This document shows positions 1 through 64,000 of a stretch of 64,000 bases of DNA, in pieces (position 1 is the stretch's first letter; each line of letters begins with the position of its first letter). Below the pieces are notes generated by a model. The model had not been told where the DNA came from. It saw only the letters and a list, made by a program, of their open reading frames with translations, and ran no database searches. The stretch is from sequence record LC819007.1. One strand, written 5' to 3'. The translations under genes were made by a program, and so were the position numbers.

Positions 1-1
1 T

Positions 2-469
2 CTGGATGCTGGTGAAACACTTCCCCATCAGGCGAACCGAGTAATCGATTCCCTGAGCCTTGCGCTCCTGCGCGCGAGCGATGGCTGTGAAAAGCCTGCG
101 ACACCCTTCGACGAATTTGTCAAACTCGTCAAGCGGAATGTACATGCCTTCCTCGTCGGTGAAGAACTGGTCCAGCGTGATGTCCTTCACTTCTGCGAAA
201 CAGTCCTTGGGCGCCAGCCCTTCGTCCAGTTCCAGCATGCTCGCGTAATGATTGATGCGCTCGTTAAACGACAGCACATCGGTATTCACGCACTGCAGAT
301 ACACGCCCGAGGCTCGCACCGGGTTAAAGGGCATGCGGTTATCGATCTTGATCGCGACCTGTTCGACGAGCGCACTCGCCTGATCCTGCTTGGACAGGTT
401 CTCGACCTTCGCCTGTTCATCGTTGCGGCTCTTGCTTTGCATAAAGCCGCTCAAAAGTTGCCTAAGCAT
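2..469 (-). CDS. hypothetical protein, partial (runs off the left edge)
   Basis: ATG at 469 opens an uninterrupted frame to the window edge (MLRQLLSGFMQSKSRNDEQ...); not in the supplied ORF track. Confidence 0.6.
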   Translation of the reverse strand, partial: MLRQLLSGFMQSKSRNDEQAKVENLSKQDQASALVEQVAIKIDNRMPFNPVRASGVYLQCVNTDVLSFNERINHYASMLELDEGLAPKDCFAEVKDITLDQFFTDEEGMYIPLDEFDKFVEGCRRLFTAIARAQERKAQGIDYSVRLMGKCFTSIQ

Positions 470-549
470 GGGTTAGCCTGAGAGAGTGGTGAGAGAGATT
501 GCGCATACCAGTGATATGCAAACGATAATCCCCATAGGTAAATTCTGAC

Positions 550-954
550 TCAGTGATACTCGCCGGAGGGTGTGGGTGGTGTGATGGCTGGATTGAATGC
601 AACGATCCCGCCGGGCATCGGCACCATAGCTTTCTCGCCATACCGCTCGACGTACTCGTTGGTATCCAGTTCTTCGAGCCGCACAATGGCACCCGCTTTT
701 TCCAGCATCCCCATCGCCAGGTTCACTTTGTGATTGACGAGGGTGCGCAGGTACTGGTCGCGCGATTCGGGTGATTCGCTGTAACGCCGGTTCACCTCGA
801 TCAGTGCTTCACGGATGATGAGCTGTAGCGATTCCATGGGCATGGTGAAATGCTTCATGGCGTAAAACATCATGGAGTCGATTTGTCCGCTCGCGTCGAT
901 GGGGTACACGCGGACGAACTCCTCAACAATGGGAAATTGCGTATCGATTGTCAT
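550..954 (-). CDS. hypothetical protein
   Basis: 134-aa ORF with typical codon usage, downstream of the promoter motif at 1019-1028. Confidence 0.65.
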   Translation of the reverse strand: MTIDTQFPIVEEFVRVYPIDASGQIDSMMFYAMKHFTMPMESLQLIIREALIEVNRRYSESPESRDQYLRTLVNHKVNLAMGMLEKAGAIVRLEELDTNEYVERYGEKAMVPMPGGIVAFNPAITPPTPSGEYH

Positions 955-1018
955 AGGCGCATAAAAGGTATTATTTGAAGACTACACACGGGACAGTTCT
1001 GAAACTGCTCTCCTGTAG

Positions 1019-1028
1019 GTAATATGTG
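1019..1028 (-). promoter_or_regulatory. putative early (virion RNAP) promoter motif CACATATTAC
   Basis: Same motif recurs upstream of four other minus-strand gene blocks; resembles the phiKZ early promoter TATATTAC. Confidence 0.45.
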
Positions 1029-1056
1029 CTCAGCAGATTATACGTTCGAGGCGAAC

Positions 1057-1584
1057 ATGAGTGAGATCCAAACCGTGCCCGATACGGCACAAACGGGGCA
1101 ACCTGCCCCGCTGAATGACGATGACGTCCTGGCCTATACCCGAGGTATCCGGGTCAAGATCGTGAAGACGATTACCGAGAATCAGGAAACCAAAGGCATG
1201 CCCGTGGATAACGGACAAGCCAACCTGCTCGTGAATATGCTCAACGGTCTGGACAGCCAGGCGATGGGCAACAAGAAGCTGGCCCAGGAACAACGCAACA
1301 ACGACAACACTGCAGCAGTGGTGGCCGAGCTCTTGCGCAGTATCGACAAGAACAAGGCCTTCCAGTTGACCCCGGGTTCGAACGATGAGGTTATCGACGT
1401 CGAATCCCGGGTGGTGCCGCTCGATGCAATGCCGGTGACGTCCCTGCCGGGTGAGATGGACGTCGCCCCGCCGCAGCTGGACTACGCGAGCTTTGTCCGT
1501 TCACAGGGCAAGGACGTGGATGCACTGGGCCGCAACGCCAAGCACGACGAAGCAGATGATGACGAAGACGACGGCATGCCTTAA
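1057..1584 (+). CDS. hypothetical protein, acidic C-terminus
   Basis: ORF 1024..1584; likely start MSEIQT at 1057. Confidence 0.65.
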   Translation: MSEIQTVPDTAQTGQPAPLNDDDVLAYTRGIRVKIVKTITENQETKGMPVDNGQANLLVNMLNGLDSQAMGNKKLAQEQRNNDNTAAVVAELLRSIDKNKAFQLTPGSNDEVIDVESRVVPLDAMPVTSLPGEMDVAPPQLDYASFVRSQGKDVDALGRNAKHDEADDDEDDGMP

Positions 1585-2513
1585 AGCAAGTCGTAGGCTT
1601 CACTCAGATCCACTTGAGGCAACGGGTTTTCTCGCACAAGCTCCGCTCCAGGGTGGTGCTTGTCGAGAAACTCTTTTATGTCGCTTTCCGTCACCTCGAC
1701 CCGTTTGACCATCTCGGCCGCCGAGTGCTTGTTGATGGCTTCGTGAATAGAGAACAGTGACACCGGCATGTGTTTCAGCCGGAACAACGACGCGACAGCC
1801 TGCTCGGTCATCCTGAACGGGTTCTGCTTCTTCAGATCCAACTGGTCGATGTCGTCTTGCGTTGGCATCTGCACGAAGATCTCCGGCACCACCAATGTGA
1901 CAGTGGGAATGCCGCGCAGCTCGAAGAACGTCTTGTGCTTGTCCAGCCAGTCGATCCATTCATACCGGATCATGATCTGGTAGTTCCGCACGCAGTATTC
2001 CGGCGTCAGCTCTTCAGGCGGAATCGAGACGATCTGCACCGAGGACGTTGAGTAGGTGTGAAAGCGGATACAGGCGATCAGCATATCCACCAGTCCGTCG
2101 TCCGAGAAGTCGTACGGCCACACATTGACCGTGAAGCACATCTTCTCGACTTTGTGCTGGATCACTGCCTCCAACAGACTGTCCTTGATCAAACGCCGCA
2201 TAAAGAACACGACGTTGGTCAGCACCGAACGCTTGAGCGTGTCGAGGTTCCGGGCTGCGTAGGCAGCCTTGAACTCTTCCTTGCTCACCCCTTCGAATTC
2301 ATCAGTGGGGCGCTTGTGGTACGTGCCTGAGTTCAGTGCGGACACAGCCAGGTCGCTACTGATACCGCCCAGCGTACCCATGCGGGTGTCGAGGATTGCA
2401 TCCAGATCCAGATAGATGTTATCCGCATCCGCCACCCGGTCATTGGTTTCGCCAATGACGTTCGGATCACTGGCCGGTTTGAACGCGGCGGTTGTTTGCG
2501 CGGAGTTCGTCAT
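1581..2513 (-). CDS. conserved jumbo-phage hypothetical protein, possible HAD-like fold
   Basis: 310 aa; N-terminal IYLDLDAILDT resembles HAD motif I (DxD); fold call weak. Confidence 0.6.
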   Translation of the reverse strand: MTNSAQTTAAFKPASDPNVIGETNDRVADADNIYLDLDAILDTRMGTLGGISSDLAVSALNSGTYHKRPTDEFEGVSKEEFKAAYAARNLDTLKRSVLTNVVFFMRRLIKDSLLEAVIQHKVEKMCFTVNVWPYDFSDDGLVDMLIACIRFHTYSTSSVQIVSIPPEELTPEYCVRNYQIMIRYEWIDWLDKHKTFFELRGIPTVTLVVPEIFVQMPTQDDIDQLDLKKQNPFRMTEQAVASLFRLKHMPVSLFSIHEAINKHSAAEMVKRVEVTESDIKEFLDKHHPGAELVRENPLPQVDLSEAYDLL

Positions 2514-3153
2514 AGCTGAAAATTCGTCCCCAGAGATTAACGAAAATGAACATGATGAGCCAGTTGTTGGCCAGCAACCACTCGGTCATCTCCTCAGCCG
2601 TGAAGCGACGCATCGACAGTACGTCCGGCGTCAGATCCTTGTTTTCTTCCGGCTCCGGCACCAGCGACGGCGAGAGGCTTTTGTTCATGTCGATGTTGGG
2701 CATCACCGGCGCACCGGAGAGCGATGTCGCGAGGTTACCGATCATCTCGACCCAGGCTTCGTTGAACTCGCTGAACTGCGAGAAGAACTGCATCTGAATC
2801 GTGAACAAGAACTCGCGCATTGCCGGGTTCTTGAAGACGGTGTCCGAGACTTGTGCCAGACCCACGGTGGTCGCCATCGACTCCAAGGCCGTGTTGCGGA
2901 TCTCGTCAATCATGATCTCCACAGCCTGGTAGTGATTGCGGTATTGCCACACCGTGCGATTGAGCGCATGCACGAACATCTGTTCGGCCGCCATCGCGTA
3001 GTTCTGACGCATCGACAAAGCGATGTTCATGTTCTTCGGCGTCTCCGGGCGGAGCGCCGAGGTCAGGATCGGAGCGAGCAGGGGATTCTTCCGCTCTTCC
3101 GGTTGTAAGGGCACGCCACCAGTGGCGAACCCTTCTTGCGCAGGTGTTGACAT
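2467..3153 (-). CDS. hypothetical protein
   Basis: 228-aa ORF directly coupled to the RNAP subunit gene. Confidence 0.65.
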   Translation of the reverse strand: MSTPAQEGFATGGVPLQPEERKNPLLAPILTSALRPETPKNMNIALSMRQNYAMAAEQMFVHALNRTVWQYRNHYQAVEIMIDEIRNTALESMATTVGLAQVSDTVFKNPAMREFLFTIQMQFFSQFSEFNEAWVEMIGNLATSLSGAPVMPNIDMNKSLSPSLVPEPEENKDLTPDVLSMRRFTAEEMTEWLLANNWLIMFIFVNLWGRIFSYDELRANNRRVQTGQ

Positions 3154-3828
3154 TTAAATGCCCGTGTTGGAAATGTGCATCGAAGTGAGCAACGTCGACA
3201 ACGATTGCACAGCTTTGACCTTCGTGCCCAGCTGGTCGATCGCGTGCAGCGAGACCCCGCCGGTGTTGGAGATCATGTTGTTCATAGCGTTGAACCCGTT
3301 CAGGTCCCCGCCGCGGAATTTGAAGAACTCCTGAATGGTATTATCGAACCCGCCGAGAGCGGCCAGAATCTGCAGCTCCGGCCAGGAGATCTTCGAGCCC
3401 TTGGACTTGCCCGTCGGCTGACCCGTGAAGGTGTCGATGGAGCGGTTGTCTTCAGGAATCGAGATCTTCTTGATCAAGAACTGTGCCTGACGTTTCAACG
3501 GCAGATCGACGACCAGATATTCGTCGTTGGAGAGATAGGCAGGTGAGCCGTTCTGCGGGTCCATCCAGACGCGTTCCAGGAACTTGTGACCCCACTTGTC
3601 GGCCACATTCAGATTCCGTTCCACGTCCAGCGTGACTGCCCCCAGTTCCGGTACGATCACAGCGAGATAACGCTCGCCACTTTCCAGGTCTTCAATCCAA
3701 CGCTCGAACTCGGGGTCCGGCATGACCTTGAAGATGTCCTGGTAAATCTTGGTATTCTCGCTGCCTGGAAGGATCGCCTCGATGCAATCGATCAGTTCCT
3801 TCTCAGCTGCCTTGCGGTTTCCACTCAT
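3154..3828 (-). CDS. virion RNA polymerase beta subunit, C-terminal fragment (phiKZ gp149-like)
   Basis: D-T-F-T-G-Q-P-T-G-K-S-K-G-S-K-I-S-W-P-E-L-Q-I-L matches the end of RNAP beta (GQ...G.r.ge.E.wal); size and position next to UvsX fit gp149; start likely MSGNRK. Confidence 0.8.
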   Translation of the reverse strand: MSGNRKAAEKELIDCIEAILPGSENTKIYQDIFKVMPDPEFERWIEDLESGERYLAVIVPELGAVTLDVERNLNVADKWGHKFLERVWMDPQNGSPAYLSNDEYLVVDLPLKRQAQFLIKKISIPEDNRSIDTFTGQPTGKSKGSKISWPELQILAALGGFDNTIQEFFKFRGGDLNGFNAMNNMISNTGGVSLHAIDQLGTKVKAVQSLSTLLTSMHISNTGI

Positions 3829-4285
3829 GATGTCTAGCCTTGAATCGGTTAGCGGAGAAGCGAGCCTTACGTCTCTCTTGGTAGTCAAGCCACCATTGAT
3901 CTGGTTTGACCAGAATCACGGAAACGTGGATGCCCTGCTTCTGTGTGTTTTCGATCATTTCCTTGGTGCCGCGTGATTCGCCGTCCCAGAACACCAGCAG
4001 GTGTGTGAGCACTTTGCGCATCTCGGCATTACGGATATGTCCTGCAGCTTTACCTAATCCATCCCAATCGGCAGGGAAAGTAAAGCATGACACACTATGT
4101 TCTTCCGCCCATTCAATCGCTAAACGATCCGGTCCTCTCCATGCATCGCCGGAAATAAGCGCATACTTCTGTTTGGCACCCGCCCAAGAGAGAAACACTC
4201 TCAGGCAGATGTCAAACAGGTATGCATTATGCCAAGACCTACTTCCAGCTACACAGATTCGCACTGGGTAGTCTAGGAGATCCAC
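3803..4285 (-). CDS. SLOG-family protein (DUF2493/YspA-like)
   Basis: VAGSRSW, ISGDAWRGPDRLA, FPADWDGLGKAAGHIRN and FWDGESRGT are the hallmark motifs. Confidence 0.8.
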   Translation of the reverse strand: MDLLDYPVRICVAGSRSWHNAYLFDICLRVFLSWAGAKQKYALISGDAWRGPDRLAIEWAEEHSVSCFTFPADWDGLGKAAGHIRNAEMRKVLTHLLVFWDGESRGTKEMIENTQKQGIHVSVILVKPDQWWLDYQERRKARFSANRFKARHHEWKPQGS

Positions 4286-4452
4286 AGGTCGTAAGCCTCC
4301 ACCAAACGTGCGTTGTTCGAAGAAGGCTCACCGCCGCCCGTGTAGTAGGAGTCCAGCAAGATAGCCAGAACGCCCACCGGGATCTCCACCGTCTCGCAGG
4401 ATGACTCTTTAACCTTTTGAGCGTTATCGAAGTCAATATCCTCAGGTGCCAT
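4273..4452 (-). CDS. small hypothetical protein (59 aa)
   Basis: MAPEDIDFDNAQKVKESS...DLWIS*, below the ORF-track cutoff; fills the operon gap. Confidence 0.45.
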   Translation of the reverse strand: MAPEDIDFDNAQKVKESSCETVEIPVGVLAILLDSYYTGGGEPSSNNARLVEAYDLWIS

Positions 4453-4464
4453 GGAGATGGCTCC

Positions 4465-4632
4465 TTACAGAGCTTCTGCTGCTTGCAGCGCGATGTCCAT
4501 GCTGCCTTGATCGGCTTCCTTTGAGTACGGCGTCGAGGGAAGAACCGGGGAGATCACTGCAGTGCCGATAGCGGCGACTTGCTGAAGCGCCACCCACGGC
4601 GCCGAAAACATTGCGAGAAACAGCTTGTCCAT
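4465..4632 (-). CDS. small hypothetical protein
   Basis: MDKLFLAMF..., coupled to the upstream stop at 4634. Confidence 0.45.
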   Translation of the reverse strand: MDKLFLAMFSAPWVALQQVAAIGTAVISPVLPSTPYSKEADQGSMDIALQAAEAL

Positions 4633-4633
4633 C

Positions 4634-5236
4634 TTAATGCTCCGTGGAGGACGGGTGCGCATCGGCACCCATGTTGGCTTGCGGGTCATGCTTTTCCAAC
4701 GTCACCGGGAAGATCTGTTCGCCTTCGCCAGCATCTTCCCACGGCGGCGTTTGTGCCGCCGCTTCGTCGGTCGATTCGACCAGCACGCTGTTCACAGCGG
4801 TTTGATCGGTCGTGCCCGGTGCTGCTTCGTCGAGGCCGACGACGGGATCTTCCTTCTTCTTGCGCTTGCCGGTCTTTTCGTCGAACTCGTTCATGAGCCA
4901 GGGGATGATGCCCTGCGTCATCAGCGCCGACCACTTGATGCTGTCGATGCCGTCAGCCAGCACCATGCGCGGCGTGATATTGTCACGCTCCGGGATTTCG
5001 GCGAGGAACAGGCGCAGCGCGCGGTTGGCGAAGAAGATGCGTTGCTTTTCGTCTTCGTGCGTTTCGACGAGCGGATCGATGTCTTTCATCCACGCGGTCG
5101 GTTCCGGATAACCGGCTTCGATCAGCGCCTGGGTGAGAAACACGGCCGGCATGAACGGTGCCGGTGCTGCGGGCGTTTCAGCCTTGGGCGTTTCTGTGAA
5201 TTCGACGTCGGACACTTGTTGGTTGTTTTCTTGCAT
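4634..5236 (-). CDS. hypothetical protein, acidic
   Basis: 200-aa ORF in operon with UvsX. Confidence 0.65.
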   Translation of the reverse strand: MQENNQQVSDVEFTETPKAETPAAPAPFMPAVFLTQALIEAGYPEPTAWMKDIDPLVETHEDEKQRIFFANRALRLFLAEIPERDNITPRMVLADGIDSIKWSALMTQGIIPWLMNEFDEKTGKRKKKEDPVVGLDEAAPGTTDQTAVNSVLVESTDEAAAQTPPWEDAGEGEQIFPVTLEKHDPQANMGADAHPSSTEH

Positions 5237-5290
5237 GATGGTGTTGTGATGGGATGGTAAAGCGGGAGAGCGAACTCTCCCGAGTGTGGC

Positions 5291-6763
5291 TTAAACCTTG
5301 GTCGGCGGCTTGGGTTGCGCTTTCGTGAGGTCGATCTTTTCTTTCTGTTCCGGCGTGAACCAGTACGGGATGTACTCGCCCGTGCGCATACGCAAGAAGT
5401 CCATCGTCGAGAGGAACTTGATGTCGTCGTGAACACCTTCCGGTGCCCACCAGCCGCGCGTATCGAGCAGGATCTTCCAGTCGTAGCCCATCTTGATCAG
5501 ATCGTCGTACAGTTCCTTCGGCGTGCACAGGTATTCCGGTGCAATGTCGTGCCAGAGGTACGTGATCTGCAGCATTTCCGAGGCCAGGTTCAGGCCGCGG
5601 CGCAGTTCAGGGTGAGCGTCGATCTTGCGACGCACGAGGTGACGGGCCAGAGCGACTTCCGGGCAGAAAGCAAGCGTATAGTTACGATCATTGCCTTCGA
5701 GGCCCCAGCGCTTTTCTTCCTTGATGTAGTGGAACTCGGTCAAGGACGGCAGCACGCCTTCTTGTTGCGAGACAATCAGCTTGACGGCCATGCCCGACGG
5801 ACCCGACTTCGAACGCAACTGACGCACCGTCACTTCGTTCAAATCCGTGTCACCCGTGAGATCGTCGTCGGCATCGCGCGGATACTCCGGCGCTTTGGTA
5901 CTCTGATTGATCAGAGGGGCCGCGTTGTAGCAGTGCCAGCAGTTGTTCATCACAAACGTGAACTTCTCGGGCACGCCCTTAAGTTTCACGCCGCCCTTCA
6001 AGTGCTGCAGCTTCTTGGGCGGAGGATTGCGCGGGTCCATCGAGAATTCGCTGCCGATGTGCGCAGTCATCAGCACGAACGTGTAGGAACCACCGGAGAG
6101 GGCCGGCACTTCCATCAGGAAACGGTTCTTCTGCAGACCTTGACGCATCGAGACGGTGTTCGCACCGGATTCACCGAGCGAGTTCTCGTCCTGCATCTTG
6201 ATCACGTCTTGCGTGACGAATTCCGACATCGAATCGACTTCGATGCCAGTGGGCTGCACGATCTTGAGTGGCTTGCCGTCGCGATCGAGGAAAGGCGTCG
6301 TGATCGAATACTTGACCTTTTCCTTGATCTTCAAGTTCATGAAGTCCTTGACGGTGTCGTACCACTGGTCGCCGTGGTAGACCGTCTTGTCGGTAATCTG
6401 CCAACGGCCCGAGTCGAGGATGTTTTCACCCTTGAACAGTTCGTTGTTCAGTGCCATGCGCTGCAAGTGCCACTCGTGGATGTTGATCTCGGTGTCGTAC
6501 GTCGAGAGACCAGCACCCGGGCCCATGCGTGCAACCATCGTGACGCCCATGTAGTGCATCACGGTGGATTTGAAGTTGTTGCCGATCCCGACGACGCCTG
6601 TGAGAAAGCCCAGGCCGCCATTCAGAATCGACTCCCCGTGCTTGCCCAGCAGATACTTGCCGGTCGGGATATCAAGCAAAGCGCCAACGTTAATCATGAC
6701 CTTCACGTTCGGAGCTTGCGTGAGGCCCGGCATCAGAGGTGCCGAGAAGTTAGGTGTTGTCAT
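5291..6763 (-). CDS. uvsX: UvsX/RecA-like recombinase (phiKZ gp152-like)
   Basis: Variant Walker A VGIGNNFKST, Walker B EVDSMS, 490 aa, synteny with RNase H. Confidence 0.8.
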   Translation of the reverse strand: MTTPNFSAPLMPGLTQAPNVKVMINVGALLDIPTGKYLLGKHGESILNGGLGFLTGVVGIGNNFKSTVMHYMGVTMVARMGPGAGLSTYDTEINIHEWHLQRMALNNELFKGENILDSGRWQITDKTVYHGDQWYDTVKDFMNLKIKEKVKYSITTPFLDRDGKPLKIVQPTGIEVDSMSEFVTQDVIKMQDENSLGESGANTVSMRQGLQKNRFLMEVPALSGGSYTFVLMTAHIGSEFSMDPRNPPPKKLQHLKGGVKLKGVPEKFTFVMNNCWHCYNAAPLINQSTKAPEYPRDADDDLTGDTDLNEVTVRQLRSKSGPSGMAVKLIVSQQEGVLPSLTEFHYIKEEKRWGLEGNDRNYTLAFCPEVALARHLVRRKIDAHPELRRGLNLASEMLQITYLWHDIAPEYLCTPKELYDDLIKMGYDWKILLDTRGWWAPEGVHDDIKFLSTMDFLRMRTGEYIPYWFTPEQKEKIDLTKAQPKPPTKV

Positions 6764-6934
6764 TGTAGATGGTGGACAATGGGAGAATTCGGAGGGGAAA
6801 GGATTTCCCGGTCATTAGATTTAGTCGACAGTATTTTGTGACAAAATCATGCCCCTGGGCATAATGATTTGACACCGAACACGTGACTTGTGCCGCCCCG
6901 CGCAAGCGCCTCTTTTCAATCCAAGGGAACACTC

Positions 6935-7780
6935 ATGAAGACTCTTCATATCGAAGAACCCACAGGGCTGCTGGCGCTGGAAGCGCTGAACTCCACAGTC
7001 GCTCTGGAAGCCTTTTCTTTGCGCGCGGTTGCTAACCGCGCCGCAGACATCATCCCCAACCTCGCACACGCTTTCAGCGAGGTGCTGGCTACCAGCAAGA
7101 ACGACAAGTATGACCTGCGTCCGCTGTCGATCAACCTCACGGTGCTCAACAAGGCGCTGAAGGCGGCGAACTACCTCGAAGTGGGCCGCCTGAACGTGTT
7201 TGTGCCGCAAGGCTTCGCCGGGAATTTCAAGGAATACCTGGGCGTGCTCGGCGTGGCGCTGAATTTCACGAACAGCATCCAGGAACGCATGACGCGTTTC
7301 AACCAACTGGTCTCGGCACTGATCACCGATCGCAACAGCCGCAATTCGACGCAAGACCTGTCGACCGCTGGCTCCAGCATGGAACGTGAGCGCGAAGGCA
7401 TCCGCCTGCAGCTGGAGAAGTTCGCCAAGGCTGGCTCGCGCTCGGACCGCGCAACGTTGCAATCGGTCTACGCCTCGCTGGGTGAAGTCCCCGAGTGTGC
7501 ATTCATTGCTGCAGAACTCGTCTCGAAAGCCAATGAAGTCTCGCTGGTCGAAGTCGAGAAGATGACGCAGGACGCTTCCGAACTGCTCAAGGCACTCGGC
7601 GAGCAAGCGATGCAGGGCAAGGCAGAACTCTCGCCCGAAGCGTACAAGAGCCTGAGCTCGGCGACTCTGACGATGGCACGCGACGTTGAACTGCACGCAC
7701 TGCTGATGTTCTCGACCTGGCAAGTCAAGAAGGCGGTGGAAAACACCAGCGAAGTCCTGATCCAGGCACTGCGCTACTGA
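6935..7780 (+). CDS. virion (head) structural protein
   Basis: N-terminal LALEALNSTVALEAFS carries A-x-E motifs of the kind cut by phiKZ-like prohead proteases; start at 6935 with RBS. Confidence 0.6.
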   Translation: MKTLHIEEPTGLLALEALNSTVALEAFSLRAVANRAADIIPNLAHAFSEVLATSKNDKYDLRPLSINLTVLNKALKAANYLEVGRLNVFVPQGFAGNFKEYLGVLGVALNFTNSIQERMTRFNQLVSALITDRNSRNSTQDLSTAGSSMEREREGIRLQLEKFAKAGSRSDRATLQSVYASLGEVPECAFIAAELVSKANEVSLVEVEKMTQDASELLKALGEQAMQGKAELSPEAYKSLSSATLTMARDVELHALLMFSTWQVKKAVENTSEVLIQALRY

Positions 7781-7791
7781 AAGTAAAACGC

Positions 7792-7842
7792 CAGCATAAA
7801 GGACCCCGTACCGGCTTGTGGCTGGTACGGGGTTTTATGTTG
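7792..7842. terminator. bidirectional hairpin terminator with CATAAA/TTTATG arms
   Basis: ccccgtaccgg-cttgt-ggctggtacgggg between convergent genes. Confidence 0.7.
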
Positions 7843-7858
7843 CTGAAAGGTCTTGCCT

Positions 7859-8269
7859 TTACGACACTCGGGGGCGCTGGTGGGTCGCCATGAGTTGCAT
7901 GAAGTCCTTGAGCATGAAAGCATCGGACGCATAGCGCATCCACTCCGGAATGCTGCGAAGGAAATCCGCCGCTGCTTCTTCCGCTTTCTTTTCGCCGCGG
8001 ATGGCCGTACGTGCCGCTGCTGTGCATTCTTCCAGTTCAGGCCAGACGAATTTGCCAAGCTTGGCAGGTAGGTCCAGGGCATTGCGATCTTTTGCCAACT
8101 TCATCGTACCGTTCAAGCGATCGCACTGCTCTTTCGTGAATTGCTGCGCACCACACATCTTGCTGTAAAACGTACTCCAGAAAACCAGTCGCTTGGTGTG
8201 GGCAGGCAGAATGGTGGAAGAAATTGCTCGCAACGCCTTACCGACGTTTCGGACAACAAATGGTGCCAT
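7859..8269 (-). CDS. hypothetical protein
   Basis: 136-aa ORF. Confidence 0.55.
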   Translation of the reverse strand: MAPFVVRNVGKALRAISSTILPAHTKRLVFWSTFYSKMCGAQQFTKEQCDRLNGTMKLAKDRNALDLPAKLGKFVWPELEECTAAARTAIRGEKKAEEAAADFLRSIPEWMRYASDAFMLKDFMQLMATHQRPRVS

Positions 8270-8354
8270 GTTAGTTTGCTCCGTGTGAGGCGCCTGACTG
8301 CGCGCCTTCTTCTCGGTTAAACAAGAAAGGAGATAACCCAGGGCCTAGTGAGAA

Positions 8355-9956
8355 TCACTTCGTCGCTTTCGCCTTAGATGGCTTGGCTGTGACACGAATG
8401 CTGGAATTGACTCCAGACCAGATACCCACATCATCTCCGGCTTCGATGATGACGGCGTACATGAACGAGCCTTCACCCAAGGTGTTGGTGAGCAACCACA
8501 TCTTCGGGTGACGGTCTTCCAATTTACGCAACGCATTGCGATCAGGCAAATCAATGCCGAGACGCAGCGTAACATCACACGATTTGACTTCGCCGCCGGA
8601 TTCCTTCCACTGCGCTTGTGCCTTGTGCTTCGCGTAGCCGACGATGATTTCCGGTTTCAGAGTACACACAACCTTCGTGCGCGGCTCTTCTCCCTTCTTC
8701 ACCTTCTCGGCCTCTTCCTTGTAATCAAAGAAGCTCGCGGTGATGTCCGTCACGCAGATGGTGGGATCATCCGGATTCTTGTACGCTTCCAGATAATCAG
8801 CCAGGATATCCACGCTATCGAACACACGATCTACCAGGAAGGGCGGCATGCATTCCACTGTCACCACCACCTTGCCAAACGTCTGCAAGTGGCGCTTGTG
8901 GTCGACGACCCGATGCAAGAAGTCGGTTCCGTACATATCCAGGTAGCGTGAAGCTCCACCGTAGATATTGTCCAGATCGCACTTGAACTTGTAGTCGACG
9001 TCACGCGGCAGGCTAACCTGCTTGGCGACAATGTTTTCGATATGACGCTGCGGAGCAATCCGAACCAGCGAATAACCATCATCCGCCGTACGCTTGCCAT
9101 CGAGTTCCGACTGCTTGCCCTGGGTGGACAGCATGTACTCTTTGCGCTCGTCGCTTGCAGTGCCGATATCGAGATAAACGTAACGATGACTCAGGAACGG
9201 ATGACGCGCATCCGCACGTGACGCCCAATAGTCCGTCACATCCGAAGTCCGGAACACCGTATCCAGAACCGCCACAGCTTTGGGGTCCTTCGCAGTGATC
9301 CGTGCGGCGGTCGCCAGTTCGTCCGCCGAGTTGTTGCCGATACAGGTGCCGTGACCTTCCACCCATTCAAAGTGGATACGCACACCCTTAGCCTGAATCA
9401 GTTCGCTGATGGCGTGAGCCCGCCGCCAGAGTTCAGGATTCTTCACCGACGTACCATCACGACGGATGAAGTTGTTTTTGAGCCACTGCGACAGATACGT
9501 GTTGTGGCCATCGACCACGTAACGGCTGTCCTGACGCACCACGATGATCGCGCACTGATCGAAGTCCGGCTCCTGCACGATGCGCTCCAGGCAGTGGATC
9601 GCGGCGTTCAGTTCTGCCGTGTTGTTCGTACCACCGTACTCCAGCGGCACGAAACAGTCGTAGTAACGCTCCAACGGCACACGGTGCTCGAAGTTCGGAC
9701 CCGTGCTGGTCGAATCGAAGAGCCAGGTGAGGAAAGCCTCGCGGCTCATCTCGTTGACTTCGTTCTTGAATTCCTTGCTGGCAAACTCAAAGGAGTTGCC
9801 CTTGTTGGTGTAGCCACGCAACGTGGCCGAGTGGGTGTTGTGCCCGATGCCCTTGGCCGTCAGCCCGAGGTTCCAGCGATAGCCGTGGATGCCGGCGCCA
9901 CTGTGCTCGTTTTGCGGATAGCACCCACCGTCGGGGTAAAAGACGTAACCGAACAT
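8355..9956 (-). CDS. rnhA: ribonuclease H (phiKZ gp155-like) with C-terminal extension
   Basis: Catalytic DEDD residues: YPDGGC, TNNTAELNA, RQDSRYV, WVEGH..CIGNNSADELA. Confidence 0.85.
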   Translation of the reverse strand: MFGYVFYPDGGCYPQNEHSGAGIHGYRWNLGLTAKGIGHNTHSATLRGYTNKGNSFEFASKEFKNEVNEMSREAFLTWLFDSTSTGPNFEHRVPLERYYDCFVPLEYGGTNNTAELNAAIHCLERIVQEPDFDQCAIIVVRQDSRYVVDGHNTYLSQWLKNNFIRRDGTSVKNPELWRRAHAISELIQAKGVRIHFEWVEGHGTCIGNNSADELATAARITAKDPKAVAVLDTVFRTSDVTDYWASRADARHPFLSHRYVYLDIGTASDERKEYMLSTQGKQSELDGKRTADDGYSLVRIAPQRHIENIVAKQVSLPRDVDYKFKCDLDNIYGGASRYLDMYGTDFLHRVVDHKRHLQTFGKVVVTVECMPPFLVDRVFDSVDILADYLEAYKNPDDPTICVTDITASFFDYKEEAEKVKKGEEPRTKVVCTLKPEIIVGYAKHKAQAQWKESGGEVKSCDVTLRLGIDLPDRNALRKLEDRHPKMWLLTNTLGEGSFMYAVIIEAGDDVGIWSGVNSSIRVTAKPSKAKATK

Positions 9957-10049
9957 AAAAGATAGTTTTTCTGCGTTGAGTGGAAAGGAAAGGAGACGAT
10001 AGTGCAAAATGTTCCTACACACTATCGTCGTCGATGGTAATTAAACCCC

Positions 10050-10499
10050 TCACCTGACTACACAACGTTTCACGTAGTCCGCGTAAGCTTTCTTCTGCTG
10101 CTCCTGGATGTCCATGATCTGCTTGTGCAGCGCCTTGACATTTCCGAGCGCGACTTCGTTGATTTCCTGCGCACTGCTCGCTTTATCCAGATCCGAGAAA
10201 TCGACTCTCACGGGATCAGGAATGGCGGGGGGTTGATACGGTCCGCAATTGGGCCGGATCTTACTGTTGCCCGTTACCACGACGGGACGCACCACCGTCG
10301 GCTCTGAGGCCGGGTTAGGCAGTGTCTGCTTGACTTCGGTCTTATCTTCCGTGGCAATCGAGCCCAGTAATACATTCTGGGTGACTGTGGTCTCCGTGCG
10401 GAACTTCGGATCGTAGTGAGTGGTACGGTAGGTATTGATCGTGCACCCCGTAAGGAGGATACCTACCATGAGTTTTAGTGATACGCGAATCATTGTCAA
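10050..10499 (-). CDS. lipoprotein
   Basis: Lipobox ILLTGC after a short signal; C-terminal coiled coil. Confidence 0.65.
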   Translation of the reverse strand: MTMIRVSLKLMVGILLTGCTINTYRTTHYDPKFRTETTVTQNVLLGSIATEDKTEVKQTLPNPASEPTVVRPVVVTGNSKIRPNCGPYQPPAIPDPVRVDFSDLDKASSAQEINEVALGNVKALHKQIMDIQEQQKKAYADYVKRCVVR

Positions 10500-10909
10500 C
10501 GGCTCCCGTAAAGGACTTTGAGTTCCCTCACGGTTTGCTCGTACAGCGCATCGCGTTCCGATGGCGGCCGAGGGATAGTGGGGAGTTCTTTCTTCTCCGC
10601 CGTCGGCGCCTGATGCGGTTCCACCTGCTCGTCCTGCCGCGGTGCCAGCACCGCCAACTTAGAAACAACCTTGTAATTGATAAACAAGGAGAGCATCAAA
10701 ACCATCAACATGATGGTGAGGAACCGCCGGGACGACTGCATCCGGTCTACGCACCAGCGTGCGGCGGAAGAAGCAAATTGCATTTTCTTGCGGTCCTGCG
10801 TTTTACCCGTAGTGCGCTCTTTGGAAGCGTCTGTATCTTTGATTTTATCGCCGACAAACATTTCTTTCAAAAAGGGCCATAGGCTAACAAGTAGCTGAAT
10901 GAAAGCCAT
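10496..10909 (-). CDS. membrane protein
   Basis: Hydrophobic helix FLTIMLMVLMLSLFINY; 4-nt overlap with the lipoprotein gene. Confidence 0.65.
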   Translation of the reverse strand: MAFIQLLVSLWPFLKEMFVGDKIKDTDASKERTTGKTQDRKKMQFASSAARWCVDRMQSSRRFLTIMLMVLMLSLFINYKVVSKLAVLAPRQDEQVEPHQAPTAEKKELPTIPRPPSERDALYEQTVRELKVLYGSR

Positions 10910-10992
10910 GAAAGCTCCTTAATTCTGTGTGTTCGACCAGCTAAACTCCTGGTCTCGAAATACTCCCCGTTAAGCGAATTGGAGATCTAACA

Positions 10993-12321
10993 ATGTACTC
11001 AACCAAAAGCTTTTGCAACGTGTTTGCATTTGCTTCGAATGAGCCGGGAGTCGTGACCCCGATCGGCGAATTGACGACGTATGCCGAAACATTCACGAAG
11101 GAATTGGGTGTGTACCACCACACCAGCCTCGATGGTTACGATCTGCTGAACTTCAGCAGCGCAACCGATGGGGTGAAAAAAGCGGTATCCCAGACGATTG
11201 TTGACCAAGCCATCGGCCTGGTCGATCTCGTCGTCCGCGCAACTCTGGGGACGTCGGGCGAACTCTACTACGACGAAATCCTGACGCAAGTCAAGGCAAA
11301 GGCGGAGACGCTCACCGCCAACGCTGTGGACATGGGCCCGATGGTTAATGCGGGCGCATGGTGGGTCCCGGAGTGGATCTCCTGGAGCGATGCGACAGCG
11401 GGTGCTGCGGACAACACCAACAAAGTGTGGCTGGGCCTGGATGCTTTCAAGAACCAGTACACCGACTACGAAATCGTGGTGGTGCCGCCGCTGGACAACC
11501 TGGACCAGTTCTTCAATCCGGGCTCCATCGTTGAGAGCCTGATTGCAGCTATCACGCCGTCTCAAATGATGGATCGTGCTGAAACCGCGAAAAACGGTTT
11601 TCCGGCGACGGTCACGCGGACTGATCCGTACGAATACCTGGACCCGGTGAATACCTCGCGCCATTTCGATGTCTATTGGACCGTGGTGATCTACGGTCCG
11701 GCAGGCAACGATCCGGACATCATCCGCGACGCGTTGGTGAACTACATCCTGGCACACTCCACGCACAGCCGTGACGAGTGGGCGACGATCTTCCCGGACA
11801 TCTTCAAGCGCACCGAGTTCGTGTTCGCACCGCTGTGGGACAGCTTCGCTTCCGAGCAGAGCGTGTTTCGCTACGGCATCTACAGCCCGATCGTCGACAA
11901 CGGCAAGTGCGTGGACTGGCTGACGGAATACGCCGACGGCTACACCGCGGACCAGATCAAATCGGTCTCGCAATTGCTGGGCTTCCCGTACCGTTCGTTG
12001 CAAGTGCCGGTGGTGGGCAATATCGAGAACCGCGATGGCAAGATGCGGATCACCGATTACTACCCCGACTTCATCAACGTGGGTTCCGACTCCACCGACT
12101 TCGGTCGTATGTCGATCCCGACCCAGCAATGGGCACAGGTGATGATGTCACTGATCATCACGGCCGAGTCGCTCACCAACGCCACCGATATGCCCAAGGG
12201 CATGTACCGCGTCACGCGCGGCTCGCTCGTCTACGTGGGTCAGACCTTTAACCGTCTGTTGCTGCTGGTGCTGGCCAAGTCCAACATCCCGCCCGCAACG
12301 ACTACGCCGCAAGGCCAGTAA
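10993..12321 (+). CDS. virion structural protein (phiKZ-like)
   Basis: 442 aa, strong codon bias, sits in the structural block before the spike gene. Confidence 0.6.
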   Translation: MYSTKSFCNVFAFASNEPGVVTPIGELTTYAETFTKELGVYHHTSLDGYDLLNFSSATDGVKKAVSQTIVDQAIGLVDLVVRATLGTSGELYYDEILTQVKAKAETLTANAVDMGPMVNAGAWWVPEWISWSDATAGAADNTNKVWLGLDAFKNQYTDYEIVVVPPLDNLDQFFNPGSIVESLIAAITPSQMMDRAETAKNGFPATVTRTDPYEYLDPVNTSRHFDVYWTVVIYGPAGNDPDIIRDALVNYILAHSTHSRDEWATIFPDIFKRTEFVFAPLWDSFASEQSVFRYGIYSPIVDNGKCVDWLTEYADGYTADQIKSVSQLLGFPYRSLQVPVVGNIENRDGKMRITDYYPDFINVGSDSTDFGRMSIPTQQWAQVMMSLIITAESLTNATDMPKGMYRVTRGSLVYVGQTFNRLLLLVLAKSNIPPATTTPQGQ

Positions 12322-12333
12322 TAGGAGGCCGAC

Positions 12334-12951
12334 ATGGCACTGCTCCCACCGATCGGCACCGCGGGGATCTACAAGCTCAAGGCGCCGTTTGATGTTCAGC
12401 TGCAGCCCAACACGTCGTACCGGGCAGACTCCGCTCGTCGTGTGTCCGATTATCTGGAACTCGGCGTCGATCCGTTCGAAGAGTTCTACGACAAGTACGG
12501 GATTCCCAAAGAGACCTACGACGCGGACGTCCAGAACCAGGTCGTGATTGTCGGTCTGGTCTCTGCTGCGAATCAGTGGGTGTACGTGCCGTCGACGTAC
12601 ATCCTCTCCTATCCGGATCTGAATGGCATCGCGTACAACGTGATGGTGCTTGGACTGGAACTGGGGGCGATTCCGCAGTACATGGATCTCACGGGACTGA
12701 AGAACGCGCTGGCGAACCTGGCACGTGACACGATTGGGGTGAACCCCACGGTGAAAGAAGTGGTGATCTCGGCGGTGTCTAAGCTTTCCCAGGCGGACCA
12801 CGATGCGCTGGAGTCAGCACGTCAAGCACTGATCACCAACTCCACCACTGACCGGGCCAAGTATCTGGCGTTGCAGGCGCAGTACGCGACTTTGCAGCAA
12901 CAGTACCAAGCCCTCGAAGCGTGGGTGAAGGCAAACGTACCGGGCGCGTAA
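12334..12951 (+). CDS. probable virion structural protein
   Basis: 205 aa, RBS aggagg, C-terminal coiled coil. Confidence 0.55.
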   Translation: MALLPPIGTAGIYKLKAPFDVQLQPNTSYRADSARRVSDYLELGVDPFEEFYDKYGIPKETYDADVQNQVVIVGLVSAANQWVYVPSTYILSYPDLNGIAYNVMVLGLELGAIPQYMDLTGLKNALANLARDTIGVNPTVKEVVISAVSKLSQADHDALESARQALITNSTTDRAKYLALQAQYATLQQQYQALEAWVKANVPGA

Positions 12952-12957
12952 CGCAAC

Positions 12958-12998
12958 GACATAAAGGCCAGGTGGTTTCCCACCTGGCCGATATGCCG
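12958..12998. terminator. bidirectional hairpin terminator
   Basis: gacataaa-ggccaggtgg-tttc-ccacctggcc-gatatgccg. Confidence 0.75.
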
Positions 12999-13008
12999 TC
13001 TAAACGGC

Positions 13009-13980
13009 TTAGTGAGGAACGTTGGACAAGCCCGAGCCATCACCGACAAATTTCGTCGCGTTGACCGTGCCATTGAACGTAGCACCCTGAGTAGCTTGGA
13101 TTTCGCCATTCAGCTGAATCGTACCCGAACCTGCTGCTCCGGAGACACCCGACTTCATACCGCCGCCGAGCGTGAGGTTGGCCCCAACGATCGCATCGGT
13201 CCCGACTTGCAGGATTTCCGTTGCGATCGTCTTAGGCGTGATGAACTCAACCTCTTTGGGGGACTTGATGTACGCACCCCCATTCGCCAACACAGAGAAC
13301 GTGCCCTGCACTTTGACGTTCATGTTACCTGGGACGTTGATATTCAGGTCCTGATCGAACATGTCCCATGAACAATCGGACGCTGTTTTCAACACCAGCC
13401 GCTTCGCAGCCGAATCCATGAAGACGACATTCTGGATGGTATCGAGGAACTGGAAGATTCCGTCCTTGGTGTTGAGCATCAGGTCGTACCCATACGGCTC
13501 ATCGTTGCTCTGTGAGGTATGGAAGTGTACAAGACCTTTGTGGGTGGAGATCTCCAGGAAGTACGTGGTGTCTTCCGTGGTGCCGTCGCCCTCCGCCTTG
13601 GTGCCGCTAAATGCCCAGATAACCGTCTCCAGCTTGCGCAGATTCGGGTCATACTCTAGCTCACTCCAGTAATATTTGTCTGCATCCGCGAACTTCCAGA
13701 TACAGACCTTCTCCCCACGGCGCACGTCCGGGGAAGTCTTACGGTTGGAACCAAAGGGCAGCCAGCGGGCCGTGAGCGTATTGGCGTCGCGGACGGTGGA
13801 TTCAAAGGACGCACCATCCGCGTCCGTACCTTTTACGTTTTGGGAATTGAGGTTATCGGTCAACTCCCCATTGTTCATGGGCACCTTCTCCATCGGGGTG
13901 ACCTGAATCTCGTTCGACTTCAGTGACTTGTTAGCTGCCACCACGCCGTACGAGTACATCTGCAGTTTGCTTGCTTCCAT
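13009..13980 (-). CDS. baseplate central spike protein (phiKZ gp164-like)
   Basis: N-terminal OB-like region (WLPFGSNRKTSPDVRRGEKV), beta-helix-like repeats, terminal GDGSGLSNVPH; divergent from SbcC. Confidence 0.6.
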   Translation of the reverse strand: MEASKLQMYSYGVVAANKSLKSNEIQVTPMEKVPMNNGELTDNLNSQNVKGTDADGASFESTVRDANTLTARWLPFGSNRKTSPDVRRGEKVCIWKFADADKYYWSELEYDPNLRKLETVIWAFSGTKAEGDGTTEDTTYFLEISTHKGLVHFHTSQSNDEPYGYDLMLNTKDGIFQFLDTIQNVVFMDSAAKRLVLKTASDCSWDMFDQDLNINVPGNMNVKVQGTFSVLANGGAYIKSPKEVEFITPKTIATEILQVGTDAIVGANLTLGGGMKSGVSGAAGSGTIQLNGEIQATQGATFNGTVNATKFVGDGSGLSNVPH

Positions 13981-14068
13981 TCGGTACTCGTCTGATGAAA
14001 GTAGAAATTGACACTTTCGGGGAATCTGATGTTGGCAGTTTGCACCAAAATCTCAAAGAATTAACCCA

Positions 14069-16558
14069 ATGAAAATCCTGGAACTCGAACTCGACCTGTA
14101 TAAGCGTCTGCCGGTGAACTATATCCGGCACTTCAAGTTGACGCTGAAAGAAATCGTCCAGTTGATTCTGGGCACCAATGGCTCGGGCAAAAGCTCGATT
14201 CTCTTCGAACTCTCTCCGTTGCCAGCGGACAAGAACTTTTACCAGAAGGGCGGCAGGAAACGTATCCTGATCTCGCACCTGGGCAAGATGTACGAACTGA
14301 TCTCGGACTTCAAGGACGGTCAGGACCATTACTTCTACGTGGACGGCGAGAACCTGAACATCGGTCGCACTGTGACGATCCAGAAGGAACTGGTCAAGGA
14401 GCATTTCGGCGTCACCAACGAGACACGCGAGATCCTGCTGGGCGATGAGAAGTTCACCGAGATGTCGTCGGCTCGTCGCCGGGAAGTCTTTACGTTGCTG
14501 TGTGTGGTGGATTACACCTACGCGATCAAGCTGTACCAGAAGATCCAGACCGCGATGCGGGACGATCACGGCACGATCAAGAATCTGAAGAAGCGACTGG
14601 CCACGGAAACGGCCAATGCACTGAAGGAAGAAGAAGTCGCGATTATGCGCAACCGGCTGGCAGAGCTGAACCGGGAATCGCAGTCGATGTACATGCTGCG
14701 TAACGCCAATGCCCCGAGTATGCTCGAAGCGAAGTCGGTCGCCGAAGCGGTGAAGCAGACTATCGACGAACTCTTCAACAAGTTCCGCAGTGTGCGGGCG
14801 GTGTTGCGGGATAAGTGCTATATCACGCCGGACGAATACCAGCAAGACATTGATTCACTGCGTGCGGAGCTTCACGGCGTCGATGGCATGTACGCGCGGG
14901 CCTCGGAAGAGTTCATGAAAGCCGTGGCGGAAGTCGAATCGGTGTCGGGTTTGGAGGACGAAGACGTCACCAAACTGCAGGATGACATCATTGCTGCGAA
15001 TAAGAAGGCGCAAGAGCTCCTAGAAACGCGTAAGAAGCCGCTGGAGGGCTTCAAAGCACTCGCGGCGTCCCAATCCATGGAGTTGGTCTACGAATCGCTC
15101 TACAGCGTTCTGACGGACCTTCCTGCCGATCCCGATGGAATGATGACTTCGCAGGCGCTGGGTGAAGTCACGGACAAATTGCGTGAGTTGGAGTTGTCGC
15201 TCTCGGCGAACAAAGAGAAGCTCGCGGGCTTTGAGCACCGGGAGAAGCATCTGGTGGAACTCGCTTCTGCTGACGCCGTGAGTTGTCCGAAGTGCGAGCA
15301 CTCGTTCAAGATGGGCTACACCGAAACCGAACACACTACGCTTAAGCAACGCATCGCCAGCGGGCAAGGTTTCCTGGGTACGCTTAGCAAGCAGATCGCC
15401 GAGTACAAGGAGCAGCATGAGAAGCTGAGCAATTATGCGAACCTGTACAAGGAGTACGTCCGTATCACGCGTAACACGCCGGAGCTTCAGCCGTTGTGGG
15501 ATCTGATTGTCGAGGAAGATCAACTGCGTCGTTCACCGCAGCATTGTCTGACCTTGATCGAACTGGTGCGTAGCGACTTGCGCATCGAGATGCACGTCTC
15601 AGCGATCCGTGAAAAGATCCAGACGGACATGCAGCGTTTGAAACTCGCGCAGTACGCGCAGTCGGAAGCAGTGAAGGGCAAGAAGAAACGCCTGGAGCAG
15701 TTGGAGGAAGAGATCGGTCGCTACTCCAAGCGCAAGGCGTACCTGCAGGATCAGGTGAACGTGCTCGTGATGACTCAGCGACAGATCAAGCACATGTACG
15801 AGCTTGGCGATCGCATGGGTCAGGCTAAGAAGGATCTGAGCCAGGCGAGCATTGGTGTCATCGATGCGGTAAAGAACGAAATCATCGACGAAGCCTTGGC
15901 CGATACGCACCGGGAGATTGCTACACTGTCCACCCGTGTGAATTCGATCAACCAGCACGAAGCACTGATTGAAGACCTGAAGCAACAGATCGCCAAGACA
16001 GAGAAGTCGGAGAAAGCTCACAAGGCCCTCTCGGATGCACTCTCGCCGGTGGATGGTCTGATCGCAGAAGGCATGCTGGGCTTCATTCGCAATTACGTAG
16101 CGCGGATGAACGCACTGATCGCTAAGGTCTGGACATACCGGATGGAAGTGCATGACTGTTCGACCGAAGAAGAGTCGGCAGAACTGAACTACAAGTTCCC
16201 TTTGACCGTTGAGCACAACTCAGAACCTGTGCCTGACGTTGCGAAGGGTTCGTCCGGTCAGAAGGAAATGATTGATCTGGCGTTTCGTATCATCGCGGCT
16301 CAGTGTCTCGGTTTGGACAAAGGCCCGCTCTCGCTGGATGAGTTTGGTAAGACGTTTGACGAATCGCACCGCACCGCAGCCACAATGGTGGTGCAGCAGT
16401 TGATCGACCAGCTGAGCTTCTCGCAGCTGTTCATGATCTCCCACTACGAATCGAGCTATGGCGCGTTCTACAACGCCCAGATCTCGGTGATTGATAAACG
16501 CAACATCACTGTGCCGGTCAACCGTAAGTACAACGAGTACACGGAACTGGCGGCCTGA
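14069..16558 (+). CDS. sbcC: SbcC/Rad50-like ATPase (phiKZ gp165-like)
   Basis: Walker A GTNGSGKSS, long coiled coil with CPKC zinc hook, signature SSGQKE, Walker B LSLDE. Confidence 0.9.
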   Translation: MKILELELDLYKRLPVNYIRHFKLTLKEIVQLILGTNGSGKSSILFELSPLPADKNFYQKGGRKRILISHLGKMYELISDFKDGQDHYFYVDGENLNIGRTVTIQKELVKEHFGVTNETREILLGDEKFTEMSSARRREVFTLLCVVDYTYAIKLYQKIQTAMRDDHGTIKNLKKRLATETANALKEEEVAIMRNRLAELNRESQSMYMLRNANAPSMLEAKSVAEAVKQTIDELFNKFRSVRAVLRDKCYITPDEYQQDIDSLRAELHGVDGMYARASEEFMKAVAEVESVSGLEDEDVTKLQDDIIAANKKAQELLETRKKPLEGFKALAASQSMELVYESLYSVLTDLPADPDGMMTSQALGEVTDKLRELELSLSANKEKLAGFEHREKHLVELASADAVSCPKCEHSFKMGYTETEHTTLKQRIASGQGFLGTLSKQIAEYKEQHEKLSNYANLYKEYVRITRNTPELQPLWDLIVEEDQLRRSPQHCLTLIELVRSDLRIEMHVSAIREKIQTDMQRLKLAQYAQSEAVKGKKKRLEQLEEEIGRYSKRKAYLQDQVNVLVMTQRQIKHMYELGDRMGQAKKDLSQASIGVIDAVKNEIIDEALADTHREIATLSTRVNSINQHEALIEDLKQQIAKTEKSEKAHKALSDALSPVDGLIAEGMLGFIRNYVARMNALIAKVWTYRMEVHDCSTEEESAELNYKFPLTVEHNSEPVPDVAKGSSGQKEMIDLAFRIIAAQCLGLDKGPLSLDEFGKTFDESHRTAATMVVQQLIDQLSFSQLFMISHYESSYGAFYNAQISVIDKRNITVPVNRKYNEYTELAA

Positions 16559-16712
16559 GGAAGCCATGAAAGCCACGAAGTCCCGCAACAATCAAGGTAA
16601 TGAACTGGTGATGCAACTGCCGGTGCTGATGTTTCTGATTTACATGGTCCTTGCGGCCGTGGCGTATTGGAGGGGCTGGTGGCCTTTTGGCTGACCCGAT
16701 AAGGACAAGAAG

Positions 16713-17132
16713 ATGAAAGGAAAAGTCACTAAGGCGGGGTTTCCACTGCGTATCCGGAAAGCACAAGTCGCCTGGAATACGGAACTGATGATTCGGCGAC
16801 GGCGACAGCTGGAAGCAGACATTGCGCGCGATCTTCACCGCAGTGCTGTTCTTGAACGTCAGGGTCGGATCGCAGCGGCTCGCGAGGCACGTCTTGCTCG
16901 CGAGAAAGCCGAAGAGGCGCGTGAAGAGTGTTTCGACTTCAAGAACAACATGGTCGCTCAGACCAGTGGAACGTTCACCTGGCTACGCACTGGCAGGTTG
17001 CTGACGATGAACGAGGCGCGTGCTTACATCGTTCATCGTCAGAAGCAGGATACGCTCAGAATGCTCGGCATTATCTTCGGCGTGTTTACAGCCGGTGCTT
17101 CGGTATCCGCGCTGGTTCTGAAATGGTTTTGA
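16713..17132 (+). CDS. hypothetical protein with C-terminal TM helix
   Basis: 139 aa; hydrophobic end. Confidence 0.55.
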   Translation: MKGKVTKAGFPLRIRKAQVAWNTELMIRRRRQLEADIARDLHRSAVLERQGRIAAAREARLAREKAEEAREECFDFKNNMVAQTSGTFTWLRTGRLLTMNEARAYIVHRQKQDTLRMLGIIFGVFTAGASVSALVLKWF

Positions 17133-17145
17133 TAAGGAGAAGAAG

Positions 17146-17610
17146 GTGGCCAAGTTAAGCCACACCGGTGTCAAAGTGCTACGACATCGCAAGCGAGAAA
17201 TAGCGGCGGCTAATGAGCAGCGTCGCTATCAGCGTCAGGTGGAGCGGTTGACCACCACGTGGGACGTGGATGAAATTATCCGTTGCGACCCACGCACGCG
17301 TGAGGCAGTTGCTCAGATGGCAGCCTGTGACCAGCGTTTTGTCGGAGTAGTGGCAATTGCGCGGGAGCCGGGCCAGAGCGTAGTGGAAACACTACAACTG
17401 GATGGGGTGGCGGTGCTCCGGTTCAGTAACGGCATTTATCGCTGGGGTAACTCGGGCGAAATCCTCACCGTGAAAGAACTGGATCGACTGCTTGATTATG
17501 GTCATCCGTGGCGTGACGCGGTCGTCATCGTTTTGGTGGTGATCGTTATCGCTGGGTTGCTGGGGTTGATTCTTCAGCAACGTTTCTTTCCCAAACTGCC
17601 ATGGTTTTAA
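17146..17610 (+). CDS. hypothetical protein with C-terminal TM helix
   Basis: GTG start with RBS; AVVIVLVVIVIAGLLGLIL. Confidence 0.55.
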   Translation: MAKLSHTGVKVLRHRKREIAAANEQRRYQRQVERLTTTWDVDEIIRCDPRTREAVAQMAACDQRFVGVVAIAREPGQSVVETLQLDGVAVLRFSNGIYRWGNSGEILTVKELDRLLDYGHPWRDAVVIVLVVIVIAGLLGLILQQRFFPKLPWF

Positions 17611-17699
17611 ATCTGCACACTCCGCTTATTCTGCTTGGACTTCTGGTCGGGGGATTCGTTCTGTTTCTCGTCGACCTTTTTTCTGGGCCGATTTAAGGC

Positions 17700-17737
17700 G
17701 TCATAAGGGCCGGGGTTACCCCCGGCCTTTTATGCCG
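17700..17737. terminator. bidirectional hairpin terminator
   Basis: cataag-ggccgggg-ttac-ccccggcc-ttttatgccg. Confidence 0.75.
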
Positions 17738-17742
17738 TCGCG

Positions 17743-18291
17743 TTAGGGCGCCACGTACTCGTTGAAACCATCGAGGTTTTGGTTCTGAATCAGCGCACCA
17801 CCTTCGAGCAACTCGGTGTTGACCGTGAAGGTCTTGCCATTGATCCAGAGCAGCGACTTCGGGTCAGCCTGCAGCGTGATCCCTGCATACACCTGGTCGA
17901 GCGTCGTGTACTCGTAGTCGATGATATCCGCGAGTGCAATCGGATACGGCATCAGCGCGTTGATCTGATCGAGGATGTCCGACATCTTGAACGGCAGATG
18001 CGAGGGCGTCACTGCGCTCAGATCGCTTTCGCTGGTGTGATTCAGGATACAGCGCCGACGGTACAGAAAGCCCGAACCCTTGGCCCAGAAGCGTGCATCG
18101 TACTGGATGTCGACCTGAGCGGGGATGAACGTATTCGGATCGAGATCCAGATCCTTGCGGGGATCGACTTGCGAAGGATCGCCGAACTTGACCTTCTCCA
18201 GCGGGATGGTTTGACCCGTCGCCTCGTAGATCAAGTACAGCAGAACCTGTTCACGACTTTTCCCTACGTCGTGTTCGTCGATAACAACCAT
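17743..18291 (-). CDS. probable virion structural protein
   Basis: 182 aa; C-terminal NLDGF ending is typical of jumbo-phage virion proteins. Confidence 0.55.
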   Translation of the reverse strand: MVVIDEHDVGKSREQVLLYLIYEATGQTIPLEKVKFGDPSQVDPRKDLDLDPNTFIPAQVDIQYDARFWAKGSGFLYRRRCILNHTSESDLSAVTPSHLPFKMSDILDQINALMPYPIALADIIDYEYTTLDQVYAGITLQADPKSLLWINGKTFTVNTELLEGGALIQNQNLDGFNEYVAP

Positions 18292-18308
18292 GATTTCTCC
18301 AGGGAGTG

Positions 18309-19565
18309 CTAAGTGTTGGGCGTGATCACAATCTTCTCGGACTCGATGTTCAAGAAGTATGCGTAGCTGTACGATTCCCGACCAATGGGCCGACGGTTAT
18401 CCGCAGGCATCGGCGCCTCCTCAGGGGGCGTTGTATGGTACAGGCGATGGCTGTAGATATTGTCGCCTACCGAGAGAGACCACACGCCGTCGTCCTCTTG
18501 CGGCCAGTACGGCCAGAGCAAACCGAAACCACCCAGCATCGGCAGGGTCGGTTCTTCGTAGGTCAGGTACTGTTTGGCGAGCTGGGTCGGCGCAATCTGG
18601 GTGCGCTCCACCACTACGTTGGGGCTGTCGATAAAGACCAGGAAGCTTTGCGAGAGGGTCATCCACTTGGTCAGCACTTCGTCGCTGAACAACTGAGCCC
18701 GGGAGATCTGCATGTCGTGGGCGCCGTTGTAATCCAGGCCCAGTGGTGACAGATCGATGAGCTCGCGCGATTCGTAGAAACGATCGAGTAGCGCCACTGT
18801 CTGGGTATCCAGGCAGAAGATGTCCTCCGCGGTGCGGAAGAAGGAAGTGTTGTCGAGCAGGAACAGATACCCACCCATCACCAGCGCACAGGTCTTGCCT
18901 TCTGCCGAAACCGGGCTCTTGATAAAGATCTGATTGGCAAAGGGTTGATCCGGATGGGCCTTGAACAGCATGTCTGCTGTGATCGGCACGAAGGTGAGTT
19001 CCCCGACATCGCGGAAGTTGAGAATCCCCACTTCGTTGCGCCGGCTGAGGTAATTGCTCTTGGCCGCATCGATCACGTAGACGTAAGTGCTGTCCGCATC
19101 GGTGCGGTGAATCAGTCCGTTGATGGAGACCAAGCAATTCTTATAGAAAACGCGGGCGTCCACTCCGGGCTTAGACATCAGGAGTACGTCTGCGTCGTCC
19201 GGATCGGGAATCGTGGTCGGGCTGGTACTGTACTTGCCCCGATCCAACTTATACCCGGCCCACACTGCATCAGCGTACTTGATCTGCCCGGTGGCGATGC
19301 TCGCCAGGCCGTCGGTCGAAGGCAGCGTGGTGTTACCCTGCGCTGCGAAAAACCCGGCGAGTGTTTGAGTCCGGTCGGCAAAGCCTTTGGTGATTTCCCC
19401 AAAGCGCATCGTTTGGTCTTTCGTCCAGAAAGGACTGGAGACCCGCAGATAGGCATCTGTGTACCCGCTGTCGATTTCCGCCAGCGTGAGGGTACTCAGA
19501 TCTACCGCAGCCCAAGCCGTACCGGCCGCCTTGAGTTGCGCAATCGCAGAGACCAGTTGATACAT
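18309..19565 (-). CDS. virion structural (tail/baseplate) protein
   Basis: 418 aa; divergent from the tail fibre genes, as in phiKZ-like phages. Confidence 0.55.
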   Translation of the reverse strand: MYQLVSAIAQLKAAGTAWAAVDLSTLTLAEIDSGYTDAYLRVSSPFWTKDQTMRFGEITKGFADRTQTLAGFFAAQGNTTLPSTDGLASIATGQIKYADAVWAGYKLDRGKYSTSPTTIPDPDDADVLLMSKPGVDARVFYKNCLVSINGLIHRTDADSTYVYVIDAAKSNYLSRRNEVGILNFRDVGELTFVPITADMLFKAHPDQPFANQIFIKSPVSAEGKTCALVMGGYLFLLDNTSFFRTAEDIFCLDTQTVALLDRFYESRELIDLSPLGLDYNGAHDMQISRAQLFSDEVLTKWMTLSQSFLVFIDSPNVVVERTQIAPTQLAKQYLTYEEPTLPMLGGFGLLWPYWPQEDDGVWSLSVGDNIYSHRLYHTTPPEEAPMPADNRRPIGRESYSYAYFLNIESEKIVITPNT

Positions 19566-19758
19566 GAAAAAACTCCGTTAGAGTGCGTTTTTCCGCTTTT
19601 TATGCGGCTTAAAATGGCTCAAATAATGTGATCTACTATTAGGCTAAGTAGTAATTTCTCAAGCGGCCCGAGCCCTCTCTCCCTGTGGGAAAGGGGCGGG
19701 TTGCCGCGTTCGTCTTGGCCGACAGTAGCCCGAGATTCCATGAAAGGACTTTAGTTCA

Positions 19759-21885
19759 ATGGCTACCGCTTACCAGTATCCCTTCGATCCCAGCGGCACC
19801 TCGGCCGCGAACAAGATCACCAACGAGCAGCACGTTATCACGGCAGTGAATTTCCGGGACTACCATTACGTCATCCCGAACTTCGCGCCGTTCTTCGAGG
19901 CAAGCCTCTCAATCAAACTGCAGTTCCCGGATGGTACGGTACGCTCCCTCAAGCCGGGCGTCGACTACTATCTGTCGAACCAGTTCCTGGACGCATCGCG
20001 TGCTTGCGCCAAGCCGATCTACGGCTCGATCTCGTTCCTCGACACGGACACGCAAGGTATCCTCTCCATCGACTACAACACGGTCGGCGGTGAGTGGAAC
20101 CTGAGCCCGGCGGAGATCACGCGCATCCTCGCTGAGGAAATGCGTAACCCCCGTATTACGACGTGGGAACAAATCACGTATTTACCTGAACGATTCCCCG
20201 TGGTCGACCACGAGTGGGATCTGGTGGATATGGTGGGTATGTCGAGTGTCGTGAATGCGATCGAAGATATCCGTAACGCCATCGCTGGTTCGAATGGCAC
20301 GGGGTTGGCTGATCACATCAACAACTACTCGAACCCGCACAACACGACCAAGGCACAGGTCGGGCTGGGCAATGTCCAGAACTACCCCACGGCTACGCAG
20401 GCGGCGGCGCAAGCCGGTACGAGCGACAGCTTCTACATGACACCGCTGAGTGTGGCCTACGCGATCAACTCGCTGGGTGCTGCGCTGGTGAACGCTCACG
20501 CGACCCGTACGGACAATCCGCACGGCACCACGAAGGCTCAAGTGGGTCTGGGTAACGTGTCGAACTTTGCAGTCTCGACTACGGCTGAAGCTCAAGCTGG
20601 CGCGGTTGACACGTCATTCATGACGCCACTGAAGGTTGCGCAAGCGATCACGCAGCTGGTCGGCACGTCGTTCAACTCGCACATCAACAACCAGCTGAAT
20701 CCGCACAATGTCACGGCGGCGCAAGTCGGGCTGTTCAACGTGCAGAACTTCCCGGTCGCGACGCAGCAGCAAGCGTTGGCAGGTACGGACAATGCGTCAT
20801 ACATGACGCCGTTGCGCACACAGCAACAGATCACGCAGTACGTGTCGGTTCAGCTTGACGGTCACGCGGCGCGGACAGACAACCCCCACCAAACCACGGC
20901 AGCACAGGTTGGTTTGGGTAACGTCGGCAACTACGCAATCGCCACGCAAGCGGAAGCACAGGCAGGGATTTCGAACACGGCGTACATGACGCCGGGTCGT
21001 ACGGTGGATGCGATCAATACGTTCGCGGCTCCGATTGGTCACTTGTCGGATAAAAACAATCCCCACCAGGTGACTGCGGATCAGATCGGCACCTACACGA
21101 AGGTCGACATCGACACAATGTTGGCCAACAAGGTTAGTACGGATAATACTAACTGGGTTGCGGGCATGACCAAAGCGGACTTCGTGGCGGAAATTCTGGC
21201 TCAGCCGGTGAATCACGCTGCGACGGCGGACAACTCGACGCAGTTCAATGGCAAGACGTACGCTCAGGTGTTCTCGGACATCTCGGCCTCGGTGCAGACG
21301 TCGCTGGGTAATGCGTTTGCGGAAACGTCGACGAAGGCGTCGCGCGATAACTCGCAGACGCCCAGCCCCGGCACCACGCCGAACCGCTGGATTCCGCTCG
21401 GTACGGTGCAGTCGTACACAACCACGGGCGGTAGCACGTCGATCGCCAAGTCGTATCCGGACGCTTACTGGTTCGTGACGGGTGGTCAGGCACAAGCATC
21501 CACGGATGCCAACAACGCCAAGACCACGTCGGCTGGTTACCTGATCCACGCGAAGTGCGGTGAGCTTGCGGCGAGCAACACGTTTGACGTGACGCGTCTG
21601 AATGGCGTGGCCGATACTGATGTTCAGTTCGGCTGGACGATGGACGGCACAACCAAAATCATGACGGTCTGGGCGAAGGTGGCTTACGGCTACAACAACC
21701 TGAACGCGACGAGTCTGGCAGGTCAAGCGAATGCGCTGGTCATGAACGACGACTCGGTACAGGCTGAACCGGCTGGTATCGTCTACGCGACTCCGGTGGC
21801 CTACGCTACGTCGACGCAGTACGCTGCGTTGGCTCAGCGCGTGACCGACATCGAAACGGCGCTCAACAGCATCACCGTTGTGTAA
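19759..21885 (+). CDS. tail fibre protein
   Basis: N-terminal YPFDPSGTSAANKITNEQH anchor and five NPH.TT.AQVGLGNV repeats. Confidence 0.75.
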   Translation: MATAYQYPFDPSGTSAANKITNEQHVITAVNFRDYHYVIPNFAPFFEASLSIKLQFPDGTVRSLKPGVDYYLSNQFLDASRACAKPIYGSISFLDTDTQGILSIDYNTVGGEWNLSPAEITRILAEEMRNPRITTWEQITYLPERFPVVDHEWDLVDMVGMSSVVNAIEDIRNAIAGSNGTGLADHINNYSNPHNTTKAQVGLGNVQNYPTATQAAAQAGTSDSFYMTPLSVAYAINSLGAALVNAHATRTDNPHGTTKAQVGLGNVSNFAVSTTAEAQAGAVDTSFMTPLKVAQAITQLVGTSFNSHINNQLNPHNVTAAQVGLFNVQNFPVATQQQALAGTDNASYMTPLRTQQQITQYVSVQLDGHAARTDNPHQTTAAQVGLGNVGNYAIATQAEAQAGISNTAYMTPGRTVDAINTFAAPIGHLSDKNNPHQVTADQIGTYTKVDIDTMLANKVSTDNTNWVAGMTKADFVAEILAQPVNHAATADNSTQFNGKTYAQVFSDISASVQTSLGNAFAETSTKASRDNSQTPSPGTTPNRWIPLGTVQSYTTTGGSTSIAKSYPDAYWFVTGGQAQASTDANNAKTTSAGYLIHAKCGELAASNTFDVTRLNGVADTDVQFGWTMDGTTKIMTVWAKVAYGYNNLNATSLAGQANALVMNDDSVQAEPAGIVYATPVAYATSTQYAALAQRVTDIETALNSITVV
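20332..21090 (+). repeat. 183-nt (61-aa) tail-fibre repeats
   Basis: NPH units start at 20332, 20515, 20698, 20881 and 21058. Confidence 0.85.
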
Positions 21886-21934
21886 TCAATCTTGAAAGCC
21901 GGGTGGACAACCACCCGGCGTGAGGCAACTGTTT

Positions 21935-23620
21935 ATGTCTACTCCGACACCCCTCTATCGCTATCCCCTGGATGGCACCGGCACCAGTCCGGATAATCTG
22001 GTCGTCGGCGAAGAGCATCAGCTGTCAAACCGTACGGTGCGTGCAATCGCTCCGACGTATGGCGGCTTCTTCGCTGAGTCCTGCGTGGTCAAGGACATGG
22101 CGACCAGTCAGCCCCTCATCAAGGGCACTGACTACTACTTCGGTGAGCTGTACGAATTCCCCACGGGTCGTTACGGTAAGGAAATCTTCGGGGTCATCCT
22201 GATCACGAAACCGCTCGTCTCTGCAGTGTCGATCAACTACCAGGCGCTGGGTGGTGATTACTCGTATTCGATGGACGCGATCATTTCGATGATCGACAAC
22301 CTGAATCTGGGTGATCGTCCGGTCGCATGGGGTGACATCATCGGTCGTCCGGCGCTGTTCGATCCGGCAACGCACTGGCACGACGCCGGTGACGTGTACG
22401 GTTTCGAGTATGTGGTGTCGGCTCTTATCGACTTGCGCAACGCCATCCTCACAGGTGACGTGGCCTCGCACGATGAGATCTATCGCTACATCGACACTTG
22501 GGCGAACCAGAATCAGGACGCCATCAATGCAGTGTCGGCGGCACTCGCCGCTCACGTTGCGCGGGTGGACAATCCCCATGGTACGACCAAGGCGCAGGTT
22601 GGCCTCGGCAACGTCGACAACTTCCTGACAGCCACCCAGGCGCAGATGAACACGGGTACGGCAACGAACCTGTTCGTCACGCCGGCAACCGTGGCAGCCT
22701 ATGTGACGGCGCAAGCGGTGAACCCGCTGGCAGCACACGTGGCGCGTACCGACAACCCGCACGGCGTCACCAAAGCCCAAGCGGGACTGGGTAACGTGGA
22801 TAACTTCTTGACCGCTACGCTTGCGCAAGCACAGGCTGGCACGGTCACGAATGCGTTCATGACGCCGTACCTGGTGGCACAAGCAATCACGACGCAAGCT
22901 GGTTCGGCCCTGAATGCCCACATTCAGGATCACGGCAATCCGCACGCCACTACAGCCTTTCAAGTTGGTGCCTACACAACGGCACAAGCCGATGCTAAAG
23001 TCAAGGTTGTTAACGATGCTCTGGTAGCGCACACCAACATCAACCCCACGGCGCCGGGCAACCCGCACGGCACTACTGCGGCAATGGTGAATGCTCTAGC
23101 ACTTCCGGACTGGGTCAACGCGTACAATTACATCATGGGCCAGATTGGCACGAAACAGCCCAATGGTAACTACGCGGTTTGGGGTCAAAGTGGTTCGTTT
23201 GGTAGCCTGAACATCAACGGTTACGTTTCGGCTACGCTTGACATCTACGCGTTCAACTCGGACCGGCGTCTGAAGAAGAACATCCGTCCGATCAAGGGTG
23301 CGTTGGCGAAGCTGCGTCAGATCAACGGCGTGCTGTATCACTACAAGGTATCGGCTATCGAAATCCTCGGGATCGAAGATCGTCAGTACATGGGTGTGAT
23401 CGCGCAAGAGATCCAGGCTGTCTGTCCGGAAATCGTGGCACTCGCTCCGTTCGATCGTGATCCGGAAACGGGTAAGTCGATTAGCGGTAAGAACTTCCTC
23501 ACTGTGCAGTACGAGAAGCTCACCGCCCTGTTGATCGAAGCGCAGAAGGAAAGCGATCTGATCCAGCAGGAAATCTGCCGCCGTCTCGGTTACACCGATC
23601 TGCTGCCGCTGGCGGCATAA
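21935..23620 (+). CDS. tail fibre protein with C-terminal intramolecular chaperone (peptidase S74-like)
   Basis: Same 61-aa repeats (22571, 22754, 22937); FNSDRRLKKNIRPI...GVIAQEIQAVCPEIV...VQYEKLTALLIEA. Confidence 0.8.
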   Translation: MSTPTPLYRYPLDGTGTSPDNLVVGEEHQLSNRTVRAIAPTYGGFFAESCVVKDMATSQPLIKGTDYYFGELYEFPTGRYGKEIFGVILITKPLVSAVSINYQALGGDYSYSMDAIISMIDNLNLGDRPVAWGDIIGRPALFDPATHWHDAGDVYGFEYVVSALIDLRNAILTGDVASHDEIYRYIDTWANQNQDAINAVSAALAAHVARVDNPHGTTKAQVGLGNVDNFLTATQAQMNTGTATNLFVTPATVAAYVTAQAVNPLAAHVARTDNPHGVTKAQAGLGNVDNFLTATLAQAQAGTVTNAFMTPYLVAQAITTQAGSALNAHIQDHGNPHATTAFQVGAYTTAQADAKVKVVNDALVAHTNINPTAPGNPHGTTAAMVNALALPDWVNAYNYIMGQIGTKQPNGNYAVWGQSGSFGSLNINGYVSATLDIYAFNSDRRLKKNIRPIKGALAKLRQINGVLYHYKVSAIEILGIEDRQYMGVIAQEIQAVCPEIVALAPFDRDPETGKSISGKNFLTVQYEKLTALLIEAQKESDLIQQEICRRLGYTDLLPLAA

Positions 23621-23630
23621 GGAGGACATC

Positions 23631-24188
23631 ATGCCGATGCCTACTAGCGGGGCAATCACAATGGGCCAGGCAATGGGTGAGTGCGGTGTTGCCGCGCCTG
23701 GCGCGGCTAGTAATGCCGAGCTCGCTCGCCTGGCTGGCGTGAACCCCGGATCGTTTTTGGCGTGGAGCTACTGGTACGGTAAGTCATATCTGCAGCCATT
23801 TGAGAATCAGGTGGTGGCCAGCGTTGCGGCACACATCGACCGGATTAACGAGCTGTACATCAATCTGCAGACTGGCACGACGCGTCAAGGAGCGGTGTTT
23901 GGAGATCACAATCCGCGTTTTACCTCGATTGCAACTAATGCAGTTCCCAACATCGATAAGTATAGAGGTTGGAGTCTGCAATTGGAGCGCGTGGCTGGGA
24001 ATGCTCGGGTGAACGTCTGTATTATCCAGGGCGTGGGTCCGGGCAACTGGGAGTGCATGATTCGTTTCGACGACCAGGGTAGTGACAACAACATCGCGGG
24101 CCTGCCGGGCAACCTTAAGGGTAACGGCGCCAACATGAACGGGGATACTGACTCCCAAGTCAATCTTCGTTTGACGATGGTGCGATAA
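23631..24188 (+). CDS. tail fibre tip adhesin (gp38-like N-terminal domain)
   Basis: MPMPTSGAITMGQ...SYWYGKS resembles adhesin attachment domains; RBS aggagg; directly follows the chaperone-ended fibre. Confidence 0.55.
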   Translation: MPMPTSGAITMGQAMGECGVAAPGAASNAELARLAGVNPGSFLAWSYWYGKSYLQPFENQVVASVAAHIDRINELYINLQTGTTRQGAVFGDHNPRFTSIATNAVPNIDKYRGWSLQLERVAGNARVNVCIIQGVGPGNWECMIRFDDQGSDNNIAGLPGNLKGNGANMNGDTDSQVNLRLTMVR

Positions 24189-24192
24189 TACA

Positions 24193-24236
24193 AGAGCCTC
24201 TCCGCCTCTGGGTGGGGAGGTTTCTTTTTTATGCCG
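24193..24236 (+). terminator. hairpin terminator
   Basis: cctctccgcc/ggtggggagg stem followed by tttctttttt-atgccg. Confidence 0.65.
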
Positions 24237-24268
24237 TTGTTGTATGTTCTGTCACAACAGGAGCCACA

Positions 24269-24481
24269 ATGTCCCGTACCGTTCTATTCCGCAAAGTACG
24301 TCACCGTCTGTGGATGATCCGTCATCGCATTCGTCATAACCAGTTTGTCAAAGGTCTTCTCCCTCACGAACACGACTGGGCACGCTGTGATAGCAAATTC
24401 TGGCTGGATGAGTGTGAAATCTGTGCCAAATCCCGGTTGCACCGTCACGGTACGCCGACAAGAAAGCAGAAAGCCCTTTAG
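24269..24481 (+). CDS. small hypothetical protein, Cys/His-rich
   Basis: RBS aggag; HEHDWARC...CEIC. Confidence 0.5.
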   Translation: MSRTVLFRKVRHRLWMIRHRIRHNQFVKGLLPHEHDWARCDSKFWLDECEICAKSRLHRHGTPTRKQKAL

Positions 24482-24503
24482 GACCTCACCAGAGCCTCTA
24501 CAA

Positions 24504-24556
24504 CGGCATAAACGACTACGGACTGGGCTTTCCCTGTCCGCAGTCGTGTTATGTCG
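24504..24556. terminator. bidirectional hairpin terminator
   Basis: cggcataaacgactacggac...gtccgcagtcgtgttatgtcg. Confidence 0.6.
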
Positions 24557-24578
24557 CTATGAGCCGTTTAAAGCCGTC

Positions 24579-25202
24579 TTACGCTTCCGTGAGCTTATTC
24601 GTGAACACGGTGCTGTACAACTCCGCCAACTTAGCCTTCTGTTCCGGCGTGTAGAGATCGTTGCCGCCAAAGATGGTGTCAGCAAGCGTAATCGGCAGTG
24701 GCGGCCACTCCGTCATCTCGCCCGGCGTTTCCAGATCGATCTTGACCCAGTCCTTCGGGTTGCCTTGCGCGTCGATGAAGACGTCCACTTCCCATTTCAG
24801 CTCCGTGCCTTCGATCGGGAAGGTGTAACGGATCTTATCCATCGACTCACCTGTGATCGAACGGAAGACTTCGTGCAAGTCTTTCGACACCGGCACCGAA
24901 ACTTCATCCGCTTCGCCGCGACCCGAATAAGCTTTGGCCGTGAGCGTAAAGCGCACCTGCCCCATGCCACTGGTTTCCCGCACGCGGATCGTGCCGCCTG
25001 CGCCCTTGAGCGAACTTTGCTTCTGGGTTTCCTGGCTCTGCGCTTTCTGCAGTTGCGAGGCATCGGTCAACCGTCCGTACCAGACGTATTCCTTCTCTTT
25101 GGCCTTCTGACCGTTTTCCAGATCTTCCAGACCGAGCTTGTATTTCATCAGGCCAGGTGCCATCAGGCTCATGCCCGAAAAGATGTCATGCAATGCTTTC
25201 AT
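24579..25202 (-). CDS. CYTH-domain protein (triphosphate tunnel metalloenzyme)
   Basis: EKEY motif, TIRVR, TLTAK, KIRYTF, WEVDVF, WVKIDLE. Confidence 0.75.
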   Translation of the reverse strand: MKALHDIFSGMSLMAPGLMKYKLGLEDLENGQKAKEKEYVWYGRLTDASQLQKAQSQETQKQSSLKGAGGTIRVRETSGMGQVRFTLTAKAYSGRGEADEVSVPVSKDLHEVFRSITGESMDKIRYTFPIEGTELKWEVDVFIDAQGNPKDWVKIDLETPGEMTEWPPLPITLADTIFGGNDLYTPEQKAKLAELYSTVFTNKLTEA

Positions 25203-25240
25203 GATTGTTGTTAAGGATGGATTAAGACATAAGAAAGAGT

Positions 25241-25278
25241 GCGGCATAAAGGGCCGGGTAACCCCGACCCTCTATGTC
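25241..25278 (-). terminator. hairpin terminator
   Basis: gcggcataaa-gggccggg-taac-cccgaccc-tctatgtc. Confidence 0.65.
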
Positions 25279-25564
25279 AGTTCAAAGCGAACTTCACCAC
25301 TTCAAACACACCCTTCAGCACTTCGCCGATGAACGTGGTATTCAGATCCTTCTCCTGCACCACGACCATGTAGATAAGCGTCGCAACGCTCGCAAACATG
25401 ATGACGATGAAGGTCAAGGTGAAGGCCTTAACCAGCCACGTCTTCAGGCCGCGGGATTCGCGACGTTCTTCAAGTTCTTCGGTCTCGACAGCGGTGGGTA
25501 CATCGTGCTCGCAATGAGCACCGAGCGCCTGAGGCGCATCGATTTTATTTTCTTCGGCAGACAT
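25277..25564 (-). CDS. membrane protein, holin candidate
   Basis: 95 aa with a long hydrophobic segment; directly downstream of the spanin pair. Confidence 0.45.
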   Translation of the reverse strand: MSAEENKIDAPQALGAHCEHDVPTAVETEELEERRESRGLKTWLVKAFTLTFIVIMFASVATLIYMVVVQEKDLNTTFIGEVLKGVFEVVKFALN

Positions 25565-25601
25565 CTTGCAACTCCTCGGGTTAAGCGTGTTACACAAGAT
25601 G

Positions 25602-25937
25602 TTATTTCGCAGCCGGGGTGTCTGCCTTGGGCGTGTAAATAACAGCTTGTTGTTTGGACCAGTCGGCAATGCCCATCAAGCGAGCATTAGCCACGCCCAG
25701 CTCTTCGGTGCGTTTCTGGATCAGATCGACGAGCGTCTGTTCCTTGGCATCACACGTGAGCTGGCTGTAGGTAACAGGATCGGGCGGCGCCGCCAGATGG
25801 ACCTTCTCGGTCATCTCCACCGGCACCGGCACGAACTTGTTCTTGATTTGTACTTCGGGCGCAGGTGCCGGTTGGGGTCCGAGCGCACAGCCCGTCAGCC
25901 CGATAGCGAGCACCACACAAGCGAATAGGGATTTCAT
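25602..25937 (-). CDS. o-spanin (Rz1-like lipoprotein)
   Basis: Lipobox LAIGLTGC, Pro-rich periplasmic part, overlaps the end of the i-spanin gene. Confidence 0.7.
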   Translation of the reverse strand: MKSLFACVVLAIGLTGCALGPQPAPAPEVQIKNKFVPVPVEMTEKVHLAAPPDPVTYSQLTCDAKEQTLVDLIQKRTEELGVANARLMGIADWSKQQAVIYTPKADTPAAK

Positions 25938-25946
25938 GACCGCTCC

Positions 25947-26435
25947 TTATTTGCAGGCCACGTTGGACGGTTCCTGCAGGCAGTACGTGAGCCACAGTCC
26001 TTTGGCCCGCTCCAGCGAAATCTCGGTGGCCTTGCGTTGCTCATTGGCCGGATCTTTCGGTAGCGCGTCGTACTTCTGGTTGATCGCTGCGAGCTTGGCA
26101 TCGACGTACTTGTTGGCCGCCGTCTTGGCAATCGCAGGCTTCGCTTCTTCCTGCTTGACCACAGCCTTCACTTCTTCAGTCTTGTCATCGGACTGGGCCT
26201 TCTGGACGGTGTCCTTGCGTACCTCGGTCAGATCCGCATCCTTCTGCTTGATCGTGTCGTCCTTGGCCGTGATCACCTGATCCTTGGCAGCGATGGTCTG
26301 CTGTTGCGTGGCGATCTTGTCGTTCTTCGCTTCGAAGACCTTGATGGTGGTGTATGCGGCGCCCAAGCACACCAGGACGAGCAAGCCTTTGCCCACCCAG
26401 CTCTTGAGGATGTCGCCAATTGCAATTCCAAACAT
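25947..26435 (-). CDS. i-spanin (Rz-like)
   Basis: N-terminal TM (GLLVLVCLGAAY) followed by a long coiled coil; terminal Cys pair. Confidence 0.7.
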   Translation of the reverse strand: MFGIAIGDILKSWVGKGLLVLVCLGAAYTTIKVFEAKNDKIATQQQTIAAKDQVITAKDDTIKQKDADLTEVRKDTVQKAQSDDKTEEVKAVVKQEEAKPAIAKTAANKYVDAKLAAINQKYDALPKDPANEQRKATEISLERAKGLWLTYCLQEPSNVACK

Positions 26436-26505
26436 GATTTTTTCCTTCAGAATAAAAAAGGGAGATGGGAGAGGCTAGAACCGAAGTCCTAGCTTCTCAT
26501 ATTAC

Positions 26506-27108
26506 TTACACTTCATTTCCTTCGAAGAGCTCTTTCCAGCGCCAGTACGCAATTGCACCGCTGTCCGTTGAGTGCTCATCCAGCGCCTCGAAACTGGAGG
26601 CTGAGTGAGCCGCATCGAACTTGTCGAGCAGAAGCTTCTTAAGACATTGATGAACTTTGACCTTGCTCTTCATGTCGTCTCGGGTGACGATGCCCACCGC
26701 CTTCTTGGCCGTGGGCGGGTCGACCAAGTCTAGCTCCATGGTGGGATCGTACCGTTGCACTGCCAGCCGAACTCCAAACACCACCTCAGTCAGGACCGCA
26801 AACGCCTGGGGAAACCGGCGCTTGAGAAACGGTGACTCGCAGGCAATGTGATTCGGTGGGTTAGCCACAAATACATCGTGCAATGCATCCGACAAGCCCA
26901 AGATACGCGCATAGCGGTCGCTGTGGTTCAGCGCGATCAGATCATCCAATCGCATCTTGTCTGCATTGAAGGTGTAAGCACAAAGACGCAGGATCTCCAG
27001 GGTGCGCACGTCGTACTCCAACATGCTGCACCCCAGGGTCGTTGATCCTGGATCGATCCCAATAATGCGGCCGACATGCTGATCGGCTTCGCAATGATTG
27101 GTGAACAT
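26506..27108 (-). CDS. ruvC: RuvC-like Holliday junction resolvase
   Basis: IIGIDPGSTTLG, IACESPF, PPTAKKAV, DEHSTDSGAIA. Confidence 0.85.
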   Translation of the reverse strand: MFTNHCEADQHVGRIIGIDPGSTTLGCSMLEYDVRTLEILRLCAYTFNADKMRLDDLIALNHSDRYARILGLSDALHDVFVANPPNHIACESPFLKRRFPQAFAVLTEVVFGVRLAVQRYDPTMELDLVDPPTAKKAVGIVTRDDMKSKVKVHQCLKKLLLDKFDAAHSASSFEALDEHSTDSGAIAYWRWKELFEGNEV

Positions 27109-27121
27109 ACTGCTCCTGCGG

Positions 27122-28006
27122 TTATGCGTTCACGAGGCTGTTCGTGGTGGAGCCATCGACTGCCGACAGAGCGTACAGCGGCTCGTTGACGCCGACGTCC
27201 ATGTTGATCGAGACGCCCGTGTTCGTTTGTAGCAACGGGTTGTAAGCCGCGACGTGAGCCGCGATCTGGCAACCAATCACTTCGTTGAACTGGAAGGAAC
27301 CACCGCCATAACCTGCGGCCGTGATCATCTTGTCCACACCCGTACAGAGGCCGAGCTCCGAGACGATTGCGTAGCGCTCGTCGTCCCAGATGACCTTGGC
27401 GACGTTGAGCATTTCAGCGACGTCAGCGTCCGTCATCGTGAGCGTCATGCGAGCCCGCGCCGACACGTAGTCAGCGTTGATCAGGTTGGTCGCGCTGTTC
27501 GAGAGCTGTTGCGGCGTGGGGGTGAGGTTCGATTGTTGCGGAATGAAGTTGGTAACGGTTTCGATACCATCTTGCACCTGGGTATAATACATACCCACCG
27601 ACATATTGCTCTTATCGAGCCGGCGGCCGTAGTAGGCGAAGTACGGCACGCCATTGCGTTCTTCCTGACGACGCAGCACGTATTTGGCGCGATCGGTCGC
27701 AGTCAAGTCCTGGTTGGTTTCACGCAGCACGAACGGCAGCTGGCCGAAGAGACCGGCATCGGTTGCGCGATGTTGCACCGTTTCGTTGAGCGGAATCCCG
27801 TCTGCGCCCACGATCATCGAGTGACCGCGATTGCCCCAGACGTAGTAGCCGAGATTCGGCTTGTCGGTAGCGGAAGGCAGCGTGTCTTTCTGGATGCTCA
27901 GCAGTTCGTTGAGCGTCGAGTAAGCCGGAAATTCGAAAGGCAGACCCAACAGCAAGCTGGTCTGCACGCGTGCACCGTAGATAGTGCGGGTGACGTTATT
28001 GTCCAC
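27122..28006 (-). CDS. virion structural protein (phiKZ-like)
   Basis: 294 aa; conserved position between RuvC and the portal-adjacent gene. Confidence 0.55.
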   Translation of the reverse strand: MDNNVTRTIYGARVQTSLLLGLPFEFPAYSTLNELLSIQKDTLPSATDKPNLGYYVWGNRGHSMIVGADGIPLNETVQHRATDAGLFGQLPFVLRETNQDLTATDRAKYVLRRQEERNGVPYFAYYGRRLDKSNMSVGMYYTQVQDGIETVTNFIPQQSNLTPTPQQLSNSATNLINADYVSARARMTLTMTDADVAEMLNVAKVIWDDERYAIVSELGLCTGVDKMITAAGYGGGSFQFNEVIGCQIAAHVAAYNPLLQTNTGVSINMDVGVNEPLYALSAVDGSTTNSLVNA

Positions 28007-28109
28007 GTTTTTACTTCCTCAATCGGAAAGGTGAAATAGGTTGGAACACGGGACGAAACGACGTCCCGTGCTTACACACAATTAGAGAAGGACTGTATTT
28101 ACCTGATCT

Positions 28110-30341
28110 TTACAGAGCAGGCACGCCAGCATTCGCCCAGGTATCGACGTAGCTTGCCTGCTGTACGGCCAGCGGCAGCTTCAGGAAATTCTCCATACCC
28201 GGTACGACGGTGAGCTTACGGGGATTATCCACACCCGTCATGTCCACAATACAGTTGTAGCGTGCCCGCACACCAAGCACGCGCTGAAACACAAACGCAG
28301 CATCCTTGGCGTAGCTGATGTCACAGGTCTTGAAAGGCAGCTGCTCCTCGAACGTGGTCGAACGACCCACCACGTCAATCTCCGGAAACACGTCCATATC
28401 CAGCAACAGATCAGCCGTACCCTGCGTCTTCACGTTCCATTCGTCGACCGTCGGAATCTCGATGCCGTAGGTGGTCTCGGTGCTGATGTCGAGATCGTCT
28501 TCCCGGACTTGCTGGAAGCCTGCATCGATCACCGGACCCGAGTTGATCGACAAACCAATATGGATCGAGTAGCTGGAGAGCGTCGTGAGAATGCCCGCCA
28601 TCGCGCGCTGAATATCAGCCATCGTGATAGTCGACGTCAGGTTCGCACCCGTGGCCTCCTTCAGAATCACTGTCGACAGTTCCAGCAACTGGTCGGGAGT
28701 CAGGTCCTTCACCACGATGTTGCGATCGGCAAACCACGCCGCGTAGTTCTGGCCCGGTGTGTCGCCGAGCGTGAACTTTTCGTCACCCCACAGACGACAG
28801 ATCGCCGCTTCCTTCTGCCCGCGGGCTGTCATGTACTCTTCCTGACAGACCATCGCCCACTGCTCGTTCGCTGCTTCAAAGACTTCTTGGCAGTGATTGC
28901 GGAACGACTCCAACGAGATCTGCGGTTGCAGCGCCGGCATCGTCGCACGGGCGGTCATCAACCACTGATCCGGTACACGCTTCGGATTGACCACGGCCTG
29001 CATGTCAGACAACGGTGCCAGACCAATACGCTCCACCCGGTTCGCGACCACCGTCGGCAAGGTATCCATCTGGAAGCCCTGACCCACCACGAAAGCGTAA
29101 GCGTAGAAGCAGAACGCATCAATCGGGTTCAGTGACAACCGCACACCGTTGGCCGGAATCACGAAATTCACGAATGCCTGGTAGTAGCCCTTGTGCGCCA
29201 ACCACAACCAGTGCTGCAGCACGATGTCAGCCATGCGGAACTTCTCGCTATCTGTGTAATCGATCACGGTCGACTGCAACAGCTTGGTCGGCACGTTCGG
29301 ATTCAGCGTGTAGGTCGCGATGTCCTCGATATGGAGCTCTTCCTGATCCCGATACTGGTGATTCACCGGGTTGATGATGTCCTCGATGTCGAGCACTTCA
29401 TCCAGCGTGTACTGGTTCTTGTTGTCGATATTGACCGCAGTGTTCAGCGGCTTCTTCTCAAACACCACCAGCGGCAGCAGGTTATCCGGCATGTTCTCCG
29501 TCGAGTGCGCCATGCTGAAGTGGCCCATCGGCAGATTGCGATCCGTGAACGTCTTTTGCAACAGCGCGTCGAAGATCTCTTCGCGACCGTTGTTGTTCTG
29601 GATATACGCCAGGTTGTGATAGAAGTACATCTGCTGGGCGCGCGTCATGTACGGCACGTACTTGTCGAGCTTGGAATTGCTCGCCAGGTACTGCTGCACG
29701 TGATAGCTGTGTGCCTCATACGTCAGACACGCGTTGGCCCGGATATTCTCGATCGCACCCGGCAGCGAACCGTACAGCACCGTCAAGAGACCCGCGAAAT
29801 ACAGGTTGTCCGTGTTGGTGTACTGCACGTTGTGCCAGCGACGGATAAAGCCGTCCACGTGATCCTGCAGCGCCGGAATCAGGCTGGGCTCAGTGTCTTC
29901 CACGAGCGTATCCGGGTAAGCAAGGATCTGGCCATCATAGGCCGCAATTGCAACATCGATATCGGCCGGGTAGAGAATCCCGCGGATCAGGTCTTCCTGA
30001 TCGGGATACTTGTCGACCAATTCTTTGTAATATGTTGTGCCAAAAGCGTAAGCTTTCTTTGTCGCGCGGTGAAACTCCAGGTTCGCCTTGGAGAATACAA
30101 TCTCCTCCAGGCTGTCCAGCGAGGTGATCATCATCGGCGTATCGCTGGCGAAATACTCACCCGAGAGATTCAGGTAGTATTTCCAGGTACGCGGGTCATT
30201 CTCGTCGTAGCTTGCGTTCGTGTAGCCCTGGACCCACTGGTTCATCAGCGTGGCCGCATCGCTAAATTTCAACACGATACTGGAAGCCAAATCGAAGATG
30301 CTGTCCACGTAGATTTGGTAGTATTTGTTTTCCAATTCCAT
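28110..30341 (-). CDS. virion structural protein (phiKZ gp128-like)
   Basis: 743 aa; divergent from portal; TWKYYLNLSGEY motif. Confidence 0.55.
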   Translation of the reverse strand: MELENKYYQIYVDSIFDLASSIVLKFSDAATLMNQWVQGYTNASYDENDPRTWKYYLNLSGEYFASDTPMMITSLDSLEEIVFSKANLEFHRATKKAYAFGTTYYKELVDKYPDQEDLIRGILYPADIDVAIAAYDGQILAYPDTLVEDTEPSLIPALQDHVDGFIRRWHNVQYTNTDNLYFAGLLTVLYGSLPGAIENIRANACLTYEAHSYHVQQYLASNSKLDKYVPYMTRAQQMYFYHNLAYIQNNNGREEIFDALLQKTFTDRNLPMGHFSMAHSTENMPDNLLPLVVFEKKPLNTAVNIDNKNQYTLDEVLDIEDIINPVNHQYRDQEELHIEDIATYTLNPNVPTKLLQSTVIDYTDSEKFRMADIVLQHWLWLAHKGYYQAFVNFVIPANGVRLSLNPIDAFCFYAYAFVVGQGFQMDTLPTVVANRVERIGLAPLSDMQAVVNPKRVPDQWLMTARATMPALQPQISLESFRNHCQEVFEAANEQWAMVCQEEYMTARGQKEAAICRLWGDEKFTLGDTPGQNYAAWFADRNIVVKDLTPDQLLELSTVILKEATGANLTSTITMADIQRAMAGILTTLSSYSIHIGLSINSGPVIDAGFQQVREDDLDISTETTYGIEIPTVDEWNVKTQGTADLLLDMDVFPEIDVVGRSTTFEEQLPFKTCDISYAKDAAFVFQRVLGVRARYNCIVDMTGVDNPRKLTVVPGMENFLKLPLAVQQASYVDTWANAGVPAL

Positions 30342-30369
30342 CCACCTATTCGGTTCGCAGGATTCCTAA

Positions 30370-33255
30370 ATGGCTAAAGAGAATACGTTCGCCCAAGTCG
30401 TGAGTCTGCAAGGCTCACGACAACGGGTGCCAGCGCTGCAGCTGGTAAGGGACAAGCCCCTCTCTGCATTGCTTTCGAAGGCGGTCGATCCGACCATCCA
30501 GCCTTCGCACACCGCAGCCGGTTCTCGTAAAGTTGAAGCGCCCAGTCTGGGCGCGTTGCACAACATTGCGGGACGTACCGCTAACAACATCTCGCATGCC
30601 GACACCGTCATGCAGATGCTGCCCGACATGCAGTTGGGCGCCCAGATTCTGGTGAGCTCGGTCACGTCGCCGAAAGACATGGTGACGCTGGAGCTGAATT
30701 ACCAGACCACCCCCGGCATACTGCCTCCGACTGTCCTGGCCACTGTTGTCCAGGCCGTGCGTGACCATTTCGATAACGTCTACAAGATTAAGAACAAGAT
30801 CCCCCGGATCATTCACGAAATCTTGTTCGAAAAGGGCTCGCACATCGTCGCGATCATCCCGGAAAACTCCATCGACGAGATGATCAACCGCAGCAATGCG
30901 ATCTCGATGGAATCGTTCCACGAAGCGCTCGGAATTGCTCCGGGCATGCCGATGACCAAGGAACAAGCGCTCGCCGCTAACCAAGGGATTCTCGGCGCGG
31001 GGATCGAAGGCTACACCGACAAGAATGCCAAGGGACGCAGCTCTAAGGGTCTCGGTAGTGCGGCGTGGTCCGTCGGTACGGAGTCGCTCGAAGACGCGTT
31101 TGCTTCGTTCAAAACAGAGCAACTGCCGTTCTCGCAACAGATGCACTTTGAAGGCGCGACCAAGGGCCAGTTCGAAGCATTGGAAGGTCTGTATATCACG
31201 GACAATCCGAACGTGCTGCGCCTGCCCAAGCTCGAAGAGAAGATCCGTCGTGACCAGTTGAACGCGAAGATGCGTTTTAACAACACGGCTCTGGCACTCG
31301 AAGCACTGGGTGCGGGTCAGATCAAGCTCGATGACCGCAGCCTCAAGAACCTGATCTACAAGCCGCGCAAACGCGGCGTGCAGCCGTTGCAGGCACTGAA
31401 GACCGACAGCCAGCTGGAACGTCGTTCGGTAGGCCATCCGCTCGTGATGGAACTGCCCTCGGAATCCGTGGTGCCGGTCTACACGCCCGGTCAGGAAGAC
31501 AAGCACGTCGGCTACTTCGTGTTGCTGGATCACACGGGCAATCCGGTCAAGGCGATGAACGAGAAGGATTCGTTCGGGGAAATGTCGGCGCGTCTGTTGA
31601 AAGCATCCAACCAGACCACCAACATCACCAACCGCCTGAAGCAGTTGACCGACGGCCTGAACTGTTCGGAGCAGGAATACACCGAGCAGATGGTGCGCGT
31701 CTATGCGGACATGGTCGAGCAGGATCTGTTGGCGCGTCTGCGTAACGGGATGTACACCAACGCCGTCGCGCTGGCGAAGAACACCGACTACTACCGTGTG
31801 ATGCTCTCGCGGGTGCTGCAACAGCAGCATACGACGATCCTGTTCATGCCAGCTGATCTGATCACGTATTTTGCACGTAAATACAATCAGTACGGTATCG
31901 GTATCTCGATCCTCGACGAGATGAAGATCCTGAACAACATGCGCGCGATTGCGATGATGGGTAATACCATCCTCGGCATCAAGAACTCGATCCCGCGCAC
32001 ACAGGTGAACCTGACCATCGACGAGACCGATCCCGATCCGTACAAGACGGCTGAAACCGTCCTGAACGAAATCGCTCGGGTGAACCAGACTGCGGTGCCG
32101 TTCGGTGCTTCGGCGCCGGTTGACATTGCCGACTACTACCAGCGTGCTCAGTATCAGGTTCGGGTCACGGGTCACCCCGCGATTCCCGAGACGAACATCG
32201 AGTACACCGAGCAGAACTCGAACTACCAGAAGGTTGACACCGATCTGGAAGACAGTCTGCAAAAACGTGCGCTGATGGCGATGGGCTTGAATCAAGAGCA
32301 CATCAACAACGGCTTCAACACGGAAACGGCAACGTCGGTAGTGGCCAATAACCTGATGCTTTCGCGTCGGGTGATGGTGATTCAGGATCAGGTCAACCCG
32401 CACATCACGGACTACCACCGCAAGGTGATCCGTGCGGACGAAATCCTGCGTCAAGAGCTGCGCGACATTCTCTTCACCGCTTACGACGAACTCGAAATCG
32501 ACGAAGACGAAATCGCCAAGCAGATCGGACAGGACAAGGCGCAAGTGAAACCGCTGGTGATCGAACACATCATCAACGATTTCGTGGAAGGGCTGGAAGT
32601 GTCGCTGCCGCGCCCGAATACGGCGACGACGGAGAACCAGAAGGCCGCACTCGAAAGCTATCGCGATCTGCTCGATGACGCCATCGACAACTACATCTCG
32701 GAAGACTACTTCACTGACGAAGTTGGTGGAGCGATCAGCCGTGACGTGGATAGCGTCAAGAAGATGCTGCGTGCCTACTTCATGCGTCGCTTCATGTCGG
32801 AAAACGGCATCATGCCTGAACTGGCAGAGATCGTGACGTTGAACGAGGACGACGAAGCCGAAGTCGACCTCTGGCTGGAGCAGTCGGAGCACATCAAGAA
32901 GCTGATGAAGACGATGTCGGGCTTCATGAAACGTATCCACAAGACTAAGCAGGACACCAACGAGGTCGTGGATCGGTTGAATGAGACGGCAGGTGGCGAT
33001 CCTGATGGTGGTTACGGTAGCAGCAGCTCCGATACCTCGTCGGACAGCTCGGATTCGTCCAGCAGTTCGGATGATCCGTTCGGCACTGGCGGTGGTGATG
33101 GTGGGTTGGACTTCCCGGGGCTGAGTGATGCAGGTGCGGGGGATGACGCGAACGCTAATCCGGATGACGATGCAAATGCCAATCCGGACGCCAACGCTGA
33201 ACCGAAGGAAGGGGATGAAGATACCGACACCCCGCCTGAGGAACCCACGCTATGA
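30370..33255 (+). CDS. portal protein (phiKZ gp129-like)
   Basis: 961 aa; QMLPDMQLGAQILVSSVTSPKDM and GHPLVMELPSESVVPV recall gp129-like portals; N-terminal x-x-E processing motifs; synteny with MCP. Confidence 0.65.
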   Translation: MAKENTFAQVVSLQGSRQRVPALQLVRDKPLSALLSKAVDPTIQPSHTAAGSRKVEAPSLGALHNIAGRTANNISHADTVMQMLPDMQLGAQILVSSVTSPKDMVTLELNYQTTPGILPPTVLATVVQAVRDHFDNVYKIKNKIPRIIHEILFEKGSHIVAIIPENSIDEMINRSNAISMESFHEALGIAPGMPMTKEQALAANQGILGAGIEGYTDKNAKGRSSKGLGSAAWSVGTESLEDAFASFKTEQLPFSQQMHFEGATKGQFEALEGLYITDNPNVLRLPKLEEKIRRDQLNAKMRFNNTALALEALGAGQIKLDDRSLKNLIYKPRKRGVQPLQALKTDSQLERRSVGHPLVMELPSESVVPVYTPGQEDKHVGYFVLLDHTGNPVKAMNEKDSFGEMSARLLKASNQTTNITNRLKQLTDGLNCSEQEYTEQMVRVYADMVEQDLLARLRNGMYTNAVALAKNTDYYRVMLSRVLQQQHTTILFMPADLITYFARKYNQYGIGISILDEMKILNNMRAIAMMGNTILGIKNSIPRTQVNLTIDETDPDPYKTAETVLNEIARVNQTAVPFGASAPVDIADYYQRAQYQVRVTGHPAIPETNIEYTEQNSNYQKVDTDLEDSLQKRALMAMGLNQEHINNGFNTETATSVVANNLMLSRRVMVIQDQVNPHITDYHRKVIRADEILRQELRDILFTAYDELEIDEDEIAKQIGQDKAQVKPLVIEHIINDFVEGLEVSLPRPNTATTENQKAALESYRDLLDDAIDNYISEDYFTDEVGGAISRDVDSVKKMLRAYFMRRFMSENGIMPELAEIVTLNEDDEAEVDLWLEQSEHIKKLMKTMSGFMKRIHKTKQDTNEVVDRLNETAGGDPDGGYGSSSSDTSSDSSDSSSSSDDPFGTGGGDGGLDFPGLSDAGAGDDANANPDDDANANPDANAEPKEGDEDTDTPPEEPTL

Positions 33256-33476
33256 GCGTCATCGTCCTTCTGATCGGTTCCCTGTTCCTGTTTCTTGGGA
33301 TCAAGCTCTCCTTGATGGCACAGGAGCTCCACATGCTGGGGTTCCGTAAAGAAGGGCGAAGCATGGCTGAACTAGCCGTGACGCTGGCGCTGTTGGGTTT
33401 TGTTCTCTGGTCGACAGGTACACCGACGCCGGATGAACCGATCCTGACTGATCCGGATGCTTTCTGGCAACAGTAA
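33252..33476 (+). CDS. small membrane protein
   Basis: Two hydrophobic helices; ATGA overlap with the portal stop. Confidence 0.55.
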   Translation: MSVIVLLIGSLFLFLGIKLSLMAQELHMLGFRKEGRSMAELAVTLALLGFVLWSTGTPTPDEPILTDPDAFWQQ

Positions 33477-33494
33477 AGCAAAAAAAAAGAAGAC

Positions 33495-33539
33495 GACATA
33501 GGCGAGAGAGACCCGAAGGTCTCTCTCGCTTTATGCCGC
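33495..33539. terminator. bidirectional hairpin terminator
   Basis: gcgagagagacc-cgaa-ggtctctctcgc flanked by gacata and tttatgccgc. Confidence 0.8.
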
Positions 33540-33685
33540 CTCTTAAAGGCTTTCCCGCAAAGGGTGGACTGAAGAGTACAACTGGATGGAAAGGTAAAGC
33601 TCCTAATGGGTTAGGGCCAACGTAAAGCCATCCGGATACCAGAGCGGGCTCTTATGCCCGTCATCCCACTCTGGTTCCCTGTTCT

Positions 33686-35815
33686 TTACGCAGGCTTCAC
33701 TTCCTTGGACAGGAGGAAGCACGCACGGTTCAGCAGGCCGCGATGCAGGCGGTAGCGAACGTTGTCCTTGGTGACGAGGAATTGCTCCGAGAAAGACATC
33801 GTGTTGATCGCGTCATCGAACGTGCTGCGCGCGATTTCGTACAGCGCGCCGAGCGAATCCGGCTGAATGGCTGCCGCGCCCTTCGGCGGCATGGCGATGG
33901 CGAGTTCATCATCCGTGAAGTTGACCCACACGGCACACACGTTGCGTTGCAAGAACAACACACGCTTGAGCATGGCTTCGCTCAGTTCTTCCACATCTCC
34001 CGTCGTGAGGGTTGCATTGGCGTAGCTGACCATTTCGGTCGCCGGCATCACGGTCACATTCGCTTTCAACAACGCTTGCTGGCTCGAACGCATCTTTTCA
34101 CCCACCAGGGCGCCTTGCGTACGCTCCAGCACGTCGATGATTTGCGAACCGTCTTCCGCGAAGTCCGAAATCCGCACACCGACACCGAGTTCACATTCGA
34201 TCGCGCGGTTCACGGCTTGCGTGAGAACGTCGTTGATGGTCTTGCGTGCGAGGTCGCTGCGGATCTTGCTGATGTAACCTGCTGCTTCCACAAAGTCCTT
34301 GCTGCCTGCGATGGCGCGCAGCACGATCGCGTCGTCGCTTGCTTCTTCGGCTTCCGCGTAGATCACCGGCTGATTGACGATCGACATCTTGACGAACGCA
34401 TCAGGCACCTTCTCGCTCATCTCAGCGGCCAGGCGAGCCGTGCGCATCGCGCCCGACACGTCTTCTTCCGAGCTGAAGTGTTCGGCAACCGTGATGTTGA
34501 TCTTCACGTTCTTCACATCCGTGTACAGCACGGCTGCTTCCTTGCGCACCGGACGCACCACGACTTCCGGATCAGGCTGGCCCTTCGACGGATCGATGGC
34601 GTGTGCTTCGTAGTTCATTGCAATTTCCTTCTGTTTTTCGTCCAGCGGCTGCAGCATCGCGACAACCTGACCGTCCCTCGTTTCGAAATAATGCACCATG
34701 TGCGTACGCGCGCACCACGCCGGGTGAAAGCGTTGCAGCTGGCACGACTTCCATGCCTTTGCGCCCGCGCCTTCCGGCAGCTTACGCATTACGTCCACAT
34801 TCACCCCGGCGATCTGCACCGAGAACATCGCTTTGGCCGGCTTGACTTCTGCGACTTCCGGCACCGGCGTGCTTTCCACCGACTTGCTGAAGTCCGTCAC
34901 ATTCGAATCGAATCGACGGGCGGCTTCTGCGGCTTCCTGATCCAGCTCAGGCTGACCGTGCTGCGTCGTCGCAGCCAGACGGCTACGCAGACGCGAACGA
35001 TAGCCCGTATCCGTCGGGGTCGGATCAGGACGATCCAGCGACATGGTCGGTGCATTGCCACCTTCAGCCAAGCCCGATTCATGCAGCGCGCTTTGCAGTG
35101 ACCCTTCCATCTTGCCCAGCAGCTTTTCAGCACGCCGACCGTAACGACCCGCACCACGCGTCGCATTGTTGTTGTACGCGCTCGTCGTCACACCGCCTTC
35201 GAACTGCTGCGGTGCTTCAACGTAACCACCCGTCAAACCACGCGCGGCTGCCATCGCTTGCTGAGTCGTACCGCTCACACCCGACAGACCACCTGCCGAA
35301 CCACCCATCTGCGAGAACGGGATGAACTGTGCCTGACCTTGCGCGAGCGAGAGCAGGTAGTTCCAGATCTCGGCGTTTTCACGCACGTCCGCCTGATCAC
35401 GCGGCGAGAGCGTGTTCATGAACTCCGGATCTTCCGCAGCCATAGCCGACGCACACGTTTTCACGCCACGTGCGATACATTCTGCCGCTGCTGCGTCGAG
35501 CGAACGGAATTCACCTGCCTGGGCACCGTACGCCATACGCGTAACGATGGTTTGCACCAGGTCCTGGAACAGCGCGTTGTTGAACGCGTTTTCCGAGGTG
35601 ATGTTGAACATACCCAGACGGATCGGATGACCGCGCTGTGCGTGGTTCTGGATTTCCTGGATCACCATCAGGCAGATCTTCGGCGTGAGCTGATCGTACG
35701 GCTGGCCGATGCCGAAGTTCCAGCCAGAGAACTGCATGGCGATCTGGTTCACGTCGTACGTTTCGATCGCAACGGAGCCTGCCGCGGGGCGATTGAACAT
35801 AGTGGTCGAATGCAT
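33686..35815 (-). CDS. conserved jumbo-phage hypothetical protein
   Basis: About 709 aa from MHSTTMF; follows the nvRNAP subunit gene. Confidence 0.65.
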   Translation of the reverse strand: MHSTTMFNRPAAGSVAIETYDVNQIAMQFSGWNFGIGQPYDQLTPKICLMVIQEIQNHAQRGHPIRLGMFNITSENAFNNALFQDLVQTIVTRMAYGAQAGEFRSLDAAAAECIARGVKTCASAMAAEDPEFMNTLSPRDQADVRENAEIWNYLLSLAQGQAQFIPFSQMGGSAGGLSGVSGTTQQAMAAARGLTGGYVEAPQQFEGGVTTSAYNNNATRGAGRYGRRAEKLLGKMEGSLQSALHESGLAEGGNAPTMSLDRPDPTPTDTGYRSRLRSRLAATTQHGQPELDQEAAEAARRFDSNVTDFSKSVESTPVPEVAEVKPAKAMFSVQIAGVNVDVMRKLPEGAGAKAWKSCQLQRFHPAWCARTHMVHYFETRDGQVVAMLQPLDEKQKEIAMNYEAHAIDPSKGQPDPEVVVRPVRKEAAVLYTDVKNVKINITVAEHFSSEEDVSGAMRTARLAAEMSEKVPDAFVKMSIVNQPVIYAEAEEASDDAIVLRAIAGSKDFVEAAGYISKIRSDLARKTINDVLTQAVNRAIECELGVGVRISDFAEDGSQIIDVLERTQGALVGEKMRSSQQALLKANVTVMPATEMVSYANATLTTGDVEELSEAMLKRVLFLQRNVCAVWVNFTDDELAIAMPPKGAAAIQPDSLGALYEIARSTFDDAINTMSFSEQFLVTKDNVRYRLHRGLLNRACFLLSKEVKPA

Positions 35816-35901
35816 GTTTCTTTCCTTTGCGTTTGAGTTTATTGAGTAACTGTGGTGTTTTGGAGGCACAAAGCGCGGGGTTTTTCGCCCCGCGCCTCGC
35901 A

Positions 35902-37578
35902 TCATTGCTGGGCCACTGCGCGAGTGGTGAGTTCGTTCTTCGCAATCATGTCCAGCAGGTTTTCAAACTTCGGGTTACGCCTGATGCCAGTGCGATCTTC
36001 GCTGAGCAGCATGTAGTGGTTGATCTTGCTGCGGCCATCCGGATCGGACTTCGGCATGCAGCTGATCGCCGCCACTTCTGCAATCGACGGGTGAAGACGT
36101 CGAGCGGGATCGTTGGCCGTACCCCGGTCACCTGCTTTCTTCACCTGCTTGGACGTTGCCGTCTGAGGGGTGAGGGTAGCGGTGGCCTTGAACGCCATGT
36201 TGTCGCCCGAGTAGCTGATGGAAGCCACTTCGCCGTGCGACTTGCCCAACTGGTAGCACATCCCAGGTTTCAGGTTTTCCTTCATGTGTTTTTCGATGTC
36301 GCGGTCGGTCAGCTCCTTGCGGGAGTTGGCCTTCAACGCGAAGAACAGATTGAACACTGCCTTCGTCACATCGAACAGCACGAAGTACAGCACGGACAAC
36401 TCCTTGTTGTACATGCTGTTGACCTTGTCCTGGTTGTTCGAGACCAACGTACTGAAATCTCGCGTGATGTGCGCGAAGAAGTCGTAGATGTCGTTGATAT
36501 CGATGCCGATGTCGTGCATGTTGTCGATCACCATCGAGTCGGCGTAGTCGTCCAGAGACGACAAGTGCTTGCGCACTGCTTCTTCGATCTTGCCTCGGTT
36601 GTTATTCTCCGAGAACAACATGTAACCCATCGGCGCAATCCAGCCTTCAGGCTTGTTCGCCAGGTCGGGCGTGATCTGGCGCGGGAAATAGTCAGCGACG
36701 TAGAAGAGTGCGGCCACATACGGAATCACTTCCGGTTTGAAGTCGCCCTTTCGAATCGCCACCTGGATTTCCGGTGCACGCCAGTCGATATACTTCTTGC
36801 GACGCGTCATGCCTTTGGGCGGAATGCCCTGCGTCGAGTACACGTCCCATTCCATCGGATCGAGTTCCTGGTCGAGATGGTAGCCCACCAGCGGCGTAAT
36901 CCCGAGATACTTCTCCAGCGTCCCTGCGAATCCGTACTTACAGAACAGGTAGTGCGGCATCGACGTGAAGGCGTTGTTGGTCGCCTGCTTGTCTTTGTCC
37001 TTGCTCTTGTGATAGATCCGGCTATGCACCAGATCCGTCCGGAACACCTGGCCATTACGCTTATACCAGGCGCCCAAGCGCGAGAACGTCAGACGGTCAC
37101 GAAGCAGCCGCACGAAAATCTGCTCCATGCCCACCGAGATCACCCGGTCAGCCAACACCGGCGAGATGAACCACTTGGTCCCGCTGATGTAGATCGAGCC
37201 TGCTTGTCCGACCGAAGGCAGATAGATCTGCCGCTTCTCCAGCGGCTTGCCGTGGAAGCTGAACGACAACTCCATCAGGAAGAAGTCGGTCCTGGACATG
37301 TCGTACGTCTTGCTGCCGGAATTCTTCGTTCCCGGCGGCGTTTTGACTTTGCGCTTCTTGTTGCGTGGCTTGAGGGATGCGCGGTATTCCTCGAACGGAT
37401 CGCAGATGCGATAGCCGTCATAAGTGAGGCCTTCCGGGAATCCCAGGGCGGCGGAGCGAATCACCTGATCGACATAGTCCGGTGTGTGCTTCATGTGCAC
37501 GCGCGCCAACCCATTCGCCAAATCCATGTTGAGTGGGGCCGATTGCTTCTCGGTCCACTTCACGAGTCTGGAATGCAT
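35902..37578 (-). CDS. non-virion RNA polymerase beta subunit, N-terminal fragment (phiKZ gp123-like)
   Basis: 558 aa; IYISGTKWFISPVLAD and LHPSIAEVAAISCMPKSDPDGRSKIN correspond to RNAP beta motifs; two genes downstream of MCP. Confidence 0.75.
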   Translation of the reverse strand: MHSRLVKWTEKQSAPLNMDLANGLARVHMKHTPDYVDQVIRSAALGFPEGLTYDGYRICDPFEEYRASLKPRNKKRKVKTPPGTKNSGSKTYDMSRTDFFLMELSFSFHGKPLEKRQIYLPSVGQAGSIYISGTKWFISPVLADRVISVGMEQIFVRLLRDRLTFSRLGAWYKRNGQVFRTDLVHSRIYHKSKDKDKQATNNAFTSMPHYLFCKYGFAGTLEKYLGITPLVGYHLDQELDPMEWDVYSTQGIPPKGMTRRKKYIDWRAPEIQVAIRKGDFKPEVIPYVAALFYVADYFPRQITPDLANKPEGWIAPMGYMLFSENNNRGKIEEAVRKHLSSLDDYADSMVIDNMHDIGIDINDIYDFFAHITRDFSTLVSNNQDKVNSMYNKELSVLYFVLFDVTKAVFNLFFALKANSRKELTDRDIEKHMKENLKPGMCYQLGKSHGEVASISYSGDNMAFKATATLTPQTATSKQVKKAGDRGTANDPARRLHPSIAEVAAISCMPKSDPDGRSKINHYMLLSEDRTGIRRNPKFENLLDMIAKNELTTRAVAQQ

Positions 37579-37615
37579 GTTTGTTTCCTGAGAGATGGGT
37601 TAGAGTGAGCCTGTA

Positions 37616-38740
37616 TTACTTCTTGAAGGCAGCTACAGTGGCTGCAATCGTAGACAAGACTACAGGCACACACTTAATGACTTCTAAAGTATTTTTACGC
37701 CGCACACTCAAGATATCTCCGGCTTGTTTCTCCAGATACAGCTCGTGCTCCTTGAGCAACTTCTCACGCTCACGTTGCAGCTTCTCCAGTTCCTGGCTAT
37801 GTTTCGTGAGCCGCAACTCGGCATCGCGATCCATGTTTTCCCGTTCCTGCTGCGCTTTGAGCAGTTGGTTCTCTGCTGTGCGCGCTTTGGTTTCCAGTTC
37901 CTGGATCTGGATACTCCCCCGATTCTGCAGAGCTTCCTGCTGAGTCGCATACAACTTGTAAGGGAGTTTTTTGTCACCGAAGACATACCGATCCGACAAC
38001 AGCTTCTGCGGACCTTGCCCGTTGAGCAGGTTCTTGGAGTACGTGACGTAGATCCCATCCGCCACATCCGGGTCCTGACACGCCACAATACAGAACGGCG
38101 TATCATCAATCAGAATCCACTTCGAGCCAAACTCCTCATTGTTATCCACAATGCGAATGTTCAGCGTGAAATCCCCTTTCCTCAAGTGCGGGTTGCCTTC
38201 CGCGACCTTCTGGAAAGAATTGAACGTGTGACCCGCTTTCGAATACGGATGATGGATACGTCCCATATCCGCTTCCGAAAATCCATACATCACAACGAGG
38301 TCGTGTTCTTCCAGATACACGACACCGTCGTTCTCAAGCAGTTCCACTAGCCTGAGCTTGCTCAGCACGTCGACTGAATAACGAGAGGACATCGGTGGTT
38401 CCGAGCCCCAGCTAGTCAGCATCGCCTGATGCGCGTACTCTCTCATCGACGTCGCTGTACTTCTAGCCTGACGGATGTAGTCCTGCTGGGTTTCTGGTGT
38501 GCATTCGATGTGCTCGCCAATAAAGAAGAAGTCTGGTTCGTACGCACTCGATTCAAGTCTCGGTCTGACGCGCGTAAGCAGGCCAGATCGCTCTCGAATG
38601 AATACGTCACCCGGTAGACGGTTGACGAAGAACTTCGTACGATCCGTCTCTACTTGCCTACGCCTCTCAACTCTCTGGTCATGCGTGAGAGTCTCGACGT
38701 GATCGAGGTATATGCGCTTCATGTTGTCCGTGCTGTTCAT
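37616..38740 (-). CDS. hypothetical protein with C-terminal coiled coil and TM anchor (gp122-like position)
   Basis: 374 aa; lies under the promoter motif at 38838. Confidence 0.6.
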   Translation of the reverse strand: MNSTDNMKRIYLDHVETLTHDQRVERRRQVETDRTKFFVNRLPGDVFIRERSGLLTRVRPRLESSAYEPDFFFIGEHIECTPETQQDYIRQARSTATSMREYAHQAMLTSWGSEPPMSSRYSVDVLSKLRLVELLENDGVVYLEEHDLVVMYGFSEADMGRIHHPYSKAGHTFNSFQKVAEGNPHLRKGDFTLNIRIVDNNEEFGSKWILIDDTPFCIVACQDPDVADGIYVTYSKNLLNGQGPQKLLSDRYVFGDKKLPYKLYATQQEALQNRGSIQIQELETKARTAENQLLKAQQERENMDRDAELRLTKHSQELEKLQREREKLLKEHELYLEKQAGDILSVRRKNTLEVIKCVPVVLSTIAATVAAFKK

Positions 38741-38837
38741 GATTAGGCTCCGTTGTCTGTAGTCACGTCGTCTTCAGACACGAGAAGCCTAACCTCTCGT
38801 TGGTCTTCTTGATTCCCAGTTCCTGGTTATCATTCAA

Positions 38838-38850
38838 GTAGTAATATGTT
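38838..38850 (-). promoter_or_regulatory. putative early promoter CACATATTACTAC
   Basis: Upstream of the operon holding the nvRNAP subunit, which must be expressed early. Confidence 0.6.
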
Positions 38851-38888
38851 GTTATTCCAGTTTTGATTCCAGCACGGAAAAATCACAG

Positions 38889-38938
38889 CGGCATAAATAG
38901 CAAAATAAAAAGAGGGAGGCCGAAGCCTCCCTCTTTTA
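38889..38938 (-). terminator. major capsid gene terminator
   Basis: aagagggaggc-cgaa-gcctccctctt with A-run and gcggcataa arm. Confidence 0.75.
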
Positions 38939-39019
38939 GCAGCGCCCTGGTAGGCGGATCACCTTCCTGGATTAGCTGCCGTACTCGTGGAAACCGTCCA
39001 GGTCAGTGACCCGGAAAGC

Positions 39020-41185
39020 TCACGGAGTCGGCGTCACGTCGGTCGTGTCGAGCGAACCCGTAACGACCACCGGCACGCGCGTCTCGACCGTAGCCGGGAT
39101 ACCCGAGACGGTCAGGTGCAGCAGGATCGGCAGGTTCGTGATGTGGCGGAATGCCGGCTGAACCGTGAGTTCCTTGCTGTTCGCACCGTTACGGTGGATC
39201 GGCAGGACGACCGTGACTTCCGGCTTCCATGCCATGTTGCCGAACTGCAGCGGATGCGGAACGCCGTCGGCAGCACCCTTCACGCCGAACGTGATGAAGA
39301 TGTGACCGTGCATCTTTTCGTTCTGCGTGTCCACGATGAGGACTTCTTCGAAGCCACCACCGATGGTGCGCAGATCGCCTGCAACCTGCAGGTAACGGCC
39401 GGTGACCTGGTCCGTACCGATGATGACGACCGGCTTCGCCGATTCGCCGCCAGCCAGCATGTCAGCAGCAGCCTTGTAGCCCGAGAGCTGGTACGCACGG
39501 AACACCATGTCGCGGATCACGTTGATCAGCGTTGCCTGGATGTTCGCAGCGAGTTCGGCGCTGTTACGCGTCTGAACCGTGCTGTCGACCTTCACTTCTT
39601 GCTCTTCGAAGTACGCCGTGATGAGGTGGCGGGCGATACCCAGCACCATCAGGTTGTCGCCCAGCGGACGACGGCCTTCTTGCACGAGCGCCTTCAGCGT
39701 GTCGGCTGCCTTGAACAGTTCGTCCACGGCCATGCCCGATGCCATTGCGCGGGTCAGCGTGACGAGCGAAGCCAGGTCGCTTGCGTCCGTCGTGTCGTTC
39801 AGGCCTTGCGGGCGCTTCACGGTGAACGGCGACAGCAGCGGCACGGCGTACGCCTGCACGTCTTGACGCGTTTCGAGCATCTGACCGATCGAGCGACGGT
39901 TCAGGTTGGTACGGCGAGCGTCGAGGTCGTAACCGATGACCTGTGCGTTGTTGAACAGCGCGACGATCGAAGCCATCGACGAGGACGTCGGCAGCAACAC
40001 TTCACCCGAAGCGTCGATGATCTTGTCCACGCGAACCGGCGATGCGTTCAGTTCGGTATTGCCCTTGTCGCGAACGACCGAGCCCGTCACCGTCGTCTTG
40101 ATGTAGACGACCAGGTTGCCGTCGACCACCGGCTTGAGCGTGACGAGTGCAGCGCCAGCAGCGGTGAGCGAAGCCGGCGTAACCGACAGCGCGTCCGTTT
40201 CCATACGCACGTCCATGCGTTGCTGGTCGCCCTGGATCGGGTACACGAACTGCGAGCCCGGCAGGTGCGTCGTCGGGAACTTCAGCACGTCGTTGCCGAC
40301 CTTCACGTACACGGCCTTCAGCAGGATGTCCGTGTCGATCGAATCGGTTTCGTCCATGTGACCTTGATCCAGCTGCAGATCGGTCTGCGACAGGTCGATC
40401 AGGTCGAACACCTTGTTCACGGCCAGCGGCGCGGTCGTGATCGATTCGCCGTTCACGTCTTGTTGCGACGTTGCGACGAGTGCCGGATCGACGAAGTATT
40501 GCGCCGTCGCGTCGGTCACGCGCGGAACGATGTGCGTCGACGTCGAGTTGATCAGACCCGGGTTGCGGATCACGTTGACGATGTTGTGGCGGTTCCAGTT
40601 GTCCAGTTCGCCGGTGGCCTTACGGCGCACGCCGTTGATCAGGTTCACCAGGTTGATGTGGATGTGGTAACCTTGCTGGTCGGGAGCGACGACCACGGTC
40701 GGGTAGAACGCTTCGCCGAACGCGTCTTGACGCGCTGCTTGCAGGTTGTACGCAACCGTGTACACGGCAGCTGCACGGTTTTCCTTCTCGTCGTACGACT
40801 CCAGCGCCGGTCCGATACGGCCGATGCCGTTCGAAGCTGCCAGGCCGCCCACGACGTTCGACATGTCGCTGTTGCGCAGGAATGCGCCGATGTCGCCGGA
40901 AACGGCGCCAGCGTAGACAGCTGCTTCGCGCTGAGCTGCGGTGAATTCGCCTTCGAGGCCAGCGACGACGTTGTTCAGGCCCGACAGGGTCGATGCGAGG
41001 TCAGCGGCCGAGACTGCGTCTTCGAAGCCTTCGAGGCCGAGCGCTGCACCCGAACCCTTGGCGGTGTTCAGGCTGTCGCGACCCGAGAGGCGCATTTGTT
41101 GTTCGACGGCGTCGATAGCTGCTTGCAGCGGCGTGGTCGATTGATGACCGTTGAAGCCGGCCATCAGTTTCTTCAGTTGAGACAT
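39020..41185 (-). CDS. major capsid protein (phiKZ gp120-like)
   Basis: 721 aa, strongest codon bias in the window; ALESYDEKENRAAAVYTVAYNLQAARQDAFGEAFYPTVVV; synteny with DnaB. Confidence 0.85.
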   Translation of the reverse strand: MSQLKKLMAGFNGHQSTTPLQAAIDAVEQQMRLSGRDSLNTAKGSGAALGLEGFEDAVSAADLASTLSGLNNVVAGLEGEFTAAQREAAVYAGAVSGDIGAFLRNSDMSNVVGGLAASNGIGRIGPALESYDEKENRAAAVYTVAYNLQAARQDAFGEAFYPTVVVAPDQQGYHIHINLVNLINGVRRKATGELDNWNRHNIVNVIRNPGLINSTSTHIVPRVTDATAQYFVDPALVATSQQDVNGESITTAPLAVNKVFDLIDLSQTDLQLDQGHMDETDSIDTDILLKAVYVKVGNDVLKFPTTHLPGSQFVYPIQGDQQRMDVRMETDALSVTPASLTAAGAALVTLKPVVDGNLVVYIKTTVTGSVVRDKGNTELNASPVRVDKIIDASGEVLLPTSSSMASIVALFNNAQVIGYDLDARRTNLNRRSIGQMLETRQDVQAYAVPLLSPFTVKRPQGLNDTTDASDLASLVTLTRAMASGMAVDELFKAADTLKALVQEGRRPLGDNLMVLGIARHLITAYFEEQEVKVDSTVQTRNSAELAANIQATLINVIRDMVFRAYQLSGYKAAADMLAGGESAKPVVIIGTDQVTGRYLQVAGDLRTIGGGFEEVLIVDTQNEKMHGHIFITFGVKGAADGVPHPLQFGNMAWKPEVTVVLPIHRNGANSKELTVQPAFRHITNLPILLHLTVSGIPATVETRVPVVVTGSLDTTDVTPTP

Positions 41186-41232
41186 GGTTTTGTTTTCCGG
41201 AAAAGGATGTAATTACAGGATCGATCGGATCG

Positions 41233-41802
41233 TTAATGCATTAACGACTCGACGTAGGCCTGGCCCACGGGACGAGACACCAACGCGTGGTAATCTTCAT
41301 ACACATAGAGCTGTTTGACCATACATCGAAGTAGCGCAAGCTGATTCTTCGCGTGCTCAACCAGGGTAAACCCTTGCTTCAGCTTCACCGCAATTGCCAC
41401 GTCACCGGCCAGAGACACCTCAAAGGTATCCTTGGGACCTGTGTCGCCATACGGAGAAGGAACAACATCGGACTGCTCGATGACCAGTCGGCGCAATGTC
41501 TCATCTTGCACTTTCTTATCATTCGCGAGGGCAGCAATGTCCTCAATAGCGCTTCTAACCCTAGCATCGCCGGACGGTACGCTGTCCAGCCAACGATAGT
41601 GAAACAGGACCGTATCGGGTCCGACGCCATTGCCGGCAAAAAAGTGAGCCACTTGGCTCAGTGCTGCGAGGCTCGTGAGGTCCTCAGTGGAAAAGAACGG
41701 ACGAATCTTCTCATACGTGAGCAAATCCTCCGTCTTGAGGTTGTTACGCACCAAGACGGGAGTGATCCACCACGGAATGAAAGCGAACTGTTTCTCTTGC
41801 AT
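41233..41802 (-). CDS. probable head protein (gp119-like position)
   Basis: Between DnaB and MCP; likely start MQEKQF. Confidence 0.5.
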   Translation of the reverse strand: MQEKQFAFIPWWITPVLVRNNLKTEDLLTYEKIRPFFSTEDLTSLAALSQVAHFFAGNGVGPDTVLFHYRWLDSVPSGDARVRSAIEDIAALANDKKVQDETLRRLVIEQSDVVPSPYGDTGPKDTFEVSLAGDVAIAVKLKQGFTLVEHAKNQLALLRCMVKQLYVYEDYHALVSRPVGQAYVESLMH

Positions 41803-42023
41803 ATAAATGGTGATGTTTTTACTGGAATAAATACCAGTGCGGAATAGGGAAGTCGTCACAGTCGTACGCACCGCGACGACTGGCGGTGGTGTGAATGGCT
41901 GCTCAAATAATTGGTACAGTATTGGTAGTGATAAAAAACTCAACGTACCTTTTAGTATGCAGAGTCGGGGTAGTCCGACCAACCTAATACCAACCCATCT
42001 AGAAGAACAGCCGTCAGTTCACC

Positions 42024-43559
42024 ATGAAAGATATTCTGCTCCTCATCCGTGCTATCACTTTGCTCTTCCGTGAAAGCCAGCTTGACATTGGTGCGACTTC
42101 CTCGCCCGAGATCGTAAAAGAAGTAGCAGATACCGTGAAGCCGCCCGAGATGGCGGTGGGCTCCAGCGACAATGACCGAGACATGGTCATGGGTCTGCGT
42201 GGCATGGCAGTATGGATGGCCTCTAATACAGAAGGCGCCAAGTACGTCGCTGATGACCTGTTGCAAAAGGTCCGGATGCTGACTCGTCACGACGAGTCGC
42301 TCTACGACGCACTGAAAGAAGGCATCAGCGGTGAGATGCCTGAGACGGACCTGAAGATCATTACCGGCAACATCCGTCAGGAGCTGAACGCCTATCTCCG
42401 GGAAGTGCAGGCACTGAACATCATCAAAGAGAATTCCCGCAAGGCGTCGTTCAATCGGGAAGACATCGCTTCGATGCCGGAGTTCATTGCGCAGTTCCGT
42501 GCACAACTGGAGCAGTACGAGACCAACGTCAAGGAGCGTGACCCGGCGATTGTTGGCGAAGTGAAGCTCAGTGAAATGGATGCGGTCGAGGCAGTCTATC
42601 GACAGGCCAAGGAACTGAACAACGAAGCCGGTATCATGAAGACCGGCTGGCAGGCGCTCAACCGAATGCTCCAGGGTGGCTTCCGTCGTGGTGAAGAAGT
42701 GGTGGTGGGCGCGCTCCAGCACAACTTCAAGACGGGCTTCACGCTCTCGTTGTTCAAGCAGATCGCGCTGTACAACAAGCCGTACATGATCGACGAGAAG
42801 AAGAAACCGCTGCTGTTGCGGATCTCTTTCGAAGATCCCCTGTCATTGAACTTCCCGTTCCTCTACCGTAACATCAAGGAGAACGAGACCCTCGAACACG
42901 CCAACGTGGTCAACACGCCGGTCGAGGAGATGTCGGCCTACATTCACGAGAAGCTCACGGTCAACGGCTACGAGATCATGCTCGTGCACGTCAATCCGTC
43001 GCTGTGGGGTTATCGTGACGTACAGAACTACGTCTTGCAGCTGGAAGCCGAAGGCTACGAAGTGCACATGTTGATGCTCGATTACCTGAACATGCTGGAT
43101 AAGCGTGGTCTGGATAATACGGGTCCGACAGGTTCGAACATTCGTGACCTGTTCCGTCGTATGCGTAACTTCTGCTCGCCGCGCAAGATCACGCTGATCA
43201 CGCCGCATCAGTTGTCGACAGAAGCGAAGATGTTGATTCGTCAGGGTAACGAAGAGTCCTTTGTGCGAGACATCGCCAATAAGGGCTACTACGACTCCTG
43301 TAAGACGATCGACCAGGAAGTGGACTTGGAGTTGTATATCCACAAGGTGATTGCAGACGGGAAGTCCTGGCTATGCGTGCAGCGTGGCAAGCATCGTCTC
43401 ATCCAACAGACCAAGGAAGAGTACAAGTACACCGTACTGCCTTTCGAGGACATTGGGGATATTCGAGACGACGTCAACGGACCGGACTCGTCACGCAAGA
43501 AACCAGCGGGACCTGCTGAGGGAGAGAAGCCTGCGTTCTGGGATTTCGATCTCGTGTAA
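42024..43559 (+). CDS. dnaB: DnaB-like replicative helicase (phiKZ gp118-like)
   Basis: KTGWQALNRMLQGGFRRGE, variant Walker A GALQHNFKTG, MLDYL, PHQLS, KHR. Confidence 0.85.
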   Translation: MKDILLLIRAITLLFRESQLDIGATSSPEIVKEVADTVKPPEMAVGSSDNDRDMVMGLRGMAVWMASNTEGAKYVADDLLQKVRMLTRHDESLYDALKEGISGEMPETDLKIITGNIRQELNAYLREVQALNIIKENSRKASFNREDIASMPEFIAQFRAQLEQYETNVKERDPAIVGEVKLSEMDAVEAVYRQAKELNNEAGIMKTGWQALNRMLQGGFRRGEEVVVGALQHNFKTGFTLSLFKQIALYNKPYMIDEKKKPLLLRISFEDPLSLNFPFLYRNIKENETLEHANVVNTPVEEMSAYIHEKLTVNGYEIMLVHVNPSLWGYRDVQNYVLQLEAEGYEVHMLMLDYLNMLDKRGLDNTGPTGSNIRDLFRRMRNFCSPRKITLITPHQLSTEAKMLIRQGNEESFVRDIANKGYYDSCKTIDQEVDLELYIHKVIADGKSWLCVQRGKHRLIQQTKEEYKYTVLPFEDIGDIRDDVNGPDSSRKKPAGPAEGEKPAFWDFDLV

Positions 43560-43563
43560 GTGT

Positions 43564-43594
43564 GAGGGACGGGGAAACCCGTCTCTTATGCCGC
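43564..43594 (+). terminator. hairpin terminator
   Basis: gagggacggg-gaaa-cccgtctctt-atgccgc. Confidence 0.7.
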
Positions 43595-43631
43595 AATTTT
43601 ATGGTACACCTGTACCTATCTGGAGCAACAC

Positions 43632-44048
43632 ATGCAATTCACTTTCTCGCTGGCTTCCCTGAAAGCCCTGATTACCAAGATCAAGGAAGACGCTCTCGTC
43701 TTGTGGTTCGCTCGTAAGCACGCCGATACGCCGTTCACCGCTAAGGTGCTCTGCGTGCTCGCAGTGGCCTATGGTCTTAGCCCCATCGACCTGATCCCGG
43801 ATTTCATCCCGGTGATTGGCAAGCTGGACGACATGATCATCATGCCGGGTCTGATCTGGCTCGCGTACAAACTGTTGCCGGCCAAGGTCATCGAAGACTG
43901 CCAGCAACAAGCTGATGATTTCCTGGAAAAGCAACCGTCTCTGCCCACGAGCATTATGGGTATGATCACCGGTTCGTCGGCTTGGGTCGTAGCGGGCCTG
44001 CACTTCGTGCAGAAGTTCGTACCGTTCCCGTTCAAATTGCCGTTCTAA
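43632..44048 (+). CDS. YkvA/DUF1232 family membrane protein
   Basis: YGLSPIDLIPDFIPVIGKLDD signature. Confidence 0.85.
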   Translation: MQFTFSLASLKALITKIKEDALVLWFARKHADTPFTAKVLCVLAVAYGLSPIDLIPDFIPVIGKLDDMIIMPGLIWLAYKLLPAKVIEDCQQQADDFLEKQPSLPTSIMGMITGSSAWVVAGLHFVQKFVPFPFKLPF

Positions 44049-44069
44049 GGCAAAAAAAAAAGATAGCTT

Positions 44070-44114
44070 GACATAAGCGAGAGAGACCCGAAGGTCTCTC
44101 TCGCTCTTATGCCG
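44070..44114. terminator. bidirectional hairpin terminator
   Basis: 29-nt core identical to 33502-33530. Confidence 0.8.
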
Positions 44115-44483
44115 TTAGTTGAGGCGCATGTCAGGCACACCAAACTTCGACGTCATGTGGTAGGTGTAATCCTTAAAGCGCTGGATGTGGCTGATCAAGC
44201 AGTGGTCATCCGGATAACCCAGTTCACCTTTCGGACAAGCGCGGTTCGCTTCGAAAGGAATCGCCTGACGCTTGGCTTCTACCTGGGACTTGATCACCTG
44301 AGGAACCTGCTTAGACTGATCCACAGCGTACACGTAGTTGTCAGCCTGTTGGTACTCATTGCTGATCACCATCGACCAGCAATTATCACGCTGAGCCTTG
44401 GAAGGCATCGTATCGCAGGTAGAAACCGCGAACGCATGAGAGGCCCACAGAGCGGTTACAAGAGCCAGGATATAGTTGCGCAT
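44115..44483 (-). CDS. secreted protein, four Cys
   Basis: Signal peptide MRNYILALVTALWASHAFA. Confidence 0.65.
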   Translation of the reverse strand: MRNYILALVTALWASHAFAVSTCDTMPSKAQRDNCWSMVISNEYQQADNYVYAVDQSKQVPQVIKSQVEAKRQAIPFEANRACPKGELGYPDDHCLISHIQRFKDYTYHMTSKFGVPDMRLN

Positions 44484-44548
44484 GGCGAGAACTCCTTAGC
44501 GGCATAGAAGACGGCCTAAGCCGTCCTCTATGGGTTTTACAGCGCCTG

Positions 44549-44956
44549 TTACTTGACGACCGAGAGGAAACCCTTACTAACCGGGCTTTTCGGAGTGTCT
44601 GACGACAGAGCAGGCGTTTCTGCTGCCGGTGCTTGCGCCACCGACTGTTCCGGGAAGGCCATTCCCTCACCCGTTTCACGGGCGTAGATGGCCAACACGC
44701 GATCGACCGGCACTTCGATCTTGAACATCTTGCCGGAGAAGCGAGCACTGAACTCGATGAAGTCGTTGCCCATGTTCAACATGTTGGTGGCTTCACCGCT
44801 GATGTTCAGCGTGATCTGGCCATCCTTCACGTATTGCATCGGCACCCGCACGGTATTGTCAACCAGTACCGTCATATACGGGGTGTGGCCATTGTCAGTA
44901 CACCACTCGTGCAGCGCTCTCAGGAAGTACGGCTTGTTCGAAATGACCTTGCTCAT
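44549..44956 (-). CDS. sspB: stringent starvation protein B (ClpXP adaptor)
   Basis: KPYFLRALHEWCTDNGHTPY, VKDGQITLNIS, FSARFSG, VLAIYARETGEGMAF, C-terminal LSVVK. Confidence 0.9.
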   Translation of the reverse strand: MSKVISNKPYFLRALHEWCTDNGHTPYMTVLVDNTVRVPMQYVKDGQITLNISGEATNMLNMGNDFIEFSARFSGKMFKIEVPVDRVLAIYARETGEGMAFPEQSVAQAPAAETPALSSDTPKSPVSKGFLSVVK

Positions 44957-45339
44957 CAGTCGCCTTTCTTAAGCTGAGCGTTAAGTTGATCCACGACCGA
45001 CTGGACTTTCTTTTCATCCATATAGTCGTAGCCTTGCAGTGCATCGATGTGCACCTGAATCGCGAAGCCGAAGTCGCCATGACCGTAGGTGACACGCTTC
45101 ACGCTATAACCAGTAACCTTTGGACCAGGAGGCGGCGTACTTGCACCACCGCCTCCACCGCCCGTCGGCGGACAGGGAGCGCCACCGCTGGCGCCGTTGC
45201 TGTTCGCAGGGGCCATACCGCCGCCGGCAAAGCCGACAGCGGGAATGCCAAAGCCATGCGCATTCAGGCCACCCGAGCCATTCGGGCCCATCGGCGCAAC
45301 CGTACTGCCTGCGCCGTTACCGGGGAACTTGTCGCTCAT
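44956..45339 (-). CDS. hypothetical protein, Gly/Pro-rich N-terminus
   Basis: 127 aa, coupled to both neighbours. Confidence 0.6.
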   Translation of the reverse strand: MSDKFPGNGAGSTVAPMGPNGSGGLNAHGFGIPAVGFAGGGMAPANSNGASGGAPCPPTGGGGGGASTPPPGPKVTGYSVKRVTYGHGDFGFAIQVHIDALQGYDYMDEKKVQSVVDQLNAQLKKGD

Positions 45340-45821
45340 CAGGCGCTCTTCCGCAGGATGTTTTCGAGTTCGACGATGTCGTCCAGGTCCTGTTCACGCT
45401 TGGCCTGCAGGCGGTCCGGGCGGTTAGCCAACTTCAGCTTCTGCTTGAGCAGCTCTTCCGGCGTATAGCAGCCGATGCCGCCATACACGCCGATCTTGAC
45501 GCCTTCCTGCAGTCCGCGATGCAGCGAGTATTCGCCGATGCGCAGGTACTCGACGCCAGCCGACCGCACGAGCGTCGCTTCCTTGTAGGTCTTGATGTAG
45601 TCGCCATTCGGTTCCAGAATGACGTCGATGCCGTCCTTGCACAGCTTGCGCTTCAGGCGGTCATACAGTTCAGCTGGGACGTCCAGATCCAGATCTTCGG
45701 TTTCCTTGCGCAAGCCGAGCATCACCAGCGCACCGCCGGCGGAAACAATGGCTTCCTTGATGGTCAGGCGATGCTGCTTACGGAAACGGTCGTATGCTGC
45801 AATGAAAGCGGATTTGTTCAT
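45339..45821 (-). CDS. small Pol-beta-superfamily nucleotidyltransferase
   Basis: AGGALVMLGLRKETEDLDLDV (GG...DxD) and C-terminal K...R..K..QD..D. Confidence 0.65.
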   Translation of the reverse strand: MNKSAFIAAYDRFRKQHRLTIKEAIVSAGGALVMLGLRKETEDLDLDVPAELYDRLKRKLCKDGIDVILEPNGDYIKTYKEATLVRSAGVEYLRIGEYSLHRGLQEGVKIGVYGGIGCYTPEELLKQKLKLANRPDRLQAKREQDLDDIVELENILRKSA

Positions 45822-45866
45822 GTTGTTTTGAAATCTCTCTAAAGATTAGGGGGTGGTACTGCAGGA

Positions 45867-45878
45867 TGATGATATGTG
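45867..45878 (-). promoter_or_regulatory. putative early promoter CACATATCATCA
   Basis: Motif copy directly after the HNH stop codon. Confidence 0.5.
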
Positions 45879-45879
45879 G

Positions 45880-46503
45880 TCAAATCTTTCTCGGCTTTGC
45901 ACCGATAGCTTCTTCAAAAGACCAACCGTTGCTGATTCTCCAGCTAACTGTGCGATAATTAATGTTTAGCTCGCGACACCACACCGGTAACGTTTGCTTG
46001 CGACCGTTGCGCTCGTAGAAGATGTTATTTGATCTATTGTTGGCTTGTTCCGTCTTGGTTGCCCAGCGACAGTTATTTTTCGAATAGCCGAGATCATTTT
46101 CTTCTCGATCGAGCGTGTGGTCTGGAGACGGCCGTCGCCCCATGTCACGATAGAAGTTTTCGAACTCACGCCACTCATCGCAAACTGTAATACCGCGCCC
46201 ACCATACCGATCATAGTGGGTGGCTTTGGGATTGTAGCAGCGCTCGATCATCTGACGCCAAACGTTAAACTCGGCCAGATGACGATTGCCGTGTACTGTG
46301 ACTGCTTCTCGCTGAAGACAGCCACAACTCCGAGTGGGATTTTTCTTCGCTCTCAGGTTATTCATGTACACGCGAGCTTCATTTCCACAATCACAAACAC
46401 AAATCCAGATCGGGCTGAAATATCCGTTCCTTACGAATAGTCTTTCTTTAACGACAAGACGTCCGTAGCGCTCTCCGGTAAGATCAAGAGGTGTTACTGG
46501 CAT
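45880..46503 (-). mobile_element. free-standing HNH homing endonuclease
   Basis: DLTGERYGRL, WICVCDCG, SCGC, YGGRGITVCDEW, TLDREENDLGYSKNNCRWATKTEQANN; lower GC than neighbours. Confidence 0.8.
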
Positions 46504-46551
46504 TTCTGTAGCACAAAGAGTGGCGTATAGGCGCCGTTAAGAGAAAAGATA

Positions 46552-46590
46552 GCATAGAGAGGAGGGTATCCCCTCCCTCTTTTATGCCGC
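46552..46590. terminator. hairpin terminator
   Basis: gcatagagaggaggg-tat-cccctccctctt-ttatgccgc. Confidence 0.7.
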
Positions 46591-46591
46591 T

Positions 46592-47359
46592 TTAAAACGA
46601 TGAACGACGGCTGATGTTCAGCTCTTCCGTAGCCAGCGCCTGCAACAGATCCAGCTGCTCGGGCATGGCCACAACGTGCACGTGCTCCATCGCGCCGACC
46701 TGGAAATGTTCGGTTTTCAGGCTCAGAAGCAACGATGAGAGCATGATGTTCGGGAAGTGTTGGGTAAAGCGTTGCACGTAGTCCGACACCGACAGCATCG
46801 TAACAATCCCCGGCATCTCGGCAGCCATCATGAATTCCCAACGCGGAACCGCCGCTGTCTTGAAAAACGGATCACCTTGATCGTTCTTCTCCGCAACGTG
46901 ATAGCGAGCCACAACTTTGGCTGCCTCGCGCAGTTCAGTCAGCAGGTGCACTGCCTGGATCATCACGTGCTCGGCATTCTCAGTCTTGTCACTGAAGAGC
47001 TCGTAAGCCGCACCCAGATCAGTCATGTACTTGGTGAAGAAATGCTCGATCTCAACGTTGATCTTCATGCACTCAAAGACGCCCTCTACTGACAGAGACA
47101 TCTGACGCGTTGAGCTTGCCGCGAACAGTGGTGAGCTCAGCGGCGAGAGGCGTCGTGCTTTGTAGCCACGGATACCGTTGGGCTCCGAAGCCTGGACGTG
47201 CGCGCTGCCAGCGCCGACCGGTTCGCTTTCCGACGGACGGGCATCCGGTTCAACTGCGATCGGTTCAATCGAGCGCACTGGCGGCAATTCGCCAATTGCC
47301 TGTTCATTCATGGAGTCCATTGCGACTTCGGGGACATCGTGGCCGTCATTCGTAATCAT
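46592..47359 (-). CDS. hypothetical protein
   Basis: 255-aa ORF with RBS. Confidence 0.6.
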   Translation of the reverse strand: MITNDGHDVPEVAMDSMNEQAIGELPPVRSIEPIAVEPDARPSESEPVGAGSAHVQASEPNGIRGYKARRLSPLSSPLFAASSTRQMSLSVEGVFECMKINVEIEHFFTKYMTDLGAAYELFSDKTENAEHVMIQAVHLLTELREAAKVVARYHVAEKNDQGDPFFKTAAVPRWEFMMAAEMPGIVTMLSVSDYVQRFTQHFPNIMLSSLLLSLKTEHFQVGAMEHVHVVAMPEQLDLLQALATEELNISRRSSF

Positions 47360-47404
47360 CTTGTTTCCTTTATTGAGTTCAGTGGTGGTGGTGAATCAAC
47401 AGCT

Positions 47405-47821
47405 TTAGTTCGGCAGCCTGCCTTCGACCAGATACGTCGCGATGTCCGAGTGGATGTTCGCGATGTCACGACACATCAGGTTGCTCACCGGATGCTCTTT
47501 GGCCGCCATCGTCAATGCGCCCTGGTAGCTAATCGTGCGGATCGTGGCGCCGTCCATCGTGCCGAATACTGCAACCTGCGTCCCGCCGTTGTCGTAAGCG
47601 ACGTTGCTCAGGTGCACGATGCTGATGTCTTCAGCTTGCTCCGCCTTCTGATCCAGGAAGAACGAAGTACGGAACAGATTGCCTTCCACGCCGACGGGCT
47701 TCGCGTAGTTCGGGCGTGCAGTCTGCAAGCAGTCGGGATGGTCTTTCAGCATCGCGACGAGCGTCGCTGCGATGTTATCCACTGCTTCGGGTTGCTTGTA
47801 CAGCTTGGTTGCGACTGCCAT
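47405..47821 (-). CDS. hypothetical protein
   Basis: 138 aa with strong codon bias. Confidence 0.65.
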   Translation of the reverse strand: MAVATKLYKQPEAVDNIAATLVAMLKDHPDCLQTARPNYAKPVGVEGNLFRTSFFLDQKAEQAEDISIVHLSNVAYDNGGTQVAVFGTMDGATIRTISYQGALTMAAKEHPVSNLMCRDIANIHSDIATYLVEGRLPN

Positions 47822-47911
47822 GATAATTTCCTTTCGTGGTGAGAAAGCGGAATAAAAAAGGCCAGGCCCGAAGACCTGACCAAGAGGGCACTACCTACTG
47901 CCCTGAGAGAC

Positions 47912-48916
47912 TCATGAATGCTTGCGTTCCAACTCTTCAATCGCAAACTTTTCATGCAAGAGAACTGGCAGCGTGACATGCGAGAGCGTTTGCTGCTTAC
48001 GCTTCAAGGTCAGGTTGGGCGAGGCGATCAACCGGTTCTTGACCTCGTCAATGTACTCGTACACCCGCTGCAGACACGGGAAAGCAATCGTGGTCTTGCG
48101 ATGCTTGTAGAGACAATGCTCGCTGTAGGACTTGTTGTTGCAGAACGTCGAGACATGCATGGTGACAGTCTTGTCCTCGTGGATATGAGCCACATAGCGC
48201 AGCGTCAGACGACGCTCCGGACAGCACTCATAGCCGAAGTACAGATTGAGCTCAATGAGCTCTTTGTCATCCCGCGCATACTCGTCAGCCCAGTTCATCT
48301 TTTCGAGTCCAGCCAGGTCAATGATGTCCTGAACAAACTCGAACTTCAGATGCTTCTGGTAATTCGGGTTGGTCTTAAGCTTTAATGCCTCACCCAAATA
48401 CTGACTGCATGCATCCAAGTCTTGCATACTTGGATTATCAAATCGTGCGATATTCGAGTTGTCGATCGCTGTTTCGATCGCCACCTTGATCGCTGCGTAG
48501 TCTTGCACCACGCGTTCAATATAAGCGTCGTACGGCTCACCATCAACCCGTGCCAGCGCTTCGGCCGTGCTCATGAGAGCGGGGGAGACCATATAGTCAT
48601 CCACCAAGGACCGAGGCGTCAGTCCCAACTCACGACCGTTTTGAATCACCTTGCCGAGCAGCGTCGCACACAAACCGTGAACGGTAGAAGCCCGCTCAGC
48701 AGTTCGCAGCACGTGCTGGATATAGGCATGACCCGTGAGGTCTTTTCTGCCCATATGGACGATATACGCAAGTTCCAAACAGGTGTTGCGAAGATCCAGT
48801 AGGAAACGCTCCGTATTGCGCGCTGTTTTATGCGATTCCTGCGCTTTCGTTTTCAGCGTTTGCAAGGCCGCGTGCTGTTTCTCCAGTGGAGTCTTCTTTA
48901 CATCCGAGAGCATCAT
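47912..48916 (-). CDS. RelA/SpoT HD-hydrolase-like protein with degenerate active site
   Basis: AYIVHMGRKDLTGHAYIQHVLR...GEPYDAYIERV...IKV.....DNSNIARF follows the small alarmone hydrolase pattern, but HD is replaced by GK. Confidence 0.65.
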   Translation of the reverse strand: MMLSDVKKTPLEKQHAALQTLKTKAQESHKTARNTERFLLDLRNTCLELAYIVHMGRKDLTGHAYIQHVLRTAERASTVHGLCATLLGKVIQNGRELGLTPRSLVDDYMVSPALMSTAEALARVDGEPYDAYIERVVQDYAAIKVAIETAIDNSNIARFDNPSMQDLDACSQYLGEALKLKTNPNYQKHLKFEFVQDIIDLAGLEKMNWADEYARDDKELIELNLYFGYECCPERRLTLRYVAHIHEDKTVTMHVSTFCNNKSYSEHCLYKHRKTTIAFPCLQRVYEYIDEVKNRLIASPNLTLKRKQQTLSHVTLPVLLHEKFAIEELERKHS

Positions 48917-49075
48917 GCCGTATTCTCCTTATTCGCAGTTCAATTGGGTTAGCTGCTACTGGTCGTCTCGCCACTGTAAATTACGGAGTTTTTTGTGTGT
49001 TGAACTAGTGGCATGCCATATGCGTCGTAGTACAAAAACACTTCTCTCCACGCCTGAATCCTATGTCTAAGAAAC

Positions 49076-49819
49076 TTGGCGTCACTACCTATGTTCGAAT
49101 CCCTTCTTATTACACCACCGCGCAGCAGCATTATCGTCCCCAGCGGTAATCCGCTGGCAGGGTACAACTGGGACGCGAATGCGAGCACGGGCTCACAACT
49201 CATTACCCCTTCGGTTGCAGGGACACTCATTGCTCCGCCGGTTCCGACTGCAGGTGCATTGCAGGGCTACTCCAAGATTCTGAAGTGTGGCGGTGGAGCA
49301 CCCAACGTCGAACTGTTGCCACGCTCGTTTGCTAACGTGGGGCTGGGTGACTACACTGTGGAGTTCCGTATCCTGCTGGGAGCGTCGTCCGGCTACGTGG
49401 ATCTCTTCACCATCTACTCCAACCCGTACTACATCTACGCACGAATTGGTGACTCGGGCTTCGGTAACCGAGTGCAGGTGTCAATGTACCCGACTACCAT
49501 TGCAGGTTGCTGGAATATCCCGTACAGCCGTACCGACATGACCAATGCCTGGCGGCATATGGTCTTGCAGCGTCGAAGCAACAAGTTCTCCTGCTGGTTC
49601 GATGGCGTGAAACAAAGTTTAGCCAATGGTACTGGATCGACGTACAACACTCCGGATGCTGATGTCTCCGGGATGACCATTACCAATGCCAGCTTTGCAG
49701 GCTTCGATGGTACTGCGTCCAACGTCGTCTACGTGGCTGAAGTCGCGTTCTTCAACATCGCGAAATACACAGGCAACTTCACCCCGCCTGTGGGTTATAT
49801 GTACCCCATTCCGTCATAG
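49076..49819 (+). CDS. LamG/concanavalin-A-like lectin domain protein, probably virion-associated
   Basis: DYTVEF, WRHMVLQR...CWFDG, C-terminal AKYTGNFTPP; N-terminal MFESLL. Confidence 0.65.
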   Translation: MASLPMFESLLITPPRSSIIVPSGNPLAGYNWDANASTGSQLITPSVAGTLIAPPVPTAGALQGYSKILKCGGGAPNVELLPRSFANVGLGDYTVEFRILLGASSGYVDLFTIYSNPYYIYARIGDSGFGNRVQVSMYPTTIAGCWNIPYSRTDMTNAWRHMVLQRRSNKFSCWFDGVKQSLANGTGSTYNTPDADVSGMTITNASFAGFDGTASNVVYVAEVAFFNIAKYTGNFTPPVGYMYPIPS

Positions 49820-49863
49820 CGGCATAAAGCCCGGGTCACCCCAGGCTTTATGCTTTTATGCCG
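49819..49863. terminator. bidirectional hairpin terminator
   Basis: gcggcataaagcc...ggctttatgc-ttttatgccg. Confidence 0.65.
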
Positions 49864-50778
49864 TCAGTCCTTCGGATACACTTCTTTGTTGAACGCAAGG
49901 AACGTATTCAACTGTGCGCGAGCGACTTCCACCGCGCCCGACCAGATCACCTGATAAGCGCGATCCAGATGTTCCCACGCCTTGAGACCGCGCACGCGGT
50001 GCTGATCCTGCGAGTCCCAGGAGTAATTCATCGTCATGTGCACCGACGTCTTGTAGATGCCGTAGATCGTATCGGCCATGGCGTCCGGCTTGTTGACCAG
50101 ATGATGCACGATCACCTGCGCCGGATCGATATCCGGCAGCGAACGGAACAATTCGCTGTGCTTCTCGAAGTCACCCAGGAAACGGGTCACAGCCGAGCGT
50201 ACCTGGTCTCCCTGGACGATCGTGAACAGGCGTGCGACTTCACTGATAATCGACGGGATGCGCACTTGGATATACGCGTCCTGGTCGCCGACCCAGAGCG
50301 CGAAACGCAGATACACGTCCCAGTTCAGCTCCGTGTTCAGACGCTTCACCACGATCGCGCTTTCGAAGTGCACGCCGGTTTCGTTCTCGGCTCGCTTCTG
50401 CCGCACGAAGTCTTCCATGATGATCAGCAGTTCCTCGACCGGCCGTGGATCTTTCACCAGTCGATTCGGCAACTGCAGGCCGTGGGGCGCCAGTTGCTTC
50501 TGGATGTAGTTCTCCACCCGATGGAGCGTATGCAGGAAGTTATCCCGCTCATACATCGCGTTGTAGATCACCGTGCCCGGTTCTTCGGACAGATTCAAGG
50601 TAATCCAGCGATCGTGATTCAGACCGCTGTTGAGTGCTGCCGTGCGCAAGCCCTTCGCTGCGCTGTAATGTTTCTGCGTCGACGGCGCGCTGAAGAGGGA
50701 TTGCACTTTGACCGAATAGCCAAAGCCCAATGCTTGTTCCAGGAAATCCTGGAGGGAGAGAGTCGTCACGGCTTCCAT
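49864..50778 (-). CDS. hypothetical protein
   Basis: About 304 aa from MEAVTT with RBS aagga. Confidence 0.65.
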   Translation of the reverse strand: MEAVTTLSLQDFLEQALGFGYSVKVQSLFSAPSTQKHYSAAKGLRTAALNSGLNHDRWITLNLSEEPGTVIYNAMYERDNFLHTLHRVENYIQKQLAPHGLQLPNRLVKDPRPVEELLIIMEDFVRQKRAENETGVHFESAIVVKRLNTELNWDVYLRFALWVGDQDAYIQVRIPSIISEVARLFTIVQGDQVRSAVTRFLGDFEKHSELFRSLPDIDPAQVIVHHLVNKPDAMADTIYGIYKTSVHMTMNYSWDSQDQHRVRGLKAWEHLDRAYQVIWSGAVEVARAQLNTFLAFNKEVYPKD

Positions 50779-50865
50779 GTCATCCTTCTGATTATTCGGG
50801 GTGGCTTTTCTAATAACACTCAATCTGAATGTGAGTAGAAAAACGAAAAAAATAAATAGCACATT

Positions 50866-51441
50866 GCCCACCCTCTAACCACTCGGTCTTACTCTAGCCG
50901 CTTCGCGAAGTAGCTAGTGTCAAGTGAGTGCGTTGGGGTGGGCGTATGCCTTTCTTTGAGTGACGCGGATCTCTCAGCAAATCTCCTAGTGGCATTCCAT
51001 CGGTTCCAGATTGATGGCGCGGGCTAGGTCTCAGTGCTTATTGAGTTCTCTGTCAAAGACACCACACAGGCGTCTGTTTCTCGATTCTGGTAGCGTGTAC
51101 TTACCAGGCTTGAGGGCTCGTCAGTTCCCTCAATATGACGCCAGTTGTCCGACGTACGCAAGTATGTCTGCAATCGGAGAGCCAGCGTGAGCGACGGCAT
51201 GTAAGAACCAGGTAAGTGAAGATCAGCTACTTTTCACTGTAGGTGTTAGCCCTGTTCCTAGCGACTCGCGTCGTTAAGGAACCCATTTTACGCAGGTGCT
51301 CATGCTGCGCGGAATGTAGGCGATGCAAACGAGCATCAGACCACGGGTTGAACGTTAGGTCCAATACCCGTGTGAAAAGAGGAGATCTCCAGAAACCCCA
51401 GCTCAAGTACCGCAAGAAGCTAGCGTAACCGTAGATTTTTT
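50866..51441 (+). ncRNA. candidate large structured non-coding RNA (family unknown)
   Basis: About 570 nt without a credible ORF, at least nine helices, most G-U wobbles and a GCAA tetraloop favour the + strand. Confidence 0.5.
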
Positions 51442-51498
51442 GTTCTCCTTATTTGGTTCTATAAAAATGGAACGAGCTGTAATTTCTTACAGCTTACC

Positions 51499-51747
51499 TT
51501 ATTCCGGCTTCTGATTCCGGATGCACTCGTCCCGAGCATGCTCGAAACGTTCAGTGCGCCACTGGTTCAGAAGCAGGTCCACGTTAGTCGTGGACGGCGC
51601 AACCACGGGAGGCGGCGAAGGCGGGACAGCCTCTACCACCTCCCAGACAACCGGCGCCGGCTTGAGACGCTGCTCACGCGACTGGCGAGCTTGCAGCGAT
51701 TCAGAGGTCGTTGTAATACGAGACACTGGCGAGAGGCTTATGGTCAT
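51499..51747 (-). CDS. hypothetical protein
   Basis: 82 aa, followed by hairpin agctgtaa/ttacagct. Confidence 0.5.
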   Translation of the reverse strand: MTISLSPVSRITTTSESLQARQSREQRLKPAPVVWEVVEAVPPSPPPVVAPSTTNVDLLLNQWRTERFEHARDECIRNQKPE

Positions 51748-52087
51748 AGCTGAAAATCTCCAGGGTATAACGCATACGAGTTTCGCTCTTTTCGCGAGTA
51801 ATCTTCGCGGTCGGGTGCGTAGCCGACGTGCTCTTGAATGCAGCCTTGAACGACTGAACTGCTTCGATGTAGCGGTTCAGCTTTGCTTCATCCAGCATGG
51901 TCATGTTGCTGTAACGCAGAGCACGTTGCACGCGGCGCAGTTCGTTTTCGAGTGCGTCGTGATGCACGGCCGTGTTCGTGAAGAAGTCAACGTTCTGCAC
52001 TTCAAACGTTTCGACCTTCGGTGCAACCTTGACCGGTGCGTCTTCGATACCGAGCAGGGCTTTGAGTTCGTTGGTGATGGACAGCAT
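51701..52087 (-). CDS. hypothetical protein
   Basis: 128 aa; RBS aaggag. Confidence 0.65.
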   Translation of the reverse strand: MLSITNELKALLGIEDAPVKVAPKVETFEVQNVDFFTNTAVHHDALENELRRVQRALRYSNMTMLDEAKLNRYIEAVQSFKAAFKSTSATHPTAKITREKSETRMRYTLEIFSYDHKPLASVSYYNDL

Positions 52088-52118
52088 GGCAATACTCCTT
52101 GAGTTATTTAAAAGGTTT

Positions 52119-52445
52119 TCAGATCACTGCGCTCAGGCAGGTATAACCAACCGAGTGAGTCTCAGACCCCTCGATTGCTCGGACCTCGATCCTGAGGCCA
52201 CCAGTACCACAGATGGATTTGCGCGTAATCGTCAGCACGCTAAACTGCCGCTCACCAAGCTCACGCACTTTCTCGCTGAAGAGGATTATCTCCTCCAGCA
52301 TCTCGCCTTCCAATTCAAAGGCGCGGGCATAGCGCAGAGCGTTCAAGCTCTCCACATGTGCAGCTATCTTACCTTCCTGGCGCTCCGTGTAAGTTTCCTT
52401 AGCGGGCAGCCAGGCCATCATTCTCTTTCTTTCTACGGTTGACAC
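52119..52445 (-). CDS. hypothetical protein
   Basis: 108 aa. Confidence 0.5.
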   Translation of the reverse strand: MSTVERKRMMAWLPAKETYTERQEGKIAAHVESLNALRYARAFELEGEMLEEIILFSEKVRELGERQFSVLTITRKSICGTGGLRIEVRAIEGSETHSVGYTCLSAVI

Positions 52446-52535
52446 AATTGCTCCCTGTTGCGAGTTGTTCGGCGCATAAAGCGCCGACCACCAGGGTCAG
52501 CGCTTGTGTTAGTTCTTATTCAACCACGACTCCAA

Positions 52536-52964
52536 TTACTGCTTGAACCAGACAGCCGAGCGGGTGGTGCCGTCGACCAACACGTACACCACCTTCACGC
52601 ATTCGCGTGTTTGACCCGGTGTGCACATCACGCCCGTACACAGCGACACAGCCGACCAGTTATCGCGGATCATGTTGCGATCAATGTCGCTCAACAGATC
52701 CTTGAGAGCCGTCAGATGCAAGTCACGCGTGTACGGCAACTGACGCTCGATGCTGGTGATCGCATCACGCAGCGACGAACGCTTGAAGATGTCGCCTTCG
52801 TTGAGGAAATCCGAGCGGCTGTACTCGACGAAGCCGAGCGGCATATTGCCCGGCAGGCTCGACGGCTGCGGAGCCGGCGCAGCTGCGGGACGATCACCCA
52901 GTGCGTCAGCGAGGATGTTCAGGGCAACAGCGGCAGCCAGCTTCGAGGTACGGTTCGTGAACAT
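52536..52964 (-). CDS. hypothetical protein
   Basis: 142 aa; RBS. Confidence 0.6.
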   Translation of the reverse strand: MFTNRTSKLAAAVALNILADALGDRPAAAPAPQPSSLPGNMPLGFVEYSRSDFLNEGDIFKRSSLRDAITSIERQLPYTRDLHLTALKDLLSDIDRNMIRDNWSAVSLCTGVMCTPGQTRECVKVVYVLVDGTTRSAVWFKQ

Positions 52965-53008
52965 GGTATTTTCCTTTACAGAGTTTATTGAGTTAGAGGT
53001 ACTACGAC

Positions 53009-53287
53009 TTACAGACAGATGCGACCACTCACCACAAAGCTGGCGATATGGTCTTCGATATACTTCATGGAGTCGTGATTGCGGTCATCGCAGAAGCGAT
53101 TGATTTCAGCAACCATCACACGAGCCAGCACAACCTTGGTGTAACGACCCACGCTCACGTGGTCCTTTTCCACCGCTTGTTCTACCGCTACCAGAGCTGC
53201 CTGACGGCGAGCAGCCCAGTCAATCGTCGGAGCCTTTTCCATGAGTGATCCAAATGCATTGGTCATGAGAGCAGAGATGAGAGACAT
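53009..53287 (-). CDS. hypothetical protein
   Basis: 92 aa. Confidence 0.55.
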   Translation of the reverse strand: MSLISALMTNAFGSLMEKAPTIDWAARRQAALVAVEQAVEKDHVSVGRYTKVVLARVMVAEINRFCDDRNHDSMKYIEDHIASFVVSGRICL

Positions 53288-53349
53288 GATCTAGTCCAGT
53301 TGGCAGGCACATTGGAGAGAGCGCTTGCTCTCCCCGATGAGTCCGCTAG

Positions 53350-53631
53350 TTAGCGACCATCGATTTCGAACCGTTCTACCAGTTCATCGACGACACACAA
53401 GTCCGAGATGCTGCGGACATCCTTCGCAGCCTTGAGCAAACGCTCCAGCTCGTCAGCACGACGGTTCTTCATGAACTCCGGCGTGCTGTGAGTGTGGTCG
53501 TCTTCCATCGCCGCGGCCAACTTGCTGCTCACCCGAGCAAACAGTCGGTCGAACTTCGCCACCACATCCGTTGCCAGTGTACGGCTGGGATGATTCAGGG
53601 GACGTGCGGGACGGTTGATGAATTCAAACAT
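53350..53631 (-). CDS. hypothetical protein
   Basis: 93 aa; RBS aagga. Confidence 0.6.
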   Translation of the reverse strand: MFEFINRPARPLNHPSRTLATDVVAKFDRLFARVSSKLAAAMEDDHTHSTPEFMKNRRADELERLLKAAKDVRSISDLCVVDELVERFEIDGR

Positions 53632-53642
53632 GTTACTCTTCC

Positions 53643-53759
53643 TTATTTAGAATTATGATCGACGACTTCGACAGTGTAGTCGTCACTAACAACGTGCAGC
53701 GCGGGACAAACAATCCGCACCAACCAACACACCAGCTTATCCAACCACAGAACTTTCAT
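53643..53759 (-). CDS. small hypothetical protein (38 aa)
   Basis: MKVLWLDKLVCWLVRIVC..., RBS gagaggtg. Confidence 0.4.
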   Translation of the reverse strand: MKVLWLDKLVCWLVRIVCPALHVVSDDYTVEVVDHNSK

Positions 53760-53794
53760 TGAGTCACCTCTCTGAATTTCATGTTGCGGATACT

Positions 53795-53828
53795 GCGGCA
53801 TAAAGGCCAGGGTTTCCCCTGGCCTCTT
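53795..53828 (-). terminator. hairpin terminator
   Basis: gcggcataaa-ggccaggg-tttc-ccctggcc. Confidence 0.75.
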
Positions 53829-53830
53829 AC

Positions 53831-54334
53831 TTACACATGAACCGGATGCAGAACTTGGTAGTGAATGTGTGCACCCTTGACACGATCCAGGTTCGGCGTC
53901 GAGAACGTCGTATCGATTGCCTTCTGGAGGAAGGTGCCGATGTTGTCCCACGGGCCATGACCGCGATCAGTGACGTCTGCACCGAAGATGAAGTCCGCGT
54001 CCGAACCCGTCAGGTTTGTACCAAACGGATCGATGTCGAGTGCTCGTGTGATATACGAGGAGCAGCACACACCCAGCGCCACCGGAGCAGCGCCAGTCTT
54101 CACATCGCGCTGGAACACCACGACGTTACCGAACGGCGTGCCGACGAGGATCAGCTTACGACCGTCCGGTGCCGTTGCGCCACCGATGCTACCCGGCACC
54201 AGCTTCGGAGCGTCAGCGGAATCCACTGCACCGAAGAAGCCATCATCCACCACCCACTTCGGATCGAAGCGGATCATGGAGATCGAGTCAAACTTTGCGT
54301 CGAACTTTTTCGATGCGTCGAGTTTCTTGAACAT
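53831..54334 (-). CDS. conserved jumbo-phage hypothetical protein
   Basis: IRFDPKW...DGRKLILVGTPFGNVVVFQR recalls a family seen in phiKZ-like phages; function unknown. Confidence 0.6.
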   Translation of the reverse strand: MFKKLDASKKFDAKFDSISMIRFDPKWVVDDGFFGAVDSADAPKLVPGSIGGATAPDGRKLILVGTPFGNVVVFQRDVKTGAAPVALGVCCSSYITRALDIDPFGTNLTGSDADFIFGADVTDRGHGPWDNIGTFLQKAIDTTFSTPNLDRVKGAHIHYQVLHPVHV

Positions 54335-54426
54335 TTAAGTTCTCCTGATTTAGAGTTATTGGAACTACGGGTTGGACTGCATTGCGGAGAGCTATCCGGA
54401 GATAGCTCTTGACACTGCGGTCTAAC

Positions 54427-54831
54427 TTACCACCAGCGCGCCATCACGAAGGCCGCGAAACATTCGAGCGAGTCGAACAGCTCCGGCTCCTCCTCCCGGG
54501 TGTCGTTGTAGAACAACTCACCCCAGATGGGGAAGCTGTGCAACGAACCCGGGCGGAGCTCATGAACGATCGTGCACCCGTACAGCTGGGCCATGATCGT
54601 GCTCTCAGTGCGGTACTCCCACTTGAGCGTCTTCATAAGCTGCGAGAGCGCCGTACCTTCGCCACGTCGCGGATCATTCTCCGGACGACGGCTCAGGTAG
54701 ATCTCGGCGGCTTCATGATCGCGGCAGTAATCCACCGCGGTCTTGCCCTTGATCTTCTCGCTGCGCTCCGCATACAGGCGGGCGACTTCAGCGTTGATCT
54801 CGGGGGAATACAAATCACGATTCTTTTCCAT
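54427..54831 (-). CDS. hypothetical protein
   Basis: Start MEKNRD with RBS aggag. Confidence 0.6.
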   Translation of the reverse strand: MEKNRDLYSPEINAEVARLYAERSEKIKGKTAVDYCRDHEAAEIYLSRRPENDPRRGEGTALSQLMKTLKWEYRTESTIMAQLYGCTIVHELRPGSLHSFPIWGELFYNDTREEEPELFDSLECFAAFVMARWW

Positions 54832-54832
54832 C

Positions 54833-55090
54833 TCAATCTCCTGGATTGTCCATTGCGTTGCGAGCCTGCGTAACACTACGCTCAACTCGTTCTTCGAGAC
54901 CCTCAGCTTCGTACAAGACGAACTCGGTCGGCTTGTAGTCAGAGGGCATGCCGTCGATCGTCTTCAGGAAGTTCTTAGCCAAGCTCAGACTGCTGTCTGC
55001 CCAGCGTCGCTTGTCTTGCGACATCTTGGAGCGCGGCAACACGTCTTCCAACTCAGCCACCAGCGATCGCAGGTAATCAAACTTGCTCAC
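54833..55090 (-). CDS. hypothetical protein
   Basis: 85 aa, coupled. Confidence 0.6.
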   Translation of the reverse strand: MSKFDYLRSLVAELEDVLPRSKMSQDKRRWADSSLSLAKNFLKTIDGMPSDYKPTEFVLYEAEGLEERVERSVTQARNAMDNPGD

Positions 55091-55335
55091 AGGTCATCCT
55101 CCAAGATCCACCGGGTAACTTGCTCATTCAGAGCAATGCCTTCCAGCATGTGAATACGATCATGAGCATCGTAGCTCTTGAAGAACAGGACGATCTCGTC
55201 ACGCAGCTTGCAGTAGCTGCGGAACAGATCTTCGGTGAGCGTGTCGTTGTGAATGTGCGTACACATCACGTCATCGATACGCTCCAGCATGCTGAGCTTC
55301 AAAGCTTCAGCATCCGACAGAAGTTGCTCCGCCAT
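55087..55335 (-). CDS. hypothetical protein
   Basis: 82 aa, coupled. Confidence 0.6.
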   Translation of the reverse strand: MAEQLLSDAEALKLSMLERIDDVMCTHIHNDTLTEDLFRSYCKLRDEIVLFFKSYDAHDRIHMLEGIALNEQVTRWILEDDL

Positions 55336-55338
55336 GAC

Positions 55339-55719
55339 TCAAGCCTCCTTGCCCGAACGCAGGCCGGTAAAACGGAAGTGGTACTGGCGTTGACCACCAA
55401 TCTCACTGAAGTACAGCACGTAGATGTTCGACTCCGTGATGTTGTCACAGTAGTACACCGTGACTTCCCAGTTCTTGATGAACGTGGCGAAGTCGCTGTA
55501 GGCCAGCTCGATCACGTCGCCTACTGCTTCGCGCATCAGCATGCCTTCCTGGTCGACTGCCACCGTGCCGGTGTAGTCGATACGATCCTGCAGTTGTTGC
55601 AGGACTTCATTCAGCACCGTGATACCGAAGTGACCGTTGATGATGGTCTTCTTGTTGGTCAGGTACTTGCGCTTGTTAGCTTCGATGAGCTTAGCGGCGG
55701 CGGAGAGAACTTTACCCAT
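55339..55719 (-). CDS. hypothetical protein
   Basis: 126 aa; RBS aaggag. Confidence 0.6.
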   Translation of the reverse strand: MGKVLSAAAKLIEANKRKYLTNKKTIINGHFGITVLNEVLQQLQDRIDYTGTVAVDQEGMLMREAVGDVIELAYSDFATFIKNWEVTVYYCDNITESNIYVLYFSEIGGQRQYHFRFTGLRSGKEA

Positions 55720-55757
55720 GGTGATACTCCTTATTTAGAATTGGAATGGTAATACGG

Positions 55758-55997
55758 TTAAGCGACTTTCTTGATAACGAGGAACTGCTCGTAGTTGACC
55801 GGGTCATCCGGATCATCCACGTAGCTGCGCGTGCGCAGGCTGACCGACTCGATGCTGAGATGTTCCAGCACCAGGCACTCACCCCACTTCTCGTTACACA
55901 ACGTCAGGATTGAAGCCATGGTTCGATACTCGCCTGTCGAGAGAAGATACATTTCGGTATCCGTATCAACCGGCTGTTCCACTGTCCACTGAGACAT
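55758..55997 (-). CDS. hypothetical protein
   Basis: Start MSQWTV. Confidence 0.55.
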   Translation of the reverse strand: MSQWTVEQPVDTDTEMYLLSTGEYRTMASILTLCNEKWGECLVLEHLSIESVSLRTRSYVDDPDDPVNYEQFLVIKKVA

Positions 55998-56007
55998 GGT
56001 GTTTCCT

Positions 56008-56442
56008 TTATTGTTCAGCACGAATCACGAACGAAGCCTTACCGACTTTCGTTCCGCGATCGCAGAATTGCAATTCGAAGAAATCCGTGTTCTTTACATC
56101 GCCGTCAAAGAAGAGCCAGGCGTCGGGTTCTTCCCGATCATTCGCTACTGCAATGGCTGCGGTCAGCGTGGTCATGAACCGCGCATCCGCTTTGGTAATC
56201 TTGGTTACTGCTTCCGGTGACGCTCCAGTCATCTGGAGTTTGTTCGTCCGGATACTGCACCAGAAGGAAATCATCTGGACGACGCTCTTGTGTTCTGGCG
56301 TCAGCTTCACACACTGCAGGTCACGTGTCTTCGCCGGTTTCAGGCTAACACGGTGACCACTTGCGCTCGCAAAGCTAGCCAGCGCATGGCCTGCCAAGAA
56401 CTTGGCGGTGTTGCCCGTCAAGGCGTTGAACAAGTAACCCAT
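56008..56442 (-). CDS. hypothetical protein
   Basis: 144 aa; RBS ggag. Confidence 0.6.
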   Translation of the reverse strand: MGYLFNALTGNTAKFLAGHALASFASASGHRVSLKPAKTRDLQCVKLTPEHKSVVQMISFWCSIRTNKLQMTGASPEAVTKITKADARFMTTLTAAIAVANDREEPDAWLFFDGDVKNTDFFELQFCDRGTKVGKASFVIRAEQ

Positions 56443-56469
56443 GATTTACTCCAAAGAAAAAATCCAGCG

Positions 56470-56503
56470 AAAAGAACGGGGAAGAGCTTTCGCCCTTCCC
56501 CGT
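56470..56503 (-). terminator. intrinsic terminator inside a promoter-proximal leader
   Basis: Minus strand acggggaagggc-GAAA-gctcttccccgt followed by tctttt. Confidence 0.75.
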
Positions 56504-56576
56504 AAAAGTGCCTAGCCCATTCGGGCTACGCTCACGAGAAAGCAGCCTAAGTAGCCATATGGTTACATTAGTTCAA

Positions 56577-56589
56577 GTGGTGATATGTG
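56577..56589 (-). promoter_or_regulatory. putative early promoter CCACATATCACCAC
   Basis: Motif copy with upstream TTTCAA; follows terminator 56617-56663. Confidence 0.6.
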
Positions 56590-56616
56590 GTTGAAACTTT
56601 TTTCGTTTGAATCGTA

Positions 56617-56663
56617 GCGGCATAGGAGCGAGAGGAGGCGCAATGCCTCCTCTCGCTTATGCT
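56617..56663 (-). terminator. hairpin terminator
   Basis: gcggcatag-gagcgagaggaggc-gcaat-gcctcctctcgct-tatgc. Confidence 0.75.
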
Positions 56664-57429
56664 ACTGAGTTGTTGCAGTTGCTTCCTTACGGGCGAAATA
56701 CACGTGATGCGCTGTTTCCGTCGGATTGCGATCCTTGATGCTCGCTACCATCCGTACCAGAATCTGCGGCGCTGTCGACATGTTCTTGCCAGCATTCTCC
56801 GATACATCGATCACAAACGACAAGACCGTGCGGATCGAGCCTGTCGTCGTACGTTGACGGCAGTGATCAATCAGGTATTTGTTGTTGTGGTCCATGCAGT
56901 GGTAGATGTACAGCGCCAACTGCTCCAAGCTGTCGTTCATACACGCCCAGCCGTCTTGCGCCATGACTTCAACCATCTCCTTGGTGAGCATGCTGATCGC
57001 GTTGTGATCCAGGTCGATCTTCTTCAACTCATGCCAGCGGTTCTTGTCGTAGCCGCAGATACTGCTCACCGTGCGTAGCCCCGTTTCGCCTTCTGGTCCG
57101 TAGAACACCGTAGTGATCAGGTTCAATCGCACCGGGCCCTTGCGTACGTTAGAAAGCCGTCGCATCTGGTTCAGGATCGCGATGATCGAGCTTTCACGAT
57201 CCTGAGGCTCAGCAAGCGCAGACACGTACGACGTCAGATCCGTAAAGGGGATGGGTTGCGTGGCAACTTCTTCTTCCTCCGAAGCAGGCTCTTTCAGAAC
57301 CGGTTCTTTAGCTTTACTCTTCTCGGGCAATGGTTGTGCACGATCGGGTAGGATGTAACCTGCCAGGAACAGGAACATGTAGCCAAAGAACAGGCGGACG
57401 TAATGGACTACGAGCTTGAGGGCTTTCAT
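56662..57429 (-). CDS. membrane-anchored hypothetical protein
   Basis: 255 aa; N-terminal hydrophobic helix. Confidence 0.6.
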   Translation of the reverse strand: MKALKLVVHYVRLFFGYMFLFLAGYILPDRAQPLPEKSKAKEPVLKEPASEEEEVATQPIPFTDLTSYVSALAEPQDRESSIIAILNQMRRLSNVRKGPVRLNLITTVFYGPEGETGLRTVSSICGYDKNRWHELKKIDLDHNAISMLTKEMVEVMAQDGWACMNDSLEQLALYIYHCMDHNNKYLIDHCRQRTTTGSIRTVLSFVIDVSENAGKNMSTAPQILVRMVASIKDRNPTETAHHVYFARKEATATTQ

Positions 57430-58385
57430 TTTCCTCCTTCGAGCAACATGTCGGCGAAGTAGTGATTCAACCTATTCGCGTGTTGGAGATAGACGTCGAT
57501 GCTACGATCCATCGGCGACGCCTTGATCGGGCGCTTCAGGATCTGCGGCACGAGCCGGTCGATCACTTCGATGATCTTGCCGTGCCAGTAGACGTGGCCC
57601 CGCTTGAACAATCCGTCATGCAGATGCGGGATCAGATTGCGTGCCATGAATCTGACATCGCAGTCGAGCGCCACTTCGTCGATATAGCCTTCCATCAACT
57701 CAGACAACGAAAGCGTGTTGCTGTAAAGCAGTTCTCGCGCGTAGCGATTGCTGGTGGCTGCCCATGCCAGAAACAGCCGATAAAGGCCATCCGTGATTTC
57801 CGAATGCTTTGGCGCTTCCTGCACCACACCAGCCTTGACGTCCTTCAACTGCAACATCACTCGCTTGGCACGACTCGCGCAGCTATGACGCAACTTCTCC
57901 GGATCGTAGGTGGCCTTGGCGAACTCGCCGATCATCATGAACAGCGCGTCCAGGTCACCGCCGATCTTCAACACTCGGTTGTCGTGAGCGATGCGGAAAT
58001 CCAGATTGCCCTTGCCGATCTCCTGCGTCCAGTGATCTAGACTTACGAAGTTCAGCTGCACTTCACGCGTCTCCAGCACAGTGTGGTCTTTTTCCCGACT
58101 GACCACCGTGAGCGTTACCTGAGGCGGCATTGCGTCTTCGCGCGCCACCTGTTTCGTATCCACGTTCAGGAGTTTGGCGTACTGCGACACCGGCCCGACG
58201 TAGATGACGTAGAAATCGAGATCCGATTCTTCACTTGCACAGCCCTTGGCTTGTGAGCCAAAAAGACCGGCATAAAGCGGTCGGATGTTGTGCTGCACCG
58301 CGAACTCATCGATGAAGGTTTTGACATTCGGCAGCAGTCGTTTGCCAAACTTCTCGTCGAACATTCCCCGTGTAAACGTGGCCAT
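57426..58385 (-). CDS. nucleotidyltransferase (RlaP/YcgL-like, Pol-beta superfamily)
   Basis: LFGSQAKGCASEESDLDFYVIY (GS...DxD). Confidence 0.75.
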   Translation of the reverse strand: MATFTRGMFDEKFGKRLLPNVKTFIDEFAVQHNIRPLYAGLFGSQAKGCASEESDLDFYVIYVGPVSQYAKLLNVDTKQVAREDAMPPQVTLTVVSREKDHTVLETREVQLNFVSLDHWTQEIGKGNLDFRIAHDNRVLKIGGDLDALFMMIGEFAKATYDPEKLRHSCASRAKRVMLQLKDVKAGVVQEAPKHSEITDGLYRLFLAWAATSNRYARELLYSNTLSLSELMEGYIDEVALDCDVRFMARNLIPHLHDGLFKRGHVYWHGKIIEVIDRLVPQILKRPIKASPMDRSIDVYLQHANRLNHYFADMLLEGGK

Positions 58386-58443
58386 ACTTTCCTCTGTATT
58401 GTTCAAATGGTACTGCGGGCCATCCGAAGATGGCCCTTGCCGC

Positions 58444-59385
58444 TTATGCCGCGAGCAGTTCTTGCTTGTTGGTGTTGATCAGTTTGCCTTGACCCGAACG
58501 ATCGTCTTCGTGGTCGATCAGTTCCGAATAGAGGTCGATCATCTCGCGCGTTTCTTCACGCGTGTTCGGATACTGCTGCGGATTGGCGCGCAGATAGGTC
58601 GTGGCTTCCTTGAGCACCGCAACCGAGAACGCTTTCAACAGCGATTCGGATTCGCTCGGAATACCTGTCGGCATATCGAACGGACTGCGTTCGGTGCGAG
58701 CACGGATGACGCCGGTGACTTCCTTGCGGAAACCACTCGGGAAATCCGCTTCCCACTTGCCGCGGTTCATTTCGATCAGTTCCTGGATCGTGCGGCAGTG
58801 TTGCTTATCGCCATCCAGGTACGCGAGCAGACGATGCGCCGACCACAGCGTGCCAAGGAACGTGCGTTCTTGCTTGTACTCGCGCCCGTGCGATTCGATC
58901 TGCTGGAGCGTGCGCAGGTTGTTCGTCATGTGCTCGCCACAGCGGTGCACCAGATTCGAGACGCTGAAGTAATCCTGGGCGACCGAGTCGAACAGGAACT
59001 TCACGTGCGCGTTTTCCTTGGCGAAGCATTCGTACGCCATCAGCGAGAACGTGCTTGCGTTCATAATCCCGCGCAACAGCGAGCGCATATCCAGCAACGA
59101 CACCATGATCTGCCAACCAAGCTCACGCGACATCTGCGTGGAGAGCTTGGCGAGTTTCTCACGACGGTCATCCAACGTGCCTTCGAAGATCGGCGCATTG
59201 GACATGTTGATGTAGTCCGAGACGGGACGGTTCAGCAGGAAGCAGATGTCCGTGTCGGAGTTGGGGTCATTGAATCCCCGGAGAATCGATCCGTGAATTG
59301 CAGATGCCGTCACTTCCAGCCCCAAGTGACGGGATACCAGCGCCGTAGCTTCAGCGAGACGCTGCTTTTTGATTTGTTCGTGCAT
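58444..59385 (-). CDS. nucleotidyltransferase (RlaP/YcgL-like, Pol-beta superfamily)
   Basis: IHGSILRGFNDPNSDTDICFLL, followed by SLLDMRSLLRGIMNAS. Confidence 0.75.
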   Translation of the reverse strand: MHEQIKKQRLAEATALVSRHLGLEVTASAIHGSILRGFNDPNSDTDICFLLNRPVSDYINMSNAPIFEGTLDDRREKLAKLSTQMSRELGWQIMVSLLDMRSLLRGIMNASTFSLMAYECFAKENAHVKFLFDSVAQDYFSVSNLVHRCGEHMTNNLRTLQQIESHGREYKQERTFLGTLWSAHRLLAYLDGDKQHCRTIQELIEMNRGKWEADFPSGFRKEVTGVIRARTERSPFDMPTGIPSESESLLKAFSVAVLKEATTYLRANPQQYPNTREETREMIDLYSELIDHEDDRSGQGKLINTNKQELLAA

Positions 59386-59435
59386 TTTGGTGTCCTCGAT
59401 GTGGTAAATTGGCAATAGACCTAGATCCATTCTCA

Positions 59436-59448
59436 GTAGTGATATGTG
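59436..59448 (-). promoter_or_regulatory. putative early promoter CACATATCACTAC
   Basis: Motif copy with upstream TTTCAG, about 50 nt before the NTase pair. Confidence 0.6.
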
Positions 59449-59539
59449 CCTGAAACTAAGTCCAGATCACCTATCCAAGCCATTTGCTCACAGTAAGGAC
59501 ACCCGACTGTATTTTCTAATTGCTTACAACTATCCTTGT

Positions 59540-59947
59540 TCAGAAGTAAATCTGAACGGTGTGCGCCGCCGCTTCACGATGCATCGTATCCGTGTTGTGC
59601 AGGCGCATAGAGACGACGCCGTGGCAACCCTTAGCGTTGTCCTTCGCCCACTGGCTCGTGACCTTCTCGAAGCCCGCATACGTGCAGAACCACAAACGTT
59701 CGTCAGTGCCTCGTACGGTCTTGATCAGACCCTTGGTGTAAAAGTCTTCGGAGGTCACGACGTCGAAGATGTCACTTACCTCGTCACTCATCGCCGGATT
59801 CGTGTCGCCCCAGTAGGCCAACAGAATTGCCGTGATCAGACGCATGTTATCGCGCAGTTCCGCTTGGGAGCCCGCGTAGCCCACGCCGTGTAACAGCGCG
59901 CGGGTGTAGATCTTGTTGTTTGGTGTTACCAGATGCAGAAAAGCCAT
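59540..59947 (-). CDS. hypothetical protein
   Basis: 135 aa. Confidence 0.55.
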   Translation of the reverse strand: MAFLHLVTPNNKIYTRALLHGVGYAGSQAELRDNMRLITAILLAYWGDTNPAMSDEVSDIFDVVTSEDFYTKGLIKTVRGTDERLWFCTYAGFEKVTSQWAKDNAKGCHGVVSMRLHNTDTMHREAAAHTVQIYF

Positions 59948-59977
59948 GGAAATCCCCGATGATTGACTTAGGTCAAT

Positions 59978-60409
59978 TCATGGGCGATCTTTGTAATTCT
60001 CCACTTCCCACGGTCGCCAGCAACGCACTCCCTGAGAACGTTTGTATTCCATGTCTGTGCGACGCTTTATTTCTTTCAGACAGATCGCTCGTACGCGCTG
60101 TGGAGTTATATCCAGCACTTCGGCTATAGCTCGGTAGTTGTAACCACGCACATTGTGCTGAACCAAGATATGGCCGAACAGCTGCGCGATATAATGCACA
60201 CGCTTTTGCAAGGCGATTTCGTGTCTGAGCTCCATCATTTCGTTACGAGTATCGACGATCCAGTCTTTCTGCGCTTTAGTGAGCAGGTGCGCTAGATCGT
60301 TCTCTACGTGTAACAGCTTAGTCATGAACTCATCGTATTTTGCTAGATGATACTTCCGTCGTTCACGTAGTTGTTCGAATGACATCGGCAGAGGGGTGGC
60401 GTCCATCAT
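59978..60409 (-). CDS. coiled-coil protein with C-terminal HTH (sigma region 4-like)
   Basis: GYNYRAIAEVLDITPQRVRAI. Confidence 0.55.
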   Translation of the reverse strand: MMDATPLPMSFEQLRERRKYHLAKYDEFMTKLLHVENDLAHLLTKAQKDWIVDTRNEMMELRHEIALQKRVHYIAQLFGHILVQHNVRGYNYRAIAEVLDITPQRVRAICLKEIKRRTDMEYKRSQGVRCWRPWEVENYKDRP

Positions 60410-60496
60410 GTCTCCTAAATTGGGGGTGTGATAAATAACCCTCGGAGTAAGAAGTTGACAGCATAAAAGCCGGTTTCCCGGCTCCGATGCTTTATC

Positions 60497-60566
60497 TGCG
60501 TAGGATGGGAATCGAACCCACTCTTTCGGGTCGTAACCGACGTTATGCCAATCTACTACCTAACGC
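60497..60566 (-). tRNA. tRNA-Arg(ACG), atypical, no encoded CCA
   Basis: Acceptor GCGU(U)AGG/CCUACGC, anticodon arm UCGG-UUACGAC-CCGA, T-arm GUGGG-UUCGAUU-CCCAU; followed by terminator 60459-60490. Confidence 0.65.
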
Positions 60567-60696
60567 AGCCCAACGGACGTTACCGGCATTTCCAACCCCG
60601 AGCTGATACTGAGACCCTAGGTTAAGAAAGTAACTAGCAGCGGAATTACTGCTACAAAATGCAATAACCGTGTATTAAAACAAAAAAATAAAGAAT

Positions 60697-60733
60697 GGCA
60701 TAAAAGAGGGAGGCGCTGGCCTCCCTCTTTATT
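60697..60733 (-). terminator. hairpin terminator
   Basis: ggcataaaagagggaggc-gctg-gcctccctcttt. Confidence 0.75.
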
Positions 60734-61088
60734 ACCAATAGCGGTTACCCGCGCCGTACGGCTTTGCGCTCGCCAGCACTTCGTACTCGGGATTGCGTGT
60801 GTAACGCAGAATCTCACGAGCCGTGCGCTGGCGCAGACGCTTCTCTTCCTGGTTACGATAACCCCAGGGGATGCTGGCGTGCAGATGGTCTTTTGTCAGG
60901 CAGTCGCCGCGCTTCTTGCGAAGCTTAGCATATTCAACCTTCGTGAGCATCTGCTTGGCCGCTTTCCAGCCACCTGAGGCGACTGGAATCCACCAGAGAT
61001 CGTAGAGATAACCTCCTTCCACTGGACGGGAGTTATCGATGCAGTATTCAAGCGTACGGCTGGGGTTGTTGCGATAGGTGCGTGACAT
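60732..61088 (-). CDS. basic hypothetical protein (MSRTYR N-terminus)
   Basis: 118 aa, Arg/Lys-rich. Confidence 0.6.
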   Translation of the reverse strand: MSRTYRNNPSRTLEYCIDNSRPVEGGYLYDLWWIPVASGGWKAAKQMLTKVEYAKLRKKRGDCLTKDHLHASIPWGYRNQEEKRLRQRTAREILRYTRNPEYEVLASAKPYGAGNRYW

Positions 61089-61180
61089 GCTTCTCTCCGA
61101 TTATTGGACACAATCGGGAAGTAGCGTGCCAGCGCGTGGCGATATAGTGGGTCATGAGAAAGTTCCAGTGAGCTACACTA

Positions 61181-61846
61181 TTACAGGTCGTGCAGCGTGA
61201 CGATCAGCTCTTGATACTGATCACGCGCCCAGGTGATGAGCATGGATTGTTGCGCATTCGACGTCTGCAGTTCTTCGCGGAAATCGACACCGCTGGCGTC
61301 GCCATCCAGGAAACCGGCCATCGCATTGGAAAACGACGTGGTGGTGCAGCCCAACCACTGACAGAGGCAGAACAGCCAGTAGCATTCGCCAACCGTGTAG
61401 TGCAGCCCTTCCTTGCTGTTGAAGGAGCGATGGAAGTTGGCTGCGTGACGCAGGGTCGGCGTACGCTGATAGCGAGGGAACACGTCCTTGCGCAGGTACT
61501 CGGCGAGCAAGTAGCGGTCGAAGTCGGGATCGTTGGAGACGATCAGCCGCAGAACTTCGTTGGAGCCCATGTACAGGTCCGAGGCCAGCAGAGCCGGCAC
61601 GCAAACGAGATAGCGCGTGGCCTTGACATTCGCGGCGAGCTTGTCGAACATTTCGTTGATCCCGGTGTGCAGGACACTCCGGGTGTGTTCGATTTGTTGC
61701 TTCTCGCGGCGGTCTTCTTCGGACAGTCCGTCCCAGCGCGTGTCGCGCCGCGGGCCAGGCGAGCCCTTTCGAAGGCTTTCCTGAATTTCTTCTTCGAACT
61801 TAGCGACGAGTTCTTTGCTCTTTTCCTGCGTGGCGATAATGCTCAT
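61181..61846 (-). CDS. hypothetical protein
   Basis: 221 aa; RBS aaggag. Confidence 0.65.
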   Translation of the reverse strand: MSIIATQEKSKELVAKFEEEIQESLRKGSPGPRRDTRWDGLSEEDRREKQQIEHTRSVLHTGINEMFDKLAANVKATRYLVCVPALLASDLYMGSNEVLRLIVSNDPDFDRYLLAEYLRKDVFPRYQRTPTLRHAANFHRSFNSKEGLHYTVGECYWLFCLCQWLGCTTTSFSNAMAGFLDGDASGVDFREELQTSNAQQSMLITWARDQYQELIVTLHDL

Positions 61847-61923
61847 GGTAAGACTCCTTGTGGTGAAGGTGGTTGTGGATTAAGGGCATAAGGGCCCAGA
61901 GCCGAAGCCCTGGGCAGACAACT

Positions 61924-62289
61924 TTACAGGAATACCAGAAACACATGCACGGCATCGTGTTCCTTGTCGAGCAGTGTGATCACCAACTCGTGCGTGGCCA
62001 GCGGAAACTGCTCTTTTGCCCACACGCTCGTGATTTCACGCAGACCAAAGCGGCCGAAGGTCCAGCGCTGCTCCGGCTCCCACGCTTCGGGGATGTGCAT
62101 CGCTTCGCTTGCGATCGGAGCATCAATAACGCCCTCGTCGTTCAGCAATGCCATCGACGCCAGTGTCGTGTGCAGGAAATGCGGCATCACGCCGACATAG
62201 TCGGTATCGGCGTTTTTGATAAAATCTGCGACCAGCTCTACCGTCTCGTCATCGATGACCTTTCGCAGGTCGATCACTTTGATGCTCAT
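61924..62289 (-). CDS. hypothetical protein
   Basis: Start MSIKVI with RBS ggag. Confidence 0.6.
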   Translation of the reverse strand: MSIKVIDLRKVIDDETVELVADFIKNADTDYVGVMPHFLHTTLASMALLNDEGVIDAPIASEAMHIPEAWEPEQRWTFGRFGLREITSVWAKEQFPLATHELVITLLDKEHDAVHVFLVFL

Positions 62290-62378
62290 AACTACTCCAG
62301 GGTTAGATTGAGGGATTGCTACAAATAGTCCGGTACGGTAAAAAGACAGCATAAGAGGCGGGTTTCCCCGCCCCTCAT

Positions 62379-62957
62379 TTAAGCCGCCATGGCTTCGTAG
62401 CTGTATTCCAGCGTCATGCTCAGGACCGGTTTGCCAGCCACCATAAAGGCGACGTGCATACCGGCTTGCGTCGGGGTGAACTTGACGTGATGCGGCGTGG
62501 TCGAATCTTTCGGTTTGGCGGAAGTCCGCATCGCCTTGAACCCTTCGACCGCGTAGTGCGAGAACCGGGGATTGGCCATCAGTACTTCGTGGGCCTTACA
62601 CCACTCCACGCTCTTGCCCAGCATCGAGAGATCGTGTTTGCGCGGCGGAACCTTGTCTTTCACGACGTCCGTGTAGACTGCCACGCTCTCACCACGCTCA
62701 GAGAGCTTCACCTGTTCGAAGACCCGAGCATCAACCTTCGAATGGAACGTCACGATCAGGAGATCACCCTCACCATGCGTGCGAATGAACGAACCGGTAT
62801 TCTTACCAGCGCGCACCCACAGACGATCGAGCGCTTCCCACAGCGCTCGCATCACCAGTCCGTTATCGAACTCGTGATCAAACCCCAGATCCCGCAAGGC
62901 GTACATAAACGCCATCACATCGTCAAACGACTTCCCGGCAATGGTCTTGATCTTCAT
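62379..62957 (-). CDS. hypothetical protein
   Basis: 192 aa. Confidence 0.6.
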   Translation of the reverse strand: MKIKTIAGKSFDDVMAFMYALRDLGFDHEFDNGLVMRALWEALDRLWVRAGKNTGSFIRTHGEGDLLIVTFHSKVDARVFEQVKLSERGESVAVYTDVVKDKVPPRKHDLSMLGKSVEWCKAHEVLMANPRFSHYAVEGFKAMRTSAKPKDSTTPHHVKFTPTQAGMHVAFMVAGKPVLSMTLEYSYEAMAA

Positions 62958-62986
62958 GGCGGCTCATTCTAAAGTGACTGCGTTAG

Positions 62987-63652
62987 TTATCCCCAAGGAT
63001 GCCAGTTAGCGTCCTTGTCTGCTTTTTCTTCTGCGATCAGCTTGTCCAGCTCTGCCACGGTCCAGGGCAGTTCGTAGTCTGGACTGAGGCGACGGCGTGT
63101 CAACGGATTGAACACGCCCTTGGCCTTCAGTGCATGAGTCTCTTCCGAGTATTTCATCATGCCCGGATGACGACAGTCGGTCACACAGCCGTAGCTGTGG
63201 TCGTAGCCGAAACCTTCACGACGTGTGAAGCCATCGAAACCTTCAGAACCGTGGTAATAGATAAGCCATTCACGACCCATTCCTTCACTGATCGTGCGCA
63301 TCAGGATGTCGCCGGGCGCGACCACCAGGTGTTGGTACAGACCTGAACACAACATCATGAAGATCATTTCATCGGCGTGCTTGCAGCTGGCACGGCTCTC
63401 GTACTGGATACAGTCGTCGAGTTCTTCCTTCACCCGCCATTCGTACGTTTCGAAATACGCTGATGAGCTCTGCAACATGCTTTCCAGCCGACTGATAGCC
63501 ATCAGGTAGAAGTTCGCTGCATTCGGAATCGGCGGTGCGGTCACGCGTGGTGCGTTATTGATCGCGTATGCCGAATCTAGGAATGCGAAGACTTCAGCCG
63601 GTGCGTCTTTCTTGACTTTCAGTCGAGACGCTACCGCAGTGTAATTGGCCAT
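62987..63652 (-). CDS. hypothetical protein
   Basis: 221 aa; RBS aagga. Confidence 0.65.
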   Translation of the reverse strand: MANYTAVASRLKVKKDAPAEVFAFLDSAYAINNAPRVTAPPIPNAANFYLMAISRLESMLQSSSAYFETYEWRVKEELDDCIQYESRASCKHADEMIFMMLCSGLYQHLVVAPGDILMRTISEGMGREWLIYYHGSEGFDGFTRREGFGYDHSYGCVTDCRHPGMMKYSEETHALKAKGVFNPLTRRRLSPDYELPWTVAELDKLIAEEKADKDANWHPWG

Positions 63653-63661
63653 AATGGTTCC

Positions 63662-64000
63662 TTATGCCGCCTGATCGATTCGATCCAGCAGCTTGGTGCT
63701 CCAGGGAGGCACGAAAGCGTCAGCAGACGCCTTGCGCGAAGTCCGGCTGATCGCACCCACCAGGATCTTGGCTTTCATGTCCTGCGGGTACGTGAACCGG
63801 GTCGGATGTCGATCGTCATCGAGCACTTCCGTAAAGCCCCGAAGGGTGCAGTTGTACTCGAATCCGATTGTTTCGGTAAAGCGGCGTCGACGGCCGTCGT
63901 AACACAGCGCGATCTCTCGCACGCTCGTGGTATAGAGCTTACGGGCGACGATGTCTCCGTCGTTCACAATCAGCCACGGTTGAATGGACCGCAGCAGCAT
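63662..64000 (-). CDS. hypothetical protein, probably 5'-truncated by the window edge
   Basis: Open frame reaching the right edge. Confidence 0.5.
   Translation of the reverse strand: MLLRSIQPWLIVNDGDIVARKLYTTSVREIALCYDGRRRRFTETIGFEYNCTLRGFTEVLDDDRHPTRFTYPQDMKAKILVGAISRTSRKASADAFVPPWSTKLLDRIDQAA

Follow-up and report, generated by a model that had tools for sequence, protein, structure and literature searches.

No gene is annotated between positions 50779 and 51498 of the window, which is a 64,000-nucleotide stretch of the genome of Ralstonia phage FLC4-3B, a Ralstonia jumbo phage (sequence record LC819007.1). The question raised by this locus is what such a region encodes. Jumbo phages related to phiKZ transcribe with their own machinery and shield their own DNA, and to our knowledge their non-coding RNAs have scarcely been characterised. 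A preliminary description took the locus for the largest gene-free gap of the genome. This is true of the annotation, wherein the gap measures 922 nucleotides, but the gap in fact holds two small ORFs of 82 amino acids and 69 codons (Table 1). The remaining large annotation gaps in the genome are missed ORFs. On balance, we favour the view that the gap is a single minus-strand unit, composed of an ORF with an AUC start, a folded non-coding 3' domain and a terminator rod, and that this unit may produce a dual-function RNA of the RNAIII type.

Table 1. Features of the gap and its upstream neighbour, in minus-strand order
Feature	Position	Strand	Remarks
Upstream neighbour, 82-aa ORF	51499-51747	-	Unannotated in FLC4-3B; outside the element; homologue is an 84-aa ORF in L006
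Boundary hairpin AGCUGUAA-GAAA-UUACAGCU	51475-51494	-	T-rich TTAT tail; terminator-like in scan
Putative phage-type promoter	51459-51472	-	Start site near 51459; from the alignment
Shine-Dalgarno AAGGAGAA	51443-51450	-	All lineages; 7-8 nucleotides upstream of AUC
Small ORF, 69 codons + UAG	51227-51436	-	Unannotated; AUC start at 51434-51436
Domain D2 of the non-coding 3' part	51099-51217	-	From the helix table and per-helix counts
Domain D3	50961-51075	-	Helices 18-26; helix 20 with 4 pairs changed on both sides
Rod	50859-50949	-	Helices 27-28; 5 pairs changed on both sides
U-rich tail UAUUUAUUUUUUUCGUUUUU	50835-50858	-	Contains TTAT; directly after the rod; phiKZ-type

Distribution, conservation and folding

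There are only four lineages in which the element was found, and all are RP12-like Ralstonia jumbo phages: FLC4-3B/FLC1-1B, RP12/RP31, an IMG/VR contig and one Logan contig. The alignment of these lineages comprises six distinct sequences. Matches in blastn searches at E <= 10 were confined to this clade, and exact-block scans of metagenome and genome collections gave either no match or chance matches only, including three viral matches to one block. The fourth lineage was recovered by a protein-cluster route alone. Homologues of the neighbouring proteins outside the clade were absent from the phage-record collection searched, and these proteins gave no informative family. As the preliminary description had anticipated, no match to Rfam 15 was obtained for three lineages, even at E <= 10, nor was there a gathering-score match in the whole window. 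The structured RNA element is an undescribed family of narrow distribution.

Both flanks take differing inserted genes in other lineages (two of the four), and, given these different insertions on either side, the element is an autonomous module. Identity between FLC and UViG312 is 90.5% in the 3' domain (50859-51226), 68.8% in the small ORF, 73.6% in the gp101 coding sequence and 63.8% in the 82-aa ORF, such that the 3' domain is conserved beyond its flanking genes (64-74% identity). The non-coding part also includes junction strands of 20-25 nucleotides that are invariant and unpaired.

The proposal that the gap carries a conserved structured RNA is borne out by compensatory changes across the four lineages. 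Both sides are changed in 45 of the 179 consensus pairs (93.3% of cells paired), against 4-7 in slid controls and 16.3 +/- 2.8 in shuffles, wherein the observed number was reached in none of 500; a single alignment served both to derive the consensus structure and to test it. Judged by these changes, the folding of the element is real. Folding-energy z-scores are -3.0 on the plus strand and -4.7 to -5.1 on the minus strand, and values of -5.1, -4.3 and -4.65 on minus compare with -2.9, -1.7 and -4.6 on plus. In 28 other 596-nucleotide windows of the same genome, the z-score has a mean of -1.4, an sd of 1.7 and a minimum of -4.7, and thus stability alone is unexceptional for this genome.

Six of the nine helices first proposed are upheld in their positions, one is partly right, and two are superseded by a long-range helix. 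In the rod, GCCCACCC/GGGUGGGC is replaced by GCCCCAGC/GCUGGGGC in RP12, which is a compensatory change, and changes of this kind also support the GAGGG/CCCUC hairpin (51112-51131) across the four lineages and the GUUCCU...AGGAAC hairpin. The outer stem that encloses a near-invariant tip has four differing sequences in four lineages, the CGCAG/CUGCG stem exhibits an A-U to G-C change, and the CACGGG/CCCGUG hairpin keeps its position with a wholly different sequence among lineages. A pseudoknot drawn from the CGCAG/CUGCG stem is not conserved, being formable in FLC and UViG312 only and impossible in SRR20750537 and RP12. The TCTTTGA/TCAAAGA helix is lost in RP12, and the conserved closing helix is the adjoining UGAC/GUCA (51052-51055 with 50961-50964). 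The bases of two supposed local hairpins go instead into a covarying long-range helix, 51211-51217/51099-51105, wherein ACUUACC/GGUAAGU becomes AUCUCAC/GUGAGAU.

This long-range helix, together with 51207-51209/51107-51109, closes D2, which is a multi-way junction containing an invariant junction strand (51186-51205), a long arm (51140-51186) and the GAGGG/CCCUC hairpin. The arm sequences by lineage are UGG/CUG, CAGGC/GCCUG, CCUUGCCA/UGGCAAGG and GCGC/GCGC, and the arm tip (51151-51175) is near-invariant. Pairs changed on both sides number seven in helix 13, five in helix 15 and four in helix 17. Single-nucleotide indels beside the invariant blocks of D2 rule out coding, and a second ORF considered in the 3' domain, with its ATG within CUUACAUGC, was rejected because its frames vary between lineages through such indels. 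Domain D3 is formed by a hairpin (51057-51075) with a conserved UGUGU loop and a nested multi-helix arm (50961-51055), while the rod is a 78-nucleotide hairpin (50866-50943) lengthened by GCAUA/UGUGC.

A small ORF with a putative AUC start

The gap had been described as about 570 nucleotides of non-coding sequence, but its 5' third is occupied by a conserved ORF that has a coding signature and is preceded by a Shine-Dalgarno sequence. In each of the four lineages this ORF runs uninterrupted for 67-70 codons to a shared UAG and keeps its frame through in-frame indels, and only 5-11% of dinucleotide shuffles keep it open. A canonical start codon is absent from it, and in FLC an in-frame TAA is located five codons upstream. 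The context of the Shine-Dalgarno sequence, AAAUAAGGAG, matches the ribosome-binding sites of neighbouring genes.

In codons 1-28 there are 8.5 synonymous versus 1.5 non-synonymous changes, with pS/pN of 0.47/0.03 (FLC-SRR), 0.42/0.11 and 0.33/0.09 in three comparisons. Variable sites in these codons fall 4/3/12 by codon position (p = 0.004), and pN exceeds pS in the other frames. The segment LSWGFWR is retained in RP12 via synonymous changes. Codons 29-70 exhibit no codon periodicity (17/16/21) and weak constraint (pN/pS 0.4-0.65). By this measure, only the first 28 or so residues of the product are constrained as protein.

The product is predicted to be basic (pI 9.6-10.9, with 10.9 for the 69-codon ORF of the window) and not hydrophobic (GRAVY -0.33 to -0.90). 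No homologue or family of the peptide emerged from the searches made, and its AlphaFold model (pLDDT 60) has an uninformative fold. Initiation from AUC in E. coli reaches 1-2% of that from AUG (bioRxiv 10.1101/063800). On sequence grounds the ORF is probably translated, and its AUC start would keep the rate of translation low.

Codons 19-69 of the ORF also form a closed RNA domain, wherein a closing helix (51372-51379 with 51230-51237) encloses GNRA-capped and covarying hairpins. This overlap bears on the alternative that the locus is a small protein gene of the usual kind, with the protein as its functional product, and that the folds of a long 3' UTR serve only mRNA stability, termination and regulation of that gene's own translation. 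Such a gene would account for the coding signature of codons 1-28, for a frame kept through in-frame indels in four lineages and for a Shine-Dalgarno context typical of this phage's genes. However, two thirds of the ORF are under RNA-pairing rather than protein constraint; the compensatory changes CAG to CGG and CUG to CCG within it, for example, are non-synonymous. In addition, the non-coding part is conserved above both the ORF and the flanking genes, and its invariant junction strands are unpaired. A protein gene with a structured 3' UTR is for these reasons quite unlikely.

Direction of transcription and boundary signals

The unit very probably runs on the minus strand, in the same direction as its neighbours, as judged from several sequence features. 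The preliminary description had held that most G-U wobbles favour the plus strand and that transcription opposes the flanking genes. A strand-neutral count gives the opposite result: in a helix set defined without G-U pairs, there are 28-33 cells with G-U on the minus strand versus 10-14 on the plus strand. Of these counts, only the one based on this helix definition, with the fourth lineage included, separated the strands; first strand tests with intersected RNAalifold pair sets found G-U and A-C in equal number and were uninformative. RNAalifold energy is better on minus in four of four domains. The four in-helix differences between FLC4-3B and FLC1-1B are all wobble-compatible on minus and are A-C mismatches on plus. 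A GNRA hairpin cap (GCGA/GCGA/GUGA) is located above a covarying stem on the minus strand, which also carries TTAT tails after both bounding hairpins in all lineages, as well as the Shine-Dalgarno sequence and the ORF.

The boundary hairpin keeps CUGUAAGAA(A/U)UUAC in all lineages, has a GAAA (GNRA) loop on the minus strand in three of the four (GAAU in FLC1-1B) and stays with the element despite a different upstream ORF (L006/L020). It is the predicted terminator of the upstream operon. The putative phage-type promoter that follows reads TTTTTATAG-AACCA in FLC, CTTTTATG-AACCA in UViG312 and SRR20750537, and AATTATTTG-ACCA in RP12. The phiKZ late promoter is TATG, with the G as +1 (PMC4666361), and an exact TATG is missing at the proposed minus start in FLC and RP12.

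The phiKZ terminator motif is a hairpin followed by YTTATKYYGT (PMC10914365). Both the rod and the boundary hairpin have the form of a phiKZ-type intrinsic terminator, with a G+C-rich stem-loop and then a TTAT pyrimidine-rich tail. The minus-strand tails in the four lineages are UAUUUAU..., CUCUUUUAU..., CUAUUUAU... and the canonical CUCUUAUGCCGC of RP12, and about 30 sites of this form lie in the window. Although the rod had been listed as an RNA domain in its own right, the presence of this tail indicates that it is at least a predicted terminator of the unit, and possibly a functional arm as well. Replication of RP12 is insensitive to rifampicin (PMC5468394), and thus phage polymerases do the transcription.

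Watson-Crick covariation is symmetric, so the 36-45 compensatory pairs are compatible with either strand. They would fit equally well a stand-alone plus-strand non-coding RNA of about 550-580 nucleotides, antisense to its neighbours, that starts at the conserved TATG right after the rod (G at 50948) and ends at the boundary hairpin. An invariant GGGCGTATGC immediately after the rod resembles a hairpin+TATG promoter on this strand, like the phage's hairpin+TTATG sites, of which a motif scan found about 30 in the window. Similarly, the FLC plus-strand tail TTATTCCGG after the boundary hairpin fits the terminator motif, and the near-invariant tip is on this strand a 7-bp hairpin, GACGUAC-GCAA-GUAUGUC, with a GNRA loop and one G-U pair. 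However, the strand-neutral G-U count is two to three times as high for minus, energies and z-scores also favour minus, and UViG312, SRR20750537 and RP12 have not kept the plus-strand terminator tail. The conserved Shine-Dalgarno sequence, the ORF with its coding signature and the GNRA cap with its covarying stem all sit on the minus strand. Visual inspection suggested -35/-10 elements in the A-rich sequence to the left of the rod, but the scan found no sigma-70-like promoter, which would also be unneeded given that RP12 is independent of the host polymerase. We consider a plus-strand RNA decidedly improbable as the product of this locus. Nevertheless, the tip hairpin and the promoter-like GGGCGTATGC may leave room for an antisense transcript.

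The same signals can be arranged as a cis-acting leader or attenuator, wherein translation of a leader ORF and alternative folds of the 3' domain set read-through of the rod into gp101. The order of leader ORF, structured RNA, terminator and same-strand downstream gene is suited to this function, regulatory ORFs typically have weak start codons, and in RP12 an 11-nucleotide UGAGCUGGGGC is present in both the ORF and the 3' arm of the rod, making an alternative pairing possible. However, this pairing is not conserved in UViG312; an antiterminator formed by the ORF block UGAGCUGGGG with the rod pairs perfectly in RP12 but weakly in FLC and is disrupted in UViG312, and was rejected. The gene next downstream is not the same in every lineage: two of them have, between the rod and gp101, a small ORF that we read as about 102-109 aa and that is called as 109 aa in L020 and as 132 aa in L021. 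Moreover, a canonical terminator+TATG after the rod in RP12 gives gp101 its own start signal, and the ORF stops about 280 nucleotides ahead of the terminator. Control of gp101 by attenuation is very improbable.

It is scarcely credible that the gap serves at the DNA level or has no specific role, whether as an origin, a packaging site, a terminator-promoter cluster or a decayed gene with fortuitous inverted repeats. Its folding z-scores are within the range of this genome's coding windows and two of its hairpins are predicted terminators. However, it exceeds controls in pairs changed on both sides and flanking genes in conservation, has neither direct or tandem repeats nor a skew change that would suggest a replication origin or iterons, and carries 5-17 stops of all three kinds in every frame, which leaves no hidden long gene or stop-codon recoding.

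Proposed function and known systems

The preferred reading, a minus-strand dual-function RNA, can be described as follows. A unit of about 610 nucleotides, from roughly 51459 to 50850 and flanked by two phiKZ-type hairpin terminators, would be made by phage RNA polymerase. A strong Shine-Dalgarno sequence and a conserved near-cognate AUC would open the ORF of 67-70 codons, which would be followed by a non-coding domain of about 370 nucleotides that is the best conserved sequence nearby and is predicted to adopt a multi-helix junction fold, and the rod hairpin would end the transcript. Nine unpaired nucleotides separate the end of the ORF from the helix that closes the 3' domain, so that ribosome traffic and folding of this domain would be coupled.

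Conserved structure is found both outside and over the ORF, as is expected of the structure of a dual-function RNA. The main functional part would be the folded 3' domain, perhaps through binding to a protein or to a second RNA molecule. The element yielded no catalytic motif, target or partner, and thus the functional reading is an analogy; we propose action of the RNA in trans only tentatively. A bolder version treats the 3' domain as representing a new class of large functional RNAs in jumbo phages related to phiKZ (an RNP scaffold, decoy, self-assembling RNA or ribozyme), wherein translation of the AUC ORF would gate its folding or release. This is unlikely, and we know of no description of such gating of a large RNA's folding in phages.

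The element merits attention because, in a unit conserved above the surrounding protein genes, a near-cognate AUC codon, a short peptide under constraint and an extensive covarying fold occur together. Its phage is also amenable to culture and mutation. Should the 3' domain function at the RNA level, a new family would join the few large structured phage RNAs, none of which has a known function. Similarly, the conserved AUC start, if used, would be one of few natural examples of initiation being throttled in a phage. Four genomes can have their annotation corrected, by adding a small ORF that had been missed, an RNA element and two predicted terminators. This significance extends to four lineages infecting one host genus.

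Classical RNA classes are not represented, in line with the absence of tmRNA, RNase P and group I or II hallmarks noted at the outset. No Rfam match to them was obtained at E <= 10, ARAGORN finds tRNA-Arg alone, and look-alikes of tmRNA, RNase P CR-V, group II domain V and T-loops seen by eye lack covariance-model or ARAGORN support. An intron is further contradicted by flanks that are separate ORFs with their own stop and start, and with terminators between them.

The mRNAs of hok-type type I toxins are heavily folded and contain a poorly translated small ORF and long-range pairings. The element is similar in that RNAalifold pairs its Shine-Dalgarno sequence with the 3' tail (helix 2). However, its peptide is basic and hydrophilic (GRAVY -0.64), without a hydrophobic stretch or membrane helix, and the phage is lytic. 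A type I toxin-antitoxin system was rejected on these peptide properties.

Phages like phiKZ produce many small RNAs from UTRs, with reported UTR fragments of 89-196 nucleotides (PMC10914365). Both bounding hairpins resemble phiKZ terminators in their hairpin+TTAT tails, but the rod measures 78-91 nucleotides versus about 25 for typical terminators, and the UTR fragments fall well short, in size and in conservation, of the RNA that the two hairpins enclose (PMC10914365).

ROOL and GOLLD are large folded RNAs of phages and prophages for which a function is still lacking, and ribosome binding has been reported for GOLLD (PMC12286853). The element is likewise a large folded phage-borne RNA, and its 5' Shine-Dalgarno sequence can be set beside the ribosome binding of GOLLD. 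The analogy to these RNAs drawn in the preliminary description extends to size and phage origin only, since neither covariance model matches in three lineages at E <= 10. For ROOL there is no gathering-score match in the whole window and none at E <= 10 in the gap or in L006/L003. Moreover, the core of the element is only about 370 nucleotides, its 5' third is an ORF, and it is confined to four phage lineages of one host genus. Unlike GOLLD, it does not adjoin tRNA genes, the nearest being at 60496, some 9 kb away.

RNAIII (hld) of Staphylococcus aureus and SgrS/SgrT are dual-function RNAs in which a 5' small ORF precedes a larger, conserved multi-hairpin non-coding part. The element differs from them in being phage-borne and in its AUC start, and it has no sequence or structure homology to them and no Rfam match. 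No target-pairing loops were identified in it. What it shares with both is a transcript of a few hundred nucleotides that ends in a terminator hairpin, which is itself part of the fold.

Distribution and conservation of the element

The element is a real and undescribed family of structured or dual-function RNA with a narrow distribution. Ralstonia phage FLC4-3B (LC819007.1, 291 kb; window coordinates are record coordinates minus 62000) matches the gap region at 100% identity, and FLC1-1B matches it at 99.2%. There is no annotated feature at 50779-51700, which borders gp101 (49864-50778, minus) and gp102 (51701-52087, minus). An 82-aa ORF extends into this region, and thus the truly empty stretch is 50779-51498. 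This ORF has an 84-aa homologue in the IMG/VR lineage and is matched in the FLC1-1B annotation by a small ORF with a slightly shorter 5' end.

RP12 and RP31 have a gap at the corresponding position, where the flanking gp101 and gp102 homologues have only 33% and 47% protein identity. Blocks of up to 25 nt are nevertheless perfectly conserved between these gaps and those of FLC, and between the blocks the sequences differ while pairing is kept. A 283-kb IMG/VR contig (UViG312) was gained by exact-block scans, and a Logan contig (SRR20750537), along with micro-variants of the IMG/VR lineage, was recovered when protein clusters were searched with gp101. No further copies were found in phage genomes, even at E <= 10, in the metagenome or genome collections scanned, or at loci retrieved via the neighbouring protein. 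The known distribution is thus four lineages, all of them RP12-like jumbo phages of Ralstonia. Identity between FLC and UViG312 is 90.5% in the element's 3' domain (50859-51226), compared with 73.6% in the gp101 CDS, 63.8% in the 82-aa ORF and 68.8% in the element's own ORF part.

Two lineages have extra small ORFs flanking the element (L006, the IMG/VR contig, 1164-1472 and 2224-2388; L020, a related contig, 5120-5449), which indicates that it moves as a unit together with its two bounding hairpins, the 78-nt rod and an upstream hairpin at 51475-51494. The element is an autonomous module, with inserted genes that differ on both sides in these lineages. The N-terminus of one extra ORF, located between the rod and gp101, resembles a signal peptide.

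Rfam 15 yields no match at gathering score in the whole window and only scattered chance matches at E <= 10 (gap and two other lineages). ARAGORN found no tmRNA. Tests of membership place the element outside ROOL, GOLLD, tmRNA, RNase P and group I/II introns, and the preliminary description had likewise recognised no hallmarks of the last three classes. A hidden gene is rejected because all three stop codons occur in every frame of each lineage examined, with 5-17 stops per frame. The published genome reports for these phages are silent on introns and on non-coding or intergenic elements, and no account of such an RNA in jumbo phages came up in a literature search.

The remaining large annotated gaps of the window are missed or shortened ORFs. 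The 770-nt gap 45822-46591 is filled by a 207-aa ATG-initiated ORF (45880-46503, minus) without a Pfam match, whose YGGRGI..C..W motif we take to be reminiscent of phage homing-endonuclease-like proteins. The gp88 frame, annotated as 258 aa (37616-38392), is open upstream as far as an ATG at 38740 (374 aa, 37616-38740, minus), and this extension would account for most of the 627-nt gap preceding the major head protein gene. ARAGORN also reports a tRNA-Arg(ACG) at 60496-60567 (minus) that is missing from the feature table of the fetched record stretch, where only tRNAs Tyr, Asn, Asp and Gln are listed, further on. No informative family was found for the neighbouring proteins. Two related contigs encode an SspB-domain protein (PF04386, of the ClpXP adaptor family) a few kilobases away from the element (L020 9658-10095; L021 8396-8797). 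RP31 ORF103 (L004 3298-3585, plus), an annotation that lies within the element on its other strand, was probably called in error; RP12 lacks this call although its element sequence is identical, and the frame is closed in the FLC lineage.

Covariation and secondary structure

Folding energy by itself is weak evidence, since z-scores are -4.7 to -5.1 on the minus strand and -2.9 to -3.0 on the plus strand, and control windows from the same genome (n = 28, mean -1.4, sd 1.7) go down to -4.7. The comparative data are decisive. In a six-sequence alignment in minus orientation, the RNAalifold consensus has 179 pairs, and 93.3% of cells hold standard pairs. Both sides have changed in 45 of these pairs, versus 4-7 in slid controls and 16.3 +/- 2.8 in column shuffles (0/500 as high as observed), where the consensus comes from the same alignment that tests it and only four lineages are independent.

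All helices listed in the preliminary description exist in the sequence. Its helices 1 (the rod), 4, 5, 7, 8 and 9 stand, helix 2 gives way to a neighbouring helix, and the long-range helix takes the place of helices 3 and 6. The proposed pseudoknot is not conserved in the alignment. The arm forms 13 uninterrupted pairs in SRR20750537.

Features of the element and its upstream neighbour (window coordinates)
Feature	Coordinates	Strand	Sequence or remark	Pairs changed on both sides
82-aa ORF	51499-51747	minus	directly upstream of element; unannotated in FLC4-3B	
Shine-Dalgarno	51443-51450	minus	AAGGAGAA; AUC 7-8 nt downstream in all four lineages	
Closing helix	51372-51379 / 51230-51237		CUUUUCAC/GUGAAAAG; U-A -> G-C, U-A -> C-G	2
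Long-range helix	51211-51217 / 51099-51105		ACUUACC/GGUAAGU -> AUCUCAC/GUGAGAU	7
Arm	51173-51186 / 51140-51153		four different sequences	5
Hairpin	51112-51131			4
Helix	51043-51048 / 50968-50973			4
Rod	50866-50943			3

RNAalifold also pairs the Shine-Dalgarno sequence with a U-rich tail past the rod (50835-50850), an arrangement like the 5'-3' closure seen in hok-type mRNAs. This pairing may be spurious, given the A/U-rich composition of the two partners and the chance that the tail lies beyond the transcript end. In RP12 (L003), the 11-nt UGAGCUGGGGC is present both in ORF codons 8-11 and in the 3' arm of the rod, and the upstream copy could rival that arm for pairing with the 5' arm; FLC has a weaker version of this pairing, and in UViG312 it is disrupted.

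A small ORF and a non-coding 3' domain

The proposal of about 570 non-coding nucleotides holds for only part of the element. In all four lineages, a frame beginning at the AUC runs for 67-70 codons without interruption to a shared UAG stop (51227-51229). No canonical start codon is available, and FLC has an in-frame TAA five codons upstream of the AUC. Codons 1-28 show the substitution pattern of coding sequence. FLC and SRR20750537 differ here by 8.5 synonymous and 1.5 non-synonymous changes (pS 0.47, pN 0.03), and the pattern recurs for FLC and UViG312 (pS 0.42, pN 0.11) and for UViG312 and SRR20750537 (pS 0.33, pN 0.09), with pN exceeding pS in the other two frames. Variable sites per codon position number 4/3/12 (p = 0.004), and LSWGFWR is kept in RP12 despite the synonymous differences TTG/CTG, GGT/GGC and AGA/CGT.

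Codons 29-70 form a closed RNA domain in which periodicity is absent (17/16/21), constraint is weak and compensatory changes are often non-synonymous, and every indel is a multiple of three. The ORF remains open in just 5-11% of dinucleotide shuffles. Its predicted product is basic and hydrophilic, with no homologue or family found and no confident predicted fold. AUC initiation in E. coli reaches 1-2% of AUG (bioRxiv 10.1101/063800). On this sequence evidence, the small ORF is probably translated.

The 3' domain cannot be coding, because single-base indels between lineages directly adjoin the invariant blocks AUGCCGUC, AUG-CGUC, AUGACGUC and AUGCAGUC. In addition, its ATG-initiated ORFs lie in different frames in FLC and UViG312. 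Past the UAG there are 9 unpaired bases, and the first paired base, 10 nt downstream, begins the covarying long-range helix that closes a junction. There follow an unpaired invariant strand, CUUACAUGCnGUCGCUCACG, the long arm with its near-invariant tip, two more hairpin domains, the invariant linker CACUCAAnGAAAnGCAUAC and the rod. A coding stretch followed by such a fold could also be an ordinary small gene with a structured 3' UTR, which we consider unlikely.

Strand, transcription and comparison with known RNAs

Watson-Crick covariation is blind to strand, and first counts of G-U against A-C came out balanced. When helices were defined neutrally by leaving out G-U pairs, the non-Watson-Crick cells held 28-33 G-U on the minus strand versus 10-14 on the plus strand (26 versus 13 by columns, counted from the printed list). 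RNAalifold energies are better on the minus strand in 4/4 domains, and z-scores are more consistent there. One minus-strand hairpin has the caps GCGA, GCGA and GUGA, all GNRA, on a wholly changed stem (cgac/gucg, cgca/ugcg, gcag/cugc). All four in-helix differences between FLC4-3B and FLC1-1B give a new or repaired G-U on the minus strand and an A-C mismatch on the plus strand.

Terminators of phiKZ consist of a hairpin and a YTTATKYYGT tail (PMC10914365), and its late promoters are TATG with +1 at the G (PMC4666361). There are about 30 G+C-rich hairpin+TTATG/T sites across the window (e.g. 7799/7835, 24511/24549, 44076/44107, 49827/49856), many of them two-sided (CATAA-hairpin-TTATG) at convergent gene ends, so that RP12-like phages have these transcription signals in common with phiKZ. 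RP12 is insensitive to rifampicin (PMC5468394), which points to transcription by a phage polymerase. Both bounding hairpins carry phiKZ-type tails on the minus strand in 4/4 lineages, with a canonical CUCUUAUGCCGC after the rod in RP12 and CUUUUAUGAACCA after the upstream hairpin in two lineages. By sequence, they thus qualify as phiKZ-type terminators.

The element very probably runs on the minus strand. The preliminary description had placed a non-coding RNA on the plus strand, where the tip can form GACGUAC-GCAA-GUAUGUC and where GGGCGTATGC past the rod resembles a hairpin+TATG promoter. These two features count against the minus strand and leave room for an additional antisense transcript, but the G-U counts, energies, GNRA cap, terminator tails and gene signal favour the minus strand and make the plus-strand RNA rather improbable. 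That the element is a leader or attenuator controlling gp101 seems to us quite improbable. A DNA-level element, or chance, is highly improbable, as direct and tandem repeats are absent and skew is unchanged.

The element is conserved and covarying, with terminator-type hairpins at both ends, and it includes a ribosome-binding site as well as a short stretch constrained as coding sequence. We envisage that a phage polymerase would produce a single minus-strand transcript of about 610 nt, rarely translated through the AUC start. A ribosome at the UAG would melt the start of the helix that closes the 3' domain, and translation might thereby be coupled to folding of the 3' domain, which would be the main functional part and work as RNA. 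No target, partner or catalytic motif was found for the element. Its closest working analogy is a dual-function RNA such as RNAIII, whose 5' part holds a small ORF and whose 3' part folds into a large regulatory structure that includes a terminator hairpin. The element likewise has a putative 5' small ORF, a large 3' fold and a candidate terminator hairpin within it.
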